Position numbers and translations under genes: made by a program. Below are positions 1 through 64,000 of a stretch of DNA of 64,000 bases, piece by piece. The notes beneath the pieces were generated by a model. It was not told the DNA's origin. It searched no databases and saw only the letters and a list, made by a program, of their open reading frames with translations. Position 1 is the stretch's first letter. Each line of letters starts with the position of its first letter. Origin of the DNA: an uncultured Pelagibacteraceae bacterium. Lineage in GTDB: Bacteria; Pseudomonadota; Alphaproteobacteria; Pelagibacterales; Pelagibacteraceae. The stretch is taken from contig CABXYF010000002.1 of assembly GCA_902516435.1 (NCBI GenBank), forward strand, positions 32,828 to 96,827, given 5' to 3'.

Positions 1-96
1 ACATTGTATGTAACCCCGACGATGTACTTAGCTCTAGCTAAGAATACAAAACGTATTGATGCAGTAGATATTGAGCTAAAAAAACAGCTGAATTAA
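1..96 (+). CDS. 3' end of a probable RND efflux transporter permease (AcrB/AcrD/AcrF family), truncated by the window edge
   Basis: Frame 1 reads TLYVTPTMYLALAKNTKRIDAVDIELKKQLN*. TLxVxPxxY resembles the last TM helix of AcrB-family proteins; only 31 aa are visible. Confidence 0.55.
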   Translation, partial: TLYVTPTMYLALAKNTKRIDAVDIELKKQLN

Positions 97-692
97 AAAA
101 TAATATATTTATTAGTAGATAAAGAATTTCTACAATTTGAGAGTTGCTTCTTATAAATGTTAGATTGTTTTTCTACTTTATTCGCTAAACCAATAACTTT
201 CTTATTTTTTTTATAGTTTTTGTAATTTCCCCAGCCTTCGTGGTAAGCAATATATTGCTTAAAAGCATCATTTTTCGAAACTTTTAAAATTTTTTCAGTT
301 TTATTTGTATACCATCCGATAAAGTCAACACTATCTTTAAATCTTGTTCTTGTTGCAAATTTATTTCCTGTTTCTAACTTATACTGTTTCCATGTACCTT
401 TAATCGCTTGAGAATAACCAAATGAACTGGAAGGTCTTTTGTATGGAACAATTTTAAAAAGTTTTTGTCTGGGAGGTTTTGCTAGCGAATCAAAATTAGA
501 CTCCATTTTTATAATTGCAAGTTGTAAGTAAATAGGCGTACCCCACCTTTGCTCTGATTTTTTAGCATGTTTGTACCAAAAATATCTTTCATCAAATATT
601 GAACAACTGTTTGAGGTATTTGATGGTATTGATGAACAGGCATTAATTAAAAGAAAAAAAAATAATAAATAATTAATTTTAAGAATTTTCAT
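93..692 (-). CDS. Lytic transglycosylase (SLT-like) lipoprotein
   Basis: Likely start at ATG 692 (MKILK...), lipobox-like LINAC, catalytic-type motif IIKMESNF, then SSSFGYSQA and AYHEGWG. Confidence 0.75.
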   Translation of the reverse strand: MKILKINYLLFFFLLINACSSIPSNTSNSCSIFDERYFWYKHAKKSEQRWGTPIYLQLAIIKMESNFDSLAKPPRQKLFKIVPYKRPSSSFGYSQAIKGTWKQYKLETGNKFATRTRFKDSVDFIGWYTNKTEKILKVSKNDAFKQYIAYHEGWGNYKNYKKNKKVIGLANKVEKQSNIYKKQLSNCRNSLSTNKYIIF

Positions 693-1068
693 ACTTTTTA
701 AGTAAATTATAAAAAACAATTATAATTATTACTCCAATTAAATTTCCAAATAAATCTGAATATTCAAAACTTCTTTCTGGAACAAAATGGTGAAATAATT
801 CAAGAACAACTGAAATTGTTATCAAATAAAGAAATATAAAGGTAATTTTGGCAGTTTTTTTAAATGTTAGTAAAGCAATTAAAGACAAAAAAGCAAAAGC
901 ATACAAATGATTCGTTGAAATTATGAAATCAGGAGTAATTTGGGGTTGTAATTTACAATCATCATACAAGAAACACCCGATTAAACTACCTGGGAAAAGA
1001 TATAATAAAATTAAAATGAAATTTGTTATGTAAAAAATAATTTTATTTTTTCCAAAAAAATTACTCAT
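679..1068 (-). CDS. VanZ-like membrane protein
   Basis: Hydrophobic protein with HLYAF, ELFHHFVPERSFEYSDLFGNLIG (VanZ E..Q...P.R.....D...N..G pattern). Start ATG 1068; the ORF track start is 1092. Confidence 0.7.
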   Translation of the reverse strand: MSNFFGKNKIIFYITNFILILLYLFPGSLIGCFLYDDCKLQPQITPDFIISTNHLYAFAFLSLIALLTFKKTAKITFIFLYLITISVVLELFHHFVPERSFEYSDLFGNLIGVIIIIVFYNLLKKYENS

Positions 1069-1113
1069 AAATATTATAGTTTTATTTATCAAATTGATCT
1101 AAAAGATAAACAA

Positions 1114-1827
1114 ATGAATTATTTAATCCTTGTGAGACACGGCCAGAGTATTTGGAATCTTGAAAAAAAATTTACTGGCTGGGTAGATGTTGACCTAAAC
1201 GAAAATGGAAAAAATGAGGCAAAGAAAGCTGCTAAATTAATAAGAGAGAAAGATATAAATATTGATCTTTATTATTCATCATTACAATTGAGAGCTAAAA
1301 ATACTTTAACAATTATTCAAGAAGAATTAATGGATTATAAAAATGTAAAGCCAGCTTGGCAACTTAACGAAAGGCACTACGGTTCTCTCACTGGCTTAAA
1401 TAAAGATGAAATGAAAAAAAAACTTGGAGAAGAAAAAGTTCATCAATTCAGACGTTCCTGGGATTTAAGACCTGAACCACTAGATAAATCAAGCCCTTAC
1501 CATCCACTAAATATTAAAATTTATAGAGAGGTTCCAATTGAAAAAATTCCTGATACCGAGTCTTTAAAAGATACTTACGAAAGAGTAATATCATATTATA
1601 AAAAAGAAATTGAAGAGAAATTGAAAAATAACAATATTTTAATTTCAGCACATGGAAATTCAATAAGAGCACTCTGTAAGTACCTTTTTAAATTAGACAA
1701 CAATAAAATTTCAAAATTAGAAATTCCTACTGGAAATCCGTTGCTAGTAGAATTTGATTTAAATAATAAGATTTTAAATTGTAATTATCTCGATACTGAG
1801 AGAGCTAAAGATCTTTTAGTTTATTAA
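1114..1827 (+). CDS. gpmA: 2,3-bisphosphoglycerate-dependent phosphoglycerate mutase
   Basis: LVRHGQSIWN, LNERHYG, AHGNSIR and EIPTG motifs. Confidence 0.95.
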   Translation: MNYLILVRHGQSIWNLEKKFTGWVDVDLNENGKNEAKKAAKLIREKDINIDLYYSSLQLRAKNTLTIIQEELMDYKNVKPAWQLNERHYGSLTGLNKDEMKKKLGEEKVHQFRRSWDLRPEPLDKSSPYHPLNIKIYREVPIEKIPDTESLKDTYERVISYYKKEIEEKLKNNNILISAHGNSIRALCKYLFKLDNNKISKLEIPTGNPLLVEFDLNNKILNCNYLDTERAKDLLVY

Positions 1828-2509
1828 AAGTTTTTAAATTTGTTAAATGGTAAAAATTTTTTTTACTTTCAAAACCGTGTAATTTATTTTGATCTATTAA
1901 TTTATTCCAAAGGTTTAATATTGAAAATTTTTTAATTTTTTGATACTTAAATATATTCCTATTCAAAATTTGGCATCCGGTATAAATAAAATCTTTACTT
2001 CCACTTTTCGATACCAAATTATTTATAAGATTAAAATCACCTTTTAAATTATCATCAAAACTTAACTTTTTGTTTACTAATAACATTATATTTTTAAGTT
2101 TATTTGAGAAATATATTTTCTCCATTTCAAAAATTTCGTTCTGGTAATCATTTGACCAAACTGTGTCTGGATTAAAAATAATAAAATCATTATCATTTGA
2201 ATAATTGATCATATTTAAAATCCCACCTCCAGTATCTAAGATATTCTTACCATCCTCAACTATATGAATATCAATTTCGAGATTTTTAATTTTTAAATAA
2301 TTTAGAAAATGTTCCTTTAGATAGAAAGTGTTTATAAAAATTTTCTTAATTCCTAATTTTTTAATTAAATTTATATTTTTCTCAAGGATAGTAACGTTTT
2401 TTAACTCAAGAAGTGGTTTAGGTGTTGTTAAAGTTAATGGATTTAAACGCTTACCAAGCCCAGCACATAAAATCAACGCAGTTTTTATTTTTGCAGTTTT
2501 AACTGACAT
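1805..2509 (-). CDS. murU: Nucleotidyltransferase, probable MurNAc-1-phosphate uridylyltransferase
   Basis: LCAGLGKRLNPLTLTTPKPL and LDTGGG motifs; directly downstream of tsaE-amgK as in other proteobacteria. Confidence 0.75.
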   Translation of the reverse strand: MSVKTAKIKTALILCAGLGKRLNPLTLTTPKPLLELKNVTILEKNINLIKKLGIKKIFINTFYLKEHFLNYLKIKNLEIDIHIVEDGKNILDTGGGILNMINYSNDNDFIIFNPDTVWSNDYQNEIFEMEKIYFSNKLKNIMLLVNKKLSFDDNLKGDFNLINNLVSKSGSKDFIYTGCQILNRNIFKYQKIKKFSILNLWNKLIDQNKLHGFESKKNFYHLTNLKTFNKLKDL

Positions 2510-3443
2510 ATTTAGAAAAATTTTGTTTCAGCATCAGTTTTAAATTTTTAAATTCTCTATTTTCTCTCATTCTATGATTAATCATTTCCCAGGCATATGG
2601 TATAAGCTTTATATATTTTTTTTTATTATCCCTTAATGCTAAGCGCATAAAAATACCTATAATTTTTAAATTTCTAAGAATGGATAAAATTTCAAAATCA
2701 TTTATAAATTTTTTAAGATTTTTTTTTTCATAATTTTTAAGATAATACTTTAAAATTTTATTTTTAAATTTACTCGTTGTTTTAAATCTGACATCATCAA
2801 TTAGTGATGCTAAATCATATGCTTTATTTCCGATCAAAGCATCTTGAGTGTCAATGATTGCAATATTATTTTTAAAAAACATTAGATTTGAAACATGAAA
2901 GTCTCTATGAACAAAAGTATCATTTTTTAAATTTAAATTTAATAATATTTTTTTTACCTCTTTTTGATAATTTTTTTTAAAATTTTTATTTTTAAATCTA
3001 TTAAGTTTTGTTGGTGTGTACCACTCACAAAAAAGATTCGCTTCATTAAGCAAAGTTTTATTATTATATTCTGTAATTTTGAATTGTTGATTTTTAAAGT
3101 TCTTTATTTTTTTGTCTTTTATTGATTGTAATTTTATCAATAATTTTATTATTTTTTTGAAAATTTTTTCTTTATTTACATTTTTATTTTTAAATAGTTT
3201 GTACAAAGTATCATCACCGAAATCTTCTACTTCAATATAATTCTTCTTGAAGTTTTGACTCAAAAGCTTAGGTGCTAAGATCTTATTTCTATTTAATATT
3301 TTATTTACAGCATCATAGTTAAGAAGATTTTTAACTTTCTCTTTTTTAGCAAAAACTATAATCGAATTATTGGTTTTATTTCTATAAAATTTTCTAAAAG
3401 ATGCATCTCCCTTAATTTCTTTGAATGCTCTAAAATTTAACAT
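2499..3443 (-). CDS. amgK: Aminoglycoside-phosphotransferase-family kinase, probable anomeric MurNAc/GlcNAc kinase
   Basis: GDASFRKFYR, HRDFHVSNLM, IDTQDA, YDLASL and RNLKIIGIF motifs; context tsaE-amgK-murU. Confidence 0.8.
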   Translation of the reverse strand: MLNFRAFKEIKGDASFRKFYRNKTNNSIIVFAKKEKVKNLLNYDAVNKILNRNKILAPKLLSQNFKKNYIEVEDFGDDTLYKLFKNKNVNKEKIFKKIIKLLIKLQSIKDKKIKNFKNQQFKITEYNNKTLLNEANLFCEWYTPTKLNRFKNKNFKKNYQKEVKKILLNLNLKNDTFVHRDFHVSNLMFFKNNIAIIDTQDALIGNKAYDLASLIDDVRFKTTSKFKNKILKYYLKNYEKKNLKKFINDFEILSILRNLKIIGIFMRLALRDNKKKYIKLIPYAWEMINHRMRENREFKNLKLMLKQNFSKYVS

Positions 3444-3453
3444 TTTAGTAAGT

Positions 3454-3909
3454 TTAATTTAGTACTTTTATCTGAACAGATCTATTTTTAAATTCATTTT
3501 CATACGAAAATAATAAATCTATAGATTTTGTATTGTTTTTATTAACGATAATTTGAGGCCATTCAACTAAAGTTATTGTATTTTTATTTTTTTCAAAAAT
3601 ATCTAGGTCATTAATCTCTGAGTTATTTTTTATTCTAAACAAATCATAATGCTTAATAACTAAATTATTAGTTTTGTACTCATTAAGTAAATTAAATGTT
3701 GGACTGGTAACTTCACTTATTGATAATTTATCGTTAATCTGAATTTTATTAATGAAATATCTTACAAAAGTTGTCTTTCCTACTCCCATATCTCCATATA
3801 GAAATATGTGTTCGCCTCCACCAAAATAAGAGGTTAGTTTTTCTGCAAATTCTTTTGTTGATTTTTCTGAAGTGATATCAATTTTGCTATTTTTAATAGC
3901 GGTAAGCAT
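3454..3909 (-). CDS. tsaE: tRNA threonylcarbamoyladenosine biosynthesis ATPase
   Basis: GDMGVGKTT Walker A, VTSPTF, HYDLFR and VEWP motifs. Start uncertain (ATG 3909 used; ORF track gives 3936). Confidence 0.92.
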
Positions 3910-5179
3910 CTGGTTTAAAAGGACCTTCTGTTCCAACGCTTATGTAGTCGGCTTGATCTTTAGACAATTTAGTAAGTTTAGCTCCAACTTTGTGAAGATG
4001 TAATGTAGCAACTTTTTCATCCAGATGTTTTGGTAATACATAGACTTTATTTTCATAATTTTTATGATTATGCCAAAGTTCTATTTGTGCAATCACCTGG
4101 TTTGTAAATGAGGCACTCATAACAAAACTTGGATGACCAGTTCCACATCCTAAGTTAACTAATCTACCTTCAGCTAATAATATAATTCTTTTGCCGTCAG
4201 GCTTCTCTATTTCATGGACTTGAGGTTTTATTTCATCCCATTTATAATTTTTTAATGCTTCAACTTGAATTTCATTATCAAAGTGTCCAATATTGCATAG
4301 AATAGCTCTGTCTTTCATGTCTCTCATGTGATCTGCTGTTACAACATCTTTATTTCCAGTAGCTGTTACAACAATGTCTGCTTGACTGATCATATCATCC
4401 ATTAAAACCACTTCATAACCTTCCATGGCTGCTTGAAGAGCACAAATAGGATCTGTTTCTGTTACTAGAACTCTTGCTCCACTTTGTCTTAATGATGCAG
4501 CACTACCTTTTCCAACATCACCAAAACCTGCAACTATTGCAACTTTACCTGACATCATAACATCTGTAGCTCTTTTTATGCCATCTACAAGACTTTCTCT
4601 ACAGCCATATAGATTATCAAATTTTGATTTTGTCACTGAATCATTTACATTTATTGCTGGAACTAATAAAGCTCCTTGCTCTTCCATTTTTTTAAGGGCT
4701 AGAACTCCAGTTGTTGTTTCTTCACTTAAGCCTTTAATATTTTTTAATAAATCTTTATAATCTTTATGCATTAGTGCTGTAAGATCCCCACCATCATCTA
4801 AGATCATATTAGGTATCCAATCTTTTTTACCCTCAATTGTTTGCTTCACACACCACCAATATTCCTCTTCTGTCTCACCTTTCCAAGCAAACACAGGTAT
4901 ACCTGCTTTTGCAATTGCTGCAGCCGCATGATCTTGTGTTGAAAATATATTGCATGAAGACCATCTACACTCTGCGCCTAAATCAACTAGAGTTTCAATC
5001 AATACTGCTGTTTGGATTGTCATATGAAGACATCCTAAAATTCTTGCACCTTTAAGCGGATTTTTTCCTTTATATTCTTCTCTTAAAGCCATTAAACCCG
5101 GCATTTCACTTTCTGCTATTGAGATTTCTTTTCTACCGAATTCTGCTTCTGATATATCTTTTACTTTATAATCTTCCAT
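3893..5179 (-). CDS. ahcY: Adenosylhomocysteinase (SAH hydrolase)
   Basis: [38 protein letters not shown] and GHPSFVMS motifs. Confidence 0.98.
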
Positions 5180-5186
5180 GGCTAAC

Positions 5187-5214
5187 CTTATAACCTTAAC
5201 TATTTATTAATCAA
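5187..5214 (-). promoter_or_regulatory. Putative sigma70 promoter of ahcY (leaderless)
   Basis: TTGATT-N16-TATAAG, then 7 nt to the ATG. Confidence 0.45.
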
Positions 5215-5221
5215 CATTAGA

Positions 5222-6763
5222 TTACAAGATTGGAAAACTTATTTCTATCATAGCACCTCTATTACTAGCTCTATTAGATGCTACAATTTCACCATCATGT
5301 AAATCTACCAGATTTTTTACAATATTTAGTCCCAATCCTGAGTGTTCTCCAAATTTATCAGGTCGATTACTATAAAATCTATTGAATATTCGAGATGTAT
5401 CCTTTTCCTTAAATCCTTTCCCTTCATCCAGTATTTTAATAGAAACTTTTTTTTCTGATGTACTAGAGACTTTTACAATAATACTATCACCCTTTTTGCT
5501 AAAAGATATTGAGTTATCTAATAAATTTGCAATAATTTGCTCTATTCTGTTCTCTATACCATTGATGAAATATTCTTTTTGTCCATCATTTTCATATTTT
5601 ACATCGATGTCTTTTTTAACCGTATGGATATTATTGTAATCATCAACTACCGATTGGATAATTGGCTCTATATTTATTTTATTCATTTTTTCTTTACTCA
5701 AGGCAACTTCATCTTTTAACATCTGAGAATAATCTGTAATCAATCTTTCAATACGTTGAACATCATGACTAAGTATATTAAGCAGTTTAAGTCTTTGATC
5801 TTTATCATTTGTATCTTGTAAAATTTCTGATGCACTTTTTAAAGACGCTAAAGGATTTCTAATTTCATGAACAAGATCAGTAGAAAAATTTTCTGCATGA
5901 GTAACTCTTTTTTGTAACTCATTTGTCATATCTTCAAGAGAGTTGGTAAGTAGACCTAATTCATCATTTCTATTTTTTAAATTTTCAATATTTGATTTAC
6001 TTTGATTTTTTTCTTTAATTAATTTCGTATAATTAACTAAATTTTGAATTGGTTTAATGAAATATCTACTAAGAACAAAAGAAAAAATTAGAATTACAAA
6101 TCCAACTGATATAGCTGTTCTAAAAACAAAAGCTTTCCTCTCATCTGTTGCGGTCTTGATATCATTAGCATTCTCAGTTATTGCCAGAAAACCAATGTTT
6201 GACCCATCTCTTTCTACACCTTTTATTGTTGTTAATTTAAACTGATTAAAATTCTCTTGAATAAAAGTATATGGATTGTTAGATTTGTTTTTATTTGAAT
6301 AGTCAGTCAAAATTTCTTTTAATGATACTGGCTTTTCTTGATCGATATTAATATTTTTTTCTTCTACATTTTGATCACTCTTTTCTTCACTTAAAGTTTC
6401 AAACTCAACTTCATCTAATCTAGTTGAGAATGATCTTGGATCTAGATCAAGTGTGTCTGTATCGCCAATAAGTTTTAAATTACTATCAAAAAAAATTACT
6501 CTATCTAAATTTTGAAATATAAATCTCGTAGAAAATAAAAATTTTCTAATATCATTCTCATCAAATTTAATATTTAAACGAGTGAGATTGTCGATAGTAT
6601 TATTTATAATCTTAATATGGTTTTCAGATTTTTTTTTAATTAAGTTTGGCTGAATGCTGTTTAAGTAAACAATGGTAAATAATCCAATAATAGTTAAAAT
6701 AATAAAGTTAATAAATAAGAATTTTTTTAATATTGAAAGAGTTTTTAAGTATTTACTAAACAT
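5222..6763 (-). CDS. chvG: Two-component sensor histidine kinase ChvG/ExoS
   Basis: Two TM segments, HAMP domain, HEIRNPL, NLLDNSISFS, DEGKG, RFYSNRP and HSGLGL; coupled to chvI. Confidence 0.88.
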   Translation of the reverse strand: MFSKYLKTLSILKKFLFINFIILTIIGLFTIVYLNSIQPNLIKKKSENHIKIINNTIDNLTRLNIKFDENDIRKFLFSTRFIFQNLDRVIFFDSNLKLIGDTDTLDLDPRSFSTRLDEVEFETLSEEKSDQNVEEKNINIDQEKPVSLKEILTDYSNKNKSNNPYTFIQENFNQFKLTTIKGVERDGSNIGFLAITENANDIKTATDERKAFVFRTAISVGFVILIFSFVLSRYFIKPIQNLVNYTKLIKEKNQSKSNIENLKNRNDELGLLTNSLEDMTNELQKRVTHAENFSTDLVHEIRNPLASLKSASEILQDTNDKDQRLKLLNILSHDVQRIERLITDYSQMLKDEVALSKEKMNKINIEPIIQSVVDDYNNIHTVKKDIDVKYENDGQKEYFINGIENRIEQIIANLLDNSISFSKKGDSIIVKVSSTSEKKVSIKILDEGKGFKEKDTSRIFNRFYSNRPDKFGEHSGLGLNIVKNLVDLHDGEIVASNRASNRGAMIEISFPIL

Positions 6764-7470
6764 TAGCTAACATTCCATCTATATCCACTACCATATCTAG
6801 TTTCAATAGCTGAAAAATCAGGGTCTACTTTTTTAAATTTTTTTCTAATTCGTTTAACGTGGCTGTCTATTGTTCTGTCCTCAATATCTGTATCTTCCCT
6901 ATAAGCAATATCCATTAATTGTCCTCTTTCTTTGATATTACCTGGTCTTTTTGCTAACTCTTTAACAATTAAAAATTCTGTTGTAGTTAATTTGTCAGGT
7001 AATGGTTTACCATTCCATTCACATTCAAGTTGGGATGGATCTAGTTTTAACTTTCCATGAGAAATTAAACTTTTATTTTCCTCTAAAATATTACTAGAAT
7101 CCTTTTTTCTTAATTGTACTCTAATTCTTTCAATAAGAACTTTTATAGAAAAGCCTCCAGATTTTTTCACAAAGTCATCTGCACCTAATTTCAGACCTAG
7201 CAATTCATCAATTTCATCATCTTTAGATGTTAAAAAAATTACTGGCAATGAAGTTTTTTTTCTTAATTTTTTTAATAATTCTTCCCCATCCATCTTTGGC
7301 ATCTTGATATCAATAACTGCAAGGTCAGGTGGTGTTCTTGTTAATCCTATTAGAGCACTCTCCCCGTCTATATAGGTCTGAACTTTAAAGCCGTCTTTTT
7401 CTAAAGCTATACTTAAACTTGTTAGAATATTTCTATCATCGTCTATTAATGCTATAGTTTGTTTTTGCAT
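6763..7470 (-). CDS. chvI: OmpR-family response regulator ChvI
   Basis: IALIDDDRNILTS, DIKMPKMDG, FLTSKDDEIDE and RTIDSHVKRIRKKF are ChvI signatures. Confidence 0.93.
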   Translation of the reverse strand: MQKQTIALIDDDRNILTSLSIALEKDGFKVQTYIDGESALIGLTRTPPDLAVIDIKMPKMDGEELLKKLRKKTSLPVIFLTSKDDEIDELLGLKLGADDFVKKSGGFSIKVLIERIRVQLRKKDSSNILEENKSLISHGKLKLDPSQLECEWNGKPLPDKLTTTEFLIVKELAKRPGNIKERGQLMDIAYREDTDIEDRTIDSHVKRIRKKFKKVDPDFSAIETRYGSGYRWNVS

Positions 7471-7482
7471 ATAATTATTTTA

Positions 7483-7511
7483 AAAATACTAAATTGTTCT
7501 AAATTGGGCAA
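7483..7511 (-). promoter_or_regulatory. Putative chvI promoter with a CAATTTAG direct repeat
   Basis: TTGCCC-N17-TATTTT; the spacer holds CAATTTAG twice with a 10-bp period. Confidence 0.5.
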
Positions 7512-7521
7512 TGGTATTAAA

Positions 7522-10296
7522 TTAATGAAGCATTCCCCAATTATCACCCACATTAATATCAACTGTTAAAGGGGTAGAAAATGAGTGAAAATCACTTTGC
7601 GCTACACTTGTCATTTCATTTTTTATTATTTTAGTCATCAGCTTCTCATCTTTCTTAGGAACTTCAAAGATTAATTCATCATGAATTTGGAGAAGCATTT
7701 TAGGTTTTTTAATTTTATCATCAGATAATTTCTTATCTATTCGTATCATTGCTAATCTCATTATCTCTGAAGCTGATCCCTGTATTGGAGCATTAATTGC
7801 AGCACGTTCTTGAAAATTTCTTACATTAAAATTTTTATCATTTATTCCATTAAAATGTGATCTTCTTCCAAAAATATTATTTACATAACCACTTTTTCTA
7901 CAAAATTTAATAGTACTATCCATATAAACTTTAATTTCTGGAAATTTTCCAAAGTAGGCATTCAAAAATTCTTCAGCCTCATAGTTTGATACATTAATTT
8001 GCTTTGCTAAACCATATTGAGAAATTCCATAAATTATTCCAAAATTGATAGCCTTGGCTTTTCTTCTATGGTCTTGATTTACTTTTTTGATATCAATATT
8101 AAATATTTGGCTGGCTGTTAATGAATGAATATCTTCATCATTTTTAAATGCCTTTTTTAACTCTTTCACATCAGCTAAATCAGCAAGAATTCTCATTTCA
8201 ATTTGATTATAATCTGCAGAAATTAATAAATGATCTTTTTTAGCCTTAAATGCTTTTCTTATATCCTTGCCATCATCAGATTTAATTGGAATATTTTGAA
8301 GATTAGGATCACTTGAAGCTAGTCTTCCAGTCGTTGTCGCAGCTAATAAGAAAGATGTATGTACTCTTTTTGTTGTTGGATTTACATGCTCAGGTAACGC
8401 ATCAGAGTAAGTATTTTTTAATTTCGATAACTGTCTCCAATCTAAAATTAATTTAGGAAACTTATTACCTTTGAAGGCTAAATCCTCTAATACAGAAGCA
8501 CTGGTTGCAAATCCTCCTTTTTTTGTTTTCTTTAATCCTGCAATTTTAAGATCATTATATATAATTTCACCCAGTTGTTTAGGTGAGCCTATGTTGAACT
8601 CTTTTTTTGAAATTTTATAAATTTCTTTTTCTAGTGTTAGGATTTTTTTATTAAATTTTTGAGACAGAGACTTTAAAAACTTACTATCAATCTCTACGCC
8701 TTCTATCTCCATAAATGCAAGAATTTTAATTAACGGCTTTTCAAAAATTTCATAAATATTAATTAGTTTTTCAGATTTTAGATTTTTTAGAAATTTCTTG
8801 TAAAGTCTGAAAGTTACATCGGCATCTTCAGCTGCATAGTCTTTGGCTTTATCAACTTCTACATCACTAAAATTGATTTCTTTTTTTCCAGTTCCTACTA
8901 TTTCTTTGAAGGAGATAGTTTTGTATCCTAGATGCAACTCTGACAATGTATCCATATTATGTCTATTTTTTCCTGCATCCAAAACATAAGACATCAACAT
9001 TGTGTCTTCCATGGCAGACAATGTTATGCCATTTTTAAATAAAACAATAAAATCAAATTTTATATTTTGACCAATTTTTTTAACACTTGGATCCTCTAAT
9101 ATTTTTTTTAATTTTTTTATAACAACCTCTTTTTTTATACATTTTGATGATTTATGACCAATTGGAATATAGCAGGCCTTTCCAATTTTTGTGGATAGTG
9201 AAATACCTACGAGATCTGCTTGATGAGGGTCTAAAGAATTTGTTTCAGTATCAACAGCAACCTCCCCTAATTCTTCAGCCTCCTCAACCCACTCATCTAT
9301 TTGATCTGGATTGGAGATTAAGTGATAATTTTTATTATTAATTGGACTTTGTTTTTCTATGTTTTTGATTTCAGGAACAGAGCTTGTTAAATCAGGCTGT
9401 CCATATGCAGATATAGCAGAACTTAATAGTCTATTAAATTCCATCTCTCTTAAAAATTTGTATAATTTATTTTTATCTATATTTTTTAACTCAAACTCAT
9501 TCAGCTCTCTATTAATTGGTGATTTATGATCTAAGGTTACAAGTTTTTTACTAATTAATGCTTTGTCTTTATTTTCTAAAAGAGTCTCTCTTCTTTTATT
9601 TTGTTTAATTTCGTGAGCTGATTTTAATAATTTTTCTAAGGTGCCGTATTTCTTAATAAGCTCAGCAGCAGTTTTTACTCCTATTCCAGGGACACCTGGT
9701 ACATTATCGCTACTATCTCCTGCTAAAGACTGAACATCTATTACTTTTGAAGCATCAACCCCAAATTTTTTAATAACATCTTCTTCAGTTATAAATTTAT
9801 TTTTCATTGGATCAAAAATACGAACATTTTTTTGATATAATTGCATTAAATCTTTATCTGATGAAACAATAGTAACCTTTGCTCCTTTTTTAATTATTTG
9901 ATCAACATAAGTTGCAATCAAATCATCTGCTTCATAATTGGGTAAATCTACAGAAGGTAAGTTAAATGCTAAAACAGACTTCCTTATATACTCAAATTGA
10001 GGCGCCAAATCATCAGGTGCTTCGGATCTATTTGCTTTATATTCACTATAAATTTCGTTTCTGAATGTTTTCCTAGCTGAATCGAAGATAACTGCAAAAT
10101 GAGTTGGTTTCTGCATATTTTGATTTGATTTTGAGTCCTCTAAAAGTTTAAAAAGCATGCTGCAAAACCCACTTACAGCCCCTGTCGGTAGTCCATCGCT
10201 TTTTCTACTTAATGGTGGTAATGCGTAATAGGCTCTAAAGATATATCCCGAACCATCAATTAGATAAAAATGATCAGTTTTTTGAATTTCGCTCAT
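7522..10296 (-). CDS. polA: DNA polymerase I
   Basis: 5'-3' exonuclease (LIDGSGYIFRAY), 3'-5' exonuclease (DTET, YAAED) and polymerase motifs (DYNQIEMR, KAINFGIIYG, QIHDEL). Confidence 0.98.
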   Translation of the reverse strand: MSEIQKTDHFYLIDGSGYIFRAYYALPPLSRKSDGLPTGAVSGFCSMLFKLLEDSKSNQNMQKPTHFAVIFDSARKTFRNEIYSEYKANRSEAPDDLAPQFEYIRKSVLAFNLPSVDLPNYEADDLIATYVDQIIKKGAKVTIVSSDKDLMQLYQKNVRIFDPMKNKFITEEDVIKKFGVDASKVIDVQSLAGDSSDNVPGVPGIGVKTAAELIKKYGTLEKLLKSAHEIKQNKRRETLLENKDKALISKKLVTLDHKSPINRELNEFELKNIDKNKLYKFLREMEFNRLLSSAISAYGQPDLTSSVPEIKNIEKQSPINNKNYHLISNPDQIDEWVEEAEELGEVAVDTETNSLDPHQADLVGISLSTKIGKACYIPIGHKSSKCIKKEVVIKKLKKILEDPSVKKIGQNIKFDFIVLFKNGITLSAMEDTMLMSYVLDAGKNRHNMDTLSELHLGYKTISFKEIVGTGKKEINFSDVEVDKAKDYAAEDADVTFRLYKKFLKNLKSEKLINIYEIFEKPLIKILAFMEIEGVEIDSKFLKSLSQKFNKKILTLEKEIYKISKKEFNIGSPKQLGEIIYNDLKIAGLKKTKKGGFATSASVLEDLAFKGNKFPKLILDWRQLSKLKNTYSDALPEHVNPTTKRVHTSFLLAATTTGRLASSDPNLQNIPIKSDDGKDIRKAFKAKKDHLLISADYNQIEMRILADLADVKELKKAFKNDEDIHSLTASQIFNIDIKKVNQDHRRKAKAINFGIIYGISQYGLAKQINVSNYEAEEFLNAYFGKFPEIKVYMDSTIKFCRKSGYVNNIFGRRSHFNGINDKNFNVRNFQERAAINAPIQGSASEIMRLAMIRIDKKLSDDKIKKPKMLLQIHDELIFEVPKKDEKLMTKIIKNEMTSVAQSDFHSFSTPLTVDINVGDNWGMLH

Positions 10297-10397
10297 TAAA
10301 TTTTATTAAATATTATACTCTTATAATATAGTCTAAACTTTAATTTAAGCTACTAATCACTAGATTATATCAACAATTAAGAGTATTATTTTCTTTT

Positions 10398-10949
10398 ATG
10401 GAATTAACAAAAAATCTTGCACAACCTAAAATACTTAAATCTTTGTTAGCTATAGTGCTTGGTTCAATAGCTTTGACTATTTCAGCAAAAATAAAAATTC
10501 CTTTCTACCCTGTTCCTATGACTATGCAAACTTTCGTGGTCTTATTTTTAGGAATTAGCTTAGGATATAAAATTGGATTATCTTCTATTGGATTGTATTT
10601 GTTTGAGGGAATTTTAGGCTTTCCTGTATTTTCAAATTCTCCAGAAAAAGGTGTCGGACTATTATATTTCACAGGTCCAACTATGGGATATTTAATTGGA
10701 TTTTTAACTGCTTGCTATTTAGCATCAATGATAAAATTAAAAGATAATTTTTTAATTATGTTGGGTAAACTATTACTTGCAACTTCGACTATATATATTT
10801 TAGGATTATTATGGTTAGGAACATTAATTGGATGGGATAAACCTATTTTTGAATTGGGAGCTAAACCATTTTTATTAGCTGAAATATTCAAAATTGCGAT
10901 TTTGGCATTATTATTTAAGCAAATTATAAAAATTAGAAAATTTATCTAG
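10398..10949 (+). CDS. bioY: Biotin transporter BioY (ECF S-component)
   Basis: PVPMTMQTF, GFPVF and GPTMGYLIGF motifs. Confidence 0.92.
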   Translation: MELTKNLAQPKILKSLLAIVLGSIALTISAKIKIPFYPVPMTMQTFVVLFLGISLGYKIGLSSIGLYLFEGILGFPVFSNSPEKGVGLLYFTGPTMGYLIGFLTACYLASMIKLKDNFLIMLGKLLLATSTIYILGLLWLGTLIGWDKPIFELGAKPFLLAEIFKIAILALLFKQIIKIRKFI

Positions 10950-11505
10950 GTGATCTTTTAGATAGAATTCTTTGAAGTGTCCTTCTGTGCATTTTTAGTC
11001 TTCTTGCAGTTTCAGAAACATTTCTATTACAAAGTTCAAATACTCTATGGATATGTTCCCATTTTACTCTATCTGCAGACATAGGATTCTCTGGAGGAAC
11101 AGCTTTTTTTGAAGGATCTGCTAATAAAGCTTTTTCAACATCTTCCGCGTCAGCTGGTTTAGCAAGATAATCTATAGCGCCCTCTTTTATTGCAGCAACA
11201 GCTGTAGGTATATTTCCATAGCCAGTTAACATAATTATTCTACTCTCGCTATTTGAATTTTGAATTTCTTTTACAACTTCAAGACCATTTCCGTCTCCAA
11301 GTCTTAAATCTACTACTGCAAAACCGAGTTTTTTTGATTTTACAGTCTCAACACCTTTTTGTACACTTTCAGCTTGTAAAACTTGGAAGCCTTTTTTTTC
11401 CATCGCTCTAGCCAATCTTTCTCTAAATGGATTATCATCGTCGACTATAAGTAACGATTTATTATCGAAATCATTAAGGTTTTGAAGTATTGCTTGCTCT
11501 TTCAT
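10942..11505 (-). CDS. regA: Redox response regulator RegA/PrrA/ActR
   Basis: Receiver domain plus PPENPMSADRVKWEHIHRVFELCNRNVSETARRLKMHRRTLQRIL. Confidence 0.96.
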   Translation of the reverse strand: MKEQAILQNLNDFDNKSLLIVDDDNPFRERLARAMEKKGFQVLQAESVQKGVETVKSKKLGFAVVDLRLGDGNGLEVVKEIQNSNSESRIIMLTGYGNIPTAVAAIKEGAIDYLAKPADAEDVEKALLADPSKKAVPPENPMSADRVKWEHIHRVFELCNRNVSETARRLKMHRRTLQRILSKRSPR

Positions 11506-11511
11506 GATGCT

Positions 11512-11539
11512 TATATAGTTATTAATATAAATTTTTCAA
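11512..11539 (-). promoter_or_regulatory. Putative regA promoter (leaderless)
   Basis: TTGAAA-N16-TATATA, then 6 nt to the ATG. Confidence 0.5.
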
Positions 11540-11602
11540 TATATGAATATTCAACAATTCTGTATTGAATTATTTACTTTACATTAGTGATCTTTACTTT
11601 AT

Positions 11603-11668
11603 ATGCCAGAAAATATTAAAGTTTTTTATTATAAAGACTTTTTTTTATTAAATTTTTTTTGGAGGCAT
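11603..11668 (+). promoter_or_regulatory. Candidate structured 5' leader occluding the GGAGG RBS of the decarboxylase gene
   Basis: CCAGAAAA (11606-13) can pair with TTTTTTGG (11655-62), or ATGCC (11603-07) with GGCAT (11664-68). Inner stem AAAGTTTTT/AAAGACTTT. Confidence 0.4.
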
Positions 11669-11673
11669 TTAAA

Positions 11674-12858
11674 ATGCAAAAATTTAAATCGGTTGAGGAA
11701 CTTATAAATCAACTGAAACCTGAAAAACCAGTATACTGTATAAGAAAGAAATCAATTGAGTCTGCTGTAAATTTTTTTGTAAATAAGTTCGTAGGATCTA
11801 TTTTATATGCAGTAAAAACAAACCCTCATCCAGAAGTAATTAAAACTGTAATAGATTCAGGGATTGAGCAATTTGATGTCGCGTCAATTGAAGAGATTAA
11901 AAATATAAGAAATTTTAGTAAAACGGCAAAATGCTCTTATATGCATACTGTAAAAAGTAGAGAAAGTATTAAAGAAGCTTATTTTAATTATGGTGTTAAA
12001 AGTTTTTCATTAGATACAAAAGATGAGTTAATCAAAATTATAGAAAGTACAAATAATGCAAAAGATTTAGAATTATTTGTAAGAGTAGCAGTATCAAATG
12101 AACATGCAGAAATAGATCTGTCTAAAAAATTTGGAGCTTTAACATCAGAGGCTATAGGCTTAACAAGATTAGCAAAACAACATGCAAAAAAAATTGGTTT
12201 AAGTTTTCATGTTGGATCTCAATGTATGCATCCAATCTCTTATTCAAAAGGTATTAGTGAAATTGGAAATATAATTAAAAAAACAAAAATTGTTCCAGAT
12301 TATCTCAATATAGGAGGTGGATTTCCAACAATATATCCTGATTTAATTCCACAATCATTAGATAGTTATTTCAATGAGATTACAAAAAGTCTTGAAAATT
12401 TGAAACTTGAAAAATTACCAAAAATAATTTGCGAACCTGGAAGAGCTTTAGTTGCTGAAAGTGGATCAACAATTGTGAAAGTTAACTTAAGAAAAAAACA
12501 AAAGCTTTTTATCAATGATGGCACTTATGGTACTCTTTTTGATGCTGGTACTCCAAATATTGTTTTCCCTTCAAAGATGATTAAAGAAAACTCTAATAAA
12601 ATTATTTCAAAAAAATTAACAGCTTTTGATTTCTTTGGTCCAACATGTGATAGTATGGATTATATGAAAGGTCCTTTTTTACTTCCAAATAATATAAAAG
12701 AAAATGATTATATAGAACTTGGTCAGCTTGGGGCATACGGTTTAACATTTAGAACTAAGTTTAATGGATATTACTCAAATGAAATTTATGAAGTTGCAGA
12801 CAAACCAATAATGACAATGTACGATAAAGACACCGACAAAGCTAATATGGTTGCATAA
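11674..12858 (+). CDS. Alanine-racemase-fold (type III PLP) basic amino acid decarboxylase of the ODC family; ornithine or arginine specificity unresolved
   Basis: YAVKTN (PLP Lys), FDVAS, SFHVGSQ, IGGGF, EPGR, GPTCDS and GAYG motifs. ATG 11674 follows GGAGG. Confidence 0.9.
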   Translation: MQKFKSVEELINQLKPEKPVYCIRKKSIESAVNFFVNKFVGSILYAVKTNPHPEVIKTVIDSGIEQFDVASIEEIKNIRNFSKTAKCSYMHTVKSRESIKEAYFNYGVKSFSLDTKDELIKIIESTNNAKDLELFVRVAVSNEHAEIDLSKKFGALTSEAIGLTRLAKQHAKKIGLSFHVGSQCMHPISYSKGISEIGNIIKKTKIVPDYLNIGGGFPTIYPDLIPQSLDSYFNEITKSLENLKLEKLPKIICEPGRALVAESGSTIVKVNLRKKQKLFINDGTYGTLFDAGTPNIVFPSKMIKENSNKIISKKLTAFDFFGPTCDSMDYMKGPFLLPNNIKENDYIELGQLGAYGLTFRTKFNGYYSNEIYEVADKPIMTMYDKDTDKANMVA

Positions 12859-13901
12859 TGTCAGACCAGAAAAATCTAGGTCATAATAGTAAAAAAGATT
12901 TCTTAAAAAACCCAGTAGAGCACATTGATATCACTACTTTTGATGCTAGGAAGATAATTTCATCAATGGAAAAAATGTCTTTTGTATCCAGAGAGACTGC
13001 TAATGCAGCAAATATATATAATGAAATGCTAAAAGATAAAGAATGTACAATATTTTTAACCTTGGCAGGATCAACATCAGCCGCTGGGTGTATGAATATT
13101 TATAAAGACTTAGTCAAATACAATATGGTAGATGCAATAGTTGCTACTGGAGCATCTATAATTGACATGGATTTTTTTGAGGCATTGGGTTTTAAGCATT
13201 ATAAGGGTTCACAGTTTCAAGACGATACTGAATTAAGAAAAAATTATATTGATAGAATTTATGATACTTACATAGATGAAGAGGAATTACAGGAATGTGA
13301 TAAAAAAATATGCGAGATTGCGGATACATTAGAACCAAGAAGTTATACATCTAGAGAGTTTATTTGGGAAATAGGCAAATATCTAAAAAAAAATTCTAAG
13401 AAAAAAGACTCTTTAATTGAAACAGCATATGAGAATAATGTACCAATATTTTGCCCTGCATTTACAGACTCTAGTGCCGGTTTTGGATTGGTAATTCATC
13501 AAGAAAATAATCCAAAAAAACATATGACTATAGATTCTATAAGAGAATTCAGAGAGCTAACTGAAATTAAAATACAATCAAAAGGATCTGGCTTATTTAT
13601 GATTGGTGGTGGAGTTCCAAAAAATTTTATTCAAGATACTGTTATATGTGCTGAGCTTCTTGGAAAAGAAGTTGATATGCATAAATATGCTATTCAAATT
13701 ACTGTTGCTGACTCTAGGGATGGGGCTTGTAGTAGCTCTACTCTTAAAGAAGCCAGTTCTTGGGGCAAAGTAGATATAACTAAAGAACAAATGGTTTTTG
13801 CTGAAGCAACTAGTGTTTTGCCTTTAATAATGAGTGACGCATATCACAGAGGTGAATGGAAAAATAGAGATAGAAAAAATTTTTCCAAAATATTTAAATA
13901 A
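12858..13901 (+). CDS. Deoxyhypusine-synthase-like protein (homospermidine pathway, SpeY-like)
   Basis: DRIYDTY, FCPAFTDS, GGGVPKNF and DGACSSSTLKEASSWGKV (catalytic Lys in WGK). Confidence 0.9.
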   Translation: MSDQKNLGHNSKKDFLKNPVEHIDITTFDARKIISSMEKMSFVSRETANAANIYNEMLKDKECTIFLTLAGSTSAAGCMNIYKDLVKYNMVDAIVATGASIIDMDFFEALGFKHYKGSQFQDDTELRKNYIDRIYDTYIDEEELQECDKKICEIADTLEPRSYTSREFIWEIGKYLKKNSKKKDSLIETAYENNVPIFCPAFTDSSAGFGLVIHQENNPKKHMTIDSIREFRELTEIKIQSKGSGLFMIGGGVPKNFIQDTVICAELLGKEVDMHKYAIQITVADSRDGACSSSTLKEASSWGKVDITKEQMVFAEATSVLPLIMSDAYHRGEWKNRDRKNFSKIFK

Positions 13902-13913
13902 AAATATTTAAAT

Positions 13914-14696
13914 ATGAAAATTCCAATATATCAAGTTGATGCTTTTACATCTGAAGTATTTAAAGGAAATCCTGCAGCTGTATGTCCTCTGAAAGAATGG
14001 CTCTCTGAAAAAATTATGCAAGAAATAGCAAAAGAGAATAATTTATCAGAAACAGCTTTTTTCGTTAAAAATAATAAAAAATTTGATATTCGTTGGTTTA
14101 CTCCTGTTTCTGAATTAGATTTAGCGGGACACCCTACGCTTGCAACGGCTCATGTAATCATAGAAGAGTTAAATTTCAAATATGATAAAATTATTTTTAA
14201 AACCAAAATCGGTGATACATTAAATGTCATTAAACAAAATAATCTATATTTAATGGATTTTCCATCAAGACCTCCTGAAGTATATGATAATATTGAGTTA
14301 GTTTCAGAGGCATTAAGAAAGAGACCTTTAGCACTGCTTCGTCATAGAGATGCAGTTGCAATTTTTGAAAATGAAGAAGATATAAAATCTATAGAACCCA
14401 ACATGGAAAAGTTAAGTAAATTAGATTGTCCAGCGGTAATAGTTACTGCACCTGGAAATAATGTAGATTTCGTATCTAGAAACTTTGCTCCAAAATTAGG
14501 AATACCTGAAGATCCTGTGACTGGATCTGCTCACTGTGAATTAATTCCTTATTGGTCTAAAATACTAAATAAAAAAGAATTATTAGCTAATCAAATATCT
14601 AAAAGAGGAGGAAAACTTTATTGTACTCATAACAAAGACAGGGTTACAATAGGTGGAGAAGCAGTTACCTTTTTAAGGGGAGAAATAGAAATATAA
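13914..14696 (+). CDS. PhzF-family isomerase/epimerase
   Basis: QVDAFT..FKGNPAAV, NLSETAF, RWFTP..ELDLAGHPTLA and EDPVTGSAH motifs. Confidence 0.9.
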   Translation: MKIPIYQVDAFTSEVFKGNPAAVCPLKEWLSEKIMQEIAKENNLSETAFFVKNNKKFDIRWFTPVSELDLAGHPTLATAHVIIEELNFKYDKIIFKTKIGDTLNVIKQNNLYLMDFPSRPPEVYDNIELVSEALRKRPLALLRHRDAVAIFENEEDIKSIEPNMEKLSKLDCPAVIVTAPGNNVDFVSRNFAPKLGIPEDPVTGSAHCELIPYWSKILNKKELLANQISKRGGKLYCTHNKDRVTIGGEAVTFLRGEIEI

Positions 14697-14700
14697 ATAA

Positions 14701-15582
14701 ATGATAAAAAAAACTAAAATTGCAATAGTACAAACAAAAGTTTCAAATAATGAAAATTTAAATATAAAAAATTCTATTGATAAAATAAAACAAGCAGCAA
14801 AAAAAAAAGCTAAAATAATTTGCCTACCAGAGCTATTTCTTTCTCCTTATTTTTGTCAGACTGAAAATCATTCAAAATTTAAATTAGCTGAAAAAATTCC
14901 TGGAAAAAAAACTATTTTATATTGTGAATTAGCAAAAAAACTTTCTGTAATTTTAATTATTCCACTCTTTGAGAAAAAAACTTCTGGATTTTACCACAAT
15001 ACAAGCATCATAATAAATGAAAAAGGTAAAATAATTTCTAAGTACAGAAAAATGCATATTCCAGATGATCCTGGGTATTATGAAAAGTTTTATTTTACGC
15101 CTGGTGATTTAGGATTTAAATCTACAAAAACAAAATATGCTAAAATAGGGTCATTAATATGTTGGGATCAATGGTTTCCTGAAGCTGCAAGACTAACTGT
15201 TTTAAAGGGTGCTGAAATATTATTTTATCCTACAGCTATAGGATGGCACCCAAAAGAAAAGAAAAAATTTGGAAAATCTCAGTTAGATGCCTGGATCGTA
15301 ATGCAAAGAAGTCATGCTATTGCTAACGGTGTCTTTGTAGTAGCAATAAATAGAACTGGATTAGAAAAGATAGGAAATAAAAAAATTCAGTTTTGGGGTA
15401 ACTCAATGATCATTGATCCAAGTGGAAATATAGTTGCAAGAGCAAAATCAGAAAAAGAAGAAATTTTAATTTGTGATATTAATTTAAGCAAAATTGAAAA
15501 CGCAAGAAACCATTGGCCATTTTTAAGAGATAGAAGAATTGATTATTATAAAGGATTAACCAAGAATCCTAAGGATGAATAA
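14701..15582 (+). CDS. aguB: N-carbamoylputrescine amidohydrolase-like carbon-nitrogen hydrolase
   Basis: Nitrilase triad LPELF / YRKMHIPDDPGYYEKFYF / ICWDQWFPE and FLRDRR; adjacent to aguA. Confidence 0.88.
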   Translation: MIKKTKIAIVQTKVSNNENLNIKNSIDKIKQAAKKKAKIICLPELFLSPYFCQTENHSKFKLAEKIPGKKTILYCELAKKLSVILIIPLFEKKTSGFYHNTSIIINEKGKIISKYRKMHIPDDPGYYEKFYFTPGDLGFKSTKTKYAKIGSLICWDQWFPEAARLTVLKGAEILFYPTAIGWHPKEKKKFGKSQLDAWIVMQRSHAIANGVFVVAINRTGLEKIGNKKIQFWGNSMIIDPSGNIVARAKSEKEEILICDINLSKIENARNHWPFLRDRRIDYYKGLTKNPKDE

Positions 15583-16648
15583 AATTTTATCTCTTAAAGG
15601 TTACAGAATGCCTGGGGAATGGGAGTTACAAAAATCAGTATGGATTGCCTGGCCATACAATAAAAAAGATTGGCCTAATTTATTCAAAAATATACCAAGA
15701 GTAATTGCAGAAATAATTGCAAATTTATCAAATTCTCAAAAAGTAAATTTATTAATTAATCATCGTAATAATAAAATTAAGATCAAAGAAATATTAAATA
15801 ACTTTGATTGTAAATTATCAAACATTGTATTTTATAATATACCTACAAATAGAATCTGGTTAAGAGATTCGGGTCCTATTTTTCTAGTAAATGAAATAAA
15901 TAAAAATAAAGTTTTACTTAACTTTAAATTTAACGCCTGGGCTAAATATCATGATTATCAAAAAGATAACATGATTAATAATAAAATTTCAAAAATAACC
16001 AAAATTAAAAAAATTAACCCTGTTAGGAAGTTTAATAATAAACTTAAACAAGTAGTTTTGGAGGGTGGTGCTTTCGATGTAAATGGAAAAGGATCAATAT
16101 TGTTAACTAAAGAATGTCTTTTAAGTAAAATACAGGAGAGAAATCCAGGAATTACTAAATACGTTTTAGAAAATATTTTAAAAAAATATCTAAATGTTAC
16201 AAATTTTATTTGGTTAAACAAAGGAATTGAAGGTGATGATACACATGGACATATAGATGATATTACAAGATTTGTATCTGAAAACACAATTATGACTGCA
16301 ATTGAAAAAAATAGAAATGATAAAAACTATTTTAATTTAAAAGAAAATTATGAAATTTTAAGACGAGCAAAAAATTTAAAAGGGAAAAAATTTAGAATTA
16401 TTAAAATTCCAATGCCAGAGCCAATATATATTGATAATATAAGAGTGCCTGCAAGTTATCTAAATTTTTATATAGCTAACAAAATAATTCTTTTACCTAT
16501 TTTCAAAGACAAGAATGATAAAAAAGTATTATCAATTTTTAAAAAATTTTTTAAAAAAAAAAAAGTTATACCAATTAATTGTAGAGAGTTAATTTGGGGT
16601 TTTGGTGCTATTCATTGTATGACTCAACAAGAACCAGAGGTATTTTAA
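15575..16648 (+). CDS. aguA: Agmatine deiminase family protein
   Basis: MPGEW, WLRDSGP, LEGG, DDTHGHIDD, ASYLNF and GAIHCMTQQEP motifs. Confidence 0.92.
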   Translation: MNKILSLKGYRMPGEWELQKSVWIAWPYNKKDWPNLFKNIPRVIAEIIANLSNSQKVNLLINHRNNKIKIKEILNNFDCKLSNIVFYNIPTNRIWLRDSGPIFLVNEINKNKVLLNFKFNAWAKYHDYQKDNMINNKISKITKIKKINPVRKFNNKLKQVVLEGGAFDVNGKGSILLTKECLLSKIQERNPGITKYVLENILKKYLNVTNFIWLNKGIEGDDTHGHIDDITRFVSENTIMTAIEKNRNDKNYFNLKENYEILRRAKNLKGKKFRIIKIPMPEPIYIDNIRVPASYLNFYIANKIILLPIFKDKNDKKVLSIFKKFFKKKKVIPINCRELIWGFGAIHCMTQQEPEVF

Positions 16649-17193
16649 GCGGGTCTTAAGGTTCCTAGTAATAATCTAAAAGGTATCAACATTATTAATG
16701 CAACAAATATTTTAACTGCTAAATCGCCTAGGGATAACGTAACCCACGGAACACCTGTTGCATAAAAAGAAATTGAAAAAAACAAAAAAGTATCAACAGT
16801 TGATCCAATTAATGAAGAGGTCAATGGTGCTATAAACCATTTTCTATTTCGTAATTGATCAAAAATTTGAACATCTAAAAGTTGGGCAACTAAAAAAGCA
16901 GTTCCTGATCCAATTGCTATTCTCACTGAAATTAATTCTGTAAAATTAGTTGAGAATAATAAGGTAAAACTAATTCCTATCGCAAAACCAATATAAACAA
17001 TTTTTCTAGCAACCAACTTTCCATAAGATCTATTTGCTAAGTCAGTTATTAAAAAAGCTACTGGATAACTAAATGCTCCATAAGTTAATATCTCTTCCAG
17101 CCCATAATATTTAATCGGGAATTGGACTAAATAATTTGAGGATAAAACAACAACTCCCATTAAAAATGAGAGAAACAAAAATAATTTATTCAT
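16645..17193 (-). CDS. Queuosine precursor transporter (VUT/YhhQ family)
   Basis: SSNYLVQ, YPVAFLITD, RIAIGSGTAFLVAQLLD and DTFLFF motifs. Confidence 0.85.
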   Translation of the reverse strand: MNKLFLFLSFLMGVVVLSSNYLVQFPIKYYGLEEILTYGAFSYPVAFLITDLANRSYGKLVARKIVYIGFAIGISFTLLFSTNFTELISVRIAIGSGTAFLVAQLLDVQIFDQLRNRKWFIAPLTSSLIGSTVDTFLFFSISFYATGVPWVTLSLGDLAVKIFVALIMLIPFRLLLGTLRPA

Positions 17194-17504
17194 TATGCAG
17201 ATTTAACTAAAGGTTTTTTCTTATAAGGTGATTTAATTAAAATACCTTTTTTTAATTTTTTAAGTCTTGGAGACAAGTTTTTATTTTTTACAGTTTTTAA
17301 GTAATCGTCAAAACTACCTTTTTTATCAACTGATCTAACTCCAGCATTGCTTACTGTTAATTTCAGACTTCTTTTCATAAGTTCACTGGTAAACTTTACT
17401 TTCTTTAGGTTAGGTAAAAATCTTCTTTTAGTCTTATTGTTAGCGTGACTAACATTATGACCTTTCATAGGAATTTTACCAGTAAGTTCACATTTTTTTG
17501 ACAT
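17193..17504 (-). CDS. rpmB: 50S ribosomal protein L28
   Basis: [29 protein letters not shown]. Confidence 0.97.
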
Positions 17505-17516
17505 AATAACAGTGCT

Positions 17517-17545
17517 TATATAAGGTTAGATGTTGGTGGCGTCAA
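17517..17545 (-). promoter_or_regulatory. Putative rpmB promoter
   Basis: TTGACG-N17-TATATA, 12 nt upstream of the ATG. Confidence 0.6.
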
Positions 17546-17556
17546 GTTTAATAGAA

Positions 17557-18609
17557 TTAAGAAAGAGTTTTATTTCCTATAATTTCACTAAAATTCTTAA
17601 CACCATCTCTAGTCAATAATTCTTTTAGGTCTTTTTTAATAATACCAGCTATATTTGGACCTTGAAACACCATGCCTGTATATAGTTGAATATAATCCGC
17701 ACCCAATAAAAACTTTTCGTAGGCTGATTGTCCTGAATCTACTCCTCCAACACCAATGATCTTAATTTTACCTTTTAACAAATTATAAAACTTATTTATT
17801 AATATATTTGATTTTTTCTCAATAGGTTTTCCAGATAATCCTCCTTTTTGATGTCTTTGAATATTTTTTAAAATATCTCTTGATGTCTCTGAGGTATTTG
17901 AAATAATTATTCCACTTATATCATTTTCTAAAAGAATTTCTGAAATGAGATTTATATGATTTTCGTCTATATCAGGTGAAATTTTAACCACTATTGGAAT
18001 ATTTGTTTCTAAATTTTTTTTCTTCTCTGAAACAGATTTAAGTAAATCTTGTAATTTTCTTTCATCATGAAAACTTCTTAAGTCTTCAGTATTAGGTGAT
18101 GAAATGTTAATAGTAATATAATCTGCAACTTCATGGAATTTTTCAATTCCTATTAAATAATCATTTATTCGATTATCAGAGTCTTTATTGGGGCCAACGT
18201 TTATTCCTAGCACTCCCAGTTTATTGTTTGATTTAATCCTATTTAATACAGCATCTGAACCCTGATTGTTAAAGCCCAGTCTATTTATCAGCGCTTGGTC
18301 TTCTACTAACCTAAAAACTCTAGGTTTACTATTCCCATATTGTTTTAAAGGTGTGATTGTGCCAACTTCTACTAATCCAAATCCTAACTTAAATAAAGGG
18401 TTGTAGACCTCCGCATTCTTGTCAAAACCTGCCGCTATCCCAACAGGATTGTTTAACTCTTTGTTAAAAATTTTAGTCTTGAAAATAGGATCATTTTTAT
18501 GCTCATCAAAGATGTTTGAAACTAGGTTGAGTTTAAGAGACTGTATTGCTAAAAAGTGAGCTCTTTCAGGATCTATTTTAAATATTAAAGATCTTAAATT
18601 TGAAAACAT
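17557..18609 (-). CDS. pyrD: Dihydroorotate dehydrogenase (quinone, class 2)
   Basis: AAGFDKN, NRLGFNN, NISSPNT and GGLSG motifs. Confidence 0.97.
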   Translation of the reverse strand: MFSNLRSLIFKIDPERAHFLAIQSLKLNLVSNIFDEHKNDPIFKTKIFNKELNNPVGIAAGFDKNAEVYNPLFKLGFGLVEVGTITPLKQYGNSKPRVFRLVEDQALINRLGFNNQGSDAVLNRIKSNNKLGVLGINVGPNKDSDNRINDYLIGIEKFHEVADYITINISSPNTEDLRSFHDERKLQDLLKSVSEKKKNLETNIPIVVKISPDIDENHINLISEILLENDISGIIISNTSETSRDILKNIQRHQKGGLSGKPIEKKSNILINKFYNLLKGKIKIIGVGGVDSGQSAYEKFLLGADYIQLYTGMVFQGPNIAGIIKKDLKELLTRDGVKNFSEIIGNKTLS

Positions 18610-20171
18610 TATTTTAACTTATTCGTTATAAGCTCTTTAGTTTCGTTTACACCAAAAAAACTTATGAAAAAACCCATTCTTGGGCCATTTTCGTCACCAA
18701 AAACAACCTCGTAAATTAATTTAAACCAGTCTCTTAGTTTATCAGCGTAGCCATTTTCTTTACCAGCTGAATAAATTAAAGTTTGGATATCTTCAGGTGA
18801 CATTTCATCATTACATTTTTCTAAAGTTTTAATTAAAGCTAGAAGAGCTTTTTTTTCACTTTCGTTTGGCTTCTTATATTTTTTTTGTGATTTAATTACG
18901 TCGTTAAAATACTTAATTGCATATCCAACTAATCCATCAAAGATTGGAGAATTTTTTTCTTGGATATTTGGTTTATATTTTTTAACAAATTTCCAAAGCA
19001 AATCCTTACTATCTGCATTGCTTGTTTCAACTAAGTTAAGCAACATCGAAAAGGTCATAATCATTTCTTCAGTTGGGATTTTGCCTTCATGAACATGCCA
19101 GACTGGATTCATTATAAGTTGTTGATCTGTTTGTTTTTTAGATTTTTCAATGTTATCTAAATATTCATCTACTGCTTTTGGAACAATTTCTTTATATAGT
19201 TTTTTTGCCCTTCTTGGGTTTTGATACATATATAAAGATAAACTTTCTGGAGATGCATATTTTAACCATTGATCAATAGTAATTCCATTTCCCTTAGATT
19301 TAGAAATCTTCTCACCTTTTTCATCTAAAAATAACTCATATGCAAAGCCAGATGGATTTTTTTTACCAAGTAGGTTGATAATTTTTGTAGATAATATCGC
19401 ACTTTCTATTAAATCTTTACCATACATTTCAAAGTCAATATCAAGAGCATACCATCTCATGGCCCAATCAACCTTCCATTGAAGTTTACAGTTTCCATCA
19501 AGAATACTTTTTTCAAGTTTTTTACCTTTGTTATCGAAAATTATTAAAGATTTTTCTTTATTAATTTCTTTGACTGGTATTTCAAGTACATGCCCAGTGT
19601 CTGGACATATTGGCAAAAACGGGCAGTAGGTTTTTTGACGTTCCTTACCTAGGGTTGGGAGTATAATATTCATTATACCGTCATAATTATCTAAAATTAT
19701 TTTTAACGTCGAGTTAAAATATCCAGTTTTATACAATGCTGTTGAACTTTTAAAACTATACTTAAAATTAAAACTATTTAAAAAATCCTTTAGCATTTCA
19801 TTATTATGTTCACCAAAACTGTTAAATTTTTCAAATGGGTCTGGAACCCCAGTAAGTGGTTTATGCAGATTTTCCTGCAATAACTTTTGATTAGGAATAT
19901 TTTCTGGAACTTTTCTTAGGCCATCCATATCATCTGAAAAAGTTATAATTTCAGCGGGTAAATCTGTTAATAGCATTAATGCATTTACCATCATAGAGGT
20001 CCTTGCAACTTCTCCAAAAGTACCTATGTGAGGTAAACCGCTAGGTCCATATCCAGTTTGTAATATGATTTTTCCTTTTTTTTCTATAAACGATTTTCTT
20101 TCTCTAAGCATTTTTTTAGCCTCCACAAAAGGCCATGCACTGGTTTTGTCTAAAACTTCTTTTTTAATCAT
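18609..20171 (-). CDS. lysS: Lysine--tRNA ligase, class I
   Basis: GYGPSGLPHIG, KLQWKVDW and KISKSKGN motifs. Confidence 0.96.
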   Translation of the reverse strand: MIKKEVLDKTSAWPFVEAKKMLRERKSFIEKKGKIILQTGYGPSGLPHIGTFGEVARTSMMVNALMLLTDLPAEIITFSDDMDGLRKVPENIPNQKLLQENLHKPLTGVPDPFEKFNSFGEHNNEMLKDFLNSFNFKYSFKSSTALYKTGYFNSTLKIILDNYDGIMNIILPTLGKERQKTYCPFLPICPDTGHVLEIPVKEINKEKSLIIFDNKGKKLEKSILDGNCKLQWKVDWAMRWYALDIDFEMYGKDLIESAILSTKIINLLGKKNPSGFAYELFLDEKGEKISKSKGNGITIDQWLKYASPESLSLYMYQNPRRAKKLYKEIVPKAVDEYLDNIEKSKKQTDQQLIMNPVWHVHEGKIPTEEMIMTFSMLLNLVETSNADSKDLLWKFVKKYKPNIQEKNSPIFDGLVGYAIKYFNDVIKSQKKYKKPNESEKKALLALIKTLEKCNDEMSPEDIQTLIYSAGKENGYADKLRDWFKLIYEVVFGDENGPRMGFFISFFGVNETKELITNKLK

Positions 20172-20259
20172 GAATTATTCTTTTAAAATCTCAAATTAAT
20201 GATTTAATTAATTCTTATAGAGTTGAAATTTATTTACCATAAAATAATGTTCTTTCAAA

Positions 20260-21699
20260 ATGTCTAATTATAAAACGGTATTTTTTACACTTGGAATTTT
20301 ACAAATAATCTTAGGGGTAGCTATGTTTGTCCCTATAATTGTGCAATTTATTTATTCAGAAATAGACTCATCTTTTTTTGGAGCATCAATTGTGACGATA
20401 GTTTTTGGAGCACTTTTTTTTTTAACAAATATTGATCATGATAGAAAAGTTAATTTACAACAAGCCTTCCTATTAACAGCTTTATCTTGGTTGAGTATCG
20501 CAGTTTTTGGTTCTTTACCTTTCGTTTTTTCGTCAATGGAAATGTCAATTACAAATGCCTTTTTTGAGAGTATGTCAGGCATTACCACAACAGGTTCAAC
20601 AATCATATCTAATTTGGAAAATGCTCCTAAAGGTATTCTTTTGTGGAGAGCTATTTTACAATGGTTAGGAGGTATAGGTATAATTGTTATGGCTATCACT
20701 CTCATGCCGATAATGAACGTTGGAGGAATGCAATTATTTAAAATCTCCAGCAACGATTCATCAGAAAAAATACTTCCAAAATCTAAGGAAATTGCATTAA
20801 GATTAATATATATATACTCAGCTTTGACTGCTGTTTGCGCACTTAGCTATTGGATTTTTGGAATGGGAATATTTGATAGCTTAACCCATTCAATGACAAC
20901 AATAGCAACTGGCGGGTTTTCAAATTATAATCAATCTATTGGCTATTTTAATAGCGCTTATATTGAAATTGTCTCTATGGTGTTTATTATTTTTGGAAGT
21001 ATTCCCTTTATTGCTTATATTAAATTTTTAAATGGAGATAAAAAAATATTCACAAACGATACTCAAATTAAATCTTTTTTAAAAATTATAATTTTATCAA
21101 TATTCATTTTATGTTTTTATTTATTTTTAACTAGTAATGAAAACTTTTCATTCAGAAGTATAACTTTCAATACTATTTCTATTTTAACTGGAACTGGTTA
21201 TGTAAATGCTGAATTTGATAGCTGGGGTAGTTTTCCAATAAGTATTTTTCTTATATTAATGTTTATTGGTGGGTGTGCAGGATCAACTACGTGTGGAATT
21301 AAGATTTTTAGAATTCAAATTCTTTATCTTTTTGTATTAAATCAACTTAAAAAAATTATTTATCCAAAAGGAGTTTTCTTGATAAAGTATGACCAAAATT
21401 CTGTAGATGAAAAATTTATTGCGTCAATTATATCTTTTATATTTTTTTATTTTGTAATTTTTTTTGTTTTGGCTGCTTTATTATCCTTAACTGGTCTTGA
21501 TTTCATTACTGCCCTTTCTGGAGCTGCAACATCTATTTCAAATGTTGGTCCAGGTTTAGGCCCAATAATTGGACCAAATGGAGATTTTTCATCATTACCA
21601 AATATATCAAAATGGCTTTTATCAATTGGAATGATTCTAGGTAGACTTGAGTTATTTGCAATACTAGTATTGTTTCTACCATCGTTTTGGAGAAACTAA
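20260..21699 (+). CDS. trkH: Trk-type K+ uptake membrane protein
   Basis: FESMSGITTTG, WLGGIG, ATGGFS, GGCAGST, SNVGPG and GRLE motifs. Confidence 0.95.
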   Translation: MSNYKTVFFTLGILQIILGVAMFVPIIVQFIYSEIDSSFFGASIVTIVFGALFFLTNIDHDRKVNLQQAFLLTALSWLSIAVFGSLPFVFSSMEMSITNAFFESMSGITTTGSTIISNLENAPKGILLWRAILQWLGGIGIIVMAITLMPIMNVGGMQLFKISSNDSSEKILPKSKEIALRLIYIYSALTAVCALSYWIFGMGIFDSLTHSMTTIATGGFSNYNQSIGYFNSAYIEIVSMVFIIFGSIPFIAYIKFLNGDKKIFTNDTQIKSFLKIIILSIFILCFYLFLTSNENFSFRSITFNTISILTGTGYVNAEFDSWGSFPISIFLILMFIGGCAGSTTCGIKIFRIQILYLFVLNQLKKIIYPKGVFLIKYDQNSVDEKFIASIISFIFFYFVIFFVLAALLSLTGLDFITALSGAATSISNVGPGLGPIIGPNGDFSSLPNISKWLLSIGMILGRLELFAILVLFLPSFWRN

Positions 21700-23076
21700 A
21701 TGATTGAGATAAAAAAACAAACACTAGCTGAAACTTTTTCTATTTATTATGACAAAAGAATGTTGAGAATACTTTTGCTAGGAGCCATCTCAGGTTTTCC
21801 GTGGGTTTTAATTGCAAGTAGTTTGAGTCTTTGGTTAAAAGAAGAAGGTCTAAGTAGGTCTACTATTGGTTGGGCAGGATTAATCTTTGGTGTGTATGCT
21901 TTTAATTATTTGTGGGCTCCAATTATCGATAGAGTTCAAATACCTTACTTAGCAAAAAAATTAGGTCATAGACGAGGATGGATAGTCTTAATGCAAATCA
22001 TAATTTTGTTATGTCTAGTAGTTTGGAGCTCAATTAATCCAACAGAAAATTTAGCTCTATTAATAAGTGTAGGATTAATTATTGCTATAGCCTCAGCTAC
22101 TCAAGATATAACTGTCGATGCGTTAAGAATTGAGCAAATTAATGAAAATGAAGGAAAATCCATGGCAGCTGGTGCTGCAATGGCTGTTGTGGGTTGGTGG
22201 ACAGGTTATAAATTGGGTGGTGTTGTTGCATTGTTTACTGCTGAATTTTTTGAAAATTTAGGTGTGTCTGATTACTGGCAAGCTACATTTTTAATTCTGG
22301 GGATTTTAATTATTTTAATGAACATAGGTTTAATGTTTGTTAGTGAACCCATTGAAACAGATAGACAGGTTAAACAAAGAGAAACGGACCAACTAATTGG
22401 AAAAAAACTTGGATCGAATAATTTGATAACAAACTTTATTGCTTATATTACAGGAACCATCGGTGGACCCATTATAAGTTTTTTTAAAAAAAATGGTTTT
22501 GCTATTGCAGCTGGAATTTTAGCATTTGTTTTTTTATTTAAAATTGGTGAAGCTTTTATGGGAAGAATGTCTATTGTTTTTTATAAAGAAATTGGATTTT
22601 CAAAAGGACAAATCGCAATTTATTCTAAAGGACTTGGTTGGATTACAACGGTAATGTTTACATTGTTAGGTGGTTTAATGGCTATGAGAGCAGGAACAAT
22701 AAAAACTATGTTCTTTGCTGGAGGTTTAATGGCTATCACGAATATTTTATTTGCCGTTTTGGCTTGGACAGGAAAATCTGAAATTTTGTTTGCAATTGCT
22801 GTAATTGCTGATGATATTACTGCAGCATTTGCAACAGTGGCTTTTGTTGCTTTTATTTCCTTATTAGTAGATAGGACTTATACTGCAACTCAATATGCAT
22901 TGCTTGCTTCGATAGGCACTGCTGGAAGAACCACTTTGGCCTCTTCATCGGGTGCATTAGTAGATTGGCTAAACGGTGATTGGGGAACATTCTTCATTTT
23001 AACAACAATTATGGTCATCCCTTCACTGATTTGCTTATGGTTTATAAAAAATGAAATTAAAATTGGTGAAAGATAA
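21700..23076 (+). CDS. ampG: AmpG-family muropeptide MFS permease
   Basis: LLGAISGFP, LWAPIID, SATQDITVDALRIE and TATQYALL motifs. Confidence 0.88.
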   Translation: MIEIKKQTLAETFSIYYDKRMLRILLLGAISGFPWVLIASSLSLWLKEEGLSRSTIGWAGLIFGVYAFNYLWAPIIDRVQIPYLAKKLGHRRGWIVLMQIIILLCLVVWSSINPTENLALLISVGLIIAIASATQDITVDALRIEQINENEGKSMAAGAAMAVVGWWTGYKLGGVVALFTAEFFENLGVSDYWQATFLILGILIILMNIGLMFVSEPIETDRQVKQRETDQLIGKKLGSNNLITNFIAYITGTIGGPIISFFKKNGFAIAAGILAFVFLFKIGEAFMGRMSIVFYKEIGFSKGQIAIYSKGLGWITTVMFTLLGGLMAMRAGTIKTMFFAGGLMAITNILFAVLAWTGKSEILFAIAVIADDITAAFATVAFVAFISLLVDRTYTATQYALLASIGTAGRTTLASSSGALVDWLNGDWGTFFILTTIMVIPSLICLWFIKNEIKIGER

Positions 23077-23809
23077 TTTTTACTTTAAAGGAAGTTTTTC
23101 AAACATTTATAAAAAACCTCGTAATTCATCTGAGGTAACTTCTCAAATAATATATGGTGAAAAATTTAAAATTCTTTCTAAAAATAAAAATTGGATAAAA
23201 ATTAAATCTTCATATGATAAATACATTGGATACATTAAAAACAAACAATACGTCCAAAACTTTAATCCAAAATACAAGGTAAGTGTATTAAAGGCAAAAA
23301 TTTATACAAAACCTAACTATGTATCAAACGGTCACCTTCCTCTAGGATCTAAATTAAGTGTGGAAAAAGAGATAAAATTTTATATTAAAATTGACAAAAA
23401 TAAATGGATTAAAAAAAAAGATATTAAAGAAATTAATTACAAAGAAAAAAACTTTATTAAATTTTTTACAAAATTTCTTAATGTGAGTTATAAGTGGGGG
23501 GGCAAGACTTATAAAGGTATCGATTGTTCTGCCTTATTACAAATATTTTTTTATTATAATAATTTATTTTATCCTCGGGATACTAAAGACCAAATAAAGT
23601 ACTCCATAAAAAAAATATCAAAAAAGTTTAAAAAGGGAGATATTATATTCTGGAAAGGTCACGTTGCTATTTGTATAAATTCTAAACAGTTGATACATGC
23701 TTATGGTCCAGAAAAAAAAGTACTTATTATGCCAATAAAAAAAACTGCCACAAGAATACTTAACACAGCATATCTTAAAGTAAGAAAAATTTCTAAAATA
23801 AAATTCTAG
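23051..23809 (+). CDS. SH3-domain NlpC/P60 (C40) peptidase
   Basis: YKWGG..GIDCSAL (catalytic Cys), PRDT, GHVAI and IHA motifs. Start may be GTG 23066. Confidence 0.88.
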   Translation: MKLKLVKDNFYFKGSFSNIYKKPRNSSEVTSQIIYGEKFKILSKNKNWIKIKSSYDKYIGYIKNKQYVQNFNPKYKVSVLKAKIYTKPNYVSNGHLPLGSKLSVEKEIKFYIKIDKNKWIKKKDIKEINYKEKNFIKFFTKFLNVSYKWGGKTYKGIDCSALLQIFFYYNNLFYPRDTKDQIKYSIKKISKKFKKGDIIFWKGHVAICINSKQLIHAYGPEKKVLIMPIKKTATRILNTAYLKVRKISKIKF

Positions 23810-24702
23810 ACTCTGCCAAAGTCAGGTTTGTTTATATCTTGTTTTAACTTAAGAATTTTTGATCGCACTCTTTTAGTTTGAATCAATTTTTTTAATATTG
23901 ATTTATTATTTTTTAAGTTAATATCTCTTTTGAATTCGGTTAGATTTTTGATGAATAGATCAATAGCTTTTGAAATATTATTACTATTATTAAAAAATAT
24001 ATCTCTCCACATAATTTCATTTGAAGCGGCTATTCTCGAAAAGTCTCTAAGACCTCCAGCACTAAATTTAATTAAGTCATAATTTTGTTTTTTTTCAAAA
24101 TCTTGCGCTGATTTTACTAAATTATATGCAATTAAATGAGGTAAATGACTAGTTATGGAAAAAATTTTATCATGTTTTTCGGTTGTCATAACAATAACTT
24201 TTGATCCCATTTTTTTCCAAAAATTATTTAAAATATTTAAGTTTCTTTTTTTTGTAGTTTTTTCTTTAATTAAAATACACCAACGATCTTGAAACATATT
24301 TTCCTTACCATGTTCTGGGCCACTTACTTCAGAGCCTGCAATAGGATGACTTTGGGTCCAATAAATGTTTTTTTTCAGATACTTTTTTATAAGTTTTGAG
24401 GTCTCTATTTTAGATGATCCTATATCTGTAATTAATGTTTTAGAGGATATAAAATTATTTATCTTCAAGATAAGATTTTTATATTCACTCATTGGGGTAC
24501 AAAAAATAATAAGATCATAATTAACCACCCCTTTATCAAGCTTATCTATAACAATACAAGGGAGTCTTAATTTTTTTATTTTTAAAATATTTGATTTTGA
24601 TTTTTCATAAATAAATATTTTTTTGGCAATTTTTTTTTTATGAATACGTCTCAATAGAGAGGATCCTAATAAACCACATCCAATAATTAAAATATTATTC
24701 AT
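23806..24702 (-). CDS. tyrA: Prephenate/arogenate (cyclohexadienyl) dehydrogenase
   Basis: IGCGLLG, TDIGSSK, HPIAGSE, HD..SHLPH and DFSRIA motifs. Confidence 0.92.
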   Translation of the reverse strand: MNNILIIGCGLLGSSLLRRIHKKKIAKKIFIYEKSKSNILKIKKLRLPCIVIDKLDKGVVNYDLIIFCTPMSEYKNLILKINNFISSKTLITDIGSSKIETSKLIKKYLKKNIYWTQSHPIAGSEVSGPEHGKENMFQDRWCILIKEKTTKKRNLNILNNFWKKMGSKVIVMTTEKHDKIFSITSHLPHLIAYNLVKSAQDFEKKQNYDLIKFSAGGLRDFSRIAASNEIMWRDIFFNNSNNISKAIDLFIKNLTEFKRDINLKNNKSILKKLIQTKRVRSKILKLKQDINKPDFGRV

Positions 24703-25785
24703 TTAATTTAATATTCTTTTCACAGTATTCATAAACTTTAAATTTTCTTCTTTAGACCCTATTGTTAATCTCAATTTATTTTTAATACCATAACCATCCA
24801 CAGTCGATCTTAAGATTATACCTTTTTGTTTTAATTTTTCGTACAAATATTTTGCTGAAATTTGACTTTGATCAAAATTTAAAAATAAAAAATTTGCTGA
24901 AACCTTATTGGTATAAATATTATAAATCTCAAGAAATTTTTTTAACTTATTTGCATAAAATAAATTATGCTTAATAGATTTAATTATAAATTTTTTATCT
25001 TTAAGAGACTCAGCAGCTGCTAACTGCCCTATACCATTTACATTAAAAGGTGGTTTAATCACATTTAAAGTATCTATTATTTTTTTTGATCCATAACCCC
25101 ATCCTACTCTTAAAGAAGCTAATCCAAACATTTTTGAAAACGTTCTTAATATAAAAACATTGTCTCTATTTCTAAACAAATCTAAAGCTGAGGTATAATC
25201 TTTATTTGACATATACTCCGAATACGCATCATCAACTATAAGTAAAATATTTTTATTTAGTTTATTTCTCAGTTCTAATATTTCCTTTTTTGTTAAATAA
25301 GTTGCAGTAGGATTATTGGGATTTGCAATGAACACCATTTTAGTTTTTCTCGTAATCTTTTTTAAAATTTCTTTTGTTGAGACTTTAAAATTTATCTCTT
25401 TTGCAAATAAAACTTTGGCACCAACAATTTTTGCATATATTCTGTACATCAAAAAACTATATTCTGGAACTATTACTTCATCTTTTGGATTTAAATACAG
25501 TTGACACAACATTTGGATTACTTCATCAGATCCTGCACCACAAATAATTTTATTAAAATCACAATTATATTTTTTTGAAATTGCTTTCCTTAATACCTTA
25601 GACTTTCCATCAGGATATTTATCTAAAATCATTTTTTTATTTGATATCAATCTTTTCGCCATGGGGCTAATCCCAAGTGCTGACTCATTTGCTGATAGTT
25701 TTATAACTTTTTTAAGTTTTCTTACCTTTGATTTACCAGGTTTATAAGCTTCAATTTTAAATTTTTTGAATTTTGGAGTAACCAT
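24703..25785 (-). CDS. hisC: Histidinol-phosphate aminotransferase
   Basis: KLSANES, GSDE, NPNNPT, DDAY and RTFSKMFGLASLRVG motifs. Confidence 0.94.
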   Translation of the reverse strand: MVTPKFKKFKIEAYKPGKSKVRKLKKVIKLSANESALGISPMAKRLISNKKMILDKYPDGKSKVLRKAISKKYNCDFNKIICGAGSDEVIQMLCQLYLNPKDEVIVPEYSFLMYRIYAKIVGAKVLFAKEINFKVSTKEILKKITRKTKMVFIANPNNPTATYLTKKEILELRNKLNKNILLIVDDAYSEYMSNKDYTSALDLFRNRDNVFILRTFSKMFGLASLRVGWGYGSKKIIDTLNVIKPPFNVNGIGQLAAAESLKDKKFIIKSIKHNLFYANKLKKFLEIYNIYTNKVSANFLFLNFDQSQISAKYLYEKLKQKGIILRSTVDGYGIKNKLRLTIGSKEENLKFMNTVKRILN

Positions 25786-25860
25786 TTTTTTTAATTTAAT
25801 GAGCTCTTTATAGATAAAATTACAAAATTTTATATAGAATAAGACAATTTTTAAAAAAAA

Positions 25861-25889
25861 TTGACATAATAAATAACTTCTAGTACAAA
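25861..25889 (+). promoter_or_regulatory. sigma70 promoter for the SAM-II/metXW transcript
   Basis: TTGACA-N17-TACAAA; the predicted TSS (~25895-25896) coincides with the aptamer 5' end. Confidence 0.7.
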
Positions 25890-25895
25890 ATTTGT

Positions 25896-25944
25896 GCGCT
25901 GATTTAACTGAATTGCGAGCGCTTAAAAAAAACCGCTAAAATAG
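25896..25944 (+). ncRNA. SAM-II riboswitch aptamer
   Basis: GCGCTGATTTAACTGAATTGCGAGCGC...GCTAAAATAG: P1 GCGCT/AGCGC, GATTT loop, pseudoknot TTGC/GCTAA and CTG/TAG. Lies upstream of metX, the canonical context. Confidence 0.92.
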
Positions 25945-25978
25945 TTTTTTTTCTCACAATTCAATAAGTAGCTTTATT

Positions 25979-27097
25979 ATGAATATTGAGAGTAATATTA
26001 AAACCTTGTTTGTAAAAACACCTTTAAAGTTAGATTGTGGAGAAACTATTAATGACTTTCCGATAGCATATGAAACCTATGGTTCATTAAATGAAAAAAA
26101 AGATAACGCCATACTAGTTTTTCATGCATTAACTGGAGATCAATTTGTCACTGGCTTAAATCCAATAACGAAAAAAGAAGGTTGGTGGTCTTATGCAGTT
26201 GGACCTAATAAAGCAATTGATACCAAAAAATATTTTGTAATTTGCTCAAATGTTATAGGTGGATGCATGGGTTCATATGGACCAAGCCATACTGATCCTC
26301 ACACTGGGAATGTATTTGGCACCAATTTCCCTATTTTAACTATTAACGATATGGTGAACGCCCAATTAAATTTACTTGATCATTTTGGAATAGATAAACT
26401 ATTTTCGATTACTGGTGGCTCAATGGGAGGTATGCAAGTACTTCAATTTATTAGTAATTTTCCAGATAAATCTAAAACAGTAATTCCAATTGCATGTACT
26501 TCCAGTCACTCAGCTCAAAACATTGCGTTTAATGAATTGGGAAGACAAGCAATAGCTGCTGACAGTAATTGGAAAGATGGAACTTATTCCTCTAACAATA
26601 CAAATCCAAATAAAGGTCTGGCTGTTGCCAGAATGGCAGCTCACATAACTTACCTATCTAAAAAAGGTCTTCAGGAAAAATTTGGGAGGAAACTTCAGGA
26701 AAGAGAAGATGTGAAATTTGGTTTTGATGCTGATTTTCAAATAGAAAGTTATTTAAGATATCAAGGTTCAGTATTTGTTGATAGATTTGATGCAAACAGC
26801 TATCTCTATATTACAAGAGCAATGGATTATTTTGATTTGTCAAAACAATTTAATGGTAATTTATCAAATGCTTTCAAAGCAACGAAGGCAAAGTTTTTTA
26901 TAATGTCTTTTACATCTGACTGGCTTTATCCAACTCAAGAAAATAAGGATATTGTTATTGCCTTAAATTCTATTGGCGCAGATGTAGGTTTTGTAGAAAT
27001 TAAATCTGATAAAGGTCACGACTCCTTTTTATTAGATGTTCCAGACTTTTTAAGTGCACTTAAAAACTTTTTAGACAAATCTTACATAGAAAATTAA
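25979..27097 (+). CDS. metX: Homoserine O-acyltransferase (MetX family)
   Basis: HALTGD, NVIGGC, GGSMGG, RFDAN and GHDSFL motifs. Confidence 0.96.
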   Translation: MNIESNIKTLFVKTPLKLDCGETINDFPIAYETYGSLNEKKDNAILVFHALTGDQFVTGLNPITKKEGWWSYAVGPNKAIDTKKYFVICSNVIGGCMGSYGPSHTDPHTGNVFGTNFPILTINDMVNAQLNLLDHFGIDKLFSITGGSMGGMQVLQFISNFPDKSKTVIPIACTSSHSAQNIAFNELGRQAIAADSNWKDGTYSSNNTNPNKGLAVARMAAHITYLSKKGLQEKFGRKLQEREDVKFGFDADFQIESYLRYQGSVFVDRFDANSYLYITRAMDYFDLSKQFNGNLSNAFKATKAKFFIMSFTSDWLYPTQENKDIVIALNSIGADVGFVEIKSDKGHDSFLLDVPDFLSALKNFLDKSYIEN

Positions 27098-27099
27098 TT

Positions 27100-27696
27100 A
27101 TGAAAAATGAATTTCAAGTAATATCAGAATTAATAGAAAATGATAAAAAAGTGCTTGATGTGGGTTGTGGAGATGGAATTTTAATGGAGTTCTTGAAAAA
27201 AAATAAAAATACAAACATTAGAGGACTAGAGATATCAAAAAGTAAAGTCCAAGAATGTATTGCAAAAGGATTAACAGTAATTGAGGGAAATGCAGAAAAA
27301 GATCTAAAACAATTTCCAGACAAATCATTCGACTATGTTGTTCTAAGTCAAACTCTTCAGGCCTTTTTAGATCCTGAGCTAGTTATAAAAGAACTTTTAA
27401 GAGTTGGAAAAAAGGCGATTGTAACAATTCCAAACTTTGGGTATTGGAAAGTAAGATTGCATTTACTTTTAAAAGGAACAATGCCAATTACTAAAAGATT
27501 ACCAGATGAATGGTACAATACCCCTAATGTTCATATGTGTTCGATTAAGGATTTTTTTCAGTTTGTAAGATCAAAGGACATTAAAATTTTTAAATCATTA
27601 GCTGTAAACAATCAGAATGTATCGATAATAAAAGATAGTAATTTGCCAATCAAGAATCTTGTTGCAGACCTAGGAATATTTTTGATAGAAAAATAA
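27100..27696 (+). CDS. metW: Methionine biosynthesis protein MetW
   Basis: VLDVGCGDG, LSQTLQA, PNFGYW and WYNTPN motifs; follows metX. Confidence 0.95.
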   Translation: MKNEFQVISELIENDKKVLDVGCGDGILMEFLKKNKNTNIRGLEISKSKVQECIAKGLTVIEGNAEKDLKQFPDKSFDYVVLSQTLQAFLDPELVIKELLRVGKKAIVTIPNFGYWKVRLHLLLKGTMPITKRLPDEWYNTPNVHMCSIKDFFQFVRSKDIKIFKSLAVNNQNVSIIKDSNLPIKNLVADLGIFLIEK

Positions 27697-27697
27697 A

Positions 27698-28417
27698 ATG
27701 AAAGTAGAAATTATTTCATGTCTCCAGGATAATTATAGTTATTTAATTATTGATGAAACTAATAATTTGGCATGTGTTATTGATCCAAGCGAGGCTCAGC
27801 CAATAATTGATTACCTAAAAAATAAAAATATTAAGTTAAAATATATTTTAAATACTCACCATCATTTTGACCATATCGGAGGAAACATAGAATTAAAAAA
27901 AAAATTTAATAGTATTGTTGTTGGCTATAAGCATGACTCAGACAGAATTCCAGAAATTGATATATGTCTTGAAAACAATGAAATATGGAAAAGTGATAAA
28001 TTTGAAGCCAAAATAATTCATGTGCCTGGTCATACCAAAGGTCATATTTGTTTTCATTTTTATAATGAAAAATTACTCTTTACTGGAGATACACTTTTTT
28101 CACTTGGTTGTGGAAGAATTTTTGAAGGTACTTATGAGCAAATGTTTAGTTCCTTAAACAAAATTAAGGCCATGCCCCTTGATACTCAAATTTATTGTGG
28201 ACATGAATATACTCTTAATAACTCAAAATTTTGTATCAAACATGACTCTGAAAATTTAAGTCTTAAAAAAAAAATACGTAATATTGAAATGAAACTAAAC
28301 AATAACATGCCTACAGTTCCGTCTACACTTAAAGAGGAATTGGATTGTAATATTTTTCTAAGAGCAAAAGATATCAAAACCTTTTCAAAACTGCGAGATT
28401 TAAAGGATAATTTCTAG
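27698..28417 (+). CDS. gloB: Hydroxyacylglutathione hydrolase (glyoxalase II)
   Basis: DNYSY, THHHFDHIGG, PGHT, GDTLFSLGCGR and CGHEYT motifs. Confidence 0.95.
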   Translation: MKVEIISCLQDNYSYLIIDETNNLACVIDPSEAQPIIDYLKNKNIKLKYILNTHHHFDHIGGNIELKKKFNSIVVGYKHDSDRIPEIDICLENNEIWKSDKFEAKIIHVPGHTKGHICFHFYNEKLLFTGDTLFSLGCGRIFEGTYEQMFSSLNKIKAMPLDTQIYCGHEYTLNNSKFCIKHDSENLSLKKKIRNIEMKLNNNMPTVPSTLKEELDCNIFLRAKDIKTFSKLRDLKDNF

Positions 28418-28427
28418 CTAATTCGGC

Positions 28428-28455
28428 TTGACTAAAACTTTACTACAACTATATT
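28428..28455 (+). promoter_or_regulatory. Putative rplU-rpmA promoter
   Basis: TTGACT-N16-TATATT. Confidence 0.55.
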
Positions 28456-28482
28456 GCGAATACTTAAATTAATATTCATACT

Positions 28483-28881
28483 ATGTCTTACGCAGTAATA
28501 AAAACAGGTGGAAAACAATACAAAGTGAAGTCTGGTGAAATTCTAAAAGTAGAAAAGTTACCAGATTCTAAACCTGAAACAAAAATCGAATTTAATGAAA
28601 TCCTAGCATATGGGGATGATAAATCAATTGAGGTTGGAGCTCCTCATGTCACTGGAGCAAAAGTTGAAGCTGATTTAATTAAAAATAGTAAAAATAGAAC
28701 GATACTAATTTTTAAAAAAAGAAGAAGACACAATTCAAGAAGAAAAAATGGACATAGACAAGAGTATTCTATGATTAGAATAAATAAAATTTTTTCAAAA
28801 GATGGTAAAGTTTTGTCTGAAGCAGAAAAGATTTCTAAAATACCAAAAAAAGAAGAAACTAAAGAAGTGGTAAATAAATAA
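28483..28881 (+). CDS. rplU: 50S ribosomal protein L21, with a short C-terminal extension
   Basis: YAVIKTGGKQYKV and KNGHRQ motifs. Confidence 0.97.
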   Translation: MSYAVIKTGGKQYKVKSGEILKVEKLPDSKPETKIEFNEILAYGDDKSIEVGAPHVTGAKVEADLIKNSKNRTILIFKKRRRHNSRRKNGHRQEYSMIRINKIFSKDGKVLSEAEKISKIPKKEETKEVVNK

Positions 28882-28894
28882 GATAAGGTAAAAT

Positions 28895-29149
28895 ATGGCA
28901 ACAAAAAAAGCAGGTGGATCATCAAGGAATGGTCGAGATAGCGCCGGACGAAGATTGGGTGTTAAAAAATATGGTGGTGAAACAGTTGTACCTGGAAATA
29001 TAATTGTAAGACAAAGAGGAACTAAAATTTTTCCTGGTGAGAATGTAGGTATGGGCAAAGATCATTCTATTTTTTCAGTAGTTAAAGGTAAAGTTGTATT
29101 CAAAAAATCAAAAGCAGATAGAACTTTCGTTTCAGTAAAGCCCAATTAA
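28895..29149 (+). CDS. rpmA: 50S ribosomal protein L27
   Basis: [16 protein letters not shown] and IIVRQRGT motifs. Confidence 0.98.
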
Positions 29150-29152
29150 TAG

Positions 29153-31256
<2,104 letters not shown>

Positions 31257-32507
31257 ATGATCAAATATATGAATATAGTTGGAGCTAAAGCAAAAAAAGC
31301 TTTTGATAAAAAAGTTAATACAGTAATTAAGAATAAAGTATTGAGTAAATATGCAGAATTATTAGGTAAAGAAAAAAAATTAATCCTTAAGCAAAACTTA
31401 AAAGATGTGAATTACGCCAGAAAAATAGGTGTTAAAAATAATTTAATAAGTAGACTTTTGATAGATGAAAATAAATTAAAAGATATTCAAAATTCAATTA
31501 TTAAAATTTCAAGATTAAAAGATCCAGTTGGTAACACTTTGGAAAAATGGAAAAGGCCTAATGGTTTAAATATTAGTAAAATATCAATACCAATAGGAGT
31601 AATTGGAGTTATTTATGAAAGTAGGCCGAACGTTACATCGGATGTAGCTGGTTTATGCTTTAAATCTGGAAATCCAGTAATTTTAAAGGGTGGCTCAGAG
31701 GCAATAAATACTAATAGAGTTTTAGCAAAGATTTTTAGAAAAGCACTTAGGATTAATAGAGTTGACGAAAACTTTATTCAATTCATTGATACAAAACAAA
31801 GAAGAGTGGTGGATATTATGTTGTCCAGTATGAAAAAATATATTGATGTAATTATTCCACGTGGTGGAAAAAATTTGGTAAAAAGAGTTCAAGATTTATC
31901 TAGTGTTCCTATTATTGGACACCTTGAAGGGCTCTGTCATACATATGTTGATAGAGACGCAAATTTAGATATGTCAAAAAAAATTATTTATAATGCAAAA
32001 TTAAGGAATACAAGTATTTGCGGTGCGACAGAAACAATCCTTATTCATAAAAAAATAGTAAAAAGTTTTTGTAATCCAATTTTGAATAGATTAGAAAATA
32101 AAAATTGTAAAATATATGGAGACAGAATTTTAAAAAAATATTACAAGGGAGAAATTTTGCCAGCTAAAGAAAAAAATTGGTCTACAGAATATTTAGCACC
32201 AGCAGTATCGGTAAAAATTGTAAATAATCTTAAAGAAAGTATTGATCATATAAACAAATATGGAACAATGCATACAGATTGTATAATTACAAATAATAAA
32301 AAAACAGCTAAGATTTTTTTAAGAAATGTTAAAAGCTCAATTGCTATGCATAATACATCAACTCAATTTGCAGATGGTGGAGAATTTGGATTTGGTGGAG
32401 AAGTAGGAATTTCTACAAATACACTACCCCCAAGAGGACCTGTAGGATTAAATCAATTAGTCTCTTATAAATATGAAATTACAAGCAAAGGAAAAACAAG
32501 AAAATAA
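31257..32507 (+). CDS. proA: Gamma-glutamyl phosphate reductase
   Basis: IYESRPNVT, PRGG, CGATET and GGEFGFGGEVGIST motifs. Confidence 0.96.
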   Translation: MIKYMNIVGAKAKKAFDKKVNTVIKNKVLSKYAELLGKEKKLILKQNLKDVNYARKIGVKNNLISRLLIDENKLKDIQNSIIKISRLKDPVGNTLEKWKRPNGLNISKISIPIGVIGVIYESRPNVTSDVAGLCFKSGNPVILKGGSEAINTNRVLAKIFRKALRINRVDENFIQFIDTKQRRVVDIMLSSMKKYIDVIIPRGGKNLVKRVQDLSSVPIIGHLEGLCHTYVDRDANLDMSKKIIYNAKLRNTSICGATETILIHKKIVKSFCNPILNRLENKNCKIYGDRILKKYYKGEILPAKEKNWSTEYLAPAVSVKIVNNLKESIDHINKYGTMHTDCIITNNKKTAKIFLRNVKSSIAMHNTSTQFADGGEFGFGGEVGISTNTLPPRGPVGLNQLVSYKYEITSKGKTRK

Positions 32508-33030
32508 ATTGAACACTAAAAAAATAAAAATTGGTGTTCTGGGAGGTTCTTTTGATCCTGCGCATAAAGGACACTTAGCAATATCGAAAGAAGCAAAAAA
32601 AAGATTTAAACTTCACAATATAATCTGGGCGATAACAAAAAAAAATCCTTTTAAAGCTGAAAGTGAAACAACGGTTTTAAAAAGAATTAAAGAATGTAAG
32701 CGTATAATTGGCTTAAATTCATTTATCAAAGTTAAATTTTATGAAGATATAATTCAATCAAACAAAACTATTGATCTAATTAATCATTTAAAAAAAAATA
32801 AAAAAATTGAAATTTATTTTCTAATGGGAGCAGATAATTTAATTAGTTTCCATAAGTGGCATAAGTCGAAATTGATTTCACAAAAATGTAACATCTTAGT
32901 TTTTGATCGTCATGGATATAAAAAAAATTCATTAAAATCAAAGACATTTAAGCATCTTAACAATAATGTACTTAAATTTATTGAATTTAAAAAAGTCAAC
33001 ATTTCATCTTCTCAATTAAGAAAAATTTGA
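32473..33030 (+). CDS. nadD: Nicotinate-nucleotide adenylyltransferase
   Basis: GGSFDPAHKGH, MGADNL and ISSSQLR motifs. The true start may be TTG 32509. Confidence 0.92.
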   Translation: MKLQAKEKQENKLNTKKIKIGVLGGSFDPAHKGHLAISKEAKKRFKLHNIIWAITKKNPFKAESETTVLKRIKECKRIIGLNSFIKVKFYEDIIQSNKTIDLINHLKKNKKIEIYFLMGADNLISFHKWHKSKLISQKCNILVFDRHGYKKNSLKSKTFKHLNNNVLKFIEFKKVNISSSQLRKI

Positions 33031-33047
33031 TAGTCTAAATTTAATTA

Positions 33048-33398
33048 ATGGATAAAATTTCAGATCTAAAACAAGTTGTAATCAACACCCTTGATCTCAA
33101 TAAAGCGCAAGACATAATAACAATCGATTTAAAAGACAAAAGTTCAATGGCTGATTATATGATTATTGCCAGCGGTACCTCCTCAAGACATATACAATCT
33201 TTATCAGAACTAGTTTTAGAAAACTTAAGAAAAAATGGTGTTCCAGATTCCAAAATTGAAGGAAAAGAAAGCAGTGAGTGGAAATTAGTTGATGGAATAG
33301 ATTTAATTGTTCATATTTTTCACCCTGAAAAAAGAAAATTTTATGAACTTGAAAAAATTTGGTCTGAATTCATTCCAAAAGAAAAAGTTATGATATGA
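33048..33398 (+). CDS. rsfS: Ribosome silencing factor
   Basis: KAQDI, DYMIIASGTSSRH, WKLVD, VHIF and RKFYELEKIW motifs. Confidence 0.95.
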   Translation: MDKISDLKQVVINTLDLNKAQDIITIDLKDKSSMADYMIIASGTSSRHIQSLSELVLENLRKNGVPDSKIEGKESSEWKLVDGIDLIVHIFHPEKRKFYELEKIWSEFIPKEKVMI

Positions 33399-34534
33399 AA
33401 TTAATAAAATCTAATTTAATAATTTTTTTGTCTATTTTTTTTTTTAACAACAGTTTAAATGCTGCAGAGATTGATATTTATAAAAAAATTGATCTTTTTG
33501 GAGAAGTTCTAGAAAAAATAAATAAAGAATACGTAGATGAGATCAATCAGTCTGAAAGTATGGACTCAGCTATTAACGGACTTTTACAATCTCTTGATCC
33601 TTATTCGGCATATATGTCGCCAAAAATTCTTGAACAAATGCAAACAGAGACAAGTGGTGAATTTGGGGGACTTGGTATTGAGGTGAGTATGGAAGCAGGA
33701 GTAATAAAAGTAATATCACCAATAGATGACACCCCCGCATCAAAAGCAGGATTAAAAGCTGGAGACTACATTGTAAAAATAAATAATATTCAGGTACAAG
33801 GAAAATCCTTAGCTGAAGCTGTGGATTTAATGAGAGGATCAGTTGGTTCAGGTATAGAATTAACTGTAAGACGAAGGGGTGAAAAAAAAGCACTAACATT
33901 TAACATTGTTAGAGAGATAATAGAAATTCAATCAGTAAAATCTGAAATTCTAGAAAATAATATAGGATATATAAGACTTACTTCATTTAATGAAAATAGC
34001 AGTAATCAAATTAAGAAACAGGTCGAGAAATTAAAAAAGAATGAAAGTATAAATGCATTTATTTTAGATCTGAGAAATAATCCAGGAGGACTATTATCCC
34101 AAGCTATTACTATTTCAGATTTTTTTTTAGATAACGGAGAAATAGTATCTACTAAAAGTAGAAAAAAATCTGAAAATAGAAAGTGGTTTGCCAAAAAAGG
34201 TGATATTACAAATGGAAAAACATTATTGGTAATGATTAATTATGGTTCAGCCTCAGCCTCTGAAATTGTAGCTGGTGCACTAAAAGATCATAAAAGAGCA
34301 ATAATTGTTGGAGAAAACAGTTATGGAAAAGGATCTGTTCAATCGATCATTCCACTTAAGAATAAAGGTGCTATACGGTTAACTGTTGCAAAATATTATC
34401 TGCCGTCTGGGAAGTCTATTTCTGAGGTCGGAGTAAGACCTGATATTGAAATCAATGAAGAAGGAGATGACTTTAAGATAAAGAGTGATACAGACAATCA
34501 ATTAAGTTACGCCATTAAGTTACTCAACGGATAA
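33395..34534 (+). CDS. ctpA: Carboxy-terminal processing protease (S41)
   Basis: Signal peptide, LDPYS, PDZ domain, DLRNNPGG, SASASEI and GKGSVQ motifs. Confidence 0.92.
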   Translation: MKLIKSNLIIFLSIFFFNNSLNAAEIDIYKKIDLFGEVLEKINKEYVDEINQSESMDSAINGLLQSLDPYSAYMSPKILEQMQTETSGEFGGLGIEVSMEAGVIKVISPIDDTPASKAGLKAGDYIVKINNIQVQGKSLAEAVDLMRGSVGSGIELTVRRRGEKKALTFNIVREIIEIQSVKSEILENNIGYIRLTSFNENSSNQIKKQVEKLKKNESINAFILDLRNNPGGLLSQAITISDFFLDNGEIVSTKSRKKSENRKWFAKKGDITNGKTLLVMINYGSASASEIVAGALKDHKRAIIVGENSYGKGSVQSIIPLKNKGAIRLTVAKYYLPSGKSISEVGVRPDIEINEEGDDFKIKSDTDNQLSYAIKLLNG

Positions 34535-34535
34535 T

Positions 34536-35009
34536 ATGGATAAGAAATATAGTAGCTTACCACTAAGAAGTGGAGTGGGAATAGTCGTTTTAAATAAAGA
34601 AAACAAAGTATTCGTAGCAAAGAGAATTGATAATCCAAAAGATTTTTGGCAGATGCCTCAGGGAGGAGTTAATTCTGGTGAAGATTTTTTAAAAGCTGCT
34701 TACAGAGAACTAGAGGAGGAAACCAGTATCAAAAGCGTTAAACTTATTAAAGAGTTAGATGGTATGATAACTTATGAACTTCCAAAGCGTCTATTAGGTA
34801 TTATTTGGAAGGGTAAATATAGAGGGCAGAAACAAAAGTGGTTTTTAATGAGATTTACTGGTGAAGATAAGGAAATTAATATTAATACTCATCATCCAGA
34901 GTTTTTAGATTGGAAATGGATAGAGCTAGACCAACTAACTAAAGTAGTAGTAGAATTTAAATTGCATGTTTACAAGGAAGTGCAAGAAAAGGTTCAAAAA
35001 TTGATCTAA
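34536..35009 (+). CDS. rppH: RNA pyrophosphohydrolase
   Basis: WQMPQGG plus Nudix box and GQKQKWF. Confidence 0.93.
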   Translation: MDKKYSSLPLRSGVGIVVLNKENKVFVAKRIDNPKDFWQMPQGGVNSGEDFLKAAYRELEEETSIKSVKLIKELDGMITYELPKRLLGIIWKGKYRGQKQKWFLMRFTGEDKEININTHHPEFLDWKWIELDQLTKVVVEFKLHVYKEVQEKVQKLI

Positions 35010-35397
35010 TTAAGTGTTTTTAAAACTTCTATTTTTTGATCAATTAAATATTTAGACTGGTCACTTATTTCTTCCTTACCAGATTCTTCCTCAGCTTGTT
35101 TCAATAAATCTTGTTGTTTAGATTTATCTATATCAGCAATATTAAATATTGAGCTTGTTAGAATTGAAAGATTATTGTTTTTAAATTCAACAATACCATC
35201 TTCAACATAATAATTTTCATCTCCTGATTTTGATAAAATTTTAATTATACCAGGCTTTAAAAAAGAAATAATTGAAATATGATCTTTCAATATTCCCATT
35301 TCTCCTTCATAAGCTGGAACAACAACTTCTGATACGTCCTCTTTTACTAAAAAAGATTTTTCTGGATTTACAATTTCAATTTTGAATTCTTCACTCA

Positions 35398-35398
<1 letters not shown>
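35006..35398 (-). CDS. atpC: ATP synthase F1 epsilon subunit
   Basis: EIVNPE and GEMGILKDH motifs; follows atpD. Confidence 0.93.
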
Positions 35399-37694
<2,296 letters not shown>

Positions 37695-37700
37695 TTTTTA

Positions 37701-39236
37701 TTATGATTTAAAGTTTTGTTTAAGTTGAGTTATTACTTCTACTAATAGTTTTTCTTTATCTTCTTCGAGTTTGCCAGAACTTTGAATAGAATCAATTATT
37801 TCGGGCTTATCAGATTTACACTTTTCAATTATCTTAGATTCAAATTCAGCAATATCTTTTAAATCGATATCATCCAAATAACCTTTTACTCCACAAAAAA
37901 CAGATACTACTTGCTCTGCGACTGTCAGTGGTGAATATTGTTTTTGTTTTAAAAGTTCAGTCAACTTTGAACCTCTATTAAGGAGTTGCTGCGTTGAAGC
38001 ATCTAAATCTGATCCAAATTGAGCAAAAGCAGCCATTTCTCTGTACTGTGCTAACTCAAGTTTCATCGACCCTGATACTTTCTTCATGGCTTTTGTTTGA
38101 GCCGAAGATCCAACCCTTGACACAGATAAACCAACATTAATTGCTGGTCTAATACCTTGGTTAAAAAGTTCTGTTTCTAGAAATATCTGGCCATCTGTAA
38201 TCGAAATTACATTTGTTGGAATAAATGCAGAAACATCCCCTCCCTGGGTTTCAATTATTGGAAGTGCTGTTAGTGATCCTCCACCATGTTCATCACTTAG
38301 TTTTGCTGCTCTTTCTAATAATCTGCTGTGCAAGTAAAATACATCTCCTGGGTAAGCTTCTCTTCCTGGAGGTCTTCTTAAAAGAAGAGACATTTGTCTA
38401 TATGCAACAGCCTGTTTTGATAGATCGTCATAAATGATTAACGCGTGCATTCCATTATCTCTAAAATATTCACCCATGGCACAACCAGTGTAAGGAGCTA
38501 AAAATTGTAACGGAGCTGAATCTGATGCTGTAGCAGCAACAATAGTTGTATATTCCATTGCACCAGCTTCTTCTAAAGTTTTTTGAATTTGTCTTACGGT
38601 TGATCTTTTTTGCCCGACCGCAACATATATGCAGTATAATTTTTGTTTCTCATCACCTGATTCATTAATTTTTTTCTGATTTATAATTGCGTCAACAGCA
38701 ACAGCAGTTTTACCTGTCTGTCTGTCTCCAATAATTAATTCCCTTTGACCTCTTCCAATTGGCACCAAACTATCAATTGATTTTAATCCTGTTTGCATTG
38801 GTTCACTAACTGATTGTCTAGGAATAATACCAGGGGCTTTAACCTCTACCCTTGTTTTTTTAACACTTTTATCCAGCGCTCCTTTGCCATCAATTGGATT
38901 TCCTAAGCCATCAACTACTCTACCTAAAAGTTCTTTTCCAACCGGCGTATCAACAATATTACCTGTTCTTTTAACAACATCACCTTCTTTAATATTTCTA
39001 TCGTCACCAAAAATTACAACACCAACATTTTCACTTTCCAAGTTAAGAGCCATACCTTTTGAACCATCAGCAAATTCAACCATCTCACCAGCCTGAACAT
39101 TATCTAATCCATAAATTCTAGCAATACCATCTCCAACAGACAATACTTGGCCGACTTCAGTAACCTCAGTCTTTTCACCAAAATTTTTAATTTGCTCTTT
39201 TAATATTTTTGTAACTTCTGAAGGATTTATTTCCAT
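37701..39236 (-). CDS. atpA: ATP synthase F1 alpha subunit
   Basis: GDRQTGKT and [21 protein letters not shown] motifs. Confidence 0.99.
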
Positions 39237-39794
39237 TTATGCCTCTATCATTCTGTTTTCAATTTGTTGTAATTTATTTTTAATTGAGGTGTCAACCATT
39301 GTACTTCCAACTTGCAGGACTAAACCTCCTATTAAACTTTTGTCATATTTATAGTTTAATTTTATTTTAGAGCTAAAATTTTTAGTTAGCTCCTCTGTAA
39401 TTTTTATTATTTCATCATTAGACAATTCTATTGCTGATTTTAATTCTGCTTTAAGTTCACCTCTTTTTTTTGAACATATCTCAATAAAACTTTTAAGAAT
39501 TCTCTCTAAAAAAAAGAACCTTCTTTTTTGAATTAAAAAATTTAAAAAATTTTTAAATAAAGTTTCAAATTTATAACTTTCTGAAATTGAAGTTATAATC
39601 TTTAATAAATCATCTCGTTTTGTTGTTGGATCTTTTATTAAATTTTTAAAATCTTCACTAGAGTTTATTAAACTAAGAATAGATGAGCACTGTTCCTCCA
39701 TTTTAGTCAAAACATTGCTCTCGTTGGATAACTCATAAAGTGCGAGCGAATATCTTTCTGCTGAAGTTATTGAAAATCCTGTGTCTTTGCTCAA
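39237..39794 (-). CDS. atpH: ATP synthase F1 delta subunit
   Basis: RYSLALY and LIGG...VDTS motifs; TTG start preceded by AGAGGA. Confidence 0.94.
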   Translation of the reverse strand: MSKDTGFSITSAERYSLALYELSNESNVLTKMEEQCSSILSLINSSEDFKNLIKDPTTKRDDLLKIITSISESYKFETLFKNFLNFLIQKRRFFFLERILKSFIEICSKKRGELKAELKSAIELSNDEIIKITEELTKNFSSKIKLNYKYDKSLIGGLVLQVGSTMVDTSIKNKLQQIENRMIEA

Positions 39795-39838
39795 CTTTGT
39801 TCCTCTAAAATGTTGAAGATTAAATTAAAAACAGGCTT

Positions 39839-39867
39839 TAATTAGCATATGAACTTTGGGTCTTCAA
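39839..39867 (-). promoter_or_regulatory. Putative atpHAGDC promoter
   Basis: TTGAAG-N17-TAATTA with an extended -10 TG. Confidence 0.5.
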
Positions 39868-39902
39868 GTAACCGATTTGTTAAAAAGGCGTTTTTTTACT
39901 AA

Positions 39903-41858
39903 TTAATTGAAGTTTATTGGGTCAACATCAACTGAAAGTTTTATTCCAGCTGCAAACTTATAATTTGAAATAATTTTTGCAATTGAGCTTTGTACTTTCA
40001 TAGTTTTAATTCCTCTTATTAATAATCTAACTCTAAATTTTCTTTTCAACCTAAATATGGGTGCATTTACTGGACCCAAGACTCTACCCTCAATTTTGGT
40101 TTCTATAAAATTTTTAAAATTTAAAGCCTCTTTTTCTAATTTATTCTCATTTTCACCGGTAAGTATTAATGACACAAATCGTTGAAAAGGGGGAAGTTTA
40201 TTTTTTTTTCTAATCTCTAATTCTCTTTCTAAAAAAATATCAGGATCTTTATTGGTGATATCATCAATCATTTTTGTATCATTATTATAAGTTTGAAAAT
40301 AAACTGTAGCTGGTTTTCCAGTTCTTCCAGCCCTTCCTGAAAGTTGATGATAAAGTTGTAAATTTTTTTCAGCTCCTCTTAAATCATGTCCTTGTGAGGA
40401 AAGATCTATATCGACTACAACAATACAGTTTAAATTTGGGAAATGAAAACCTTTAGAAATTAATTGTGTTCCAACCAAAATTTGTACTTCATTGTTAATT
40501 ATTTTTTCTAATTTTTTACTAGAGTCTTTCTTATTCATGGTATCACTTGAAAAAATTTCAATTATTTTAGATGGAAAGTTTTTTTTAACCTCTTCAAATA
40601 TTCTCTCAACCCCAGGACCACTAAAAATAAATTCACAGTGCTTATCTTTTACACAGTCTCTTTTTAATGAAGATTTAAAACCACAATAGTGGCACAATAA
40701 ATTATTTTTATTTTTGTGATAAACTAAATTAATTGAGCAATTTGGACATGAATAACTATTAAAGCATTTATTACAAAGCACATGTGGAGAAAATCCTCTT
40801 CTATTTAAAAAAAATAATACTTGGTCATTTTTATCAAGATGAAATTTTACTTTTTCTAATATTTTTTTTGATAGCCATGATTGTTTTTCCAACTTTGTAT
40901 CATTAAGATTGATTATTTCATAATTAGGTAAAGATGCATTTTGATAACGTTTTTCTAATTTGGAAATACTATATTTACCTTTTTTAACATTTTCATAAGT
41001 TTCAATTGATGGTACCGCTGTTATTAAATTGATAGGTATATTTTCAAATGACGCTCTTGAAATGGCCATATCTCTTGCATTATAGGTAACACCCTCATCT
41101 TGTTTGTAAGATTGGTCATGCTCTTCATCAACAATAATTAATCCTAGTTTTTTAAATGGTAAAAATAATGATGATCTAGCACCAATAACAACTTTAATTT
41201 CTCCATTCACGACTCCACTCCAAATAATTTCTTTGTTTTTTTTTGTAATACCAGAGTGCCAAACTGCTGGTGTAAAACCAAAAAATTCTATAAATTTTTT
41301 TTTAAATTCACCAGTTAAACCAATCTCTGGTAATAAAATTAGGCCCTGAAAACCTTTATTTATAATGTCTTTAAAAGCTTCAAAGTATACCATAGTTTTT
41401 CCCGAACCTGTTGTTCCCTGAAGTACATGAACCCTAAATTTTTGACTAGTAAGTTTCATTTTTTTAAGAGAATTTTTTTGTTCTTCGGAGAGTTTTATTA
41501 AATTTTTTTTTATATTTGTTTCAAAAATCTTATGAGTACCTTTTGGAAGTTTTTCTACAGCATTGCTGCTAAGCAAGACTAATTTTAAAGCCATTCCTTT
41601 AGGAATTATATTGTATTCAGAAAACCAGTTAAGAAATTTAATTGTTGTTTTTTTTAATGGGGAAACATTTAGTTTTTTTAAAACACTTTTTATTTTGAAC
41701 TTTCTACTATTATTATTTTCAAATTCATCCCAAACTACTCCTGTGATTTTAGATTTACCGAAAGGTACCACCACATAATCACCTACTTTTAAATTAATAT
41801 CACTCTCATAAGTAAAAGGATGATTAAATATATTTGGTAAAAGAATCGGTACTTTCAT
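39903..41858 (-). CDS. priA: Primosomal protein N' (replication restart helicase)
   Basis: GTTGSGKT, DEEH, Cys-rich region and QLSGRAGR motifs. Confidence 0.96.
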   Translation of the reverse strand: MKVPILLPNIFNHPFTYESDINLKVGDYVVVPFGKSKITGVVWDEFENNNSRKFKIKSVLKKLNVSPLKKTTIKFLNWFSEYNIIPKGMALKLVLLSSNAVEKLPKGTHKIFETNIKKNLIKLSEEQKNSLKKMKLTSQKFRVHVLQGTTGSGKTMVYFEAFKDIINKGFQGLILLPEIGLTGEFKKKFIEFFGFTPAVWHSGITKKNKEIIWSGVVNGEIKVVIGARSSLFLPFKKLGLIIVDEEHDQSYKQDEGVTYNARDMAISRASFENIPINLITAVPSIETYENVKKGKYSISKLEKRYQNASLPNYEIINLNDTKLEKQSWLSKKILEKVKFHLDKNDQVLFFLNRRGFSPHVLCNKCFNSYSCPNCSINLVYHKNKNNLLCHYCGFKSSLKRDCVKDKHCEFIFSGPGVERIFEEVKKNFPSKIIEIFSSDTMNKKDSSKKLEKIINNEVQILVGTQLISKGFHFPNLNCIVVVDIDLSSQGHDLRGAEKNLQLYHQLSGRAGRTGKPATVYFQTYNNDTKMIDDITNKDPDIFLERELEIRKKNKLPPFQRFVSLILTGENENKLEKEALNFKNFIETKIEGRVLGPVNAPIFRLKRKFRVRLLIRGIKTMKVQSSIAKIISNYKFAAGIKLSVDVDPINFN

Positions 41859-41880
41859 ATTTTAATAATATGAAAAATAA

Positions 41881-43281
41881 TTAAGAGTGTATTGCTCTTT
41901 TATCTACTGATAATGCTGCTTCTTTAACAGCTTCTGAAAATGTTGGATGAGCATGACATGTTCTTGCAATATCTTCTGAACTTGCTCCAAATTCCATTGC
42001 AACACCTATTTCTGCAATAAGTTCGCCTGCGTGAGGGCCGATTATGTGTGCACCTAGAACTTTATCTGTAGTTTCATCTGCTAAAATTTTAACAAAGCCC
42101 TCTGCATCATCTATTGCTTTTGCTCTTGAGTTTGCCATAAAAGAAAACTTACCAACTTTGTAATTTGTATTTAGTTCTTTTAATTGTTCTTCTGTCTTAC
42201 CGATTGAAGCAACTTCAGGGGTTGTGTAAATTACCCCAGGAATTGTATCATAATTAACATGGCCTGATTGACCTGCAATATTTTCAGCAACTGCAATTCC
42301 TTCATCCTCTGCTTTATGAGCAAGCATTGGTCCACTTGTAACATCACCTATCGCATAGATATTTTGGATATTAGTTTTAAAATTATCGTCTGTTTTAACT
42401 CTTTTTTTCTCATCTAATTCAACCCCAGCGGCTTCTATGTTTAAACCATTCGTATTCGCTTTTCGTCCGACTGAAATAAGAACAACATCACAATCAAAAT
42501 TATTTGTATTTCCATCTTTATCAACTGTTACTACAACTGCTCCTGTTTCATTTTTTTGTATAGCATCAACTTTATTTTCCATATGAAATTTGATGCCTTG
42601 TTTTTTTAAAATCTTCATAAATTCTGAAGAAATTTCTTTATCCATGCCAGGAGTGATATGATCTAAAAATTCTACCACTGCTACTTCGGCTCCTAATCTT
42701 GACCAAACAGACCCCATTTCTAATCCAATGTATCCACCACCAACAACAACCATTTTTTTTGGAACTTTATCTAATTTAAGTGCACCTGTTGAAGATACGA
42801 TAACTTTCTCATCAATTTTAATTCCTGACAAAGACGTTGCCACGGAACCAGTGGCTATCACTGTTTTTTCGGCTTCAATTATAATTTCATTATTCTGATC
42901 ATCTTTAATTATGATTTCATTTTGAGACTTGAAGCTTCCAGTTCCTTTATAATACGTAACTTTATTTTTCTTAAGTAAAAACTCAACACCTTTAGTTAAT
43001 ACTGTCACAGCTTTATCTTTGCTTTTCATCATTTTATCAAGATTTAACTTAACATCTCCAATTTCTATTCCTTTGCTCGCTAAACCTTTTACTTTGTGAA
43101 ACTCTTCAGATAAATTCAGTAAACTTTTTGATGGTATACACCCAACATTTAAACAAGTGCCTCCCAAGGATCCTCTAGATTCCACACATGCTGTTTTTAG
43201 ACCTAACTGAGAAAGTCTTATTGCACAAACGTAGCCTCCTGGACCGCCACCAATAACAACTGCTTGAAATTTTTCTGACAT
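41881..43281 (-). CDS. lpdA: Dihydrolipoamide dehydrogenase
   Basis: GGTCLNVGCIPSK and HPTFSEA motifs. Confidence 0.98.
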   Translation of the reverse strand: MSEKFQAVVIGGGPGGYVCAIRLSQLGLKTACVESRGSLGGTCLNVGCIPSKSLLNLSEEFHKVKGLASKGIEIGDVKLNLDKMMKSKDKAVTVLTKGVEFLLKKNKVTYYKGTGSFKSQNEIIIKDDQNNEIIIEAEKTVIATGSVATSLSGIKIDEKVIVSSTGALKLDKVPKKMVVVGGGYIGLEMGSVWSRLGAEVAVVEFLDHITPGMDKEISSEFMKILKKQGIKFHMENKVDAIQKNETGAVVVTVDKDGNTNNFDCDVVLISVGRKANTNGLNIEAAGVELDEKKRVKTDDNFKTNIQNIYAIGDVTSGPMLAHKAEDEGIAVAENIAGQSGHVNYDTIPGVIYTTPEVASIGKTEEQLKELNTNYKVGKFSFMANSRAKAIDDAEGFVKILADETTDKVLGAHIIGPHAGELIAEIGVAMEFGASSEDIARTCHAHPTFSEAVKEAALSVDKRAIHS

Positions 43282-44580
43282 TTAAATATCCAAAAATAAC
43301 CTTCTAGGGTCTTCTAAGTTTTCTTTAATCATTTTCAGAAATGATACAGATTCTTTTCCATCAATTATTCTATGATCATAAGATAATGCCAAGTACATTA
43401 TTGGCCTTATTTTAATTTCACCATCAACAACAATAGGTCTATCAACAATATTATGCATTCCTAGAACTCCAGATTGTGGAAGATTTAGTATTGGTGTTGA
43501 AAGCATAGATCCATATACTCCACCATTACTTATTGTGAACGTTCCTCCTTGAAGTTCTTCAATAGTTAATTTTCCATCTTTTGCTTTTTCTGAAATAGCT
43601 TTAATATTTTTTTCTATATCAGCAAAAGATAACTCGTCCGCATTCCTTAAAACTGGGACAACTAGACCTTTGTCGGTTCCAACAGCAAAACTAATATTAT
43701 AATAGTTTTTATAAATTATTTCATCTCCATCAATTTCAGCATTTACAGCTGGAAAGTTTTTTAAAGCTACCACACATGCTTTTACAAAGAAGGACATAAA
43801 ACCTAATTTGATACCATATCGAGACTGAAAATCTTGTTGATTTTCTTTTCGCATCTCCATAATATTTGTCATATCAATCTCATTAAATGTAGTTAATAGT
43901 GCAGCGTTTTCTTGAGCTTGTTTTAATCTTTTAGCAATAGTTTGTCTTAATCTAGACATTTTAATTCTTTCCTCTTGACCATATTGTATTTTTCTCTCAG
44001 AGGGTTTTGGGTTTGCTCCCATCATACTAATGAGATCTCCTTTTAAAACTCTTCCATCTTTTCCAGAACCTTGAACTGAATTAATATCTATTTGATTTTC
44101 GTTTACAATTTTTCTAACCGCTGGTGACAAAGTCTGATTTTGACTTTGTTTAACTACTAGAATTTCATCAGCAACCTCTTCGGTCAAAACTAAAGGTTTT
44201 GTATCCCGGGTGTTTTCTTTTGATTTTTCCTCAAATATTTTTGGATCTTTTTTAATTGGATCTAATTTGATTACATTATTTTCTTTAAGAGAAGGCTCTA
44301 TTTTTTTAACTTCCTCTATCTTTTTAGCAGATGTTTTTGCACTATTTTGTGAAATAGATCCTAATAATGCTCCAACCGCAACTACTGATCCATCTTTTTC
44401 ATTTATTTCAGATAAAACCCCTGTAATTGGTGATGGAACTTCTAAGTTAACTTTATCTGTTTCAAGCTCAACAACTGGCTCGTCAGCTTCCACAGGATCT
44501 CCAGCATTTTTTAACCACTTAGCAACAGTAGCCTCTGTAATACTTTCGCCAAGAGCTGGCACTAAAATTTTTTCACTCAT
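43282..44580 (-). CDS. sucB: 2-oxoglutarate dehydrogenase E2
   Basis: Lipoyl ETDKV, E3-binding domain and DHRIIDG motifs. Confidence 0.97.
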
Positions 44581-44586
44581 TATAAA

Positions 44587-47505
44587 TTATTCAAAAACCT
44601 TATTTATTATTTCTTGTTGTTGAGAATTATGCCTTTTTGCATATCCTGTTGCTGGAGTGGCATCTGGGCTTCTTCCTATATAAGAAATTTTATTATTATT
44701 AGCCTTTATAGTATCTAATGTCCATTGGATATAATCTCTTACCGAGAACCATGCCCCCATATTTTTGGGCTCTTCTTGACACCAGACAAATTTAGCATTT
44801 TTTGCAAAAGGTTTTAGCTCATTCACTAACGCTTTTACAGGAAATGGATATAATTGTTCAATTCTAAATAATATAACATCATTTTTTTTAAGTTTTTCTC
44901 TAGCTTCTAGTAAGTCAAAATATACTTTTCCTGAACATAAAATTACTTTTCTAATTTTAGAGTTCTCTTTAAGTTTAATAAAATTTTTAGATTTTGGATC
45001 AATAGCATGATCCCATAATATTCTATGATAAGTATTTTTTTTATTAAAATCTTCAAGATTTGAAACACAATATTTATTTCTTAACAATGACTTTGGTGTC
45101 ATTATTATTAAAGGTTTTCTAAAATCTCTATGCATTTGTCTTCTTAGTGCATGAAAGTAATTTGCAGGAGTTGTGCAGTTCATAACTTGCATATTATCGT
45201 TTGAACATAGCTGTAAAAATCTCTCTAATCTAGCTGAAGAATGTTCGGGTCCTTGTCCTTCATATCCATGTGGTAGAAGCATTACTATACCTGATGCTCT
45301 ATTCCATTTTCTTTCACCAGAGGCTATAAATTGATCTATTACAACTTGAGCTCCATTTGCAAAATCTCCAAATTGTGCTTCCCATATTGTAAGTGTGTTA
45401 GGTTCTACCAAACTATATCCATACTCAAATCCTAAAACAGCAAGTTCTGATAAAAAGCTATCAACTACTTCAAATTTTTTCTGTTTATTTGAAATATTAT
45501 TCAATGGGATGTATCTAGAATTATCTACTTGATTTCTTAAAACAGAATGCCTTTGGCTAAAAGTTCCTCTTCCAGAGTCTTGTCCTACAAGTCTTACTGG
45601 ATAACCTTCCTCTAACAATGATCCGAAAGCAAGTGCTTCTGCAGAAGACCAGTCAATACCAAAACCTTTTTCAATAGTATCTTTTCTTGTGTTGAAAATT
45701 TTAGATATAGTTTTATGAGTGTTTTTATCTTCAGAAATTGTATTTATTTTATTAGAAATTTCTTTTAGTTTATTTTCATCAAAACCAGTAACACCTCTTT
45801 TATCCTTACCTTTTTCTGGCTTATATCTCGACCAAGTTCCCTCAAACCACTCTATTTTCAGGTTATAATCTTTGGCACTTTTATACTGCTCGTCTAATAA
45901 TTGTTTAAATGATTTTACATTTTGAATCAGTAATTCTTCGGTAATAGATTGTTCATTAACAAGTTTATTGCCATAAATTTTGTAAACACTTGGATGAGAT
46001 CTAATTTTTTTATACATTAAAGGTTGGGTAAATGAAGGCTCATCTCCCTCATTGTGTCCAAATCTCCTATAACAAATCAAATCAACAACAACGTCTCTAT
46101 TAAACTTTAATCTAAACTCTGATGCAATTCTAGTCGCATAAACAACTGCTTCTGGATCGTCTCCATTAACATGAAGTATTGGAGCTTCAACCATCTTTGC
46201 AACGTCTGAGGGATAAGGTGATGATCTAGCAAACCTGGGACTTGTAGTAAATCCTATCTGATTATTTACTATTATATGTATTGTGCCACCTGTGTTATGA
46301 CCAGGAAGTCCTGACATAGCAAAACATTCTGCTACAACTCCTTGGCCAGCAAAAGCTGCATCTCCATGAATCAAAATTGGAATAACTTTGTTTCTCTCTT
46401 TATCTTTGTGAAAAAACTGTTTTGCCCTTGTTTGTCCCAATACAACTGGATTAACGGCTTCTAGGTGAGATGGATTGTCTGTTAAACTTACATGAACAGA
46501 ATTTCCATCAAACTTTCTATCCGAAGATGCTCCAAGATGATATTTAACATCCCCAGCCCCATCTTCTTTATCTGAACTAATTTCACCTGAAAATTCATTA
46601 AATATTCTTTTATAAGATTTTTGTAATACATTTGCTAAAACATTAAGTCTACCTCGATGTGACATGCCAATTTTAACTTCTTTAATTTGATTTTGACCAC
46701 CAATTTTAATTATTTGCTCGAGAGCTGGTATTAAACTCTCTCCTCCATCTAAACCAAATCTTTTTGTTCCAACATATTTTGTAGCAAGAAATTTCTCAAA
46801 ACCTTCCGCCTGCACTAGTTTATTTAAAATTGCTTCTTTTCCATTTTTTGTAAATTGGAGTGCATTTTTATCTTGCTCAATTCTATCTCTAAACCATTTT
46901 CTCTCCACTGGATTGGAAATATGCATAAACTCATAACCTATTTTTCCACAATAGGTTTTTTTCATAAATTTAAGTATTTCTTTTATATTTGCATATTTGC
47001 GATTAATTACTCCATTAAGAAATATTTTTTTATCATAGTTTTCTTTTTTAAAACCATAAAAATCAGGATGAAGTTCATCTAAATACTCTGATACTCTCAT
47101 ATCTAAAGGATCAAGATCTGCCAATAAATGTCCCCTTAATCTATAAGCTCTAATTAATGCAACTGCACTAATAGAATCTTTGTTTGAGTCTGCGAGTAAC
47201 TGAAAATTAAATTTTTTAGAACTATCAACTTTACTATTTTCAAAAGTATTTTTGTCTTCTTCCTCAATTTTATTTTGTAACTCATCTATATTAACTTTAT
47301 TTTTTTGTGGCCCCCAGGAAGGTCCATTTATTTCTTTAGCTATTACATTTAATTCTTCTCCAATTCCTTCAAAATAATTTAACCAACTTTCTGGAAGATC
47401 GGGGTCTTTATTTATAAACTTCAGATACATTTGTTCAATAAATGCACTATTAGACTTATTTAAAAATGAAGTTTTTTCGAATTCAAGATTTTTTGATGAA
47501 GACAT
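44587..47505 (-). CDS. sucA: 2-oxoglutarate dehydrogenase E1
   Basis: HRGRLNVL, GDVKYHLG, HGDAAFAGQG and GQGPEHSSAR motifs. Confidence 0.98.
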   Translation of the reverse strand: MSSSKNLEFEKTSFLNKSNSAFIEQMYLKFINKDPDLPESWLNYFEGIGEELNVIAKEINGPSWGPQKNKVNIDELQNKIEEEDKNTFENSKVDSSKKFNFQLLADSNKDSISAVALIRAYRLRGHLLADLDPLDMRVSEYLDELHPDFYGFKKENYDKKIFLNGVINRKYANIKEILKFMKKTYCGKIGYEFMHISNPVERKWFRDRIEQDKNALQFTKNGKEAILNKLVQAEGFEKFLATKYVGTKRFGLDGGESLIPALEQIIKIGGQNQIKEVKIGMSHRGRLNVLANVLQKSYKRIFNEFSGEISSDKEDGAGDVKYHLGASSDRKFDGNSVHVSLTDNPSHLEAVNPVVLGQTRAKQFFHKDKERNKVIPILIHGDAAFAGQGVVAECFAMSGLPGHNTGGTIHIIVNNQIGFTTSPRFARSSPYPSDVAKMVEAPILHVNGDDPEAVVYATRIASEFRLKFNRDVVVDLICYRRFGHNEGDEPSFTQPLMYKKIRSHPSVYKIYGNKLVNEQSITEELLIQNVKSFKQLLDEQYKSAKDYNLKIEWFEGTWSRYKPEKGKDKRGVTGFDENKLKEISNKINTISEDKNTHKTISKIFNTRKDTIEKGFGIDWSSAEALAFGSLLEEGYPVRLVGQDSGRGTFSQRHSVLRNQVDNSRYIPLNNISNKQKKFEVVDSFLSELAVLGFEYGYSLVEPNTLTIWEAQFGDFANGAQVVIDQFIASGERKWNRASGIVMLLPHGYEGQGPEHSSARLERFLQLCSNDNMQVMNCTTPANYFHALRRQMHRDFRKPLIIMTPKSLLRNKYCVSNLEDFNKKNTYHRILWDHAIDPKSKNFIKLKENSKIRKVILCSGKVYFDLLEAREKLKKNDVILFRIEQLYPFPVKALVNELKPFAKNAKFVWCQEEPKNMGAWFSVRDYIQWTLDTIKANNNKISYIGRSPDATPATGYAKRHNSQQQEIINKVFE

Positions 47506-47542
47506 CTTTAATTTAATGAATATATAGCCCTAATATAATTTT

Positions 47543-48418
47543 TCAATTAGACAGTTTATTAAATAAAGTTTTGCCAATTATTGAAGGTGATTTAGCAACT
47601 GTAATGCCACATTTTTCCATTTTTTTAATTTTATCTTCGGCACCACCTTTTCCACCTGAAATTATTGCCCCCGCATGCCCCATTCTTCTACCTGGTGGGG
47701 CTGTAATTCCTGCAATAAATCCAACAATAGGTTTTTTAATTTTGTGACTCTTCACAAATTCTGCAGCTTCTTCCTCGGCTGAGCCTCCAATTTCACCAAT
47801 CATTAATATCGACTCTGTATCGTTATCTTTTAAAAATAGGTCTAAACAATCTATAAAATTTGTTCCATTTATTGGATCACCACCAATCCCAATGCATGTT
47901 GATTGACCAAGTCCATTTTCTGTCGTTTGAGCTACCGCTTCGTAGGTTAAGGTTCCTGATCTAGATACTATGCCAACAGTCCCTTTTTTATGAATATTAC
48001 CTGGCATAATTCCAATTTTACATTCGCCCGGAGTGATTATTCCTGGACAATTAGGTCCTATAAGTCTGCTATTTGAGCGTTTTAAAATTTGTCTAACTTT
48101 AAGCATATCCTGGATGGGTATTCCTTCTGTTATACAAACTATAAGTTCTATAGAAGCTTCAATTGCCTCAATGATTGCAGCTGCTGCAAATTTTGCTGGG
48201 ACATAGATCATTGTTGCATCTGCTCCAACTTCGTTTTTTGCTTCTAATACAGAATTAAAAACTGGTCTATCTAAGTGTTTTTGTCCTCCTTTTTTTGGAG
48301 TAACACCTCCAACTAAATTTGTTCCATATTTTATAGCTTGTTCTGAATGAAATGTTCCGTGAGATCCCGTAAATCCCTGACAAATTAATTTTGTATTTTT
48401 GTTAACTAAAACTGACAC
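47543..48418 (-). CDS. sucD: Succinyl-CoA synthetase alpha subunit
   Basis: GPNCPG and MGHAGA motifs; GTG start. Confidence 0.98.
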
Positions 48419-48424
48419 TTTACT

Positions 48425-49585
48425 TTACTTTATTGCCTCCACAATTTTTTTAGCAGCATCATCTAAATTGTCTGCAGAAATTAATTTTAATCCAGAATTA
48501 TCAAGTATTTCTTTTCCTTCCTTAAAATTGGTACCAGCAAGCCTTACAACTAAAGGTACATTTATATTTATTTCTTTGGCTGCTTCTACTACGCCTTGTG
48601 CAAGAACATCACATCTCATGATACCACCAAAAATATTAATTAAAATTCCTTTAACATTTTTATCAGAAAGAATAAGTTTAAGTGCAGCTGAAACTTTTTC
48701 TTTTGATGCTCCACCACCAACATCTAAAAAATTAGCAGGTTCTTTTCCATATAACTTTATTATATCCATTGTGGCCATAGCCAATCCTGCTCCATTTACC
48801 ATACAACCAATGCTTCCATCTAATTTGATATAAGCGAGATTATGTTTGCTAGCTTCTATTTCTGCTGGATCTTCTTCATTTAAATCTCTTAACTCTATTA
48901 TTTCTGGATGTTTAAATAGCGCATTAGAGTCAAAATTTACTTTTGCATCTAAACAAACTATCTTTTTTTCTTTGGTTAAAATTAATGGATTTACTTCAAC
49001 CATACTAGCATCCATACTAGTAAACATTTTATAAATTGACTGAATCAAATTTATTGCTTGATTTTTTGTTTCATTATCTAATTTAAAAATTTCAATAATT
49101 TTTTCACAGTCTAAAACAGAAATTTGATCACCGACATCAACTTTAGTTGTAATAATTTTTTCTGGATTATTACTTGCGACTTCTTCAATATCCATACCAC
49201 CTTGATCACTTGAAATGAAAGCAATCTTAGAACTAGCTCTATCTACGAGGCAAGATAAGTAAAATTCTTTTTCTATGTTCGATGACTCCTCAACATACAG
49301 TCTTTTAACTTTTCTTCCCTCTGGGCCTGTTTGATGTGTAATAAGTGTCTTTCCTAGCAGCTCTTTGGCTGCTAATTCTAATTCTTCTAGTGTATTTAAA
49401 ATTTTTACTCCTCCAGCTTTTCCTCTTCCTCCAGCGTGGATTTGTGCTTTAAGAACGTATTTTTCGGTTTTAAGTAATTTTGCTTTCTCAAGTAAATCTT
49501 CAACATTTAATGCAAATATTCCCTCGGGAACTACAGCGCCATATTTTTTTAATATTTGTTTAGCTTGATGCTCGTGAATATTCAT
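48425..49585 (-). CDS. sucC: Succinyl-CoA synthetase beta subunit
   Basis: MNIHEHQAK, GGRGKAGG and NGAGLAMAT motifs. Confidence 0.98.
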   Translation of the reverse strand: MNIHEHQAKQILKKYGAVVPEGIFALNVEDLLEKAKLLKTEKYVLKAQIHAGGRGKAGGVKILNTLEELELAAKELLGKTLITHQTGPEGRKVKRLYVEESSNIEKEFYLSCLVDRASSKIAFISSDQGGMDIEEVASNNPEKIITTKVDVGDQISVLDCEKIIEIFKLDNETKNQAINLIQSIYKMFTSMDASMVEVNPLILTKEKKIVCLDAKVNFDSNALFKHPEIIELRDLNEEDPAEIEASKHNLAYIKLDGSIGCMVNGAGLAMATMDIIKLYGKEPANFLDVGGGASKEKVSAALKLILSDKNVKGILINIFGGIMRCDVLAQGVVEAAKEININVPLVVRLAGTNFKEGKEILDNSGLKLISADNLDDAAKKIVEAIK

Positions 49586-49587
49586 TC

Positions 49588-50550
49588 TTATTTGGAAAGA
49601 TCAGGGTCTATTTTTGATGCTGCTTGCCAAAGAGCTTTGACTGCATCTATGGAATGCATAAACTCTTTTTTCTCATTTTTATCTAAGCTAACTTCTTCAA
49701 TCTTTTCAACACCTCCTTTTCCAATGATAACAGGCACACCAGCGTAAACATTATCTACGCTGTATTCTCCATTTAATTGAACTGCACACGGTAATAATTT
49801 CTTTTGATCATTTAAGTATGCTTCAGCCATTTGAACACCTGATGCTGCAGGAGCATAAAACGCTGATCCGTTCTCTAAAAACTTAACAATCTCAGCACCT
49901 CCATCTCTTGTTCTCTGGTTTATTTCTTCAAGTCTTTCCTGAGTTATTTTTCCTTCTTTAACTAAATCAAGTAAAGGTCTTTCTGAAACTTTTGTAAACC
50001 TTGGCATGGGAACCATTGTATCTCCATGCCCACCCATCACCATCGCTTCAATTTCTTTAACTGGTACATTAAGTTCCAAAGATAGGAATAATTTAAATCT
50101 TGAACTATCCAAGATCCCAGCCATACCAACTACTTTATTTGATGGTAAGCCAGAAAATTTTTGAAACGCCATAACCATTACATCTAATGGATTAGTTATA
50201 CATATTACAAAAGCATTTGGTGCATTATGTTTAATGCCTTCAGCAACTTGTTTAATAATTTTTAAGTTTATCCCAAGCAAATCGTCTCTGCTCATTCCTG
50301 GTTTTCTAGGTACACCTGCAGTAATAATTATTACATCTGAGTCTTTTATATCTTTGTAATCATCTGTACCTGAAAATTTTACATTAAAACCATCTACAGA
50401 TGAAGATTGAGCAATATCTAAAGCTTTTCCTTTTGCAATGCCGCTCGCTACATCAAATAATACTACTTCGTTTACTAGTTCTTTTGTTCCAATTAAGTGA
50501 GCAAGAGTTCCACCAATTTGGCCTGCGCCAATTAAAGATATTTTTGTCAT
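49588..50550 (-). CDS. mdh: Malate dehydrogenase (LDH-like)
   Basis: [17 protein letters not shown] and GGHGD motifs. Confidence 0.97.
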
Positions 50551-50561
50551 TATTTTTCCTT

Positions 50562-52055
50562 TTATTTCATTGTTGGCATTATGAATTCCGCATTAGAACG
50601 GATACCTGAAGGCCACCTAGATGTTACTGTTTTTAGTTTGGTATAAAATTTTATTCCCTCCATGCCATGCATTGCACTATCTCCAAATAAAGATCTTTTC
50701 CAGCCTCCAAAGCTATGAAAGGCCATAGGGACTGGTATAGGAACATTAATACCAACCATGCCTACCTGTATTTTGCTGGCAAATGTTCTTCCAGCATCTC
50801 CATCTCTAGTATAAATACTTACTCCATTTCCATATTCATGGTCGTTAATTAATTTTGCAGCTTCTTCAAATGTTTTAACTCTAACAACTGACAATACTGG
50901 ACCAAATATTTCTTCTTTGTATATTCTCATATCTTTATCAACATGATCAAATAAACAGCCACCAATATAAAAACCATTTTCATAACCTTGAAGTTTAAGA
51001 TCTCTTCCATCAACAACTAATTTGGCACCCTCTTCAACACCTAAATCTACGTAACCTTTAACTCTTTCTAAGTGTTCTTTAGTGACCAATGGTCCCATTT
51101 CTGATGTTTTATCCATTCCAGGACCAACTTTTAGAGCTTCAGCTTTTTTAGATAATTTTGAAACAAGTTCATCACCAATATCTCCAACAGCTACTGCAAC
51201 AGATTGTGCCATACATCTTTCGCCCGCAGATCCATATGCTGCGCCCATTAAACCATTAACAGCTCCATCTAAATCACAGTCAGGCATTACTACCAAATGA
51301 TTTTTTGCACCACCTAATGCTTGAACTCTTTTTTCATTTTTTGCTGAGTTTTCATAAATATATTTCGCAATTTGAGTTGAACCTACAAAGCTAACTGCTT
51401 TTATGTCTGAATTATCTAATATCGCATCCACTGACTCTTTGTCTCCATTAACTACGTTAAACACACCCTCTGGTAGACCTGCCTCAATAAGTAATTGAGC
51501 CAGCATAATGGAGCATGAAGGATCTTTTTCCGAAGGTTTTAAAATAAATGTGTTTCCACAGGCGATTGCTATTGGAAACATCCACATCGGAACCATTGCA
51601 GGAAAATTAAATGGAGTAATGCCTGCAACTACACCTAAAGGCTGTCTCATAGACCAGCTATCCACATTCGTACCAACATTTTCAGAAAATTCACCTTTTA
51701 ACAAATGAGGAATTCCACAGGCAAATTCAACAACTTCTAAACCTCTTGTTAAGGACCCTCTAGCATCTTCGAAAACTTTTCCATGTTCAGAAACAATTAG
51801 TTTTGTCAATTCATCAGAATTTTTTTCAATCAACTCTTTAAATTTAAACATTACTCTTGCCCTTTGAAGAGCTGGTTTTAAAGACCATGTTTCGAATGCC
51901 TTTTTGGCAATTTCAACTGCGTGATCTAAATCTGATTTCGAAGCTAATTTAACCTCAGACTCTTGTTCCCCCGTAGCTGGGTTAAAAACTTTACCTTTTC
52001 TATCAGATGAGCCTGAAAAAATTTTTCCGTTAACAAAGTGTTCAATTAACTTCAT
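50562..52055 (-). CDS. mmsA: CoA-acylating (methyl)malonate-semialdehyde dehydrogenase
   Basis: [23 protein letters not shown] and GINVPIPVP motifs. Confidence 0.93.
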
Positions 52056-52094
52056 GAGAATGATCTTTTAAAACAAAAATACTTGTTAGTCTAT

Positions 52095-52874
52095 TTAAAC
52101 ATTAGCTGTAGCTAACATTTTCTTGATTTCAGCAATTGCTTTTGCTGGATTTAGCCCCTTGGGGCATGCACTAGTACAATTTAGAATAGTATGACATCTA
52201 TAAAGTTTTAGTTCATCAGCAACTTTTTTTAATCTAGCTTTTCTCTCATCATCTCGACTGTCAACAATCCATCTATAGGCTTGTAAAAGTACAGCTGGAC
52301 CTAAATATTTATCACCATTCCACCAATAACTAGGGCATGAAGTAGAACAACATGCACACATAATACATTCATATGCACCATCTAATTTTGCCCTATCTTC
52401 TTTTGATTGAAAAATTTCAGTTGATTCTTTAGATGAATTATTTTTAAGCCAAGGCTCAATTGACTGATATTGTTTATAAAGACCATCTAAATCACCAATT
52501 AAATCCCGCTTAACTTTTAAATGAGGCAAAGGATAAATATCTATTTCACCATCTATTTCTGTATGCGGTGTTGTACATGCGAGACCATTTTTTCCACCCA
52601 TGTTCATTGCACAAGATCCACAGACTCCATGAGCACATGATCTTCTGTAAGCTAAAGAAGGATCGATTTCATTTTTAATTTTATTTAAGATGTCTAGAAC
52701 TTTTGATGGACAATTATCCATATCAACTTCATATGTATCTATTCTTGGATTTTCTTCTGTAGATGGGTCCCATCTGTAAACATTCACTTTACGAATATTT
52801 TTTGAACCTGTTTGGTCTTTATAATATTTTCCTTTATTTACCGTAGAATTTTTTGGTAAACTAATTTGTGCCAT
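52095..52874 (-). CDS. sdhB: Succinate dehydrogenase iron-sulfur subunit
   Basis: [22 protein letters not shown] and [12 protein letters not shown] motifs. Confidence 0.97.
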
Positions 52875-54649
52875 TAATACACTCTTTCTTGTGGTGGAAA
52901 ATATTGTACCTCATTAGTCAACGTTGACTTATGCACTGGTCTATAAGTAATTTTAGTATTTTTTCCATCACACCAGGCCAAAGTGTGTTGCATAAATTTT
53001 TCATCATCTCTTTTAGGATAGTCTTCTCTTGCGTGCGCACCTCTGCTTTCTTTTCTGTGGTATGCAGAGTCAACTGTTGTTACTGCTTGCCTAATTAGAT
53101 TGTCAAACTCTAAGGTTTCAACTAGATCTGTATTGAAAACTAATGATCTGTCTTTAACTGAAATAGAGTCCATACCATCATAAGTTTTTCTAATTTCATT
53201 AACGCCTTCCTCCAAATTTTTTTCTGTTCTAAATACTGCACATTTTGATTGCATAGTTTTTTGCATTGCAAGTCTTAATTCTGCAGTACTGTTGTCCCCT
53301 TGTGCATTTCTTAATTTGTCAAATCTATCTAAACATTTTTGTGTTTCGGTTTCTGGGATTTCTTCATGCGGTGATCCTGGTTTAACTAATTCAGCAGCTC
53401 TTTTTGCAGCAGCTCTTCCAAAAACTACTAAATCAATTAAAGAATTTGAACCAAGTCTGTTAGCTCCGTGAACTGAAACACATGCAGCCTCACCTATTGC
53501 CATTAATCCTGGAACTGTTTTTTCTGATCCATTAACAGTTAATACTTCAGCTTTATAATTTGTCGGAATACCACCCATATTATAATGTACGGTCGGAACA
53601 ACAGGTATTGGTTCTTTAGTTACATCTACATTAGCGAATAATCTTGCAGCTTCTGTAATACCTGGAAGTCTATTTTCAATAACACTTTTATCCAAATGGC
53701 TCAAATGCAAGTGAACATGATCTTGCTCTTCTCCTACACCTCTGCCTTCATTGATTTCTATGGACATTGATCTACTTACAACATCTCTTGATGCTAAATC
53801 TTTTGCATTTGGAGCATATCTCTCCATAAATCTCTCTCCTTTAGAATTTACCAAGTATCCACCCTCTCCTCTAACTCCTTCAGAAATAAGAGTTCCATGT
53901 CCATAAATACCTGTTGGATGAAACTGAACAAATTCCATATCTTGTAAAGGCAATCCTGCTCTTAATACCATTGCGTTTCCATCACCAGTACAAGTGTGTG
54001 CAGATGTTGCAGAATAATATACCTTTCCATATCCGCCTGTTGCAATTATTACTGTATGAGCTCTAAATCTATGAATAGTTCCATCGTTTAAATTCCAGGC
54101 AATTAATCCTTTACACTCTCCATCTTTCATTAGTAAATCTAAAGCAAAGTATTCTATAAAAAATTCAGTATTATGTTTTAAGGCTTGACCATAAAGAGTG
54201 TGTAATATTGCATGTCCAGTTCTATCTGCAGCAGCGCACGTTCTTTGAACGATTCCATTTCCATAATTTTTAGTCATACCTCCAAAAGGTCGTTGATATA
54301 TTTTTCCCTCATCTGTTCTACTAAACGGGACTCCATATTTTTCTAGCTCTAGAACCGCTTTTGGAGCTTCCTTACATAAATATTCAATGCTATCTTGATC
54401 ACCCAGCCAATCAGCTCCCTTGACTGTATCGTACATATGCCATCTCCAATCATCTTCACCCATATTCCCAAGGGCAGCTGAAATCCCACCTTGGGCAGCT
54501 GAAGTGTGACTTCTAGTTGGAAAAACTTTAGAAATACACGCAGTTTTCAAACCAGCTTCACTTAGCCCCACGGCAGCTCTTAATCCTGATCCTCCAGCAC
54601 CTAGAACTACTACGTCGTATTCATGATCTATAATATTATATGATCCCAT
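52874..54649 (-). CDS. sdhA: Succinate dehydrogenase flavoprotein
   Basis: [10 protein letters not shown] (FAD His), QFHPTG and HGANRLG motifs. Confidence 0.98.
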
Positions 54650-54975
54650 TAGTTTAAATTAAATATAGTAATAATTGTTAAAAATGAAATAGCTATAGCA
54701 GAAATTTGCAGTGCTCTGTTTGCGACATTTTTGATTTTTTCATTGTTAATATAATCCTCAAAAACCTCACTAATACTTAAAGCTGAGAAGAAATAAGCAA
54801 AGATAATAAACAAACTAAATAGAAACTTGTTTAATGAGTCAGAAAAAAAATTTAAAACTTCAAAATAACTTTTGTCATAAATAGAAACAAAATTAACAAT
54901 AAACCAAAGCATTAAAGGTATTAAGGCAATTGATGACAACTTTAAGAATATCCACTTTTTTGTTGCGATGTTCAT
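54649..54975 (-). CDS. sdhD: Succinate dehydrogenase membrane anchor subunit D; the protein contains no His
   Basis: Three TM helices, EDY motif, position between sdhC and sdhA; start ATG 54975. Confidence 0.88.
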
Positions 54976-54976
54976 A

Positions 54977-55360
54977 CTAAATAAAATTTCTACCAATTAA
55001 ATAAATAATTACAGTAAGAACAAGCGATCCAAGTATAACTAGTAAACCTGTCACTTTAGTTGTCTGTAATTCAAAACCATATCCCATATCCATTATGAGA
55101 TGTCTTATCTCACTTAAAGTTTGAAAACTAAAAGACCATACCACTCCCAAAATTATAAATTTACTTATTAAAGAACCTAAAAAGTAATTCAAAAAATCAT
55201 AATTATTTTCACCCAGAATTAACCAACACGACCAAAAACAGATTATTGTAATAGCAATTATGTTTATTATTCCAGTGATACGATGTGAAATAGAAACTAA
55301 AGATGAAATATGCCAACTATAAATCTGTATATGGGGTGATAATGGTTTTTTATTTTCCAT
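54977..55360 (-). CDS. sdhC: Succinate dehydrogenase anchor subunit C (cytochrome b556 family)
   Basis: PLSPHIQIY, SISHRITG and IRHLIMD motifs; start ATG 55360. Confidence 0.93.
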   Translation of the reverse strand: MENKKPLSPHIQIYSWHISSLVSISHRITGIINIIAITIICFWSCWLILGENNYDFLNYFLGSLISKFIILGVVWSFSFQTLSEIRHLIMDMGYGFELQTTKVTGLLVILGSLVLTVIIYLIGRNFI

Positions 55361-56360
55361 AGAAATCATTTTTAATCAAACTTTCAGCAATCTGAATTGC
55401 ATTCAATGCCGCTCCTTTTACGAGATTATCTGATACAATCCATAAATTAATTGTGTTTGCTTGGGTTTCATCCAATCTTATTCTTGAAATAAAAGTTTCA
55501 AATTTATCCTCTGCATCAACAGGTGTTGTATATCCGCCGTCTTGATGCTCATCAACGACTTTACATCCTGGAGAAGTAGATAAAACTTTTTTTATATGAT
55601 CTAAATCACATTTTTTATCAAATTCTATATTTGCACTAATACAATGGGAGACAAGAACAGGTATTCTTACACAAGTTGACGTAACTCTAATTTTTTTATC
55701 TAAAATTTTTTGTATTTCATCGGTAGTTTTTTGTTCCTCTTTTGTATAGCCATTTTCTAAAAAACTATCAATATGAGGGATTGCATTAAATGCAATCTGT
55801 TTAGTAAAATTTTGAGAATTTATTTCTTTATTTTGAAAGTAATCCTTTGTTTGAGATAACAATTCATCCATAGCACTTTTACCTGCTCCAGATACAGATT
55901 GATATGTGGATGCAACCACTCGATTGATATTATATAAATCATGTAAGGGCTTCAAAGCCACTACAACTGGAATCACAGAACAATTAGCATTAGCAATAAT
56001 ATTTTTATTTTTAACATCAGCTAATTTTTTTGAATTAACCTCTGGAACTACTAGTGGTATACTAGGATCTTTTCTAAAATATTTTGAATTATCAATAACT
56101 ATAGTTTTTTCTGCAGCAATATGAGCCCATTTTTCAGCCACTCCACTTCCTGCCGCAAAAAAGGCAATTTTTACTTTAGAAAAATCAAATTTTTCAAGGT
56201 CTTCAACTATATGCTCTTTTCCATTATAGCTAATTTTTTTTCCCTCACTATTTTTGGATGCTAATAAAAAAAGATTTTCTATACCTAATTTTTTTTTCTC
56301 AAGTATTTCTATAATCTTTCTTCCAACATTTCCTGTTGCTCCTACAATTGCTATATTCAT
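55350..56360 (-). CDS. asd: Aspartate-semialdehyde dehydrogenase
   Basis: VGATGNVG, NANCS, YQSVSGAG and DNLVKGAALNA motifs. Confidence 0.96.
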   Translation of the reverse strand: MNIAIVGATGNVGRKIIEILEKKKLGIENLFLLASKNSEGKKISYNGKEHIVEDLEKFDFSKVKIAFFAAGSGVAEKWAHIAAEKTIVIDNSKYFRKDPSIPLVVPEVNSKKLADVKNKNIIANANCSVIPVVVALKPLHDLYNINRVVASTYQSVSGAGKSAMDELLSQTKDYFQNKEINSQNFTKQIAFNAIPHIDSFLENGYTKEEQKTTDEIQKILDKKIRVTSTCVRIPVLVSHCISANIEFDKKCDLDHIKKVLSTSPGCKVVDEHQDGGYTTPVDAEDKFETFISRIRLDETQANTINLWIVSDNLVKGAALNAIQIAESLIKNDFYGK

Positions 56361-56377
56361 GGTATTTAAGTTTTATA

Positions 56378-57487
56378 CTAAACGAAGGGTAAATCGCAAA
56401 CTGTTCCTAAGTGTATTTTTTCATCAATTTCAATTCTAAATTGGTCCTTCATATTCCAATAGGGTTTATTTATCATTGCTATTCCAACTACTTTTTTAAA
56501 AGTTGGTGAATATGCAGCTGATCTCACATATCCTACTATATTCTTATTATCGTCAAATAGTGTTTTCTCACAATACATGTCAATTTTATTGTGATCAATT
56601 TTTACACCTCTTAATTTTCTTGAAATTCCCTCTTCATTTATGATCTTTAGTTTTGCTTTACCTAAGTAATTTACATCGGTATCTAAACTTATATATTTAT
56701 TGAAATTTGCTTCAAAGGGATTATCTCTATTATCAAAATCATTTCCATAAGATAAAAGTGCCCCCTCTATTCTCTCAATAAGATTTGGGCATCCTGGTTT
56801 TACATCGAACTCTTTTCCAGCTTCAAATAAGGAATCATATAAATTTTGGCCTGCTAAGTCGTCATCAACATATACTTCAAAACCACCTTGTTTAGACCAG
56901 CCTGATCTAGCGATAAAATATTTATGACCTTTAAATTCGTAATAATTAAAATTAAAAAATTTTAATTGTCTGATTTCATCACCAAACAATTTAGACATTA
57001 AATCATCTGCAAGAGGTCCTTGTACTGCTAAAATATTTACATTTGGTTCACTAATTTGAACATCAAATTTATTTCCAGCTGCAAGACCTTTGGCAAAAAA
57101 TATTACATCCGAATCAGCTATAGAAAGCCACCATTTATCCTCTGCTAATTTATTTATAATTGGATCGTTAACTAATAATCCATCGTCATCTATTATTGGT
57201 GCGTAATAGCATTTTCCAACTTTTGACATTGATAAATCTCTACAGGTCATAAGTTGAACTAATTTTGCAGAATCTTTTCCTGAGATTTGAACTTGCCTTT
57301 CAGCTGCAACATCCCAAACCTGAACAAATTTTTTTAAGTGGTGATAATCTGACTCTAGTGACTTAAAAGAAGCAGGAAGGAGCATATGATTGTAAACTGT
57401 ATAACTGCTAACACCATGTGCTTCTATCCTATCTGTGTAAGGTGTGCTTCTTAGTCTTCTAGATTTTGCTACAGGAAAATTTCTCAT
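56378..57487 (-). CDS. dmdA: Dimethylsulfoniopropionate demethylase (GcvT family)
   Basis: [38 protein letters not shown] and [13 protein letters not shown] are DmdA-like. 369 aa from ATG 57487; adjacent to dmdB/dmdC homologs. Confidence 0.92.
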
Positions 57488-57519
57488 TTTTTTAAAATTC
57501 AAAAACCTTTTCTCTTATT

Positions 57520-57550
57520 TCATATGATTTTGCAATAATAATCATATGAT
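57520..57550. promoter_or_regulatory. Candidate transcription-factor operator upstream of dmdA
   Basis: Perfect inverted repeat TCATATGATT-N10-AATCATATGA; each arm contains the palindrome TCATATGA. Confidence 0.6.
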
Positions 57551-57566
57551 CGTGACCTTGAATTAT

Positions 57567-59183
57567 CTAGAATTGTTTTCTTAATTCGAATTTTTGTATT
57601 TTTCCTGTTGATGTTTTTGGTAACTCGCAGAAAATAACTTTTTTGGGAACTTTAAACCCAGCTAATGTCTCTTTACAAAAATCAATTAATTCGTTTTCTG
57701 ATACAGGTTTGTCTTTAACCATTTCAATAAAAGCACATGGAACCTCGCCCCATTTCTCATCAGGTTTAGCAACTACAGCTGCTATTGAAACTGATGGATG
57801 TTTGGAAAGAGTATTTTCAATTTCTATTGACGAAATATTCTCTCCTCCAGAAATAATTATGTCTTTTGATCTATCTTGTATTTTTACATAACCATCAGGG
57901 TGCATTACTGCTAAGTCGCCACTATGAAACCAACCGTCTTTCATGGCTTTTTCTGTTGCATCCTTATCTTTAAAATACCCTTTCATTACTACATTTCCTC
58001 TTATCATGATTTCGCCGATTGTTTTTCCATCTTTTGGTACTTCTTTCATTGTCTCTGGATCTAAAACGGTAACTCCCTCAGTATTTGGATATCTTACACC
58101 TTGTCTTGCTTTAATCTCATTTAGCTTATCTTCATCAAAATCTTTCCACTCATCGTTCCATGCACATTGCGTAACATGTCCATAAGTTTCTGTTAAACCA
58201 TAAACATGCATTACCTCGAAACCCAGAGCTTTCATTTTTTTAAATATTACACTTGGTGGAGGTGCTCCTGCAGTTAATACATAAACTTTGTGTTTAAGTT
58301 TTTTACGATCAGTCTCTGGTGCACCTGTTATCATGTTCAAAACAATTGGTGCTCCTCCAAAATGTGTTACATCAAACTTATCAATAAGTTCAAAAATTTT
58401 TTTTACATCAATATTTCTTAGACATACTGTTCTTCCATTTAACATTGGGATTGTCCACGGATAACACCAACCATTACAATGAAACATTGGTACTATTGTT
58501 AAAAAGTTCAAACGATTTGGCATATTCCATGCAACAGAACTTCCAGTTGACATTAAATAAGCTCCTCTATGATGATAGACCACGCCTTTTGGGTTTCCAG
58601 TGGTACCTGAGGTATAACTTAAAGAGATTGATTGCCATTCATCATCTGGCATTTGCCAATCAAAATTCTCTTCACCAGTATTTAAGAAACTTTCATACTC
58701 TAGATCACCAATTTTTTCTAATTTTGATTGATCAGCATATTTATCGTTAATGTCAATAATAGTAATTTCTTTATCTAAATTTTTTAATGCCTTCCTAACC
58801 TCTATATGAAGCTGTCTATCTACTACTAAAACTTTTGCATCGCTATGATTTAAAATATAGGTAATAGTATTTGCATCTAGTCTAATGTTAATTGTATTCA
58901 ATACTGCACCTGTCATTGGTACTGAATAATGTGCCTCAAAAATTTCTGGTGTGTTAAATGCCAAGAAAGATACTGTATCGCCTTTTTGAATTCCAATTTT
59001 AGATAACGCACTAGCAAATTTAACTGATCTTTTATAGACTTCAGCCCAAGTATAGCTTCTATCTTCATAGACTATTGCTTCATAATTAGGATATATTTCA
59101 GTAGCTCTTTTTAAAAAAGTTAAGGGAGTAAGTGGGACGTAGTTTGCTTTATTTTTATCTAAATTGGTTTCGTAATGACTCAT
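57567..59183 (-). CDS. dmdB: Acyl-CoA ligase, probable 3-methylmercaptopropionate-CoA ligase
   Basis: YTSGTTGNPKG, PMFHCNGW, YGLTE and LPKTSTGK motifs; lies between dmdC and dmdA. Confidence 0.82.
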   Translation of the reverse strand: MSHYETNLDKNKANYVPLTPLTFLKRATEIYPNYEAIVYEDRSYTWAEVYKRSVKFASALSKIGIQKGDTVSFLAFNTPEIFEAHYSVPMTGAVLNTINIRLDANTITYILNHSDAKVLVVDRQLHIEVRKALKNLDKEITIIDINDKYADQSKLEKIGDLEYESFLNTGEENFDWQMPDDEWQSISLSYTSGTTGNPKGVVYHHRGAYLMSTGSSVAWNMPNRLNFLTIVPMFHCNGWCYPWTIPMLNGRTVCLRNIDVKKIFELIDKFDVTHFGGAPIVLNMITGAPETDRKKLKHKVYVLTAGAPPPSVIFKKMKALGFEVMHVYGLTETYGHVTQCAWNDEWKDFDEDKLNEIKARQGVRYPNTEGVTVLDPETMKEVPKDGKTIGEIMIRGNVVMKGYFKDKDATEKAMKDGWFHSGDLAVMHPDGYVKIQDRSKDIIISGGENISSIEIENTLSKHPSVSIAAVVAKPDEKWGEVPCAFIEMVKDKPVSENELIDFCKETLAGFKVPKKVIFCELPKTSTGKIQKFELRKQF

Positions 59184-59189
59184 AGAAAG

Positions 59190-60953
59190 TTAATTAAATT
59201 TAAAGTTCATAATATTTGAACTTCCAGATATCGCAGATTTATAGTGAAACTCTGCTCTAGGTAATACTTTTTCAAAATAAAATTTTGCTGTATTTATTTT
59301 GTCATCGTAAAATTTTTTGTTGTTATCATATTCATTGTAACTCACATCAAGTACTTTAATCCATGAATAAGCTAAAGATACAAACCCAAGTGTTTTAAGA
59401 TAATCATTTGCTGCAGCACTAACATCGTCTTTATCGTCTTTATGTCTTTCTTTAATCCAATCAGTAAATTTTGAGAGAATATCTAAGTAATAATTAAGTT
59501 CTTTTGAAAAAGTTTTTACTTTCCCATTTTTACTATCACACTCAGACTTAATCATTTCTAAAAATTTACCAATTATATCTCCATTTTTATTTATTAATTT
59601 TCTAAATACTAGATCAGCGGCTTGCACAGAATTCGTACCTTCATAAATAGGGGTTATTCTATTGTCACGATAAAATTGTTCTATTCCTTGATCTTTTGTA
59701 AATCCATAACCACCATGTATTTGCATTGCATCACTAGTAATTTCCATTGCTAAGTCAGTAAATAGTGACTTCACAACTGGTGTCATCAAAGAAACGTAGT
59801 CTGATGCCTCTTGTTTTATTTTTTCATCAGAATGATAAAGGCTTACCTCTGTTTGCTGAGACAACCAAAAACATAATGCTCTTTCACCCTCTATAATTGA
59901 TTTCATATTAAGCAAAGACTTCCTAATATCTGCATGCTCAATAATGAAGTCTGCACCATTGGTAGATTTAGAATTATTCGTCTTGCCTTGTTTTCTTTCT
60001 TTTGCATAAGAAAGTGAATTTTGATAAGCAATTTCTGATATACCCAGTCCTTGAATACCAACTACAATTCTTTCTAAGTTCATCATAGTAAACATTTGAC
60101 TTAAACCTTTATTTTTTGGGCCAATCATATATCCAACTGCTTCATCAAAATTTAAAACACATGTGGCTGAACCCTTAATACCCATTTTATGTTCCACTGA
60201 ACCTGCGGATACTCCATTTCTTGGTCCAATTGATCCATCTTCTTTAACAATATACTTTGGTACAAGAAATAAACTTATACCTTTAGTTCCAGCTGGCGAG
60301 TCTGAAGCTCTAGCTATAACTAAATGAATAATATTTTCTGTAAGATCGTGATCACCAGATGTTATAAATATTTTTTGTCCACTAATTTTAAAAGTTCCAT
60401 CTTTTTGTTCAACAGCCTTTGTTTTTAACATTCCTAAATCTGTTCCACAAACTGGTTCCGTTAAACACATTGTGCCACTCCATTTACCTTCAACCATTTT
60501 TGGAAGATATTTATCTTTCATTTCATCAGTTGCATGTCGCAAGAGACAATTGTAAGCACCAATAGTTAGTTCACTGTAAAGTTTAAACGAAAGTGATGTG
60601 GAAGATAACATTTCATCAAAAAATGCACTCACTGTTTTTGGCATACCTTGACCACCATATTTTGGATCACAAGATAATGAAATCCAACCGTCTTCTATAT
60701 ATTTGTTATATGCTTCTTTATACCCTGGGGGGGTTCTAACAACTCCATTTTCTAGTTGAGCAGGATGTTCGTCTCCAGATAATGCCAAAGGTAATATAAG
60801 ATTTTCACTAATTTTCGCTGCTTCCCCCAAAATATCTTTAACTAAATCTGAATTAACTTCGTTATATTTTTGTAATTCATTATAATTTTTATTATCTCTC
60901 AATTTATCAAAGAGAAACAACATATCATCTAGCGGTGCTGTATAATTTGGCAT
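59190..60953 (-). CDS. dmdC: Acyl-CoA dehydrogenase, probable MMPA-CoA dehydrogenase
   Basis: TMCLTEP, KIFITSG, QIHGGYG and IYEGTN motifs; long (~590 aa) DmdC-type; operon context. Confidence 0.82.
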   Translation of the reverse strand: MPNYTAPLDDMLFLFDKLRDNKNYNELQKYNEVNSDLVKDILGEAAKISENLILPLALSGDEHPAQLENGVVRTPPGYKEAYNKYIEDGWISLSCDPKYGGQGMPKTVSAFFDEMLSSTSLSFKLYSELTIGAYNCLLRHATDEMKDKYLPKMVEGKWSGTMCLTEPVCGTDLGMLKTKAVEQKDGTFKISGQKIFITSGDHDLTENIIHLVIARASDSPAGTKGISLFLVPKYIVKEDGSIGPRNGVSAGSVEHKMGIKGSATCVLNFDEAVGYMIGPKNKGLSQMFTMMNLERIVVGIQGLGISEIAYQNSLSYAKERKQGKTNNSKSTNGADFIIEHADIRKSLLNMKSIIEGERALCFWLSQQTEVSLYHSDEKIKQEASDYVSLMTPVVKSLFTDLAMEITSDAMQIHGGYGFTKDQGIEQFYRDNRITPIYEGTNSVQAADLVFRKLINKNGDIIGKFLEMIKSECDSKNGKVKTFSKELNYYLDILSKFTDWIKERHKDDKDDVSAAANDYLKTLGFVSLAYSWIKVLDVSYNEYDNNKKFYDDKINTAKFYFEKVLPRAEFHYKSAISGSSNIMNFKFN

Positions 60954-60959
60954 TTTTGA

Positions 60960-60988
60960 ACTTTAGAATAATTATAGATTTATTGCAA
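60960..60988 (-). promoter_or_regulatory. Putative dmdC promoter (leaderless; -35 inside the 3' end of leuB)
   Basis: TTGCAA-N17-TAAAGT, then 6 nt to the ATG. Confidence 0.55.
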
Positions 60989-62086
60989 TTTTGAAATTAT
61001 CGCATCACCCATTTGTGAAGTCGATACCTCTTTCATTCCCTCAGATAGTATATCCTTTGTTCTTAAACCATCATTTAATACTTCTTGCACAGCTTTTTCA
61101 AGATTATCAGCTTCATTATCAAGATCTAAAGAGTACCTAAGAGCCATAGCAAAACTTAATATTGTTGCAATTGGATTTGCCAATCCCTTGCCCGCAATAT
61201 CTGGTGCTGAACCATGAATTGGTTCATACATCGCCCTCATTTCTCCGTCTTTATTTTTTGCACCTAATGATGCTGAAGGTAATAATCCAAGTGATCCAGT
61301 TAACATTGATGCCTGATCTGAGAGCATGTCTCCGAAAAGATTATCTGTCACAATTACATCAAACTGTTTAGGGTTTCTAAGTAGTTGCATTGCACAATTA
61401 TCAGCAAGCATATGGCTTAACTCTACATCCTTAAACTCTTTATCATGAAGCTCTTGAACTTCTTCTTTCCAAAGTTGTCCTGCTTCCATTACATTTGATT
61501 TCTCACATGAAGTTAATTTGTTAGATCTTTTTCGGGCTAGATCAAATGCTACACGTGCAACTCTTGTTATTTCGCTTGTGGTATAAGTATGAGTGTTAAC
61601 TCCTTTTCTCTCACCATTTTCAATTGGCTTAATTCCTCTTGGTTCACCAAAATATATACCTCCTGTCAACTCTCTTACAATCATAAGGTCTAGACCAGAT
61701 ACAATTTCGGGCTTAAGTGTTGAGGCACTAACTAATTGCTCAAAACAGATAGCTGGTCTTAAATTTGCAAATAGTTTTAATTCTTTTCGTAGTTTTAATA
61801 GCGCTCTCTCTGGTTTTTTTGAGAATTCAACTTCATCCCATTTTGGCCCACCAACGGCACCTAACATAACAAGTTCGCTTTCTAAAGCTTTATAAAATAC
61901 CTCATCAGTAATTGGAGTTCCATGCTTATCGTATGAGCAACCACCTGCAAGATCCTCTTCGATTTCAAAGTCTAAAGATTTATTATCATTAAACCACTTA
62001 ATAATTTTTTTTACTTCACTAATTACTTCTGGGCCAATACCATCTCCAGGAAGTAAAAGAATTTTTCTTTTTTTTACTTTAATCAT
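60980..62086 (-). CDS. leuB: 3-isopropylmalate dehydrogenase
   Basis: [23 protein letters not shown] and [12 protein letters not shown] motifs. Confidence 0.97.
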
Positions 62087-62684
62087 AGAATATCCATGGT
62101 TTTTGCTGTTTTAAATTTTTTTCAAATTTTTCAATTTTTTCTGATTTTTTTAATGATAAGGCGATGTCATCCAAACCTTCAAGTAAACACTTTTTTTTAA
62201 ATGGGTCTATTTCAAATTTAATCACATTATTACCATAAATAACTTTCTCCTCATTTAAATCGATAGATATATCCTCTTTTCTATTTGCATATTCTGAAAG
62301 TTCTTTTATTTTTTCTTCTTGAAGGATAATGGGCAAAATACCATTCTTAAAACAATTGCTATAAAAAATATCAGCATAACTAGAACTAATCACACAGGTA
62401 ATGCCAAAATCTAATAATGCCCAAGGTGCATGTTCTCTTGATGAACCACATCCAAAATTTTTACCAGCTATAAGAATTTTAGATTTATTATATGGAATTT
62501 TGTTAAGGATAAAATCATCAATTTCTTTTCCTTGCTCATCATATCTCATTTCAAAAAATAAGTTTTTTCCAAGACCAGTTCTTTTAATAGTTTTTAAAAA
62601 CTGCTTTGGTATAATCATGTCAGTATCAATATTAACTATCGGCAGATATGCAGGAATACTTTTTAATTTATTAAACTTCTGCAT
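62079..62684 (-). CDS. leuD: 3-isopropylmalate dehydratase small subunit
   Basis: [13 protein letters not shown] and [11 protein letters not shown] motifs. Confidence 0.98.
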
Positions 62685-64000
62685 TTAATTTTGATACTTT
62701 CTAACATCATCTAAGTTGCCTGAAATTGCTGCTGCAGCAGCCATTCCCGGGCTTACTAAGTGAGTTCTACCACCCCTACCTTGTCTTCCTTCAAAATTTC
62801 TGTTTGAAGTAGAGGCACATCTTTCTTCTGGCTTTAATTTATCTGCATTCATAGCTAAGCACATTGAACAACCAGGTTCTCTCCACTCAAATCCTGAATT
62901 TATAAATATCTTATCTAAACCTTCTTGCTCTGCTTGCTGTTTAACTAGTCCCGATCCCGGAACTACCATTGCGTTAACATGAGATGATATTTTTTTATCT
63001 TTTAGAATTTTTGCTGCTTCTCTTAAATCCTCAATTCTACCGTTCGTACAGCTTCCTATAAATACTTTATCAATCTTAATGTCTGTTGCTGACATATTAG
63101 GTTTTAATCCCATATATTTAAGTGATCTTTCAATCGAATTTTTTTTGTCTTCATCTGTTTCACTTTGTGGATTAGGAACTTTTCCATCAATTGTGATTAC
63201 ATCTTGTGGTGATGTTCCCCAAGTTATCATTGGTAAGATTTCAGCAGCATTTAGATTTATTTCCTTATCAAAATTTGCATCTTTGTCAGTTTTTAAACTA
63301 TTCCAGTAATTTACGGCTTTTTCCCAATTTTCACCCTTAGGCGACATTGGTTTACCTTTTAAGTAATCAAATATCTTTTCGTCTGGTGCAATGAGTCCTG
63401 CTCTAGCACCACCTTCGATTGTCATATTGCATATGGTCATTCTTTGCTCAACACTCAATGATCTAATTAAATCGCCTGCATACTCTATTACACAACCTGT
63501 GCCGCCAGCAGTTCCAATTTTTCCAATTATTTGAAGAATTACATCTTTTGAAGTGACACCTAATGGAAGTTTGCCATTAACATCTATTTTAAAATTTTTT
63601 GCTTTTTTTTGAACTAGTGTTTGAGTTGCTAAAACATGTTCAACCTCTGAAGTTCCAATTCCAAATGCTAAAGCTCCAAAAGCTCCATGAGTTGCAGTGT
63701 GGCTATCTCCACATACTATAACTGTGCCAGGTTGAGTAAAGCCTTGCTCTGGGCCTATGATGTGTACAATACCTTGTCGTCTATCATCCATTCCAAAAAG
63801 TTGGATGCCAAATTCTTTACAATTTGCATCTAAAGTATCTACTTGTATTTTTGACTCTTGATCAGCTATTCCCTTTGTCCTATCTGTAGTTGGAACATTA
63901 TGGTCTGCAACTGCTAGTGTTAAATTAGGATACCTTACTTTCCTATTTGAATTTCTTAATCCTTCAAATGCTTGTGGACTTGTCACCTCATGAACTAAAT
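62685..64000 (-). CDS. leuC: 3-isopropylmalate dehydratase large subunit (5' end outside the window)
   Basis: Frame open to the window edge ([11 protein letters not shown]); CGDSHT, GSCTN and CSMC motifs. Confidence 0.98.

Follow-up and report, generated by a model that had tools for sequence, protein, structure and literature searches.

How does a SAR11 cell turn arginine into homospermidine, and at which point are the guanidino groups removed? Five co-oriented genes from a marine Pelagibacteraceae (SAR11) genome of the genus Pelagibacter raise this question, and the window analyzed here is a 64,000-nucleotide stretch of that genome. The original prediction left two routes open: either agmatine is converted to putrescine before condensation, or a DHS-like enzyme couples agmatine first and AguA and AguB then deprotect the product, releasing ammonium. 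The second option was offered as a new pathway variant. We consider it very probable that the locus encodes the iminohydrolase form of the SAR11 SpeY pathway, in which homospermidine is made from agmatine, with an exchangeable deprotection cassette and an accessory PhzF-like gene. The features are:

10942-11505 (-): divergent response regulator gene (ActR/PrrA-type), 5' boundary of the putative operon
11506-11673 (+): divergent intergenic region; blocks of conservation (CTTTACATTA, T-runs), Shine-Dalgarno GGAGG at 11662-11666
11674-12858 (+): putative arginine decarboxylase (ADC) gene, ATG start, 394 aa
12858-13901 (+): predicted SpeY gene (DHS homolog)
13914-14696 (+): PhzF-like gene, 260 aa
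14701-15582 (+): AguB-like gene, carbon-nitrogen hydrolase
15575-16648 (+): AguA-like gene, guanidino-group deiminase
16645-17193 (-): convergent queuosine-precursor transporter gene, 3' boundary of the operon

The ORF coordinates and motifs agree with the layout first described, namely gaps of -1, 12, 4, and -8 nt between the five genes and intact catalytic motifs. Pfam assigned Orn_Arg_deC_N plus Orn_DAP_Arg_deC, DS, PhzC-PhzF, CN_hydrolase, and PAD_porph to the five products (E 6e-36 to 4e-108), and neither the ORFs nor Pfam placed a ureohydrolase among them, as had been noted before. The mechanical start of the ADC ORF is TTG 11659, and ATG 11674 lies downstream of the GGAGG. When 46 related leaders were aligned, the blocks were conserved and the consensus hairpin was weak (-3.2 kcal/mol); no Rfam family matched the leader region 11506-11673. 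Promoter and terminator scans of the operon stayed at chance level in this DNA of 29% G+C. A QPT-L28-PyrD block lies 3' of the operon, as it does in marine relatives.

In the proposed pathway, the ODC-fold enzyme would decarboxylate arginine to agmatine, and SpeY with NAD+ would join two agmatines to N1,N9-bis(guanidino)homospermidine (G44G, diagmatine). The AguA-like enzyme would deiminate both guanidino groups of G44G, yielding bis(carbamoyl)homospermidine (C44C) and 2 NH3, and the AguB-like enzyme would hydrolyze both carbamoyls of C44C to give homospermidine, 2 CO2, and 2 NH3. The first three steps have been shown biochemically for orthologs, step 1 in Pelagibacter and Fonsibacter and steps 2 and 3 in Fonsibacter. 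From orthology and synteny we infer the same three steps in the genome of the window, and the AguB step is a prediction in every organism. Homospermidine is present in HTCC1062 cells (PMC8437039).

The product of 11674-12858 appears to be an alanine-racemase-fold ODC homolog that was neofunctionalized to arginine decarboxylase and makes agmatine. It contains PF02784 and PF00278, and the motifs KTNP (PLP lysine), GGG, EPGR, and PTCD are present. It scored under all NCBIfam equivalog cut-offs (lysA, 127.5 vs 297.9), and so did the Fonsibacter-genus ortholog (124.8). Identity was 63-64% to the Fonsibacter-genus orthologs in the equivalent position and 82-92% to marine relatives. The purified decarboxylases of Ca. 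P. ubique and Ca. F. ubiquis accept L-arginine as their sole substrate, not L-ornithine or L-lysine (PMC9992855). Orthology to these assayed Pelagibacter and Fonsibacter enzymes is positional, given by the place upstream of speY, and at 394 aa the window protein is exactly as long as the assayed one from Ca. P. ubique (PMC9992855).

The next product (12858-13901) is predicted to be SpeY, a diagmatine (G44G) synthase that joins two agmatines. It has the DS fold (PF01916, E 1e-99) and passes the G44G-synthase equivalog NF002699 (581.6 bits, cut-off 500), while its scores on every model for DHS or for a 'homospermidine biosynthesis protein' lie below the cut-off (NF001980, 189.6 bits vs 450). In alignment with DHS structures, its motifs are GGGVPKN at residue 250 (NAD-binding) and SWGK at 301 (catalytic lysine). 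Identity to SpeY of the genus Fonsibacter is 79-80%. The ADC gene directly precedes speY, overlapping it by 1 nt, and aguB-aguA lies downstream, likewise in 76 related loci.

These results bear on the first option of the original prediction, in which AguA and AguB first yield putrescine from agmatine, and homospermidine then arises when the DHS-like enzyme condenses two putrescines, or putrescine and spermidine. Homologs of AguA and AguB from P. aeruginosa do turn agmatine into putrescine, as cited in PMC13625781, and before 2026 the DHS homolog (dys2) was annotated in SAR11 papers as a homospermidine synthase that uses putrescine (PMC8437039). However, Ca. F. ubiquis SpeY expressed in E. coli produced G44G, and all bacterial SpeYs tested, including that of Fonsibacter, accumulate G44G and yield homospermidine only with a deprotecting enzyme (PMC13625781). 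The passing of NF002699 and failing of NF001980 by the window SpeY also argue against this option, as do AguA-like and AguB-like scores well under the canonical equivalog cut-offs. Moreover, an AguA that consumed agmatine would deprive SpeY of its substrate, as argued in PMC13625781. We regard the putrescine route as highly improbable.

The SpeY-first reading draws further on synteny with Fonsibacter and on the products obtained with the Fonsibacter genes, since Ca. F. ubiquis SpeY together with AIH (the AguA homolog) gave bis-carbamoyl-homospermidine, C44C, in E. coli (PMC13625781). Thus the part of the original prediction in which agmatine is coupled first, AguA and AguB deprotect, and ammonium is released held up, while the claim of a new, undescribed variant did not. 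A drawing of the cluster appeared in PNAS in 2023 (PMC9992855), and a JBC paper of September 2026 (PMC13625781) demonstrated the pathway. The route is therefore already known, having been published for the freshwater sister genus Fonsibacter.

The AguA-like protein is a predicted diagmatine iminohydrolase (DIH) that would convert G44G to C44C. It has the PAD_porph fold (PF04371, E 4e-108), and the motifs WLRD, EGG, HGHIDD, and HCMTQ are conserved with the catalytic Cys348, His, and Asp present. It is only 59-60% identical to orthologs from the genus of the tested enzyme, Fonsibacter, the comparison being at the level of the genus. It matches the uncharacterized 1XKN (319.6 bits) far better than solved agmatine deiminases (about 180 bits), and the loop insertions of 2JER are absent. 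Canonical agmatine deiminase AguA was rejected as an assignment (TIGR03380, 259.9 vs 381.8; NF010070, 277.3 vs 483), and the Fonsibacter-genus ortholog likewise fell short of the TIGR03380 cut-off (253.7). The AguB-like protein would act as the C44C amidohydrolase (NCHAH) proposed in PMC13625781, removing the carbamoyl groups of N1,N9-bis(carbamoyl)homospermidine, a role predicted here because its gene has a fixed place between speY and aguA. It belongs to PF00795 (CN_hydrolase), has an intact Glu-Lys-Cys triad (PEL, RKMH, CWD), and is 66-69% identical to its positional ortholog in Fonsibacter. Assignment as canonical N-carbamoylputrescine amidase AguB failed as well (TIGR03381, 299.8 vs 410.25); the Fonsibacter-genus ortholog scored 304.6 on this model.

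The two deprotection enzymes might instead have dual use, acting on G44G and C44C as well as on agmatine and N-carbamoylputrescine. This would also give putrescine for AdoMetDC-aminopropyltransferase, or nitrogen from imported agmatine. P. aeruginosa AIH accepts both agmatine and G44G (PMC13625781), SAR11 imports agmatine and has been argued to rely on multifunctional polyamine enzymes (PMC8437039), and the genome of the window encodes an aminopropyltransferase. However, the only SpeY-associated AIH with kinetics, that of R. wittichii, is inactive on agmatine (PMC13625781), and the separate agmatinase-family paralog of marine aguBA-type genomes could supply putrescine. We regard dual use as rather unlikely.

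Across SAR11, two deprotection cassettes can take each other's place at this locus, aguB-aguA and a speY-linked speB-type ureohydrolase. The slot 3' of speY in marine SAR11 holds one or the other, never both together. Among 80 speY-anchored loci, speB followed speY in 70 (one with PhzF between) and aguB(-aguA) in seven, three ran into a contig edge, and none carried both cassettes. The mutual exclusion of aguBA and speB beside this SpeY clade, which the original prediction had put to a survey, was thus the answer obtained. An aguA homolog in SAR11 was invariably linked to speY: the order SpeY-AguB-AguA was found in all 29 loci inspected and in all 76 contig loci with enough upstream DNA (74 with strict spacing, two with a split AguB match). 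At least nine cassette switches are needed on the ADC+SpeY tree.

Arginase-family genes followed the cassettes. All five near-complete aguA-bearing genomes had a single such gene, an unlinked paralog of about 320 bits, and all five near-complete aguA-lacking genomes had the ~320-bit paralog plus a speY-linked arginase-family gene of about 204 bits. Marine aguBA-type genomes retain the separate agmatinase-family paralog, which passes agmatinase models, and the arginase-family gene of the window's own genome is the 320-bit paralog only. Since the SpeB enzymes tested in E. coli all hydrolyzed G44G (PMC13625781), this unlinked paralog could do so too. Five Fonsibacter-genus genomes had no clear arginase-family gene, and aguBA must therefore suffice there. 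Among the 18 urease-bearing genomes sampled, none had aguA. The genome of the window is 79% complete, so the absence of a second speB or a urease from it is provisional. The incremental new points are cassette exclusivity, repeated switching, the absence of the speY-linked speB from aguBA-type genomes, and the lack of aguA in the urease-bearing genomes sampled.

The PhzF-like gene is most likely a rare accessory insert, a passenger in an exchange-prone slot. The family assignment is clear (PF02567, 208 bits; TIGR00654 subfamily, 146.2 bits, cut-off 76.2), and the motifs that carry the catalytic Glu, His, and Asp (SETAF, GHPT, EDP) are preserved. Phenazine PhzF was rejected as an identity (about 56 bits vs 1U1V/1T6K; no phz genes in the neighborhood). 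A genuine extra step, such as isomerizing or tautomerizing an intermediate or a SpeY side product, would fit the intact motifs and the embedding of the gene between spacers of 12 nt and 4 nt. It would also fit the genus Pelagibacter, where every copy with readable neighbors (about 20 loci) lies exactly between speY and whichever deprotection cassette the locus has; speY-phzF-speB occurs in about 20 loci and speY-phzF-aguB in one. However, among 400 other Pelagibacteraceae species in the sample only 2 have the gene and 398 lack it, though speY loci are common, and it is absent at the inspected loci of Fonsibacter, the source of the genes that yielded the pathway products in E. coli. The ADC+SpeY tree would require it to have been gained or lost at least nine times. 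Orthologs of 65-72% identity in other SAR11-like lineages adjoin guaA, panB, or the gene of an HI0933-type flavoprotein, those of lower identity (57-61%) adjoin PLP-enzyme, EamA, or hydantoinase genes, and no speY was found near either set. The closest solved relatives of the protein are uncharacterized. An extra step is therefore improbable. Because the gene is rare, occurs with either cassette, and sits elsewhere in other lineages, it probably performs no pathway step, and its earlier listing as an operon member does not extend to a conserved part of the pathway.

It is doubtful whether, taken together, the speB-to-aguBA exchange is an adaptive nitrogen-economy switch within SAR11 populations and the PhzF-like gene adds a further pathway-linked reaction. 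If so, urease-less cells would have given up a last step that releases urea for one that recovers the four guanidino nitrogens in full, as ammonium, and would avoid internal urea build-up.

Among known systems, the closest structures to the PhzF-like protein are the uncharacterized short PhzF-family members 1S7J (227 bits over full length) and 4DUN; true PhzF (trans-2,3-dihydro-3-hydroxyanthranilate isomerase) has the PhzC-PhzF fold and the SETAF Glu in common with it. Canonical AguA and AguB share the PAD_porph and CN_hydrolase folds, catalytic residues, and reaction types with the operon's pair, but they act on agmatine and N-carbamoylputrescine, whereas the predicted substrates of the operon's pair are bis-substituted triamines. 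The ADC-SpeY-agmatinase cluster of Ca. Pelagibacter ubique (PMC9992855) has the same ADC, SpeY, genomic slot, and G44G intermediate, and the window ADC and SpeY are 82-95% identical to those of marine relatives. The SpeY plus SpeB (caldomycin) pathway of Thermus thermophilus (PMC9992855; PMC10981699) likewise proceeds through G44G. In these two systems one ureohydrolase deprotects and 2 urea are released, whereas in the window a deiminase and an amidohydrolase would release 4 NH3 and 2 CO2, the cassettes substituting at an equal position. A further close system is the ADC-SpeY-NCPAH-AIH cluster of Ca. Fonsibacter ubiquis (PMC9992855 Fig. 2; PMC13625781), from the same GTDB family as the window and with the same proposed chemistry, arginine to agmatine, G44G, C44C, and homospermidine. 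Fonsibacter-genus loci have the order BioY, RegA (-), ADC, SpeY, AguB, AguA as in the window, with 59-80% protein identity and a near-identical NCBIfam score profile. The window differs from Fonsibacter in being marine, in the additional PhzF-like gene that separates speY from aguB, in its downstream QPT-L28-PyrD block, and in keeping the unlinked agmatinase-family paralog that is absent in the five Fonsibacter-genus genomes.

Five co-oriented open reading frames fill positions 11674-16648 of the plus strand, with spacings of -1, 12, 4, and -8 nt, and catalytic motifs were found in all five proteins. ORF, Pfam, and motif reading thus bore out the original prediction of five co-oriented genes with these gaps and intact motifs. 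The features are as follows.

Upstream flank, plus strand: BioY
Upstream flank, minus strand: ActR/PrrA-type response regulator
Operon gene 1, plus strand, from 11674: AR-fold PLP decarboxylase (arginine decarboxylase of the ODC fold, ADC)
Operon gene 2, plus strand: DS (deoxyhypusine-synthase) protein, SpeY
Operon gene 3, plus strand: PhzF family protein
Operon gene 4, plus strand: CN-hydrolase, AguB-like
Operon gene 5, plus strand, to 16648: PAD_porph deiminase, AguA-like
Downstream flank, minus strand: queuosine-precursor transporter
Downstream flank, minus strand: L28
Downstream flank, minus strand: PyrD

The decarboxylase starts at the ATG at 11674, after a GGAGG at 11662-11666, and is 394 aa long, while mechanical ORF calling sets the start at a TTG (11659). 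The G+C content is ~29%. The aguA-like gene runs 4 nt into the 3' end of the convergent queuosine-precursor transporter gene (16645-16648), and thus there is no space for a terminator between the two. Across 11300-17300, promoter and terminator scans did no better than chance (35 promoter-like sites, 35.7 expected). The leader (11506-11673, 168 nt) is long for SAR11, and its blocks CTTTACATTA, long T-runs, and GGAGG are conserved across 46 relatives. An Rfam scan of 10900-17300 (E<=1) found no known riboswitch in the leader, with sub-threshold noise only, and the consensus fold of the 46 related leaders, a light test, gave a single small weak hairpin of -3.2 kcal/mol. On these grounds we do not endorse a structured leader; the sequence resembles a conserved promoter or operator more than it does a riboswitch.

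The window's SpeY is 91-95% identical to those of 80 Pelagibacteraceae / Ca. Pelagibacter species representatives, and the source genome (1.01 Mb, 46 contigs, 79% complete) is a marine SAR11. No model for deoxyhypusine synthase or for 'homospermidine biosynthesis protein' reached its cut-off with SpeY, and SpeY's top match in the PDB was an archaeal deoxyhypusine synthase at 114 bits, with no close structure. The AguB-like and AguA-like proteins also fell below the cut-offs of their canonical equivalogs (299.8 against 410.25, and 259.9 against 381.8). The AguA-like protein matches the uncharacterised 1XKN structure at 319.6 bits, far better than it does the solved agmatine deiminases (~180 bits).

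The original prediction called for a survey of whether aguAB and speB exclude each other beside this deoxyhypusine synthase clade. They proved mutually exclusive: among 80 speY-anchored loci from marine relatives, a speB-type agmatinase homolog (TIGR01230, ~205 bits) followed speY in 70, with PhzF intervening in one of them, while aguB(-aguA) followed in 7, 3 ended at a contig edge, and none carried both. An AguA homolog was present in 147 of the 400 other Pelagibacteraceae species sampled, covering 7 of 19 genera and 20 of 21 Fonsibacter, the freshwater sister genus; this count takes in one unpublished genome (G068), on which no other claim depends. Wherever the flanks were readable the arrangement was speY-aguB-aguA (29/29 and 76/76 loci in two sets), with a split AguB match in two of the 76. 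In two aguBA-type SAG loci (L241:4385-4984 and L242:4105-4671) the AguB match spans part of the gene only, which a frameshift, an error in assembly, or aguB decay may explain. Five near-complete genomes bearing aguA had a single arginase-family gene of ~320 bits, whereas five lacking aguA had this gene plus a second of ~204 bits, the speY-linked type. Exclusivity is based on the 80 anchored loci and these 10 near-complete genomes. Together with the AguA-locus counts, they indicate that the two cassettes are alternatives at one slot.

In the window's genome, the 320-bit arginase-family paralog was the only one found; it lies on another contig, adjoining an aldehyde dehydrogenase gene (genome G000, contig C1:117010-117966; L002:7011-7970), and scores 314.8 bits with NF002564, above the cut-off. 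It is just 28% identical to the speY-linked SpeB and was present in 10 of 10 marine Pelagibacter genomes checked, with either cassette. It may act as the true agmatinase or, in a catabolic route, as a guanidino-acid hydrolase. No clear arginase-family gene, this paralog included, was found in five near-complete Fonsibacter-genus genomes (G014, G027, G036, G045, and G103), where PF00491 gave one weak match of 19.6 bits. A Ca. F. ubiquis speB is among the co-expressed genes in PMC13625781; the expectation that this 'speB' is the paralog's ortholog was not borne out in those five genomes, where the paralog was not found. Elsewhere in the window's genome (contig C5:34345-34863; L259), a 346-aa open frame contains an aminopropyltransferase (PF01564, 88.7 bits), and thus the genome also has a spermidine/spermine branch. 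An AdoMetDC-aminopropyltransferase fusion has been reported in Pelagibacter (PMC11107197).

On a FastTree phylogeny of concatenated ADC and SpeY from 166 loci, cassette state changed at least 9 times, at least 7 of them forced by well-supported branches, against ~54 for shuffled labels. The cassette differs even between loci with near-identical ADC and SpeY (branch lengths <=0.004; L027 and L036 with aguBA, L029 with speB), which points to very recent replacement through recombination between the conserved sequences on either side, speY and the gene for the queuosine-precursor transporter. An aguBA clade of 17 loci is sister to the window; the window's flanks are 91-94% identical to this clade, its AguB 82%, and its AguA 72-74%, and its AguA is roughly equidistant from all marine AguA alleles. 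These figures suggest that the PhzF-aguB-aguA segment is a divergent allele introduced by recombination. The sole near-identical copy found is on a 3-kb contig of SAG AG-337-J02 (L088; 97-98%).

The PhzF-like gene was present in only 2 of the 400 other family genomes sampled. A wider scan found speY-phzF-speB at ~20 Pelagibacter loci and the window-like speY-phzF-aguB at one (L088). The nearest structures, 1S7J and 4DUN, are both uncharacterised, true PhzF scored only ~56 bits, and the ESM Atlas returned a generic PhzF family name only. Orthologs 65-72% identical occur in other SAR11-like lineages after guaA, with panB or an HI0933-type flavoprotein gene next to them, and more distant ones adjoin PLP-enzyme, EamA, or hydantoinase genes. 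This one small gene thus sits in different housekeeping neighbourhoods across SAR11 lineages; in other SAR11-like single-cell genomes (L104-L119, L141, and L145) it directly follows guaA and precedes panB or the flavoprotein gene, at 6001-6780 in most. A pathway-linked role for a gene that lies between speY and aguB seems improbable: it co-occurs with either cassette, is absent from nearly all speY loci, was not found in the Fonsibacter loci inspected (the genus of the published experiments), and was gained or lost at least 9 times on the ADC and SpeY tree. It is probably a passenger in a slot prone to exchange.

In the surface ocean, SAR11 outnumbers all other heterotrophs and is often nitrogen-limited. 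By the chemistry established for both enzyme classes, each homospermidine made by the ureohydrolase route frees 2 urea, and each made by the deiminase/amidohydrolase route 4 NH3 and 2 CO2. The window's genome (79% complete) yielded no urease alpha subunit. Urease was above cut-off in 18 of 400 family genomes, and none of the 18 was among the 147 bearing aguA. This anti-correlation is suggestive only, since the genomes share ancestry and urease is also missing from most genomes of the speB type. Urease is absent from HTCC1062 and HTCC7211, while homospermidine is present in HTCC1062, and it has been speculated that agmatinase-derived urea inhibits growth under nitrogen limitation (PMC8437039). 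Ammonium- versus urea-releasing polyamine synthesis might be an ecotype trait.

The ODC homologs of Ca. P. ubique (394 aa) and Ca. Fonsibacter ubiquis were purified, and L-arginine was the sole substrate decarboxylated (PNAS 2023, PMC9992855); Fig. 2 of that paper already draws a Pelagibacter cluster with an agmatinase homolog and a Fonsibacter cluster with NCPAH and AIH. All SpeY proteins tested, including that of Fonsibacter, condense two agmatines into N1,N9-bis(guanidino)homospermidine (G44G), and Fonsibacter or R. wittichii SpeY, each with its own AIH homolog, yields the bis(carbamoyl) form (C44C) (JBC, September 2026, PMC13625781). The purified R. wittichii AIH homolog was active on G44G and not on agmatine (PMC13625781). 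The biochemistry in PMC13625781 stops at C44C, with the final amidohydrolase step proposed, and the AguB step is inferred in every organism. The original prediction weighed conversion of agmatine through putrescine against coupling of agmatine first, with AguA and AguB removing the guanidino groups. Given the SpeY and AIH results (PMC13625781), the second option is the published pathway; its mechanism appears correct, also by synteny with Fonsibacter, and its claim to be a new variant does not hold, the pathway having been published in 2023-2026 (PMC9992855, PMC13625781).

The pathway itself is thus no longer a discovery, and what is new here is incremental: repeated in-place exchange of speB and aguBA, the rare PhzF insert, and the anti-correlation with urease. 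The repeated swap is natural genetic evidence that both cassettes serve the same function, and it lends independent support to the published biochemistry and to the inferred AguB step. The deiminase/amidohydrolase form, until now shown experimentally for genes from R. wittichii and the freshwater sister genus alone, is predicted in marine Pelagibacter genomes, and the ureohydrolase form sits at the identical position in other genomes of the same genus. As the yardstick for orthology, Fonsibacter-genus loci (with an AguA query from that genus) stood in for the exact assayed proteins, including the R. wittichii DIH. These loci share the window's order of BioY, RegA (minus strand), ADC, SpeY, AguB, and AguA, with identities of 63-64% for ADC, 79-80% for SpeY, 66-69% for AguB, and 59-60% for AguA, and their NCBIfam scores nearly equal the window's (SpeY 593.8, AguA 253.7, AguB 304.6, lysA 124.8). 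Judged by this likeness, the locus is a marine member of the pathway published in 2023-2026.

What the first reader, a model, noticed from the sequence alone, without database searches (positions are those of the whole stretch)
54649..55360. Complex II anchors appear to have lost both heme-b ligands: candidate heme-free succinate dehydrogenase
Seen in sequence: SdhC helix II reads WSFSFQTLSEIRHLIMD, where the family pattern is H-x3-G-I-R-H (E. coli His84...His91). The ligand His is Gln (codon 55121-55123) and the Gly is Glu. SdhD reads [16 protein letters not shown], where the pattern is H-x3-G-x-Q-x4-D-Y (E. coli His71...Asp82-Tyr83). The ligand His is Phe (codon 54787-54789), Gly and Gln are Ser, the N-terminal QR is LK, and SdhD has no histidine at all. 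Quinone-site residues are retained: SdhC S-x2-H-R, SdhD DY, SdhB CHT. Established: type C complex II holds one heme b between those two His, and heme is not strictly needed for quinone reduction in E. coli mutants. Inference: coordinated loss in both subunits, with bulkier residues filling the pocket, suggests a naturally heme-less type C enzyme, plausibly an iron-sparing adaptation. I do not know whether this has been described for SAR11.
Basis: partly seen in the sequence, partly recalled or inferred. Interest (0 to 1): 0.85.

Follow-up and report, generated by a model that had tools for sequence, protein, structure and literature searches.

The report
SAR11 succinate dehydrogenase lacking heme ligands
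This Pelagibacter (SAR11) genome, like its whole genus, encodes an otherwise intact succinate dehydrogenase whose two membrane-anchor subunits have replaced both histidines that normally hold the heme, so the ocean's most abundant heterotroph probably runs a heme-free complex II, known until now only from yeast, a few protists and engineered E. coli.

Summary
In the sdhCDAB operon on the minus strand, SdhC has Gln (CAA, 55121-55123) where E. coli has the heme ligand His84, and Glu where it has Gly88. SdhD has Phe (TTC, 54787-54789) for His71 and Ser for Gly75, and contains no histidine at all. The quinone-site residues and SdhA/SdhB are intact.

The change is fixed. All 78 sampled genomes of the Pelagibacter clade and about 240 environmental proteins carry it. 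All 88 other sampled proteobacterial lineages keep both His and both Gly. Both genes are under purifying selection (dN/dS 0.05-0.3), the same as in His-retaining relatives.

Pelagibacterales lost bis-His ligation at least three times independently. Freshwater Fonsibacter-like and other lineages keep it.

The closest precedent is yeast complex II, shown heme-free by cryo-EM in 2026, which also carries a Gly-to-Glu change four residues after the lost ligand.

I found no paper reporting this for SAR11 or any wild bacterium. This scan had already noted the same feature on other SAR11 genomes.

Absence of heme is inferred, not measured. The iron-sparing motive is untested, and would save only 1 of 10 Fe atoms per complex.

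The parts
54977..55369 (-). sdhC, large membrane-anchor subunit (130 aa; a second in-frame ATG at 55360 gives the 127-aa form seen in many homologues)
   Evidence: PF01127 E=5.8e-26; TIGR02970 111.7 bits against a cut-off of 52.3; 1.4e-14 to chicken SdhC 2FBW_C
55121..55123 (-). CAA, Gln83, in the column of the heme axial ligand E. coli SdhC His84
   Evidence: Gln in 71 of 78 clade-B genomes and His in the 7 basal ones
55109..55111 (-). GAG, Glu87, in the column of the heme-packing Gly88 of E. coli SdhC
   Evidence: Glu in 78 of 78 clade-B genomes and Gly in 98% of the class sample
54649..54975 (-). sdhD, small membrane-anchor subunit (108 aa from the ATG; no histidine)
   Evidence: PF01127 30.6 bits; TIGR02968 50.1 bits against a cut-off of 41.8; profile hit to 1NEK_D at 8.5e-6, ungapped
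54787..54789 (-). TTC, Phe63, in the column of the heme axial ligand E. coli SdhD His71
   Evidence: Clade B has Phe 67, Tyr 10, His 1
54775..54777 (-). AGT, Ser67, in the column of the heme-packing Gly75 of E. coli SdhD
   Evidence: Clade B has Ser 51, Thr 23, Asn 4 and never Gly
52874..54649 (-). sdhA flavoprotein, 591 aa, intact
   Evidence: PF00890 at 9.6e-128 and PF02910 at 4.7e-46
52095..52874 (-). sdhB iron-sulfur subunit, 259 aa, intact, with the Q-site/propionate His kept
   Evidence: PF13085 and PF13534; 50% identical to E. coli SdhB, with the CHT motif aligned to CHS containing His207

Best explanation
The locus encodes a working four-subunit succinate:ubiquinone oxidoreductase of the type C (SdhCDAB) lineage whose membrane anchor no longer binds heme b. 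Electrons would run FAD -> [2Fe-2S] -> [4Fe-4S] -> [3Fe-4S] -> ubiquinone at the retained proximal quinone site (SdhC Ser27/Arg31, SdhD Asp82/Tyr83, SdhB His207). The heme lies off that path in type C enzymes, so it is dispensable.

The four-helix bundle that normally clamps the heme would be held together by protein-protein contacts. Both axial His are gone (Gln in SdhC, Phe in SdhD). The two glycines that let the porphyrin pack against the helices are replaced (Glu in SdhC, Ser in SdhD). By the pseudo-twofold symmetry of the anchor, the new SdhC Glu should pair with the conserved basic residue SdhD Lys/Arg20, which in heme enzymes binds a propionate. That would mirror the yeast Sdh4 Glu112-Sdh3 Arg97 salt bridge.

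Shown: the substitutions, their fixation, purifying selection, their restriction to certain Pelagibacterales lineages, and their repeated origin. Inferred: absence of heme, the Glu-Lys pairing, and retained activity.
For: 1. Register and substitutions were confirmed three ways.
2. Both ligands and both Gly are invariant in 49 other alphaproteobacterial families and in 39 further named proteobacterial genomes.
3. All 78 genomes of the Pelagibacter-containing clade carry SdhC Glu88 and a non-His/non-Gly SdhD, with one His at position 71 next to Thr75. So do about 240 environmental proteins; SdhD has no His in 102 of 120.
4. dN/dS is 0.05-0.20 for SdhC and 0.13-0.33 for SdhD, the same as in His-retaining relatives, so the genes are functional.
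5. There is only one Sdh_cyt pair in the genome, so no second anchor is available.
6. Residues listed as heme contacts in E. coli (PMC3290573) are enriched among ancestral residues lost in this clade: 7 of 13 against 14 of 90, Fisher p=0.004. The changes at those sites are radical, while the others are mostly Ile/Leu/Val or Ser/Thr swaps.
7. Heme is available to the cell. Cytochrome b and COX1 are in this genome, and ferrochelatase is in 4 of 4 complete genomes of the genus. The loss is therefore specific to this enzyme.
8. Precedents: a heme-free E. coli variant keeps activity and supports growth on succinate (Tran 2007, as cited in PMC3290573). Yeast complex II is heme-free by cryo-EM and spectroscopy, with His->Tyr and Gly->Glu four residues later (PMC13066397).
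9. Independent losses within the order argue that the state is viable and repeatedly reached.
Against: - No heme measurement exists for any SAR11 enzyme.
- No three-dimensional model of the SdhC-SdhD pair with coordinates could be obtained, so cavity filling and the Glu-Lys pair are untested.
- Single-ligand mutants of E. coli are reported to retain heme (title of Maklashina 2001, cited in PMC13066397), so ligand loss alone does not prove heme loss. This weighs most on the basal lineages that keep SdhC His and on the sister-family lineage that keeps SdhD His.
- The enrichment test includes the four columns that define the trait. Without them it is 3 of 9 against 14 of 90, which is not significant by itself.
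- Propionate-binding residues SdhC Arg31 and His91 and a basic SdhD residue 20 are retained, although these also serve the quinone site.
Confidence: 0.75

Rival explanations
1. Heme b is still bound, through unconventional or single ligation (for example five-coordinate, or via another His, Tyr or Met), so the enzyme is an odd cytochrome rather than heme-free.
For: E. coli axial-ligand mutants are reported to retain heme (title of ref. 49 in PMC13066397). SdhC keeps His30, Arg31 and His91, and SdhD keeps a basic residue at position 20; these touch the heme edge or propionates in E. coli. Basal members of the clade still have SdhC His84.
Against: In this genome both ligands are gone and SdhD has no His at all. 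Gln and Phe are not heme ligands. Both packing glycines are replaced by larger residues, one of them charged. SdhD position 71 drifts among Phe, Tyr and His within the clade, which is not how a ligand behaves. The nearby SdhD Tyr is not conserved. Yeast, with milder changes (one His kept), has no heme.
Confidence: 0.12
2. The enzyme is heme-free, but the loss is neutral: heme is dispensable in ubiquinone-type complex II, and AT-biased mutation in a 30% GC genome supplied the changes. On this view it is not an iron- or heme-sparing adaptation.
For: The substitutions are single steps, mostly G/C->A/T: GGA->GAA, GGT->AGT, CAT->TAT->TTT, AGA->AAA. Window GC is 30%. The saving is only 1 of 10 Fe per complex (established cofactor content). 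Heme is dispensable in E. coli.
Against: His-retaining sister lineages (Fonsibacter-like, g2, g4, g7) are equally streamlined, 1.1-1.3 Mb genomes of the same order, and kept all four residues. Three independent losses occurred inside one order against none in 88 other lineages sampled. After the loss the new residues are themselves conserved: Glu 78 of 78, Gln 71 of 71 in the crown.
Confidence: 0.3
3. The anchor genes are decaying or the enzyme is inactive, and succinate oxidation is handled otherwise.
For: None beyond the missing ligands.
Against: The frames are intact. dN/dS is well below 1 and equal to that of heme-type relatives. Quinone-site residues are conserved. There is no other Sdh_cyt gene in the genome. 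Thousands of near-identical environmental copies exist. In one seawater RNA library a 415-nt contig spans the sdhA start and sdhD including the Phe codon; this is weak, because RNA libraries can carry DNA.
Confidence: 0.02

Closest known systems
Saccharomyces cerevisiae mitochondrial complex II (Sdh1-4), heme-free by cryo-EM (PMC13066397; PDB 9KPS/9KQ3 appear as Sdh3p hits)
   Same: It has the type C fold and quinone site but no heme. An axial His is replaced. The Gly four residues after the replaced ligand has become Glu, which takes over a heme-propionate contact with a conserved Arg. Catalytic subunits are unchanged.
   Different: Yeast keeps one His (Sdh3 His156), H-bonded to Tyr108 of Sdh4. 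This genome has lost both (Gln and Phe). The Gly->Glu change is in the large subunit (SdhC), not the small one. The enzyme is bacterial, with much shorter subunits and an independent origin. The sister-family SAR11 lineage (SdhC Tyr plus SdhD His) is the closer mirror image of yeast.
E. coli SdhCDAB (type C SQR, PDB 1NEK) and its engineered heme-free variant (Tran et al. 2007, cited in PMC3290573)
   Same: Same operon order, same two PF01127 anchors and the same Q-site residues. SdhB is 50% identical. The engineered variant shows that the heme is not needed for activity or growth on succinate.
   Different: The wild-type E. coli enzyme binds one bis-His heme b556. The heme-free form is a laboratory mutant reported as less stable, whereas here the state is natural, fixed and accompanied by further pocket changes.
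E. coli fumarate reductase FrdABCD (type D: two anchor subunits, no heme)
   Same: Two small hydrophobic anchors without heme, and quinone chemistry at the membrane surface.
   Different: The anchor families differ (PF02300/PF02313). SdhC here scores only 17.9 bits on Fumarate_red_D against a cut-off of 25, and matches Sdh_cyt strongly. It descends from heme-binding type C ancestors.
Divergent heme-less complex II of Tetrahymena thermophila and Perkinsus marinus (as summarised in PMC13066397)
   Same: No heme in the membrane domain.
   Different: They are highly divergent, multi-subunit eukaryotic complexes inside supercomplexes, and were not compared by sequence here.

Membership tests
Type C succinate:quinone oxidoreductase (SdhCDAB) | Four genes sdhC-sdhD-sdhA-sdhB in one operon | tested here: met
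   contiguous on the minus strand, 52095-55369
Type C succinate:quinone oxidoreductase (SdhCDAB) | Two small anchor subunits of the Sdh_cyt family | tested here: met
   PF01127 for both; TIGR02970 and TIGR02968 above their cut-offs; PDB hits 2FBW_C, 1NEK_C, 1NEK_D
Type C succinate:quinone oxidoreductase (SdhCDAB) | One heme b held by one His from each anchor subunit | tested here: not met
   The ligand columns hold Gln and Phe, and SdhD has no His. Heme content itself is not testable here.
Type C succinate:quinone oxidoreductase (SdhCDAB) | Proximal quinone site: SdhC Ser27/Arg31, SdhD Asp82/Tyr83, SdhB His207 | tested here: met
Heme-free subclass of type C (yeast-like, as proposed in PMC13066397) | Axial His replaced, and the Gly at +4 replaced by Glu that substitutes for a heme propionate | tested here: met
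   SdhC has Gln-x3-Glu in the window. A Tyr-x3-Glu form occurs in locus L151 and in environmental proteins P0337 and P0357. The subunit carrying the motif is SdhC rather than the Sdh4 homologue.
Heme-free subclass of type C (yeast-like, as proposed in PMC13066397) | Direct His-Tyr hydrogen bond in place of His-heme-His | tested here: not met
   The window has Gln and Phe. The His/Tyr pair is found only in the sister-family lineage, g6 and g8.
Heme-free subclass of type C (yeast-like, as proposed in PMC13066397) | Demonstrated absence of heme (spectra or structure) | not testable with these tools
   Needs biochemistry or a structure.
Type D fumarate reductase anchors (FrdC/FrdD) | Membership of PF02300/PF02313 | tested here: not met
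   Only a sub-threshold Fumarate_red_D hit, 17.9 bits against a cut-off of 25

The most novel reading that the evidence does not exclude
Heme loss from complex II is a repeated, selected trait of oceanic SAR11. It arose at least three times in Pelagibacterales, each time converging on the same solution as yeast: ligand replaced and Gly->Glu (or another larger residue) four residues on. It trims the heme/iron budget of the most abundant heterotroph in the sea, and perhaps also its glycine budget, since the alphaproteobacterial ALA-synthase route uses 8 glycines per heme and Pelagibacter is known to depend on external glycine/serine. The paired heme-type (Fonsibacter-like, g7) and heme-free relatives would then form a natural experiment on what the complex II heme is for.
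Probability: 0.35. Interest if true: 0.8.

Novelty: new variant of a known kind. Interest (0 to 1): 0.66.

Why it matters
The function of the heme in type C complex II has been debated for decades. It lies off the electron path, and only laboratory mutants and, since 2026, yeast show that the enzyme can do without it. A natural, fixed, heme-ligand-free bacterial enzyme, with close relatives that keep the heme and several independent losses, gives a direct comparative system for testing whether the heme serves stability, ROS control or quinone-pool sensing.

SAR11 is numerically dominant in iron-poor surface oceans. The cofactor content of its respiratory chain therefore feeds into estimates of bacterial iron and heme quotas. 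It also means automated annotations calling this protein 'cytochrome b556 subunit' are probably wrong for the whole genus.

Tried and rejected
- Complex prediction on SdhC+SdhD (alignments A1, A2) gave no verdict: score 0.31 against a mark of 0.32. No contacts were given, so neither the cavity nor the proposed Glu-Lys pair could be examined.
- phmmer of SdhD alone against the PDB found nothing. A profile was needed.
- Ferrochelatase was not found in the window's own genome, but that assembly is only 79% complete. It is present in 4 of 4 complete genomes of the genus.
- The primary E. coli papers (PMC2084287, PMC2888824) are not held. What I say about them comes from how PMC3290573 and PMC13066397 cite them.
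- RNA-library contigs cover sdhA and sdhB densely but sdhC and sdhD sparsely at >=90% identity. A part without cover is no evidence, and contigs cannot show expression level.
- The search of protein representatives returned many fragments and chimeric ORFs. I used it only to note extra variants, not for counts.
- Alignment-register artefact was considered and rejected (three concordant alignments).
- A second anchor elsewhere in the genome was considered and rejected.
- The locus from the unpublished genome G182 (L093) was left out of all alignments.

Full report
**What is there.** The region lies in a minus-strand operon:
- sdhC, 54977-55369, 130 aa.
- sdhD, 54649-54975, 108 aa from the ATG. 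Homologues are 107-109 aa.
- sdhA, 52874-54649.
- sdhB, 52095-52874.

Both anchors match Pfam Sdh_cyt (PF01127), and the NCBIfam equivalogs for the cytochrome b556 subunit and the hydrophobic anchor, above their cut-offs. SdhA and SdhB have all expected domains. SdhB is 50% identical to E. coli SdhB, with the Cys-His-Thr that corresponds to His207. The genome is a 1.0-Mb, 79%-complete assembly and holds only this one pair of Sdh_cyt genes. Its genus (code g1) includes Candidatus Pelagibacter sp. HIMB1695: locus L116 has the same coordinates as G115. The window is 30% GC.

**Checking the observation.** I took E. coli K-12 sdhC and sdhD from NC_000913 and aligned them with the window proteins and about 110 relatives.
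- SdhC His84 aligns with Gln83 (CAA, 55121-55123) and Gly88 with Glu87.
- SdhD His71 aligns with Phe63 (TTC, 54787-54789), Gly75 with Ser67, and the Gln-Arg at 19-20 with Leu-Lys.
- SdhD contains no histidine.

Two independent alignments give the same register: HMMER against chicken SdhC, and an ungapped profile alignment of SdhD to 1NEK_D residues 13-110. SdhC Ser27, His30, Arg31 and His91 and SdhD Asp82-Tyr83 are kept.

**Is it real and fixed?** In the 5.8-billion-protein collection the hit lists saturate with close relatives. Among the best 120 for each subunit, every SdhC carries Gln-x3-Glu, every SdhD has Phe (rarely Tyr) at the ligand column, and 102 of 120 SdhD have no His. Pairwise dN/dS within the ligand-less clade is 0.05-0.20 for sdhC and 0.13-0.33 for sdhD. 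One very close pair has almost no synonymous change and is uninformative. These values match those of the His-retaining Pelagibacterales. The genes are therefore maintained by selection.

**Distribution.** I sampled one genome from each of 49 other alphaproteobacterial families and 39 further named genomes, including Rhizobium, Sneathiella, Rhodoplanes and a few gammaproteobacteria. The SdhC ligand is His in all, and the SdhD ligand is His in every one where sdhD was recovered. Gly at +4 is 98% conserved in each subunit. Inside Pelagibacterales (151 genomes searched; 100+ loci read) the states are as follows.
- The Pelagibacter genus and neighbours ('clade B', 78 loci) all have SdhC Glu88 and SdhD Ser/Thr/Asn75. 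SdhD 71 is Phe in 67, Tyr in 10 and His in 1. SdhC 84 is Gln in 71 and still His in 7 basal lineages, including genus code g5.
- Genus codes g2, g3 (which groups with Candidatus Fonsibacter lacus, L153), g4 and g7 keep all four residues.
- In the second family, g6 (20 of 20) and g8 (5 of 5) have SdhC Tyr84 with Cys/Ser88 but keep SdhD His71 and Gly75. g9 has Asn/Asp in SdhC.
- The single-cell genome AG-913-N02 (L151), which sits among His-retaining lineages, has SdhC Tyr-x3-Glu and SdhD Asn71.

I built a tree of concatenated SdhC+SdhD with the trait columns masked. It needs at least 3 changes of the bis-His state, and an AU test rejects a single origin (delta lnL 84, p=0.001). Two caveats apply: it is a short gene tree, and the group was defined after seeing the tree. 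The family and genus codes give at least two losses independently of that tree.

**Do the changes look like heme-pocket remodelling?** PMC3290573 lists these E. coli residues:
- Within 5 A of the heme: SdhC His30, Thr37, Phe38, Val85, Val87; SdhD Val19, Ala23.
- The propionate network: SdhC Arg31, His91; SdhD Arg20, Gln78; SdhB His207.

Take the columns that are conserved in the His-retaining sister clade. The ancestral residue is lost in clade B at 7 of 13 heme-contact columns (SdhC 84, 88; SdhD 19, 20, 23, 71, 75), against 14 of 90 other columns (Fisher p=0.004). The other 14 changes are mostly Ile/Leu/Val, Ser/Thr or Tyr/Phe swaps. Four of the seven heme-contact columns define the trait; without them the enrichment (3 of 9) is not significant alone. 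All the key substitutions are single-nucleotide steps, mostly in the AT direction.

**Mechanism.** In type C enzymes the heme lies beyond the quinone site, off the FAD-to-quinone path. A heme-free E. coli variant keeps substantial activity and supports growth on succinate (Tran 2007, as cited in PMC3290573). Yeast complex II has now been shown heme-free by cryo-EM and spectroscopy (PMC13066397). In yeast, Sdh4 Tyr108 replaces the His and H-bonds to the retained Sdh3 His156, and Sdh4 Glu112 replaces the Gly four residues later and salt-bridges Sdh3 Arg97 where a heme propionate would sit.

The window enzyme shows the same logic in the other subunit, Gln-x3-Glu in SdhC. PMC3290573 states that SdhD Arg20 and SdhC Arg31 are symmetry mates about the heme. 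I therefore infer that SdhC Glu87 pairs with SdhD Lys12 (E. coli position 20). I could not model this: the complex job gave no verdict and no contacts.

The cell still uses heme. Cytochrome b and COX1 genes are present, and ferrochelatase is present in complete genomes of the genus. The loss is therefore specific to complex II.

**Rivals.**
- Heme retained by odd ligation. Single-ligand E. coli mutants reportedly keep heme, so this remains open for the intermediate forms (His/Phe; Tyr/His). For this genome it is unlikely: both ligands are gone, there is no His in SdhD, both glycines are filled, and position 71 drifts among Phe, Tyr and His.
- Neutral loss under AT bias rather than adaptation. 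This cannot be excluded. Equally streamlined sister lineages kept the site, the loss recurred three times in this order, and the replacement residues are themselves conserved.
- Gene decay. The selection data exclude this.

The iron-sparing idea is plausible but small (1 of 10 Fe). Heme synthesis cost is another candidate, including glycine via the ALA-synthase route in a glycine-dependent organism. That last point is my inference from general knowledge and was not tested.

**Novelty.** Full-text searches found no report of a heme-ligand-free complex II in SAR11 or in any wild bacterium. The library lacks most subscription journals. The kind, a heme-free type C complex II, is known from yeast and protists, so this is a new bacterial variant, with both ligands lost and repeated origins.

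This scan had already flagged the same feature on other SAR11 genomes, and a similar one in Brevundimonas. I re-derived the SAR11 result independently and did not test the Brevundimonas note. New here, as far as those notes show, are the stepwise series within the clade, the Tyr/His sister-family lineage that mirrors yeast, the third lineage (L151), the AU test, the contact-residue enrichment and the codon paths.

**Transcription.** In four seawater RNA libraries from different studies, contigs at least 90% alike cover sdhA and sdhB. One 415-nt contig spans the sdhA start and sdhD across the Phe codon, and two contigs cover the sdhC 5' end. This is weak evidence only, because RNA libraries can carry DNA and contigs do not measure expression.

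Noticed in passing
window 55310-55312 (SdhC His20; E. coli position 21): A new His appears at SdhC position 21, beside the quinone-site Trp, in 70 of the 71 genomes that have Gln at the ligand position. It appears in none of the genomes that keep His84, which have Gln, Lys, Thr, Glu or Ile there. This is an apparent His/Gln 'swap' on the same branch or branches. The position is too far from the heme site to be a ligand, and its meaning is unknown.
   Followed up: partly
L051-L057, L194-L209, L212-L213 (second family of Pelagibacterales, genus codes g6 and g8): A separate lineage has SdhC Tyr in place of the ligand His and Cys/Ser in place of Gly, but strictly keeps SdhD His71 and Gly75 (25 of 25 genomes). 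This is the mirror image of the heme-free yeast His/Tyr pair. Whether it binds heme is open.
   Followed up: partly
L151:1501-2190 (single-cell genome AG-913-N02): A third, isolated lineage among His-retaining relatives has SdhC Tyr-x3-Glu and SdhD Asn at the ligand column with Gly kept. It sits on a long branch in the tree.
   Followed up: partly
L038 (G069) and L062 (G111): Single genomes of the genus have further changes at otherwise invariant SdhC residues: His30->Thr in L038 and His91->Gln in L062. In E. coli both residues touch the heme edge or a propionate. Their loss fits a relaxed heme pocket.
   Followed up: no
G069:C1:586642-586881: There is a second, weak SdhC-like stretch with four stop codons in one complete genome of the genus (last row). 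It is possibly a gene remnant.
   Followed up: no
window 55350-55369 and 54975-54996: The asd gene (aspartate-semialdehyde dehydrogenase, 55350-56360) ends 20 bases inside the longest sdhC frame. Many homologues start sdhC at the second ATG (55360, 127 aa). The mechanical sdhD ORF starts at a TTG inside sdhC, but the ATG at 54975, which follows the sdhC stop codon after one intervening base, fits the homologues' length.
   Followed up: partly
P0289, P0320, P0337, P0357 (environmental representatives): Other combinations exist in metagenomes: Gln with Gly kept, Tyr-x3-Asn, and Tyr-x3-Glu. Their organisms are unknown.
   Followed up: no
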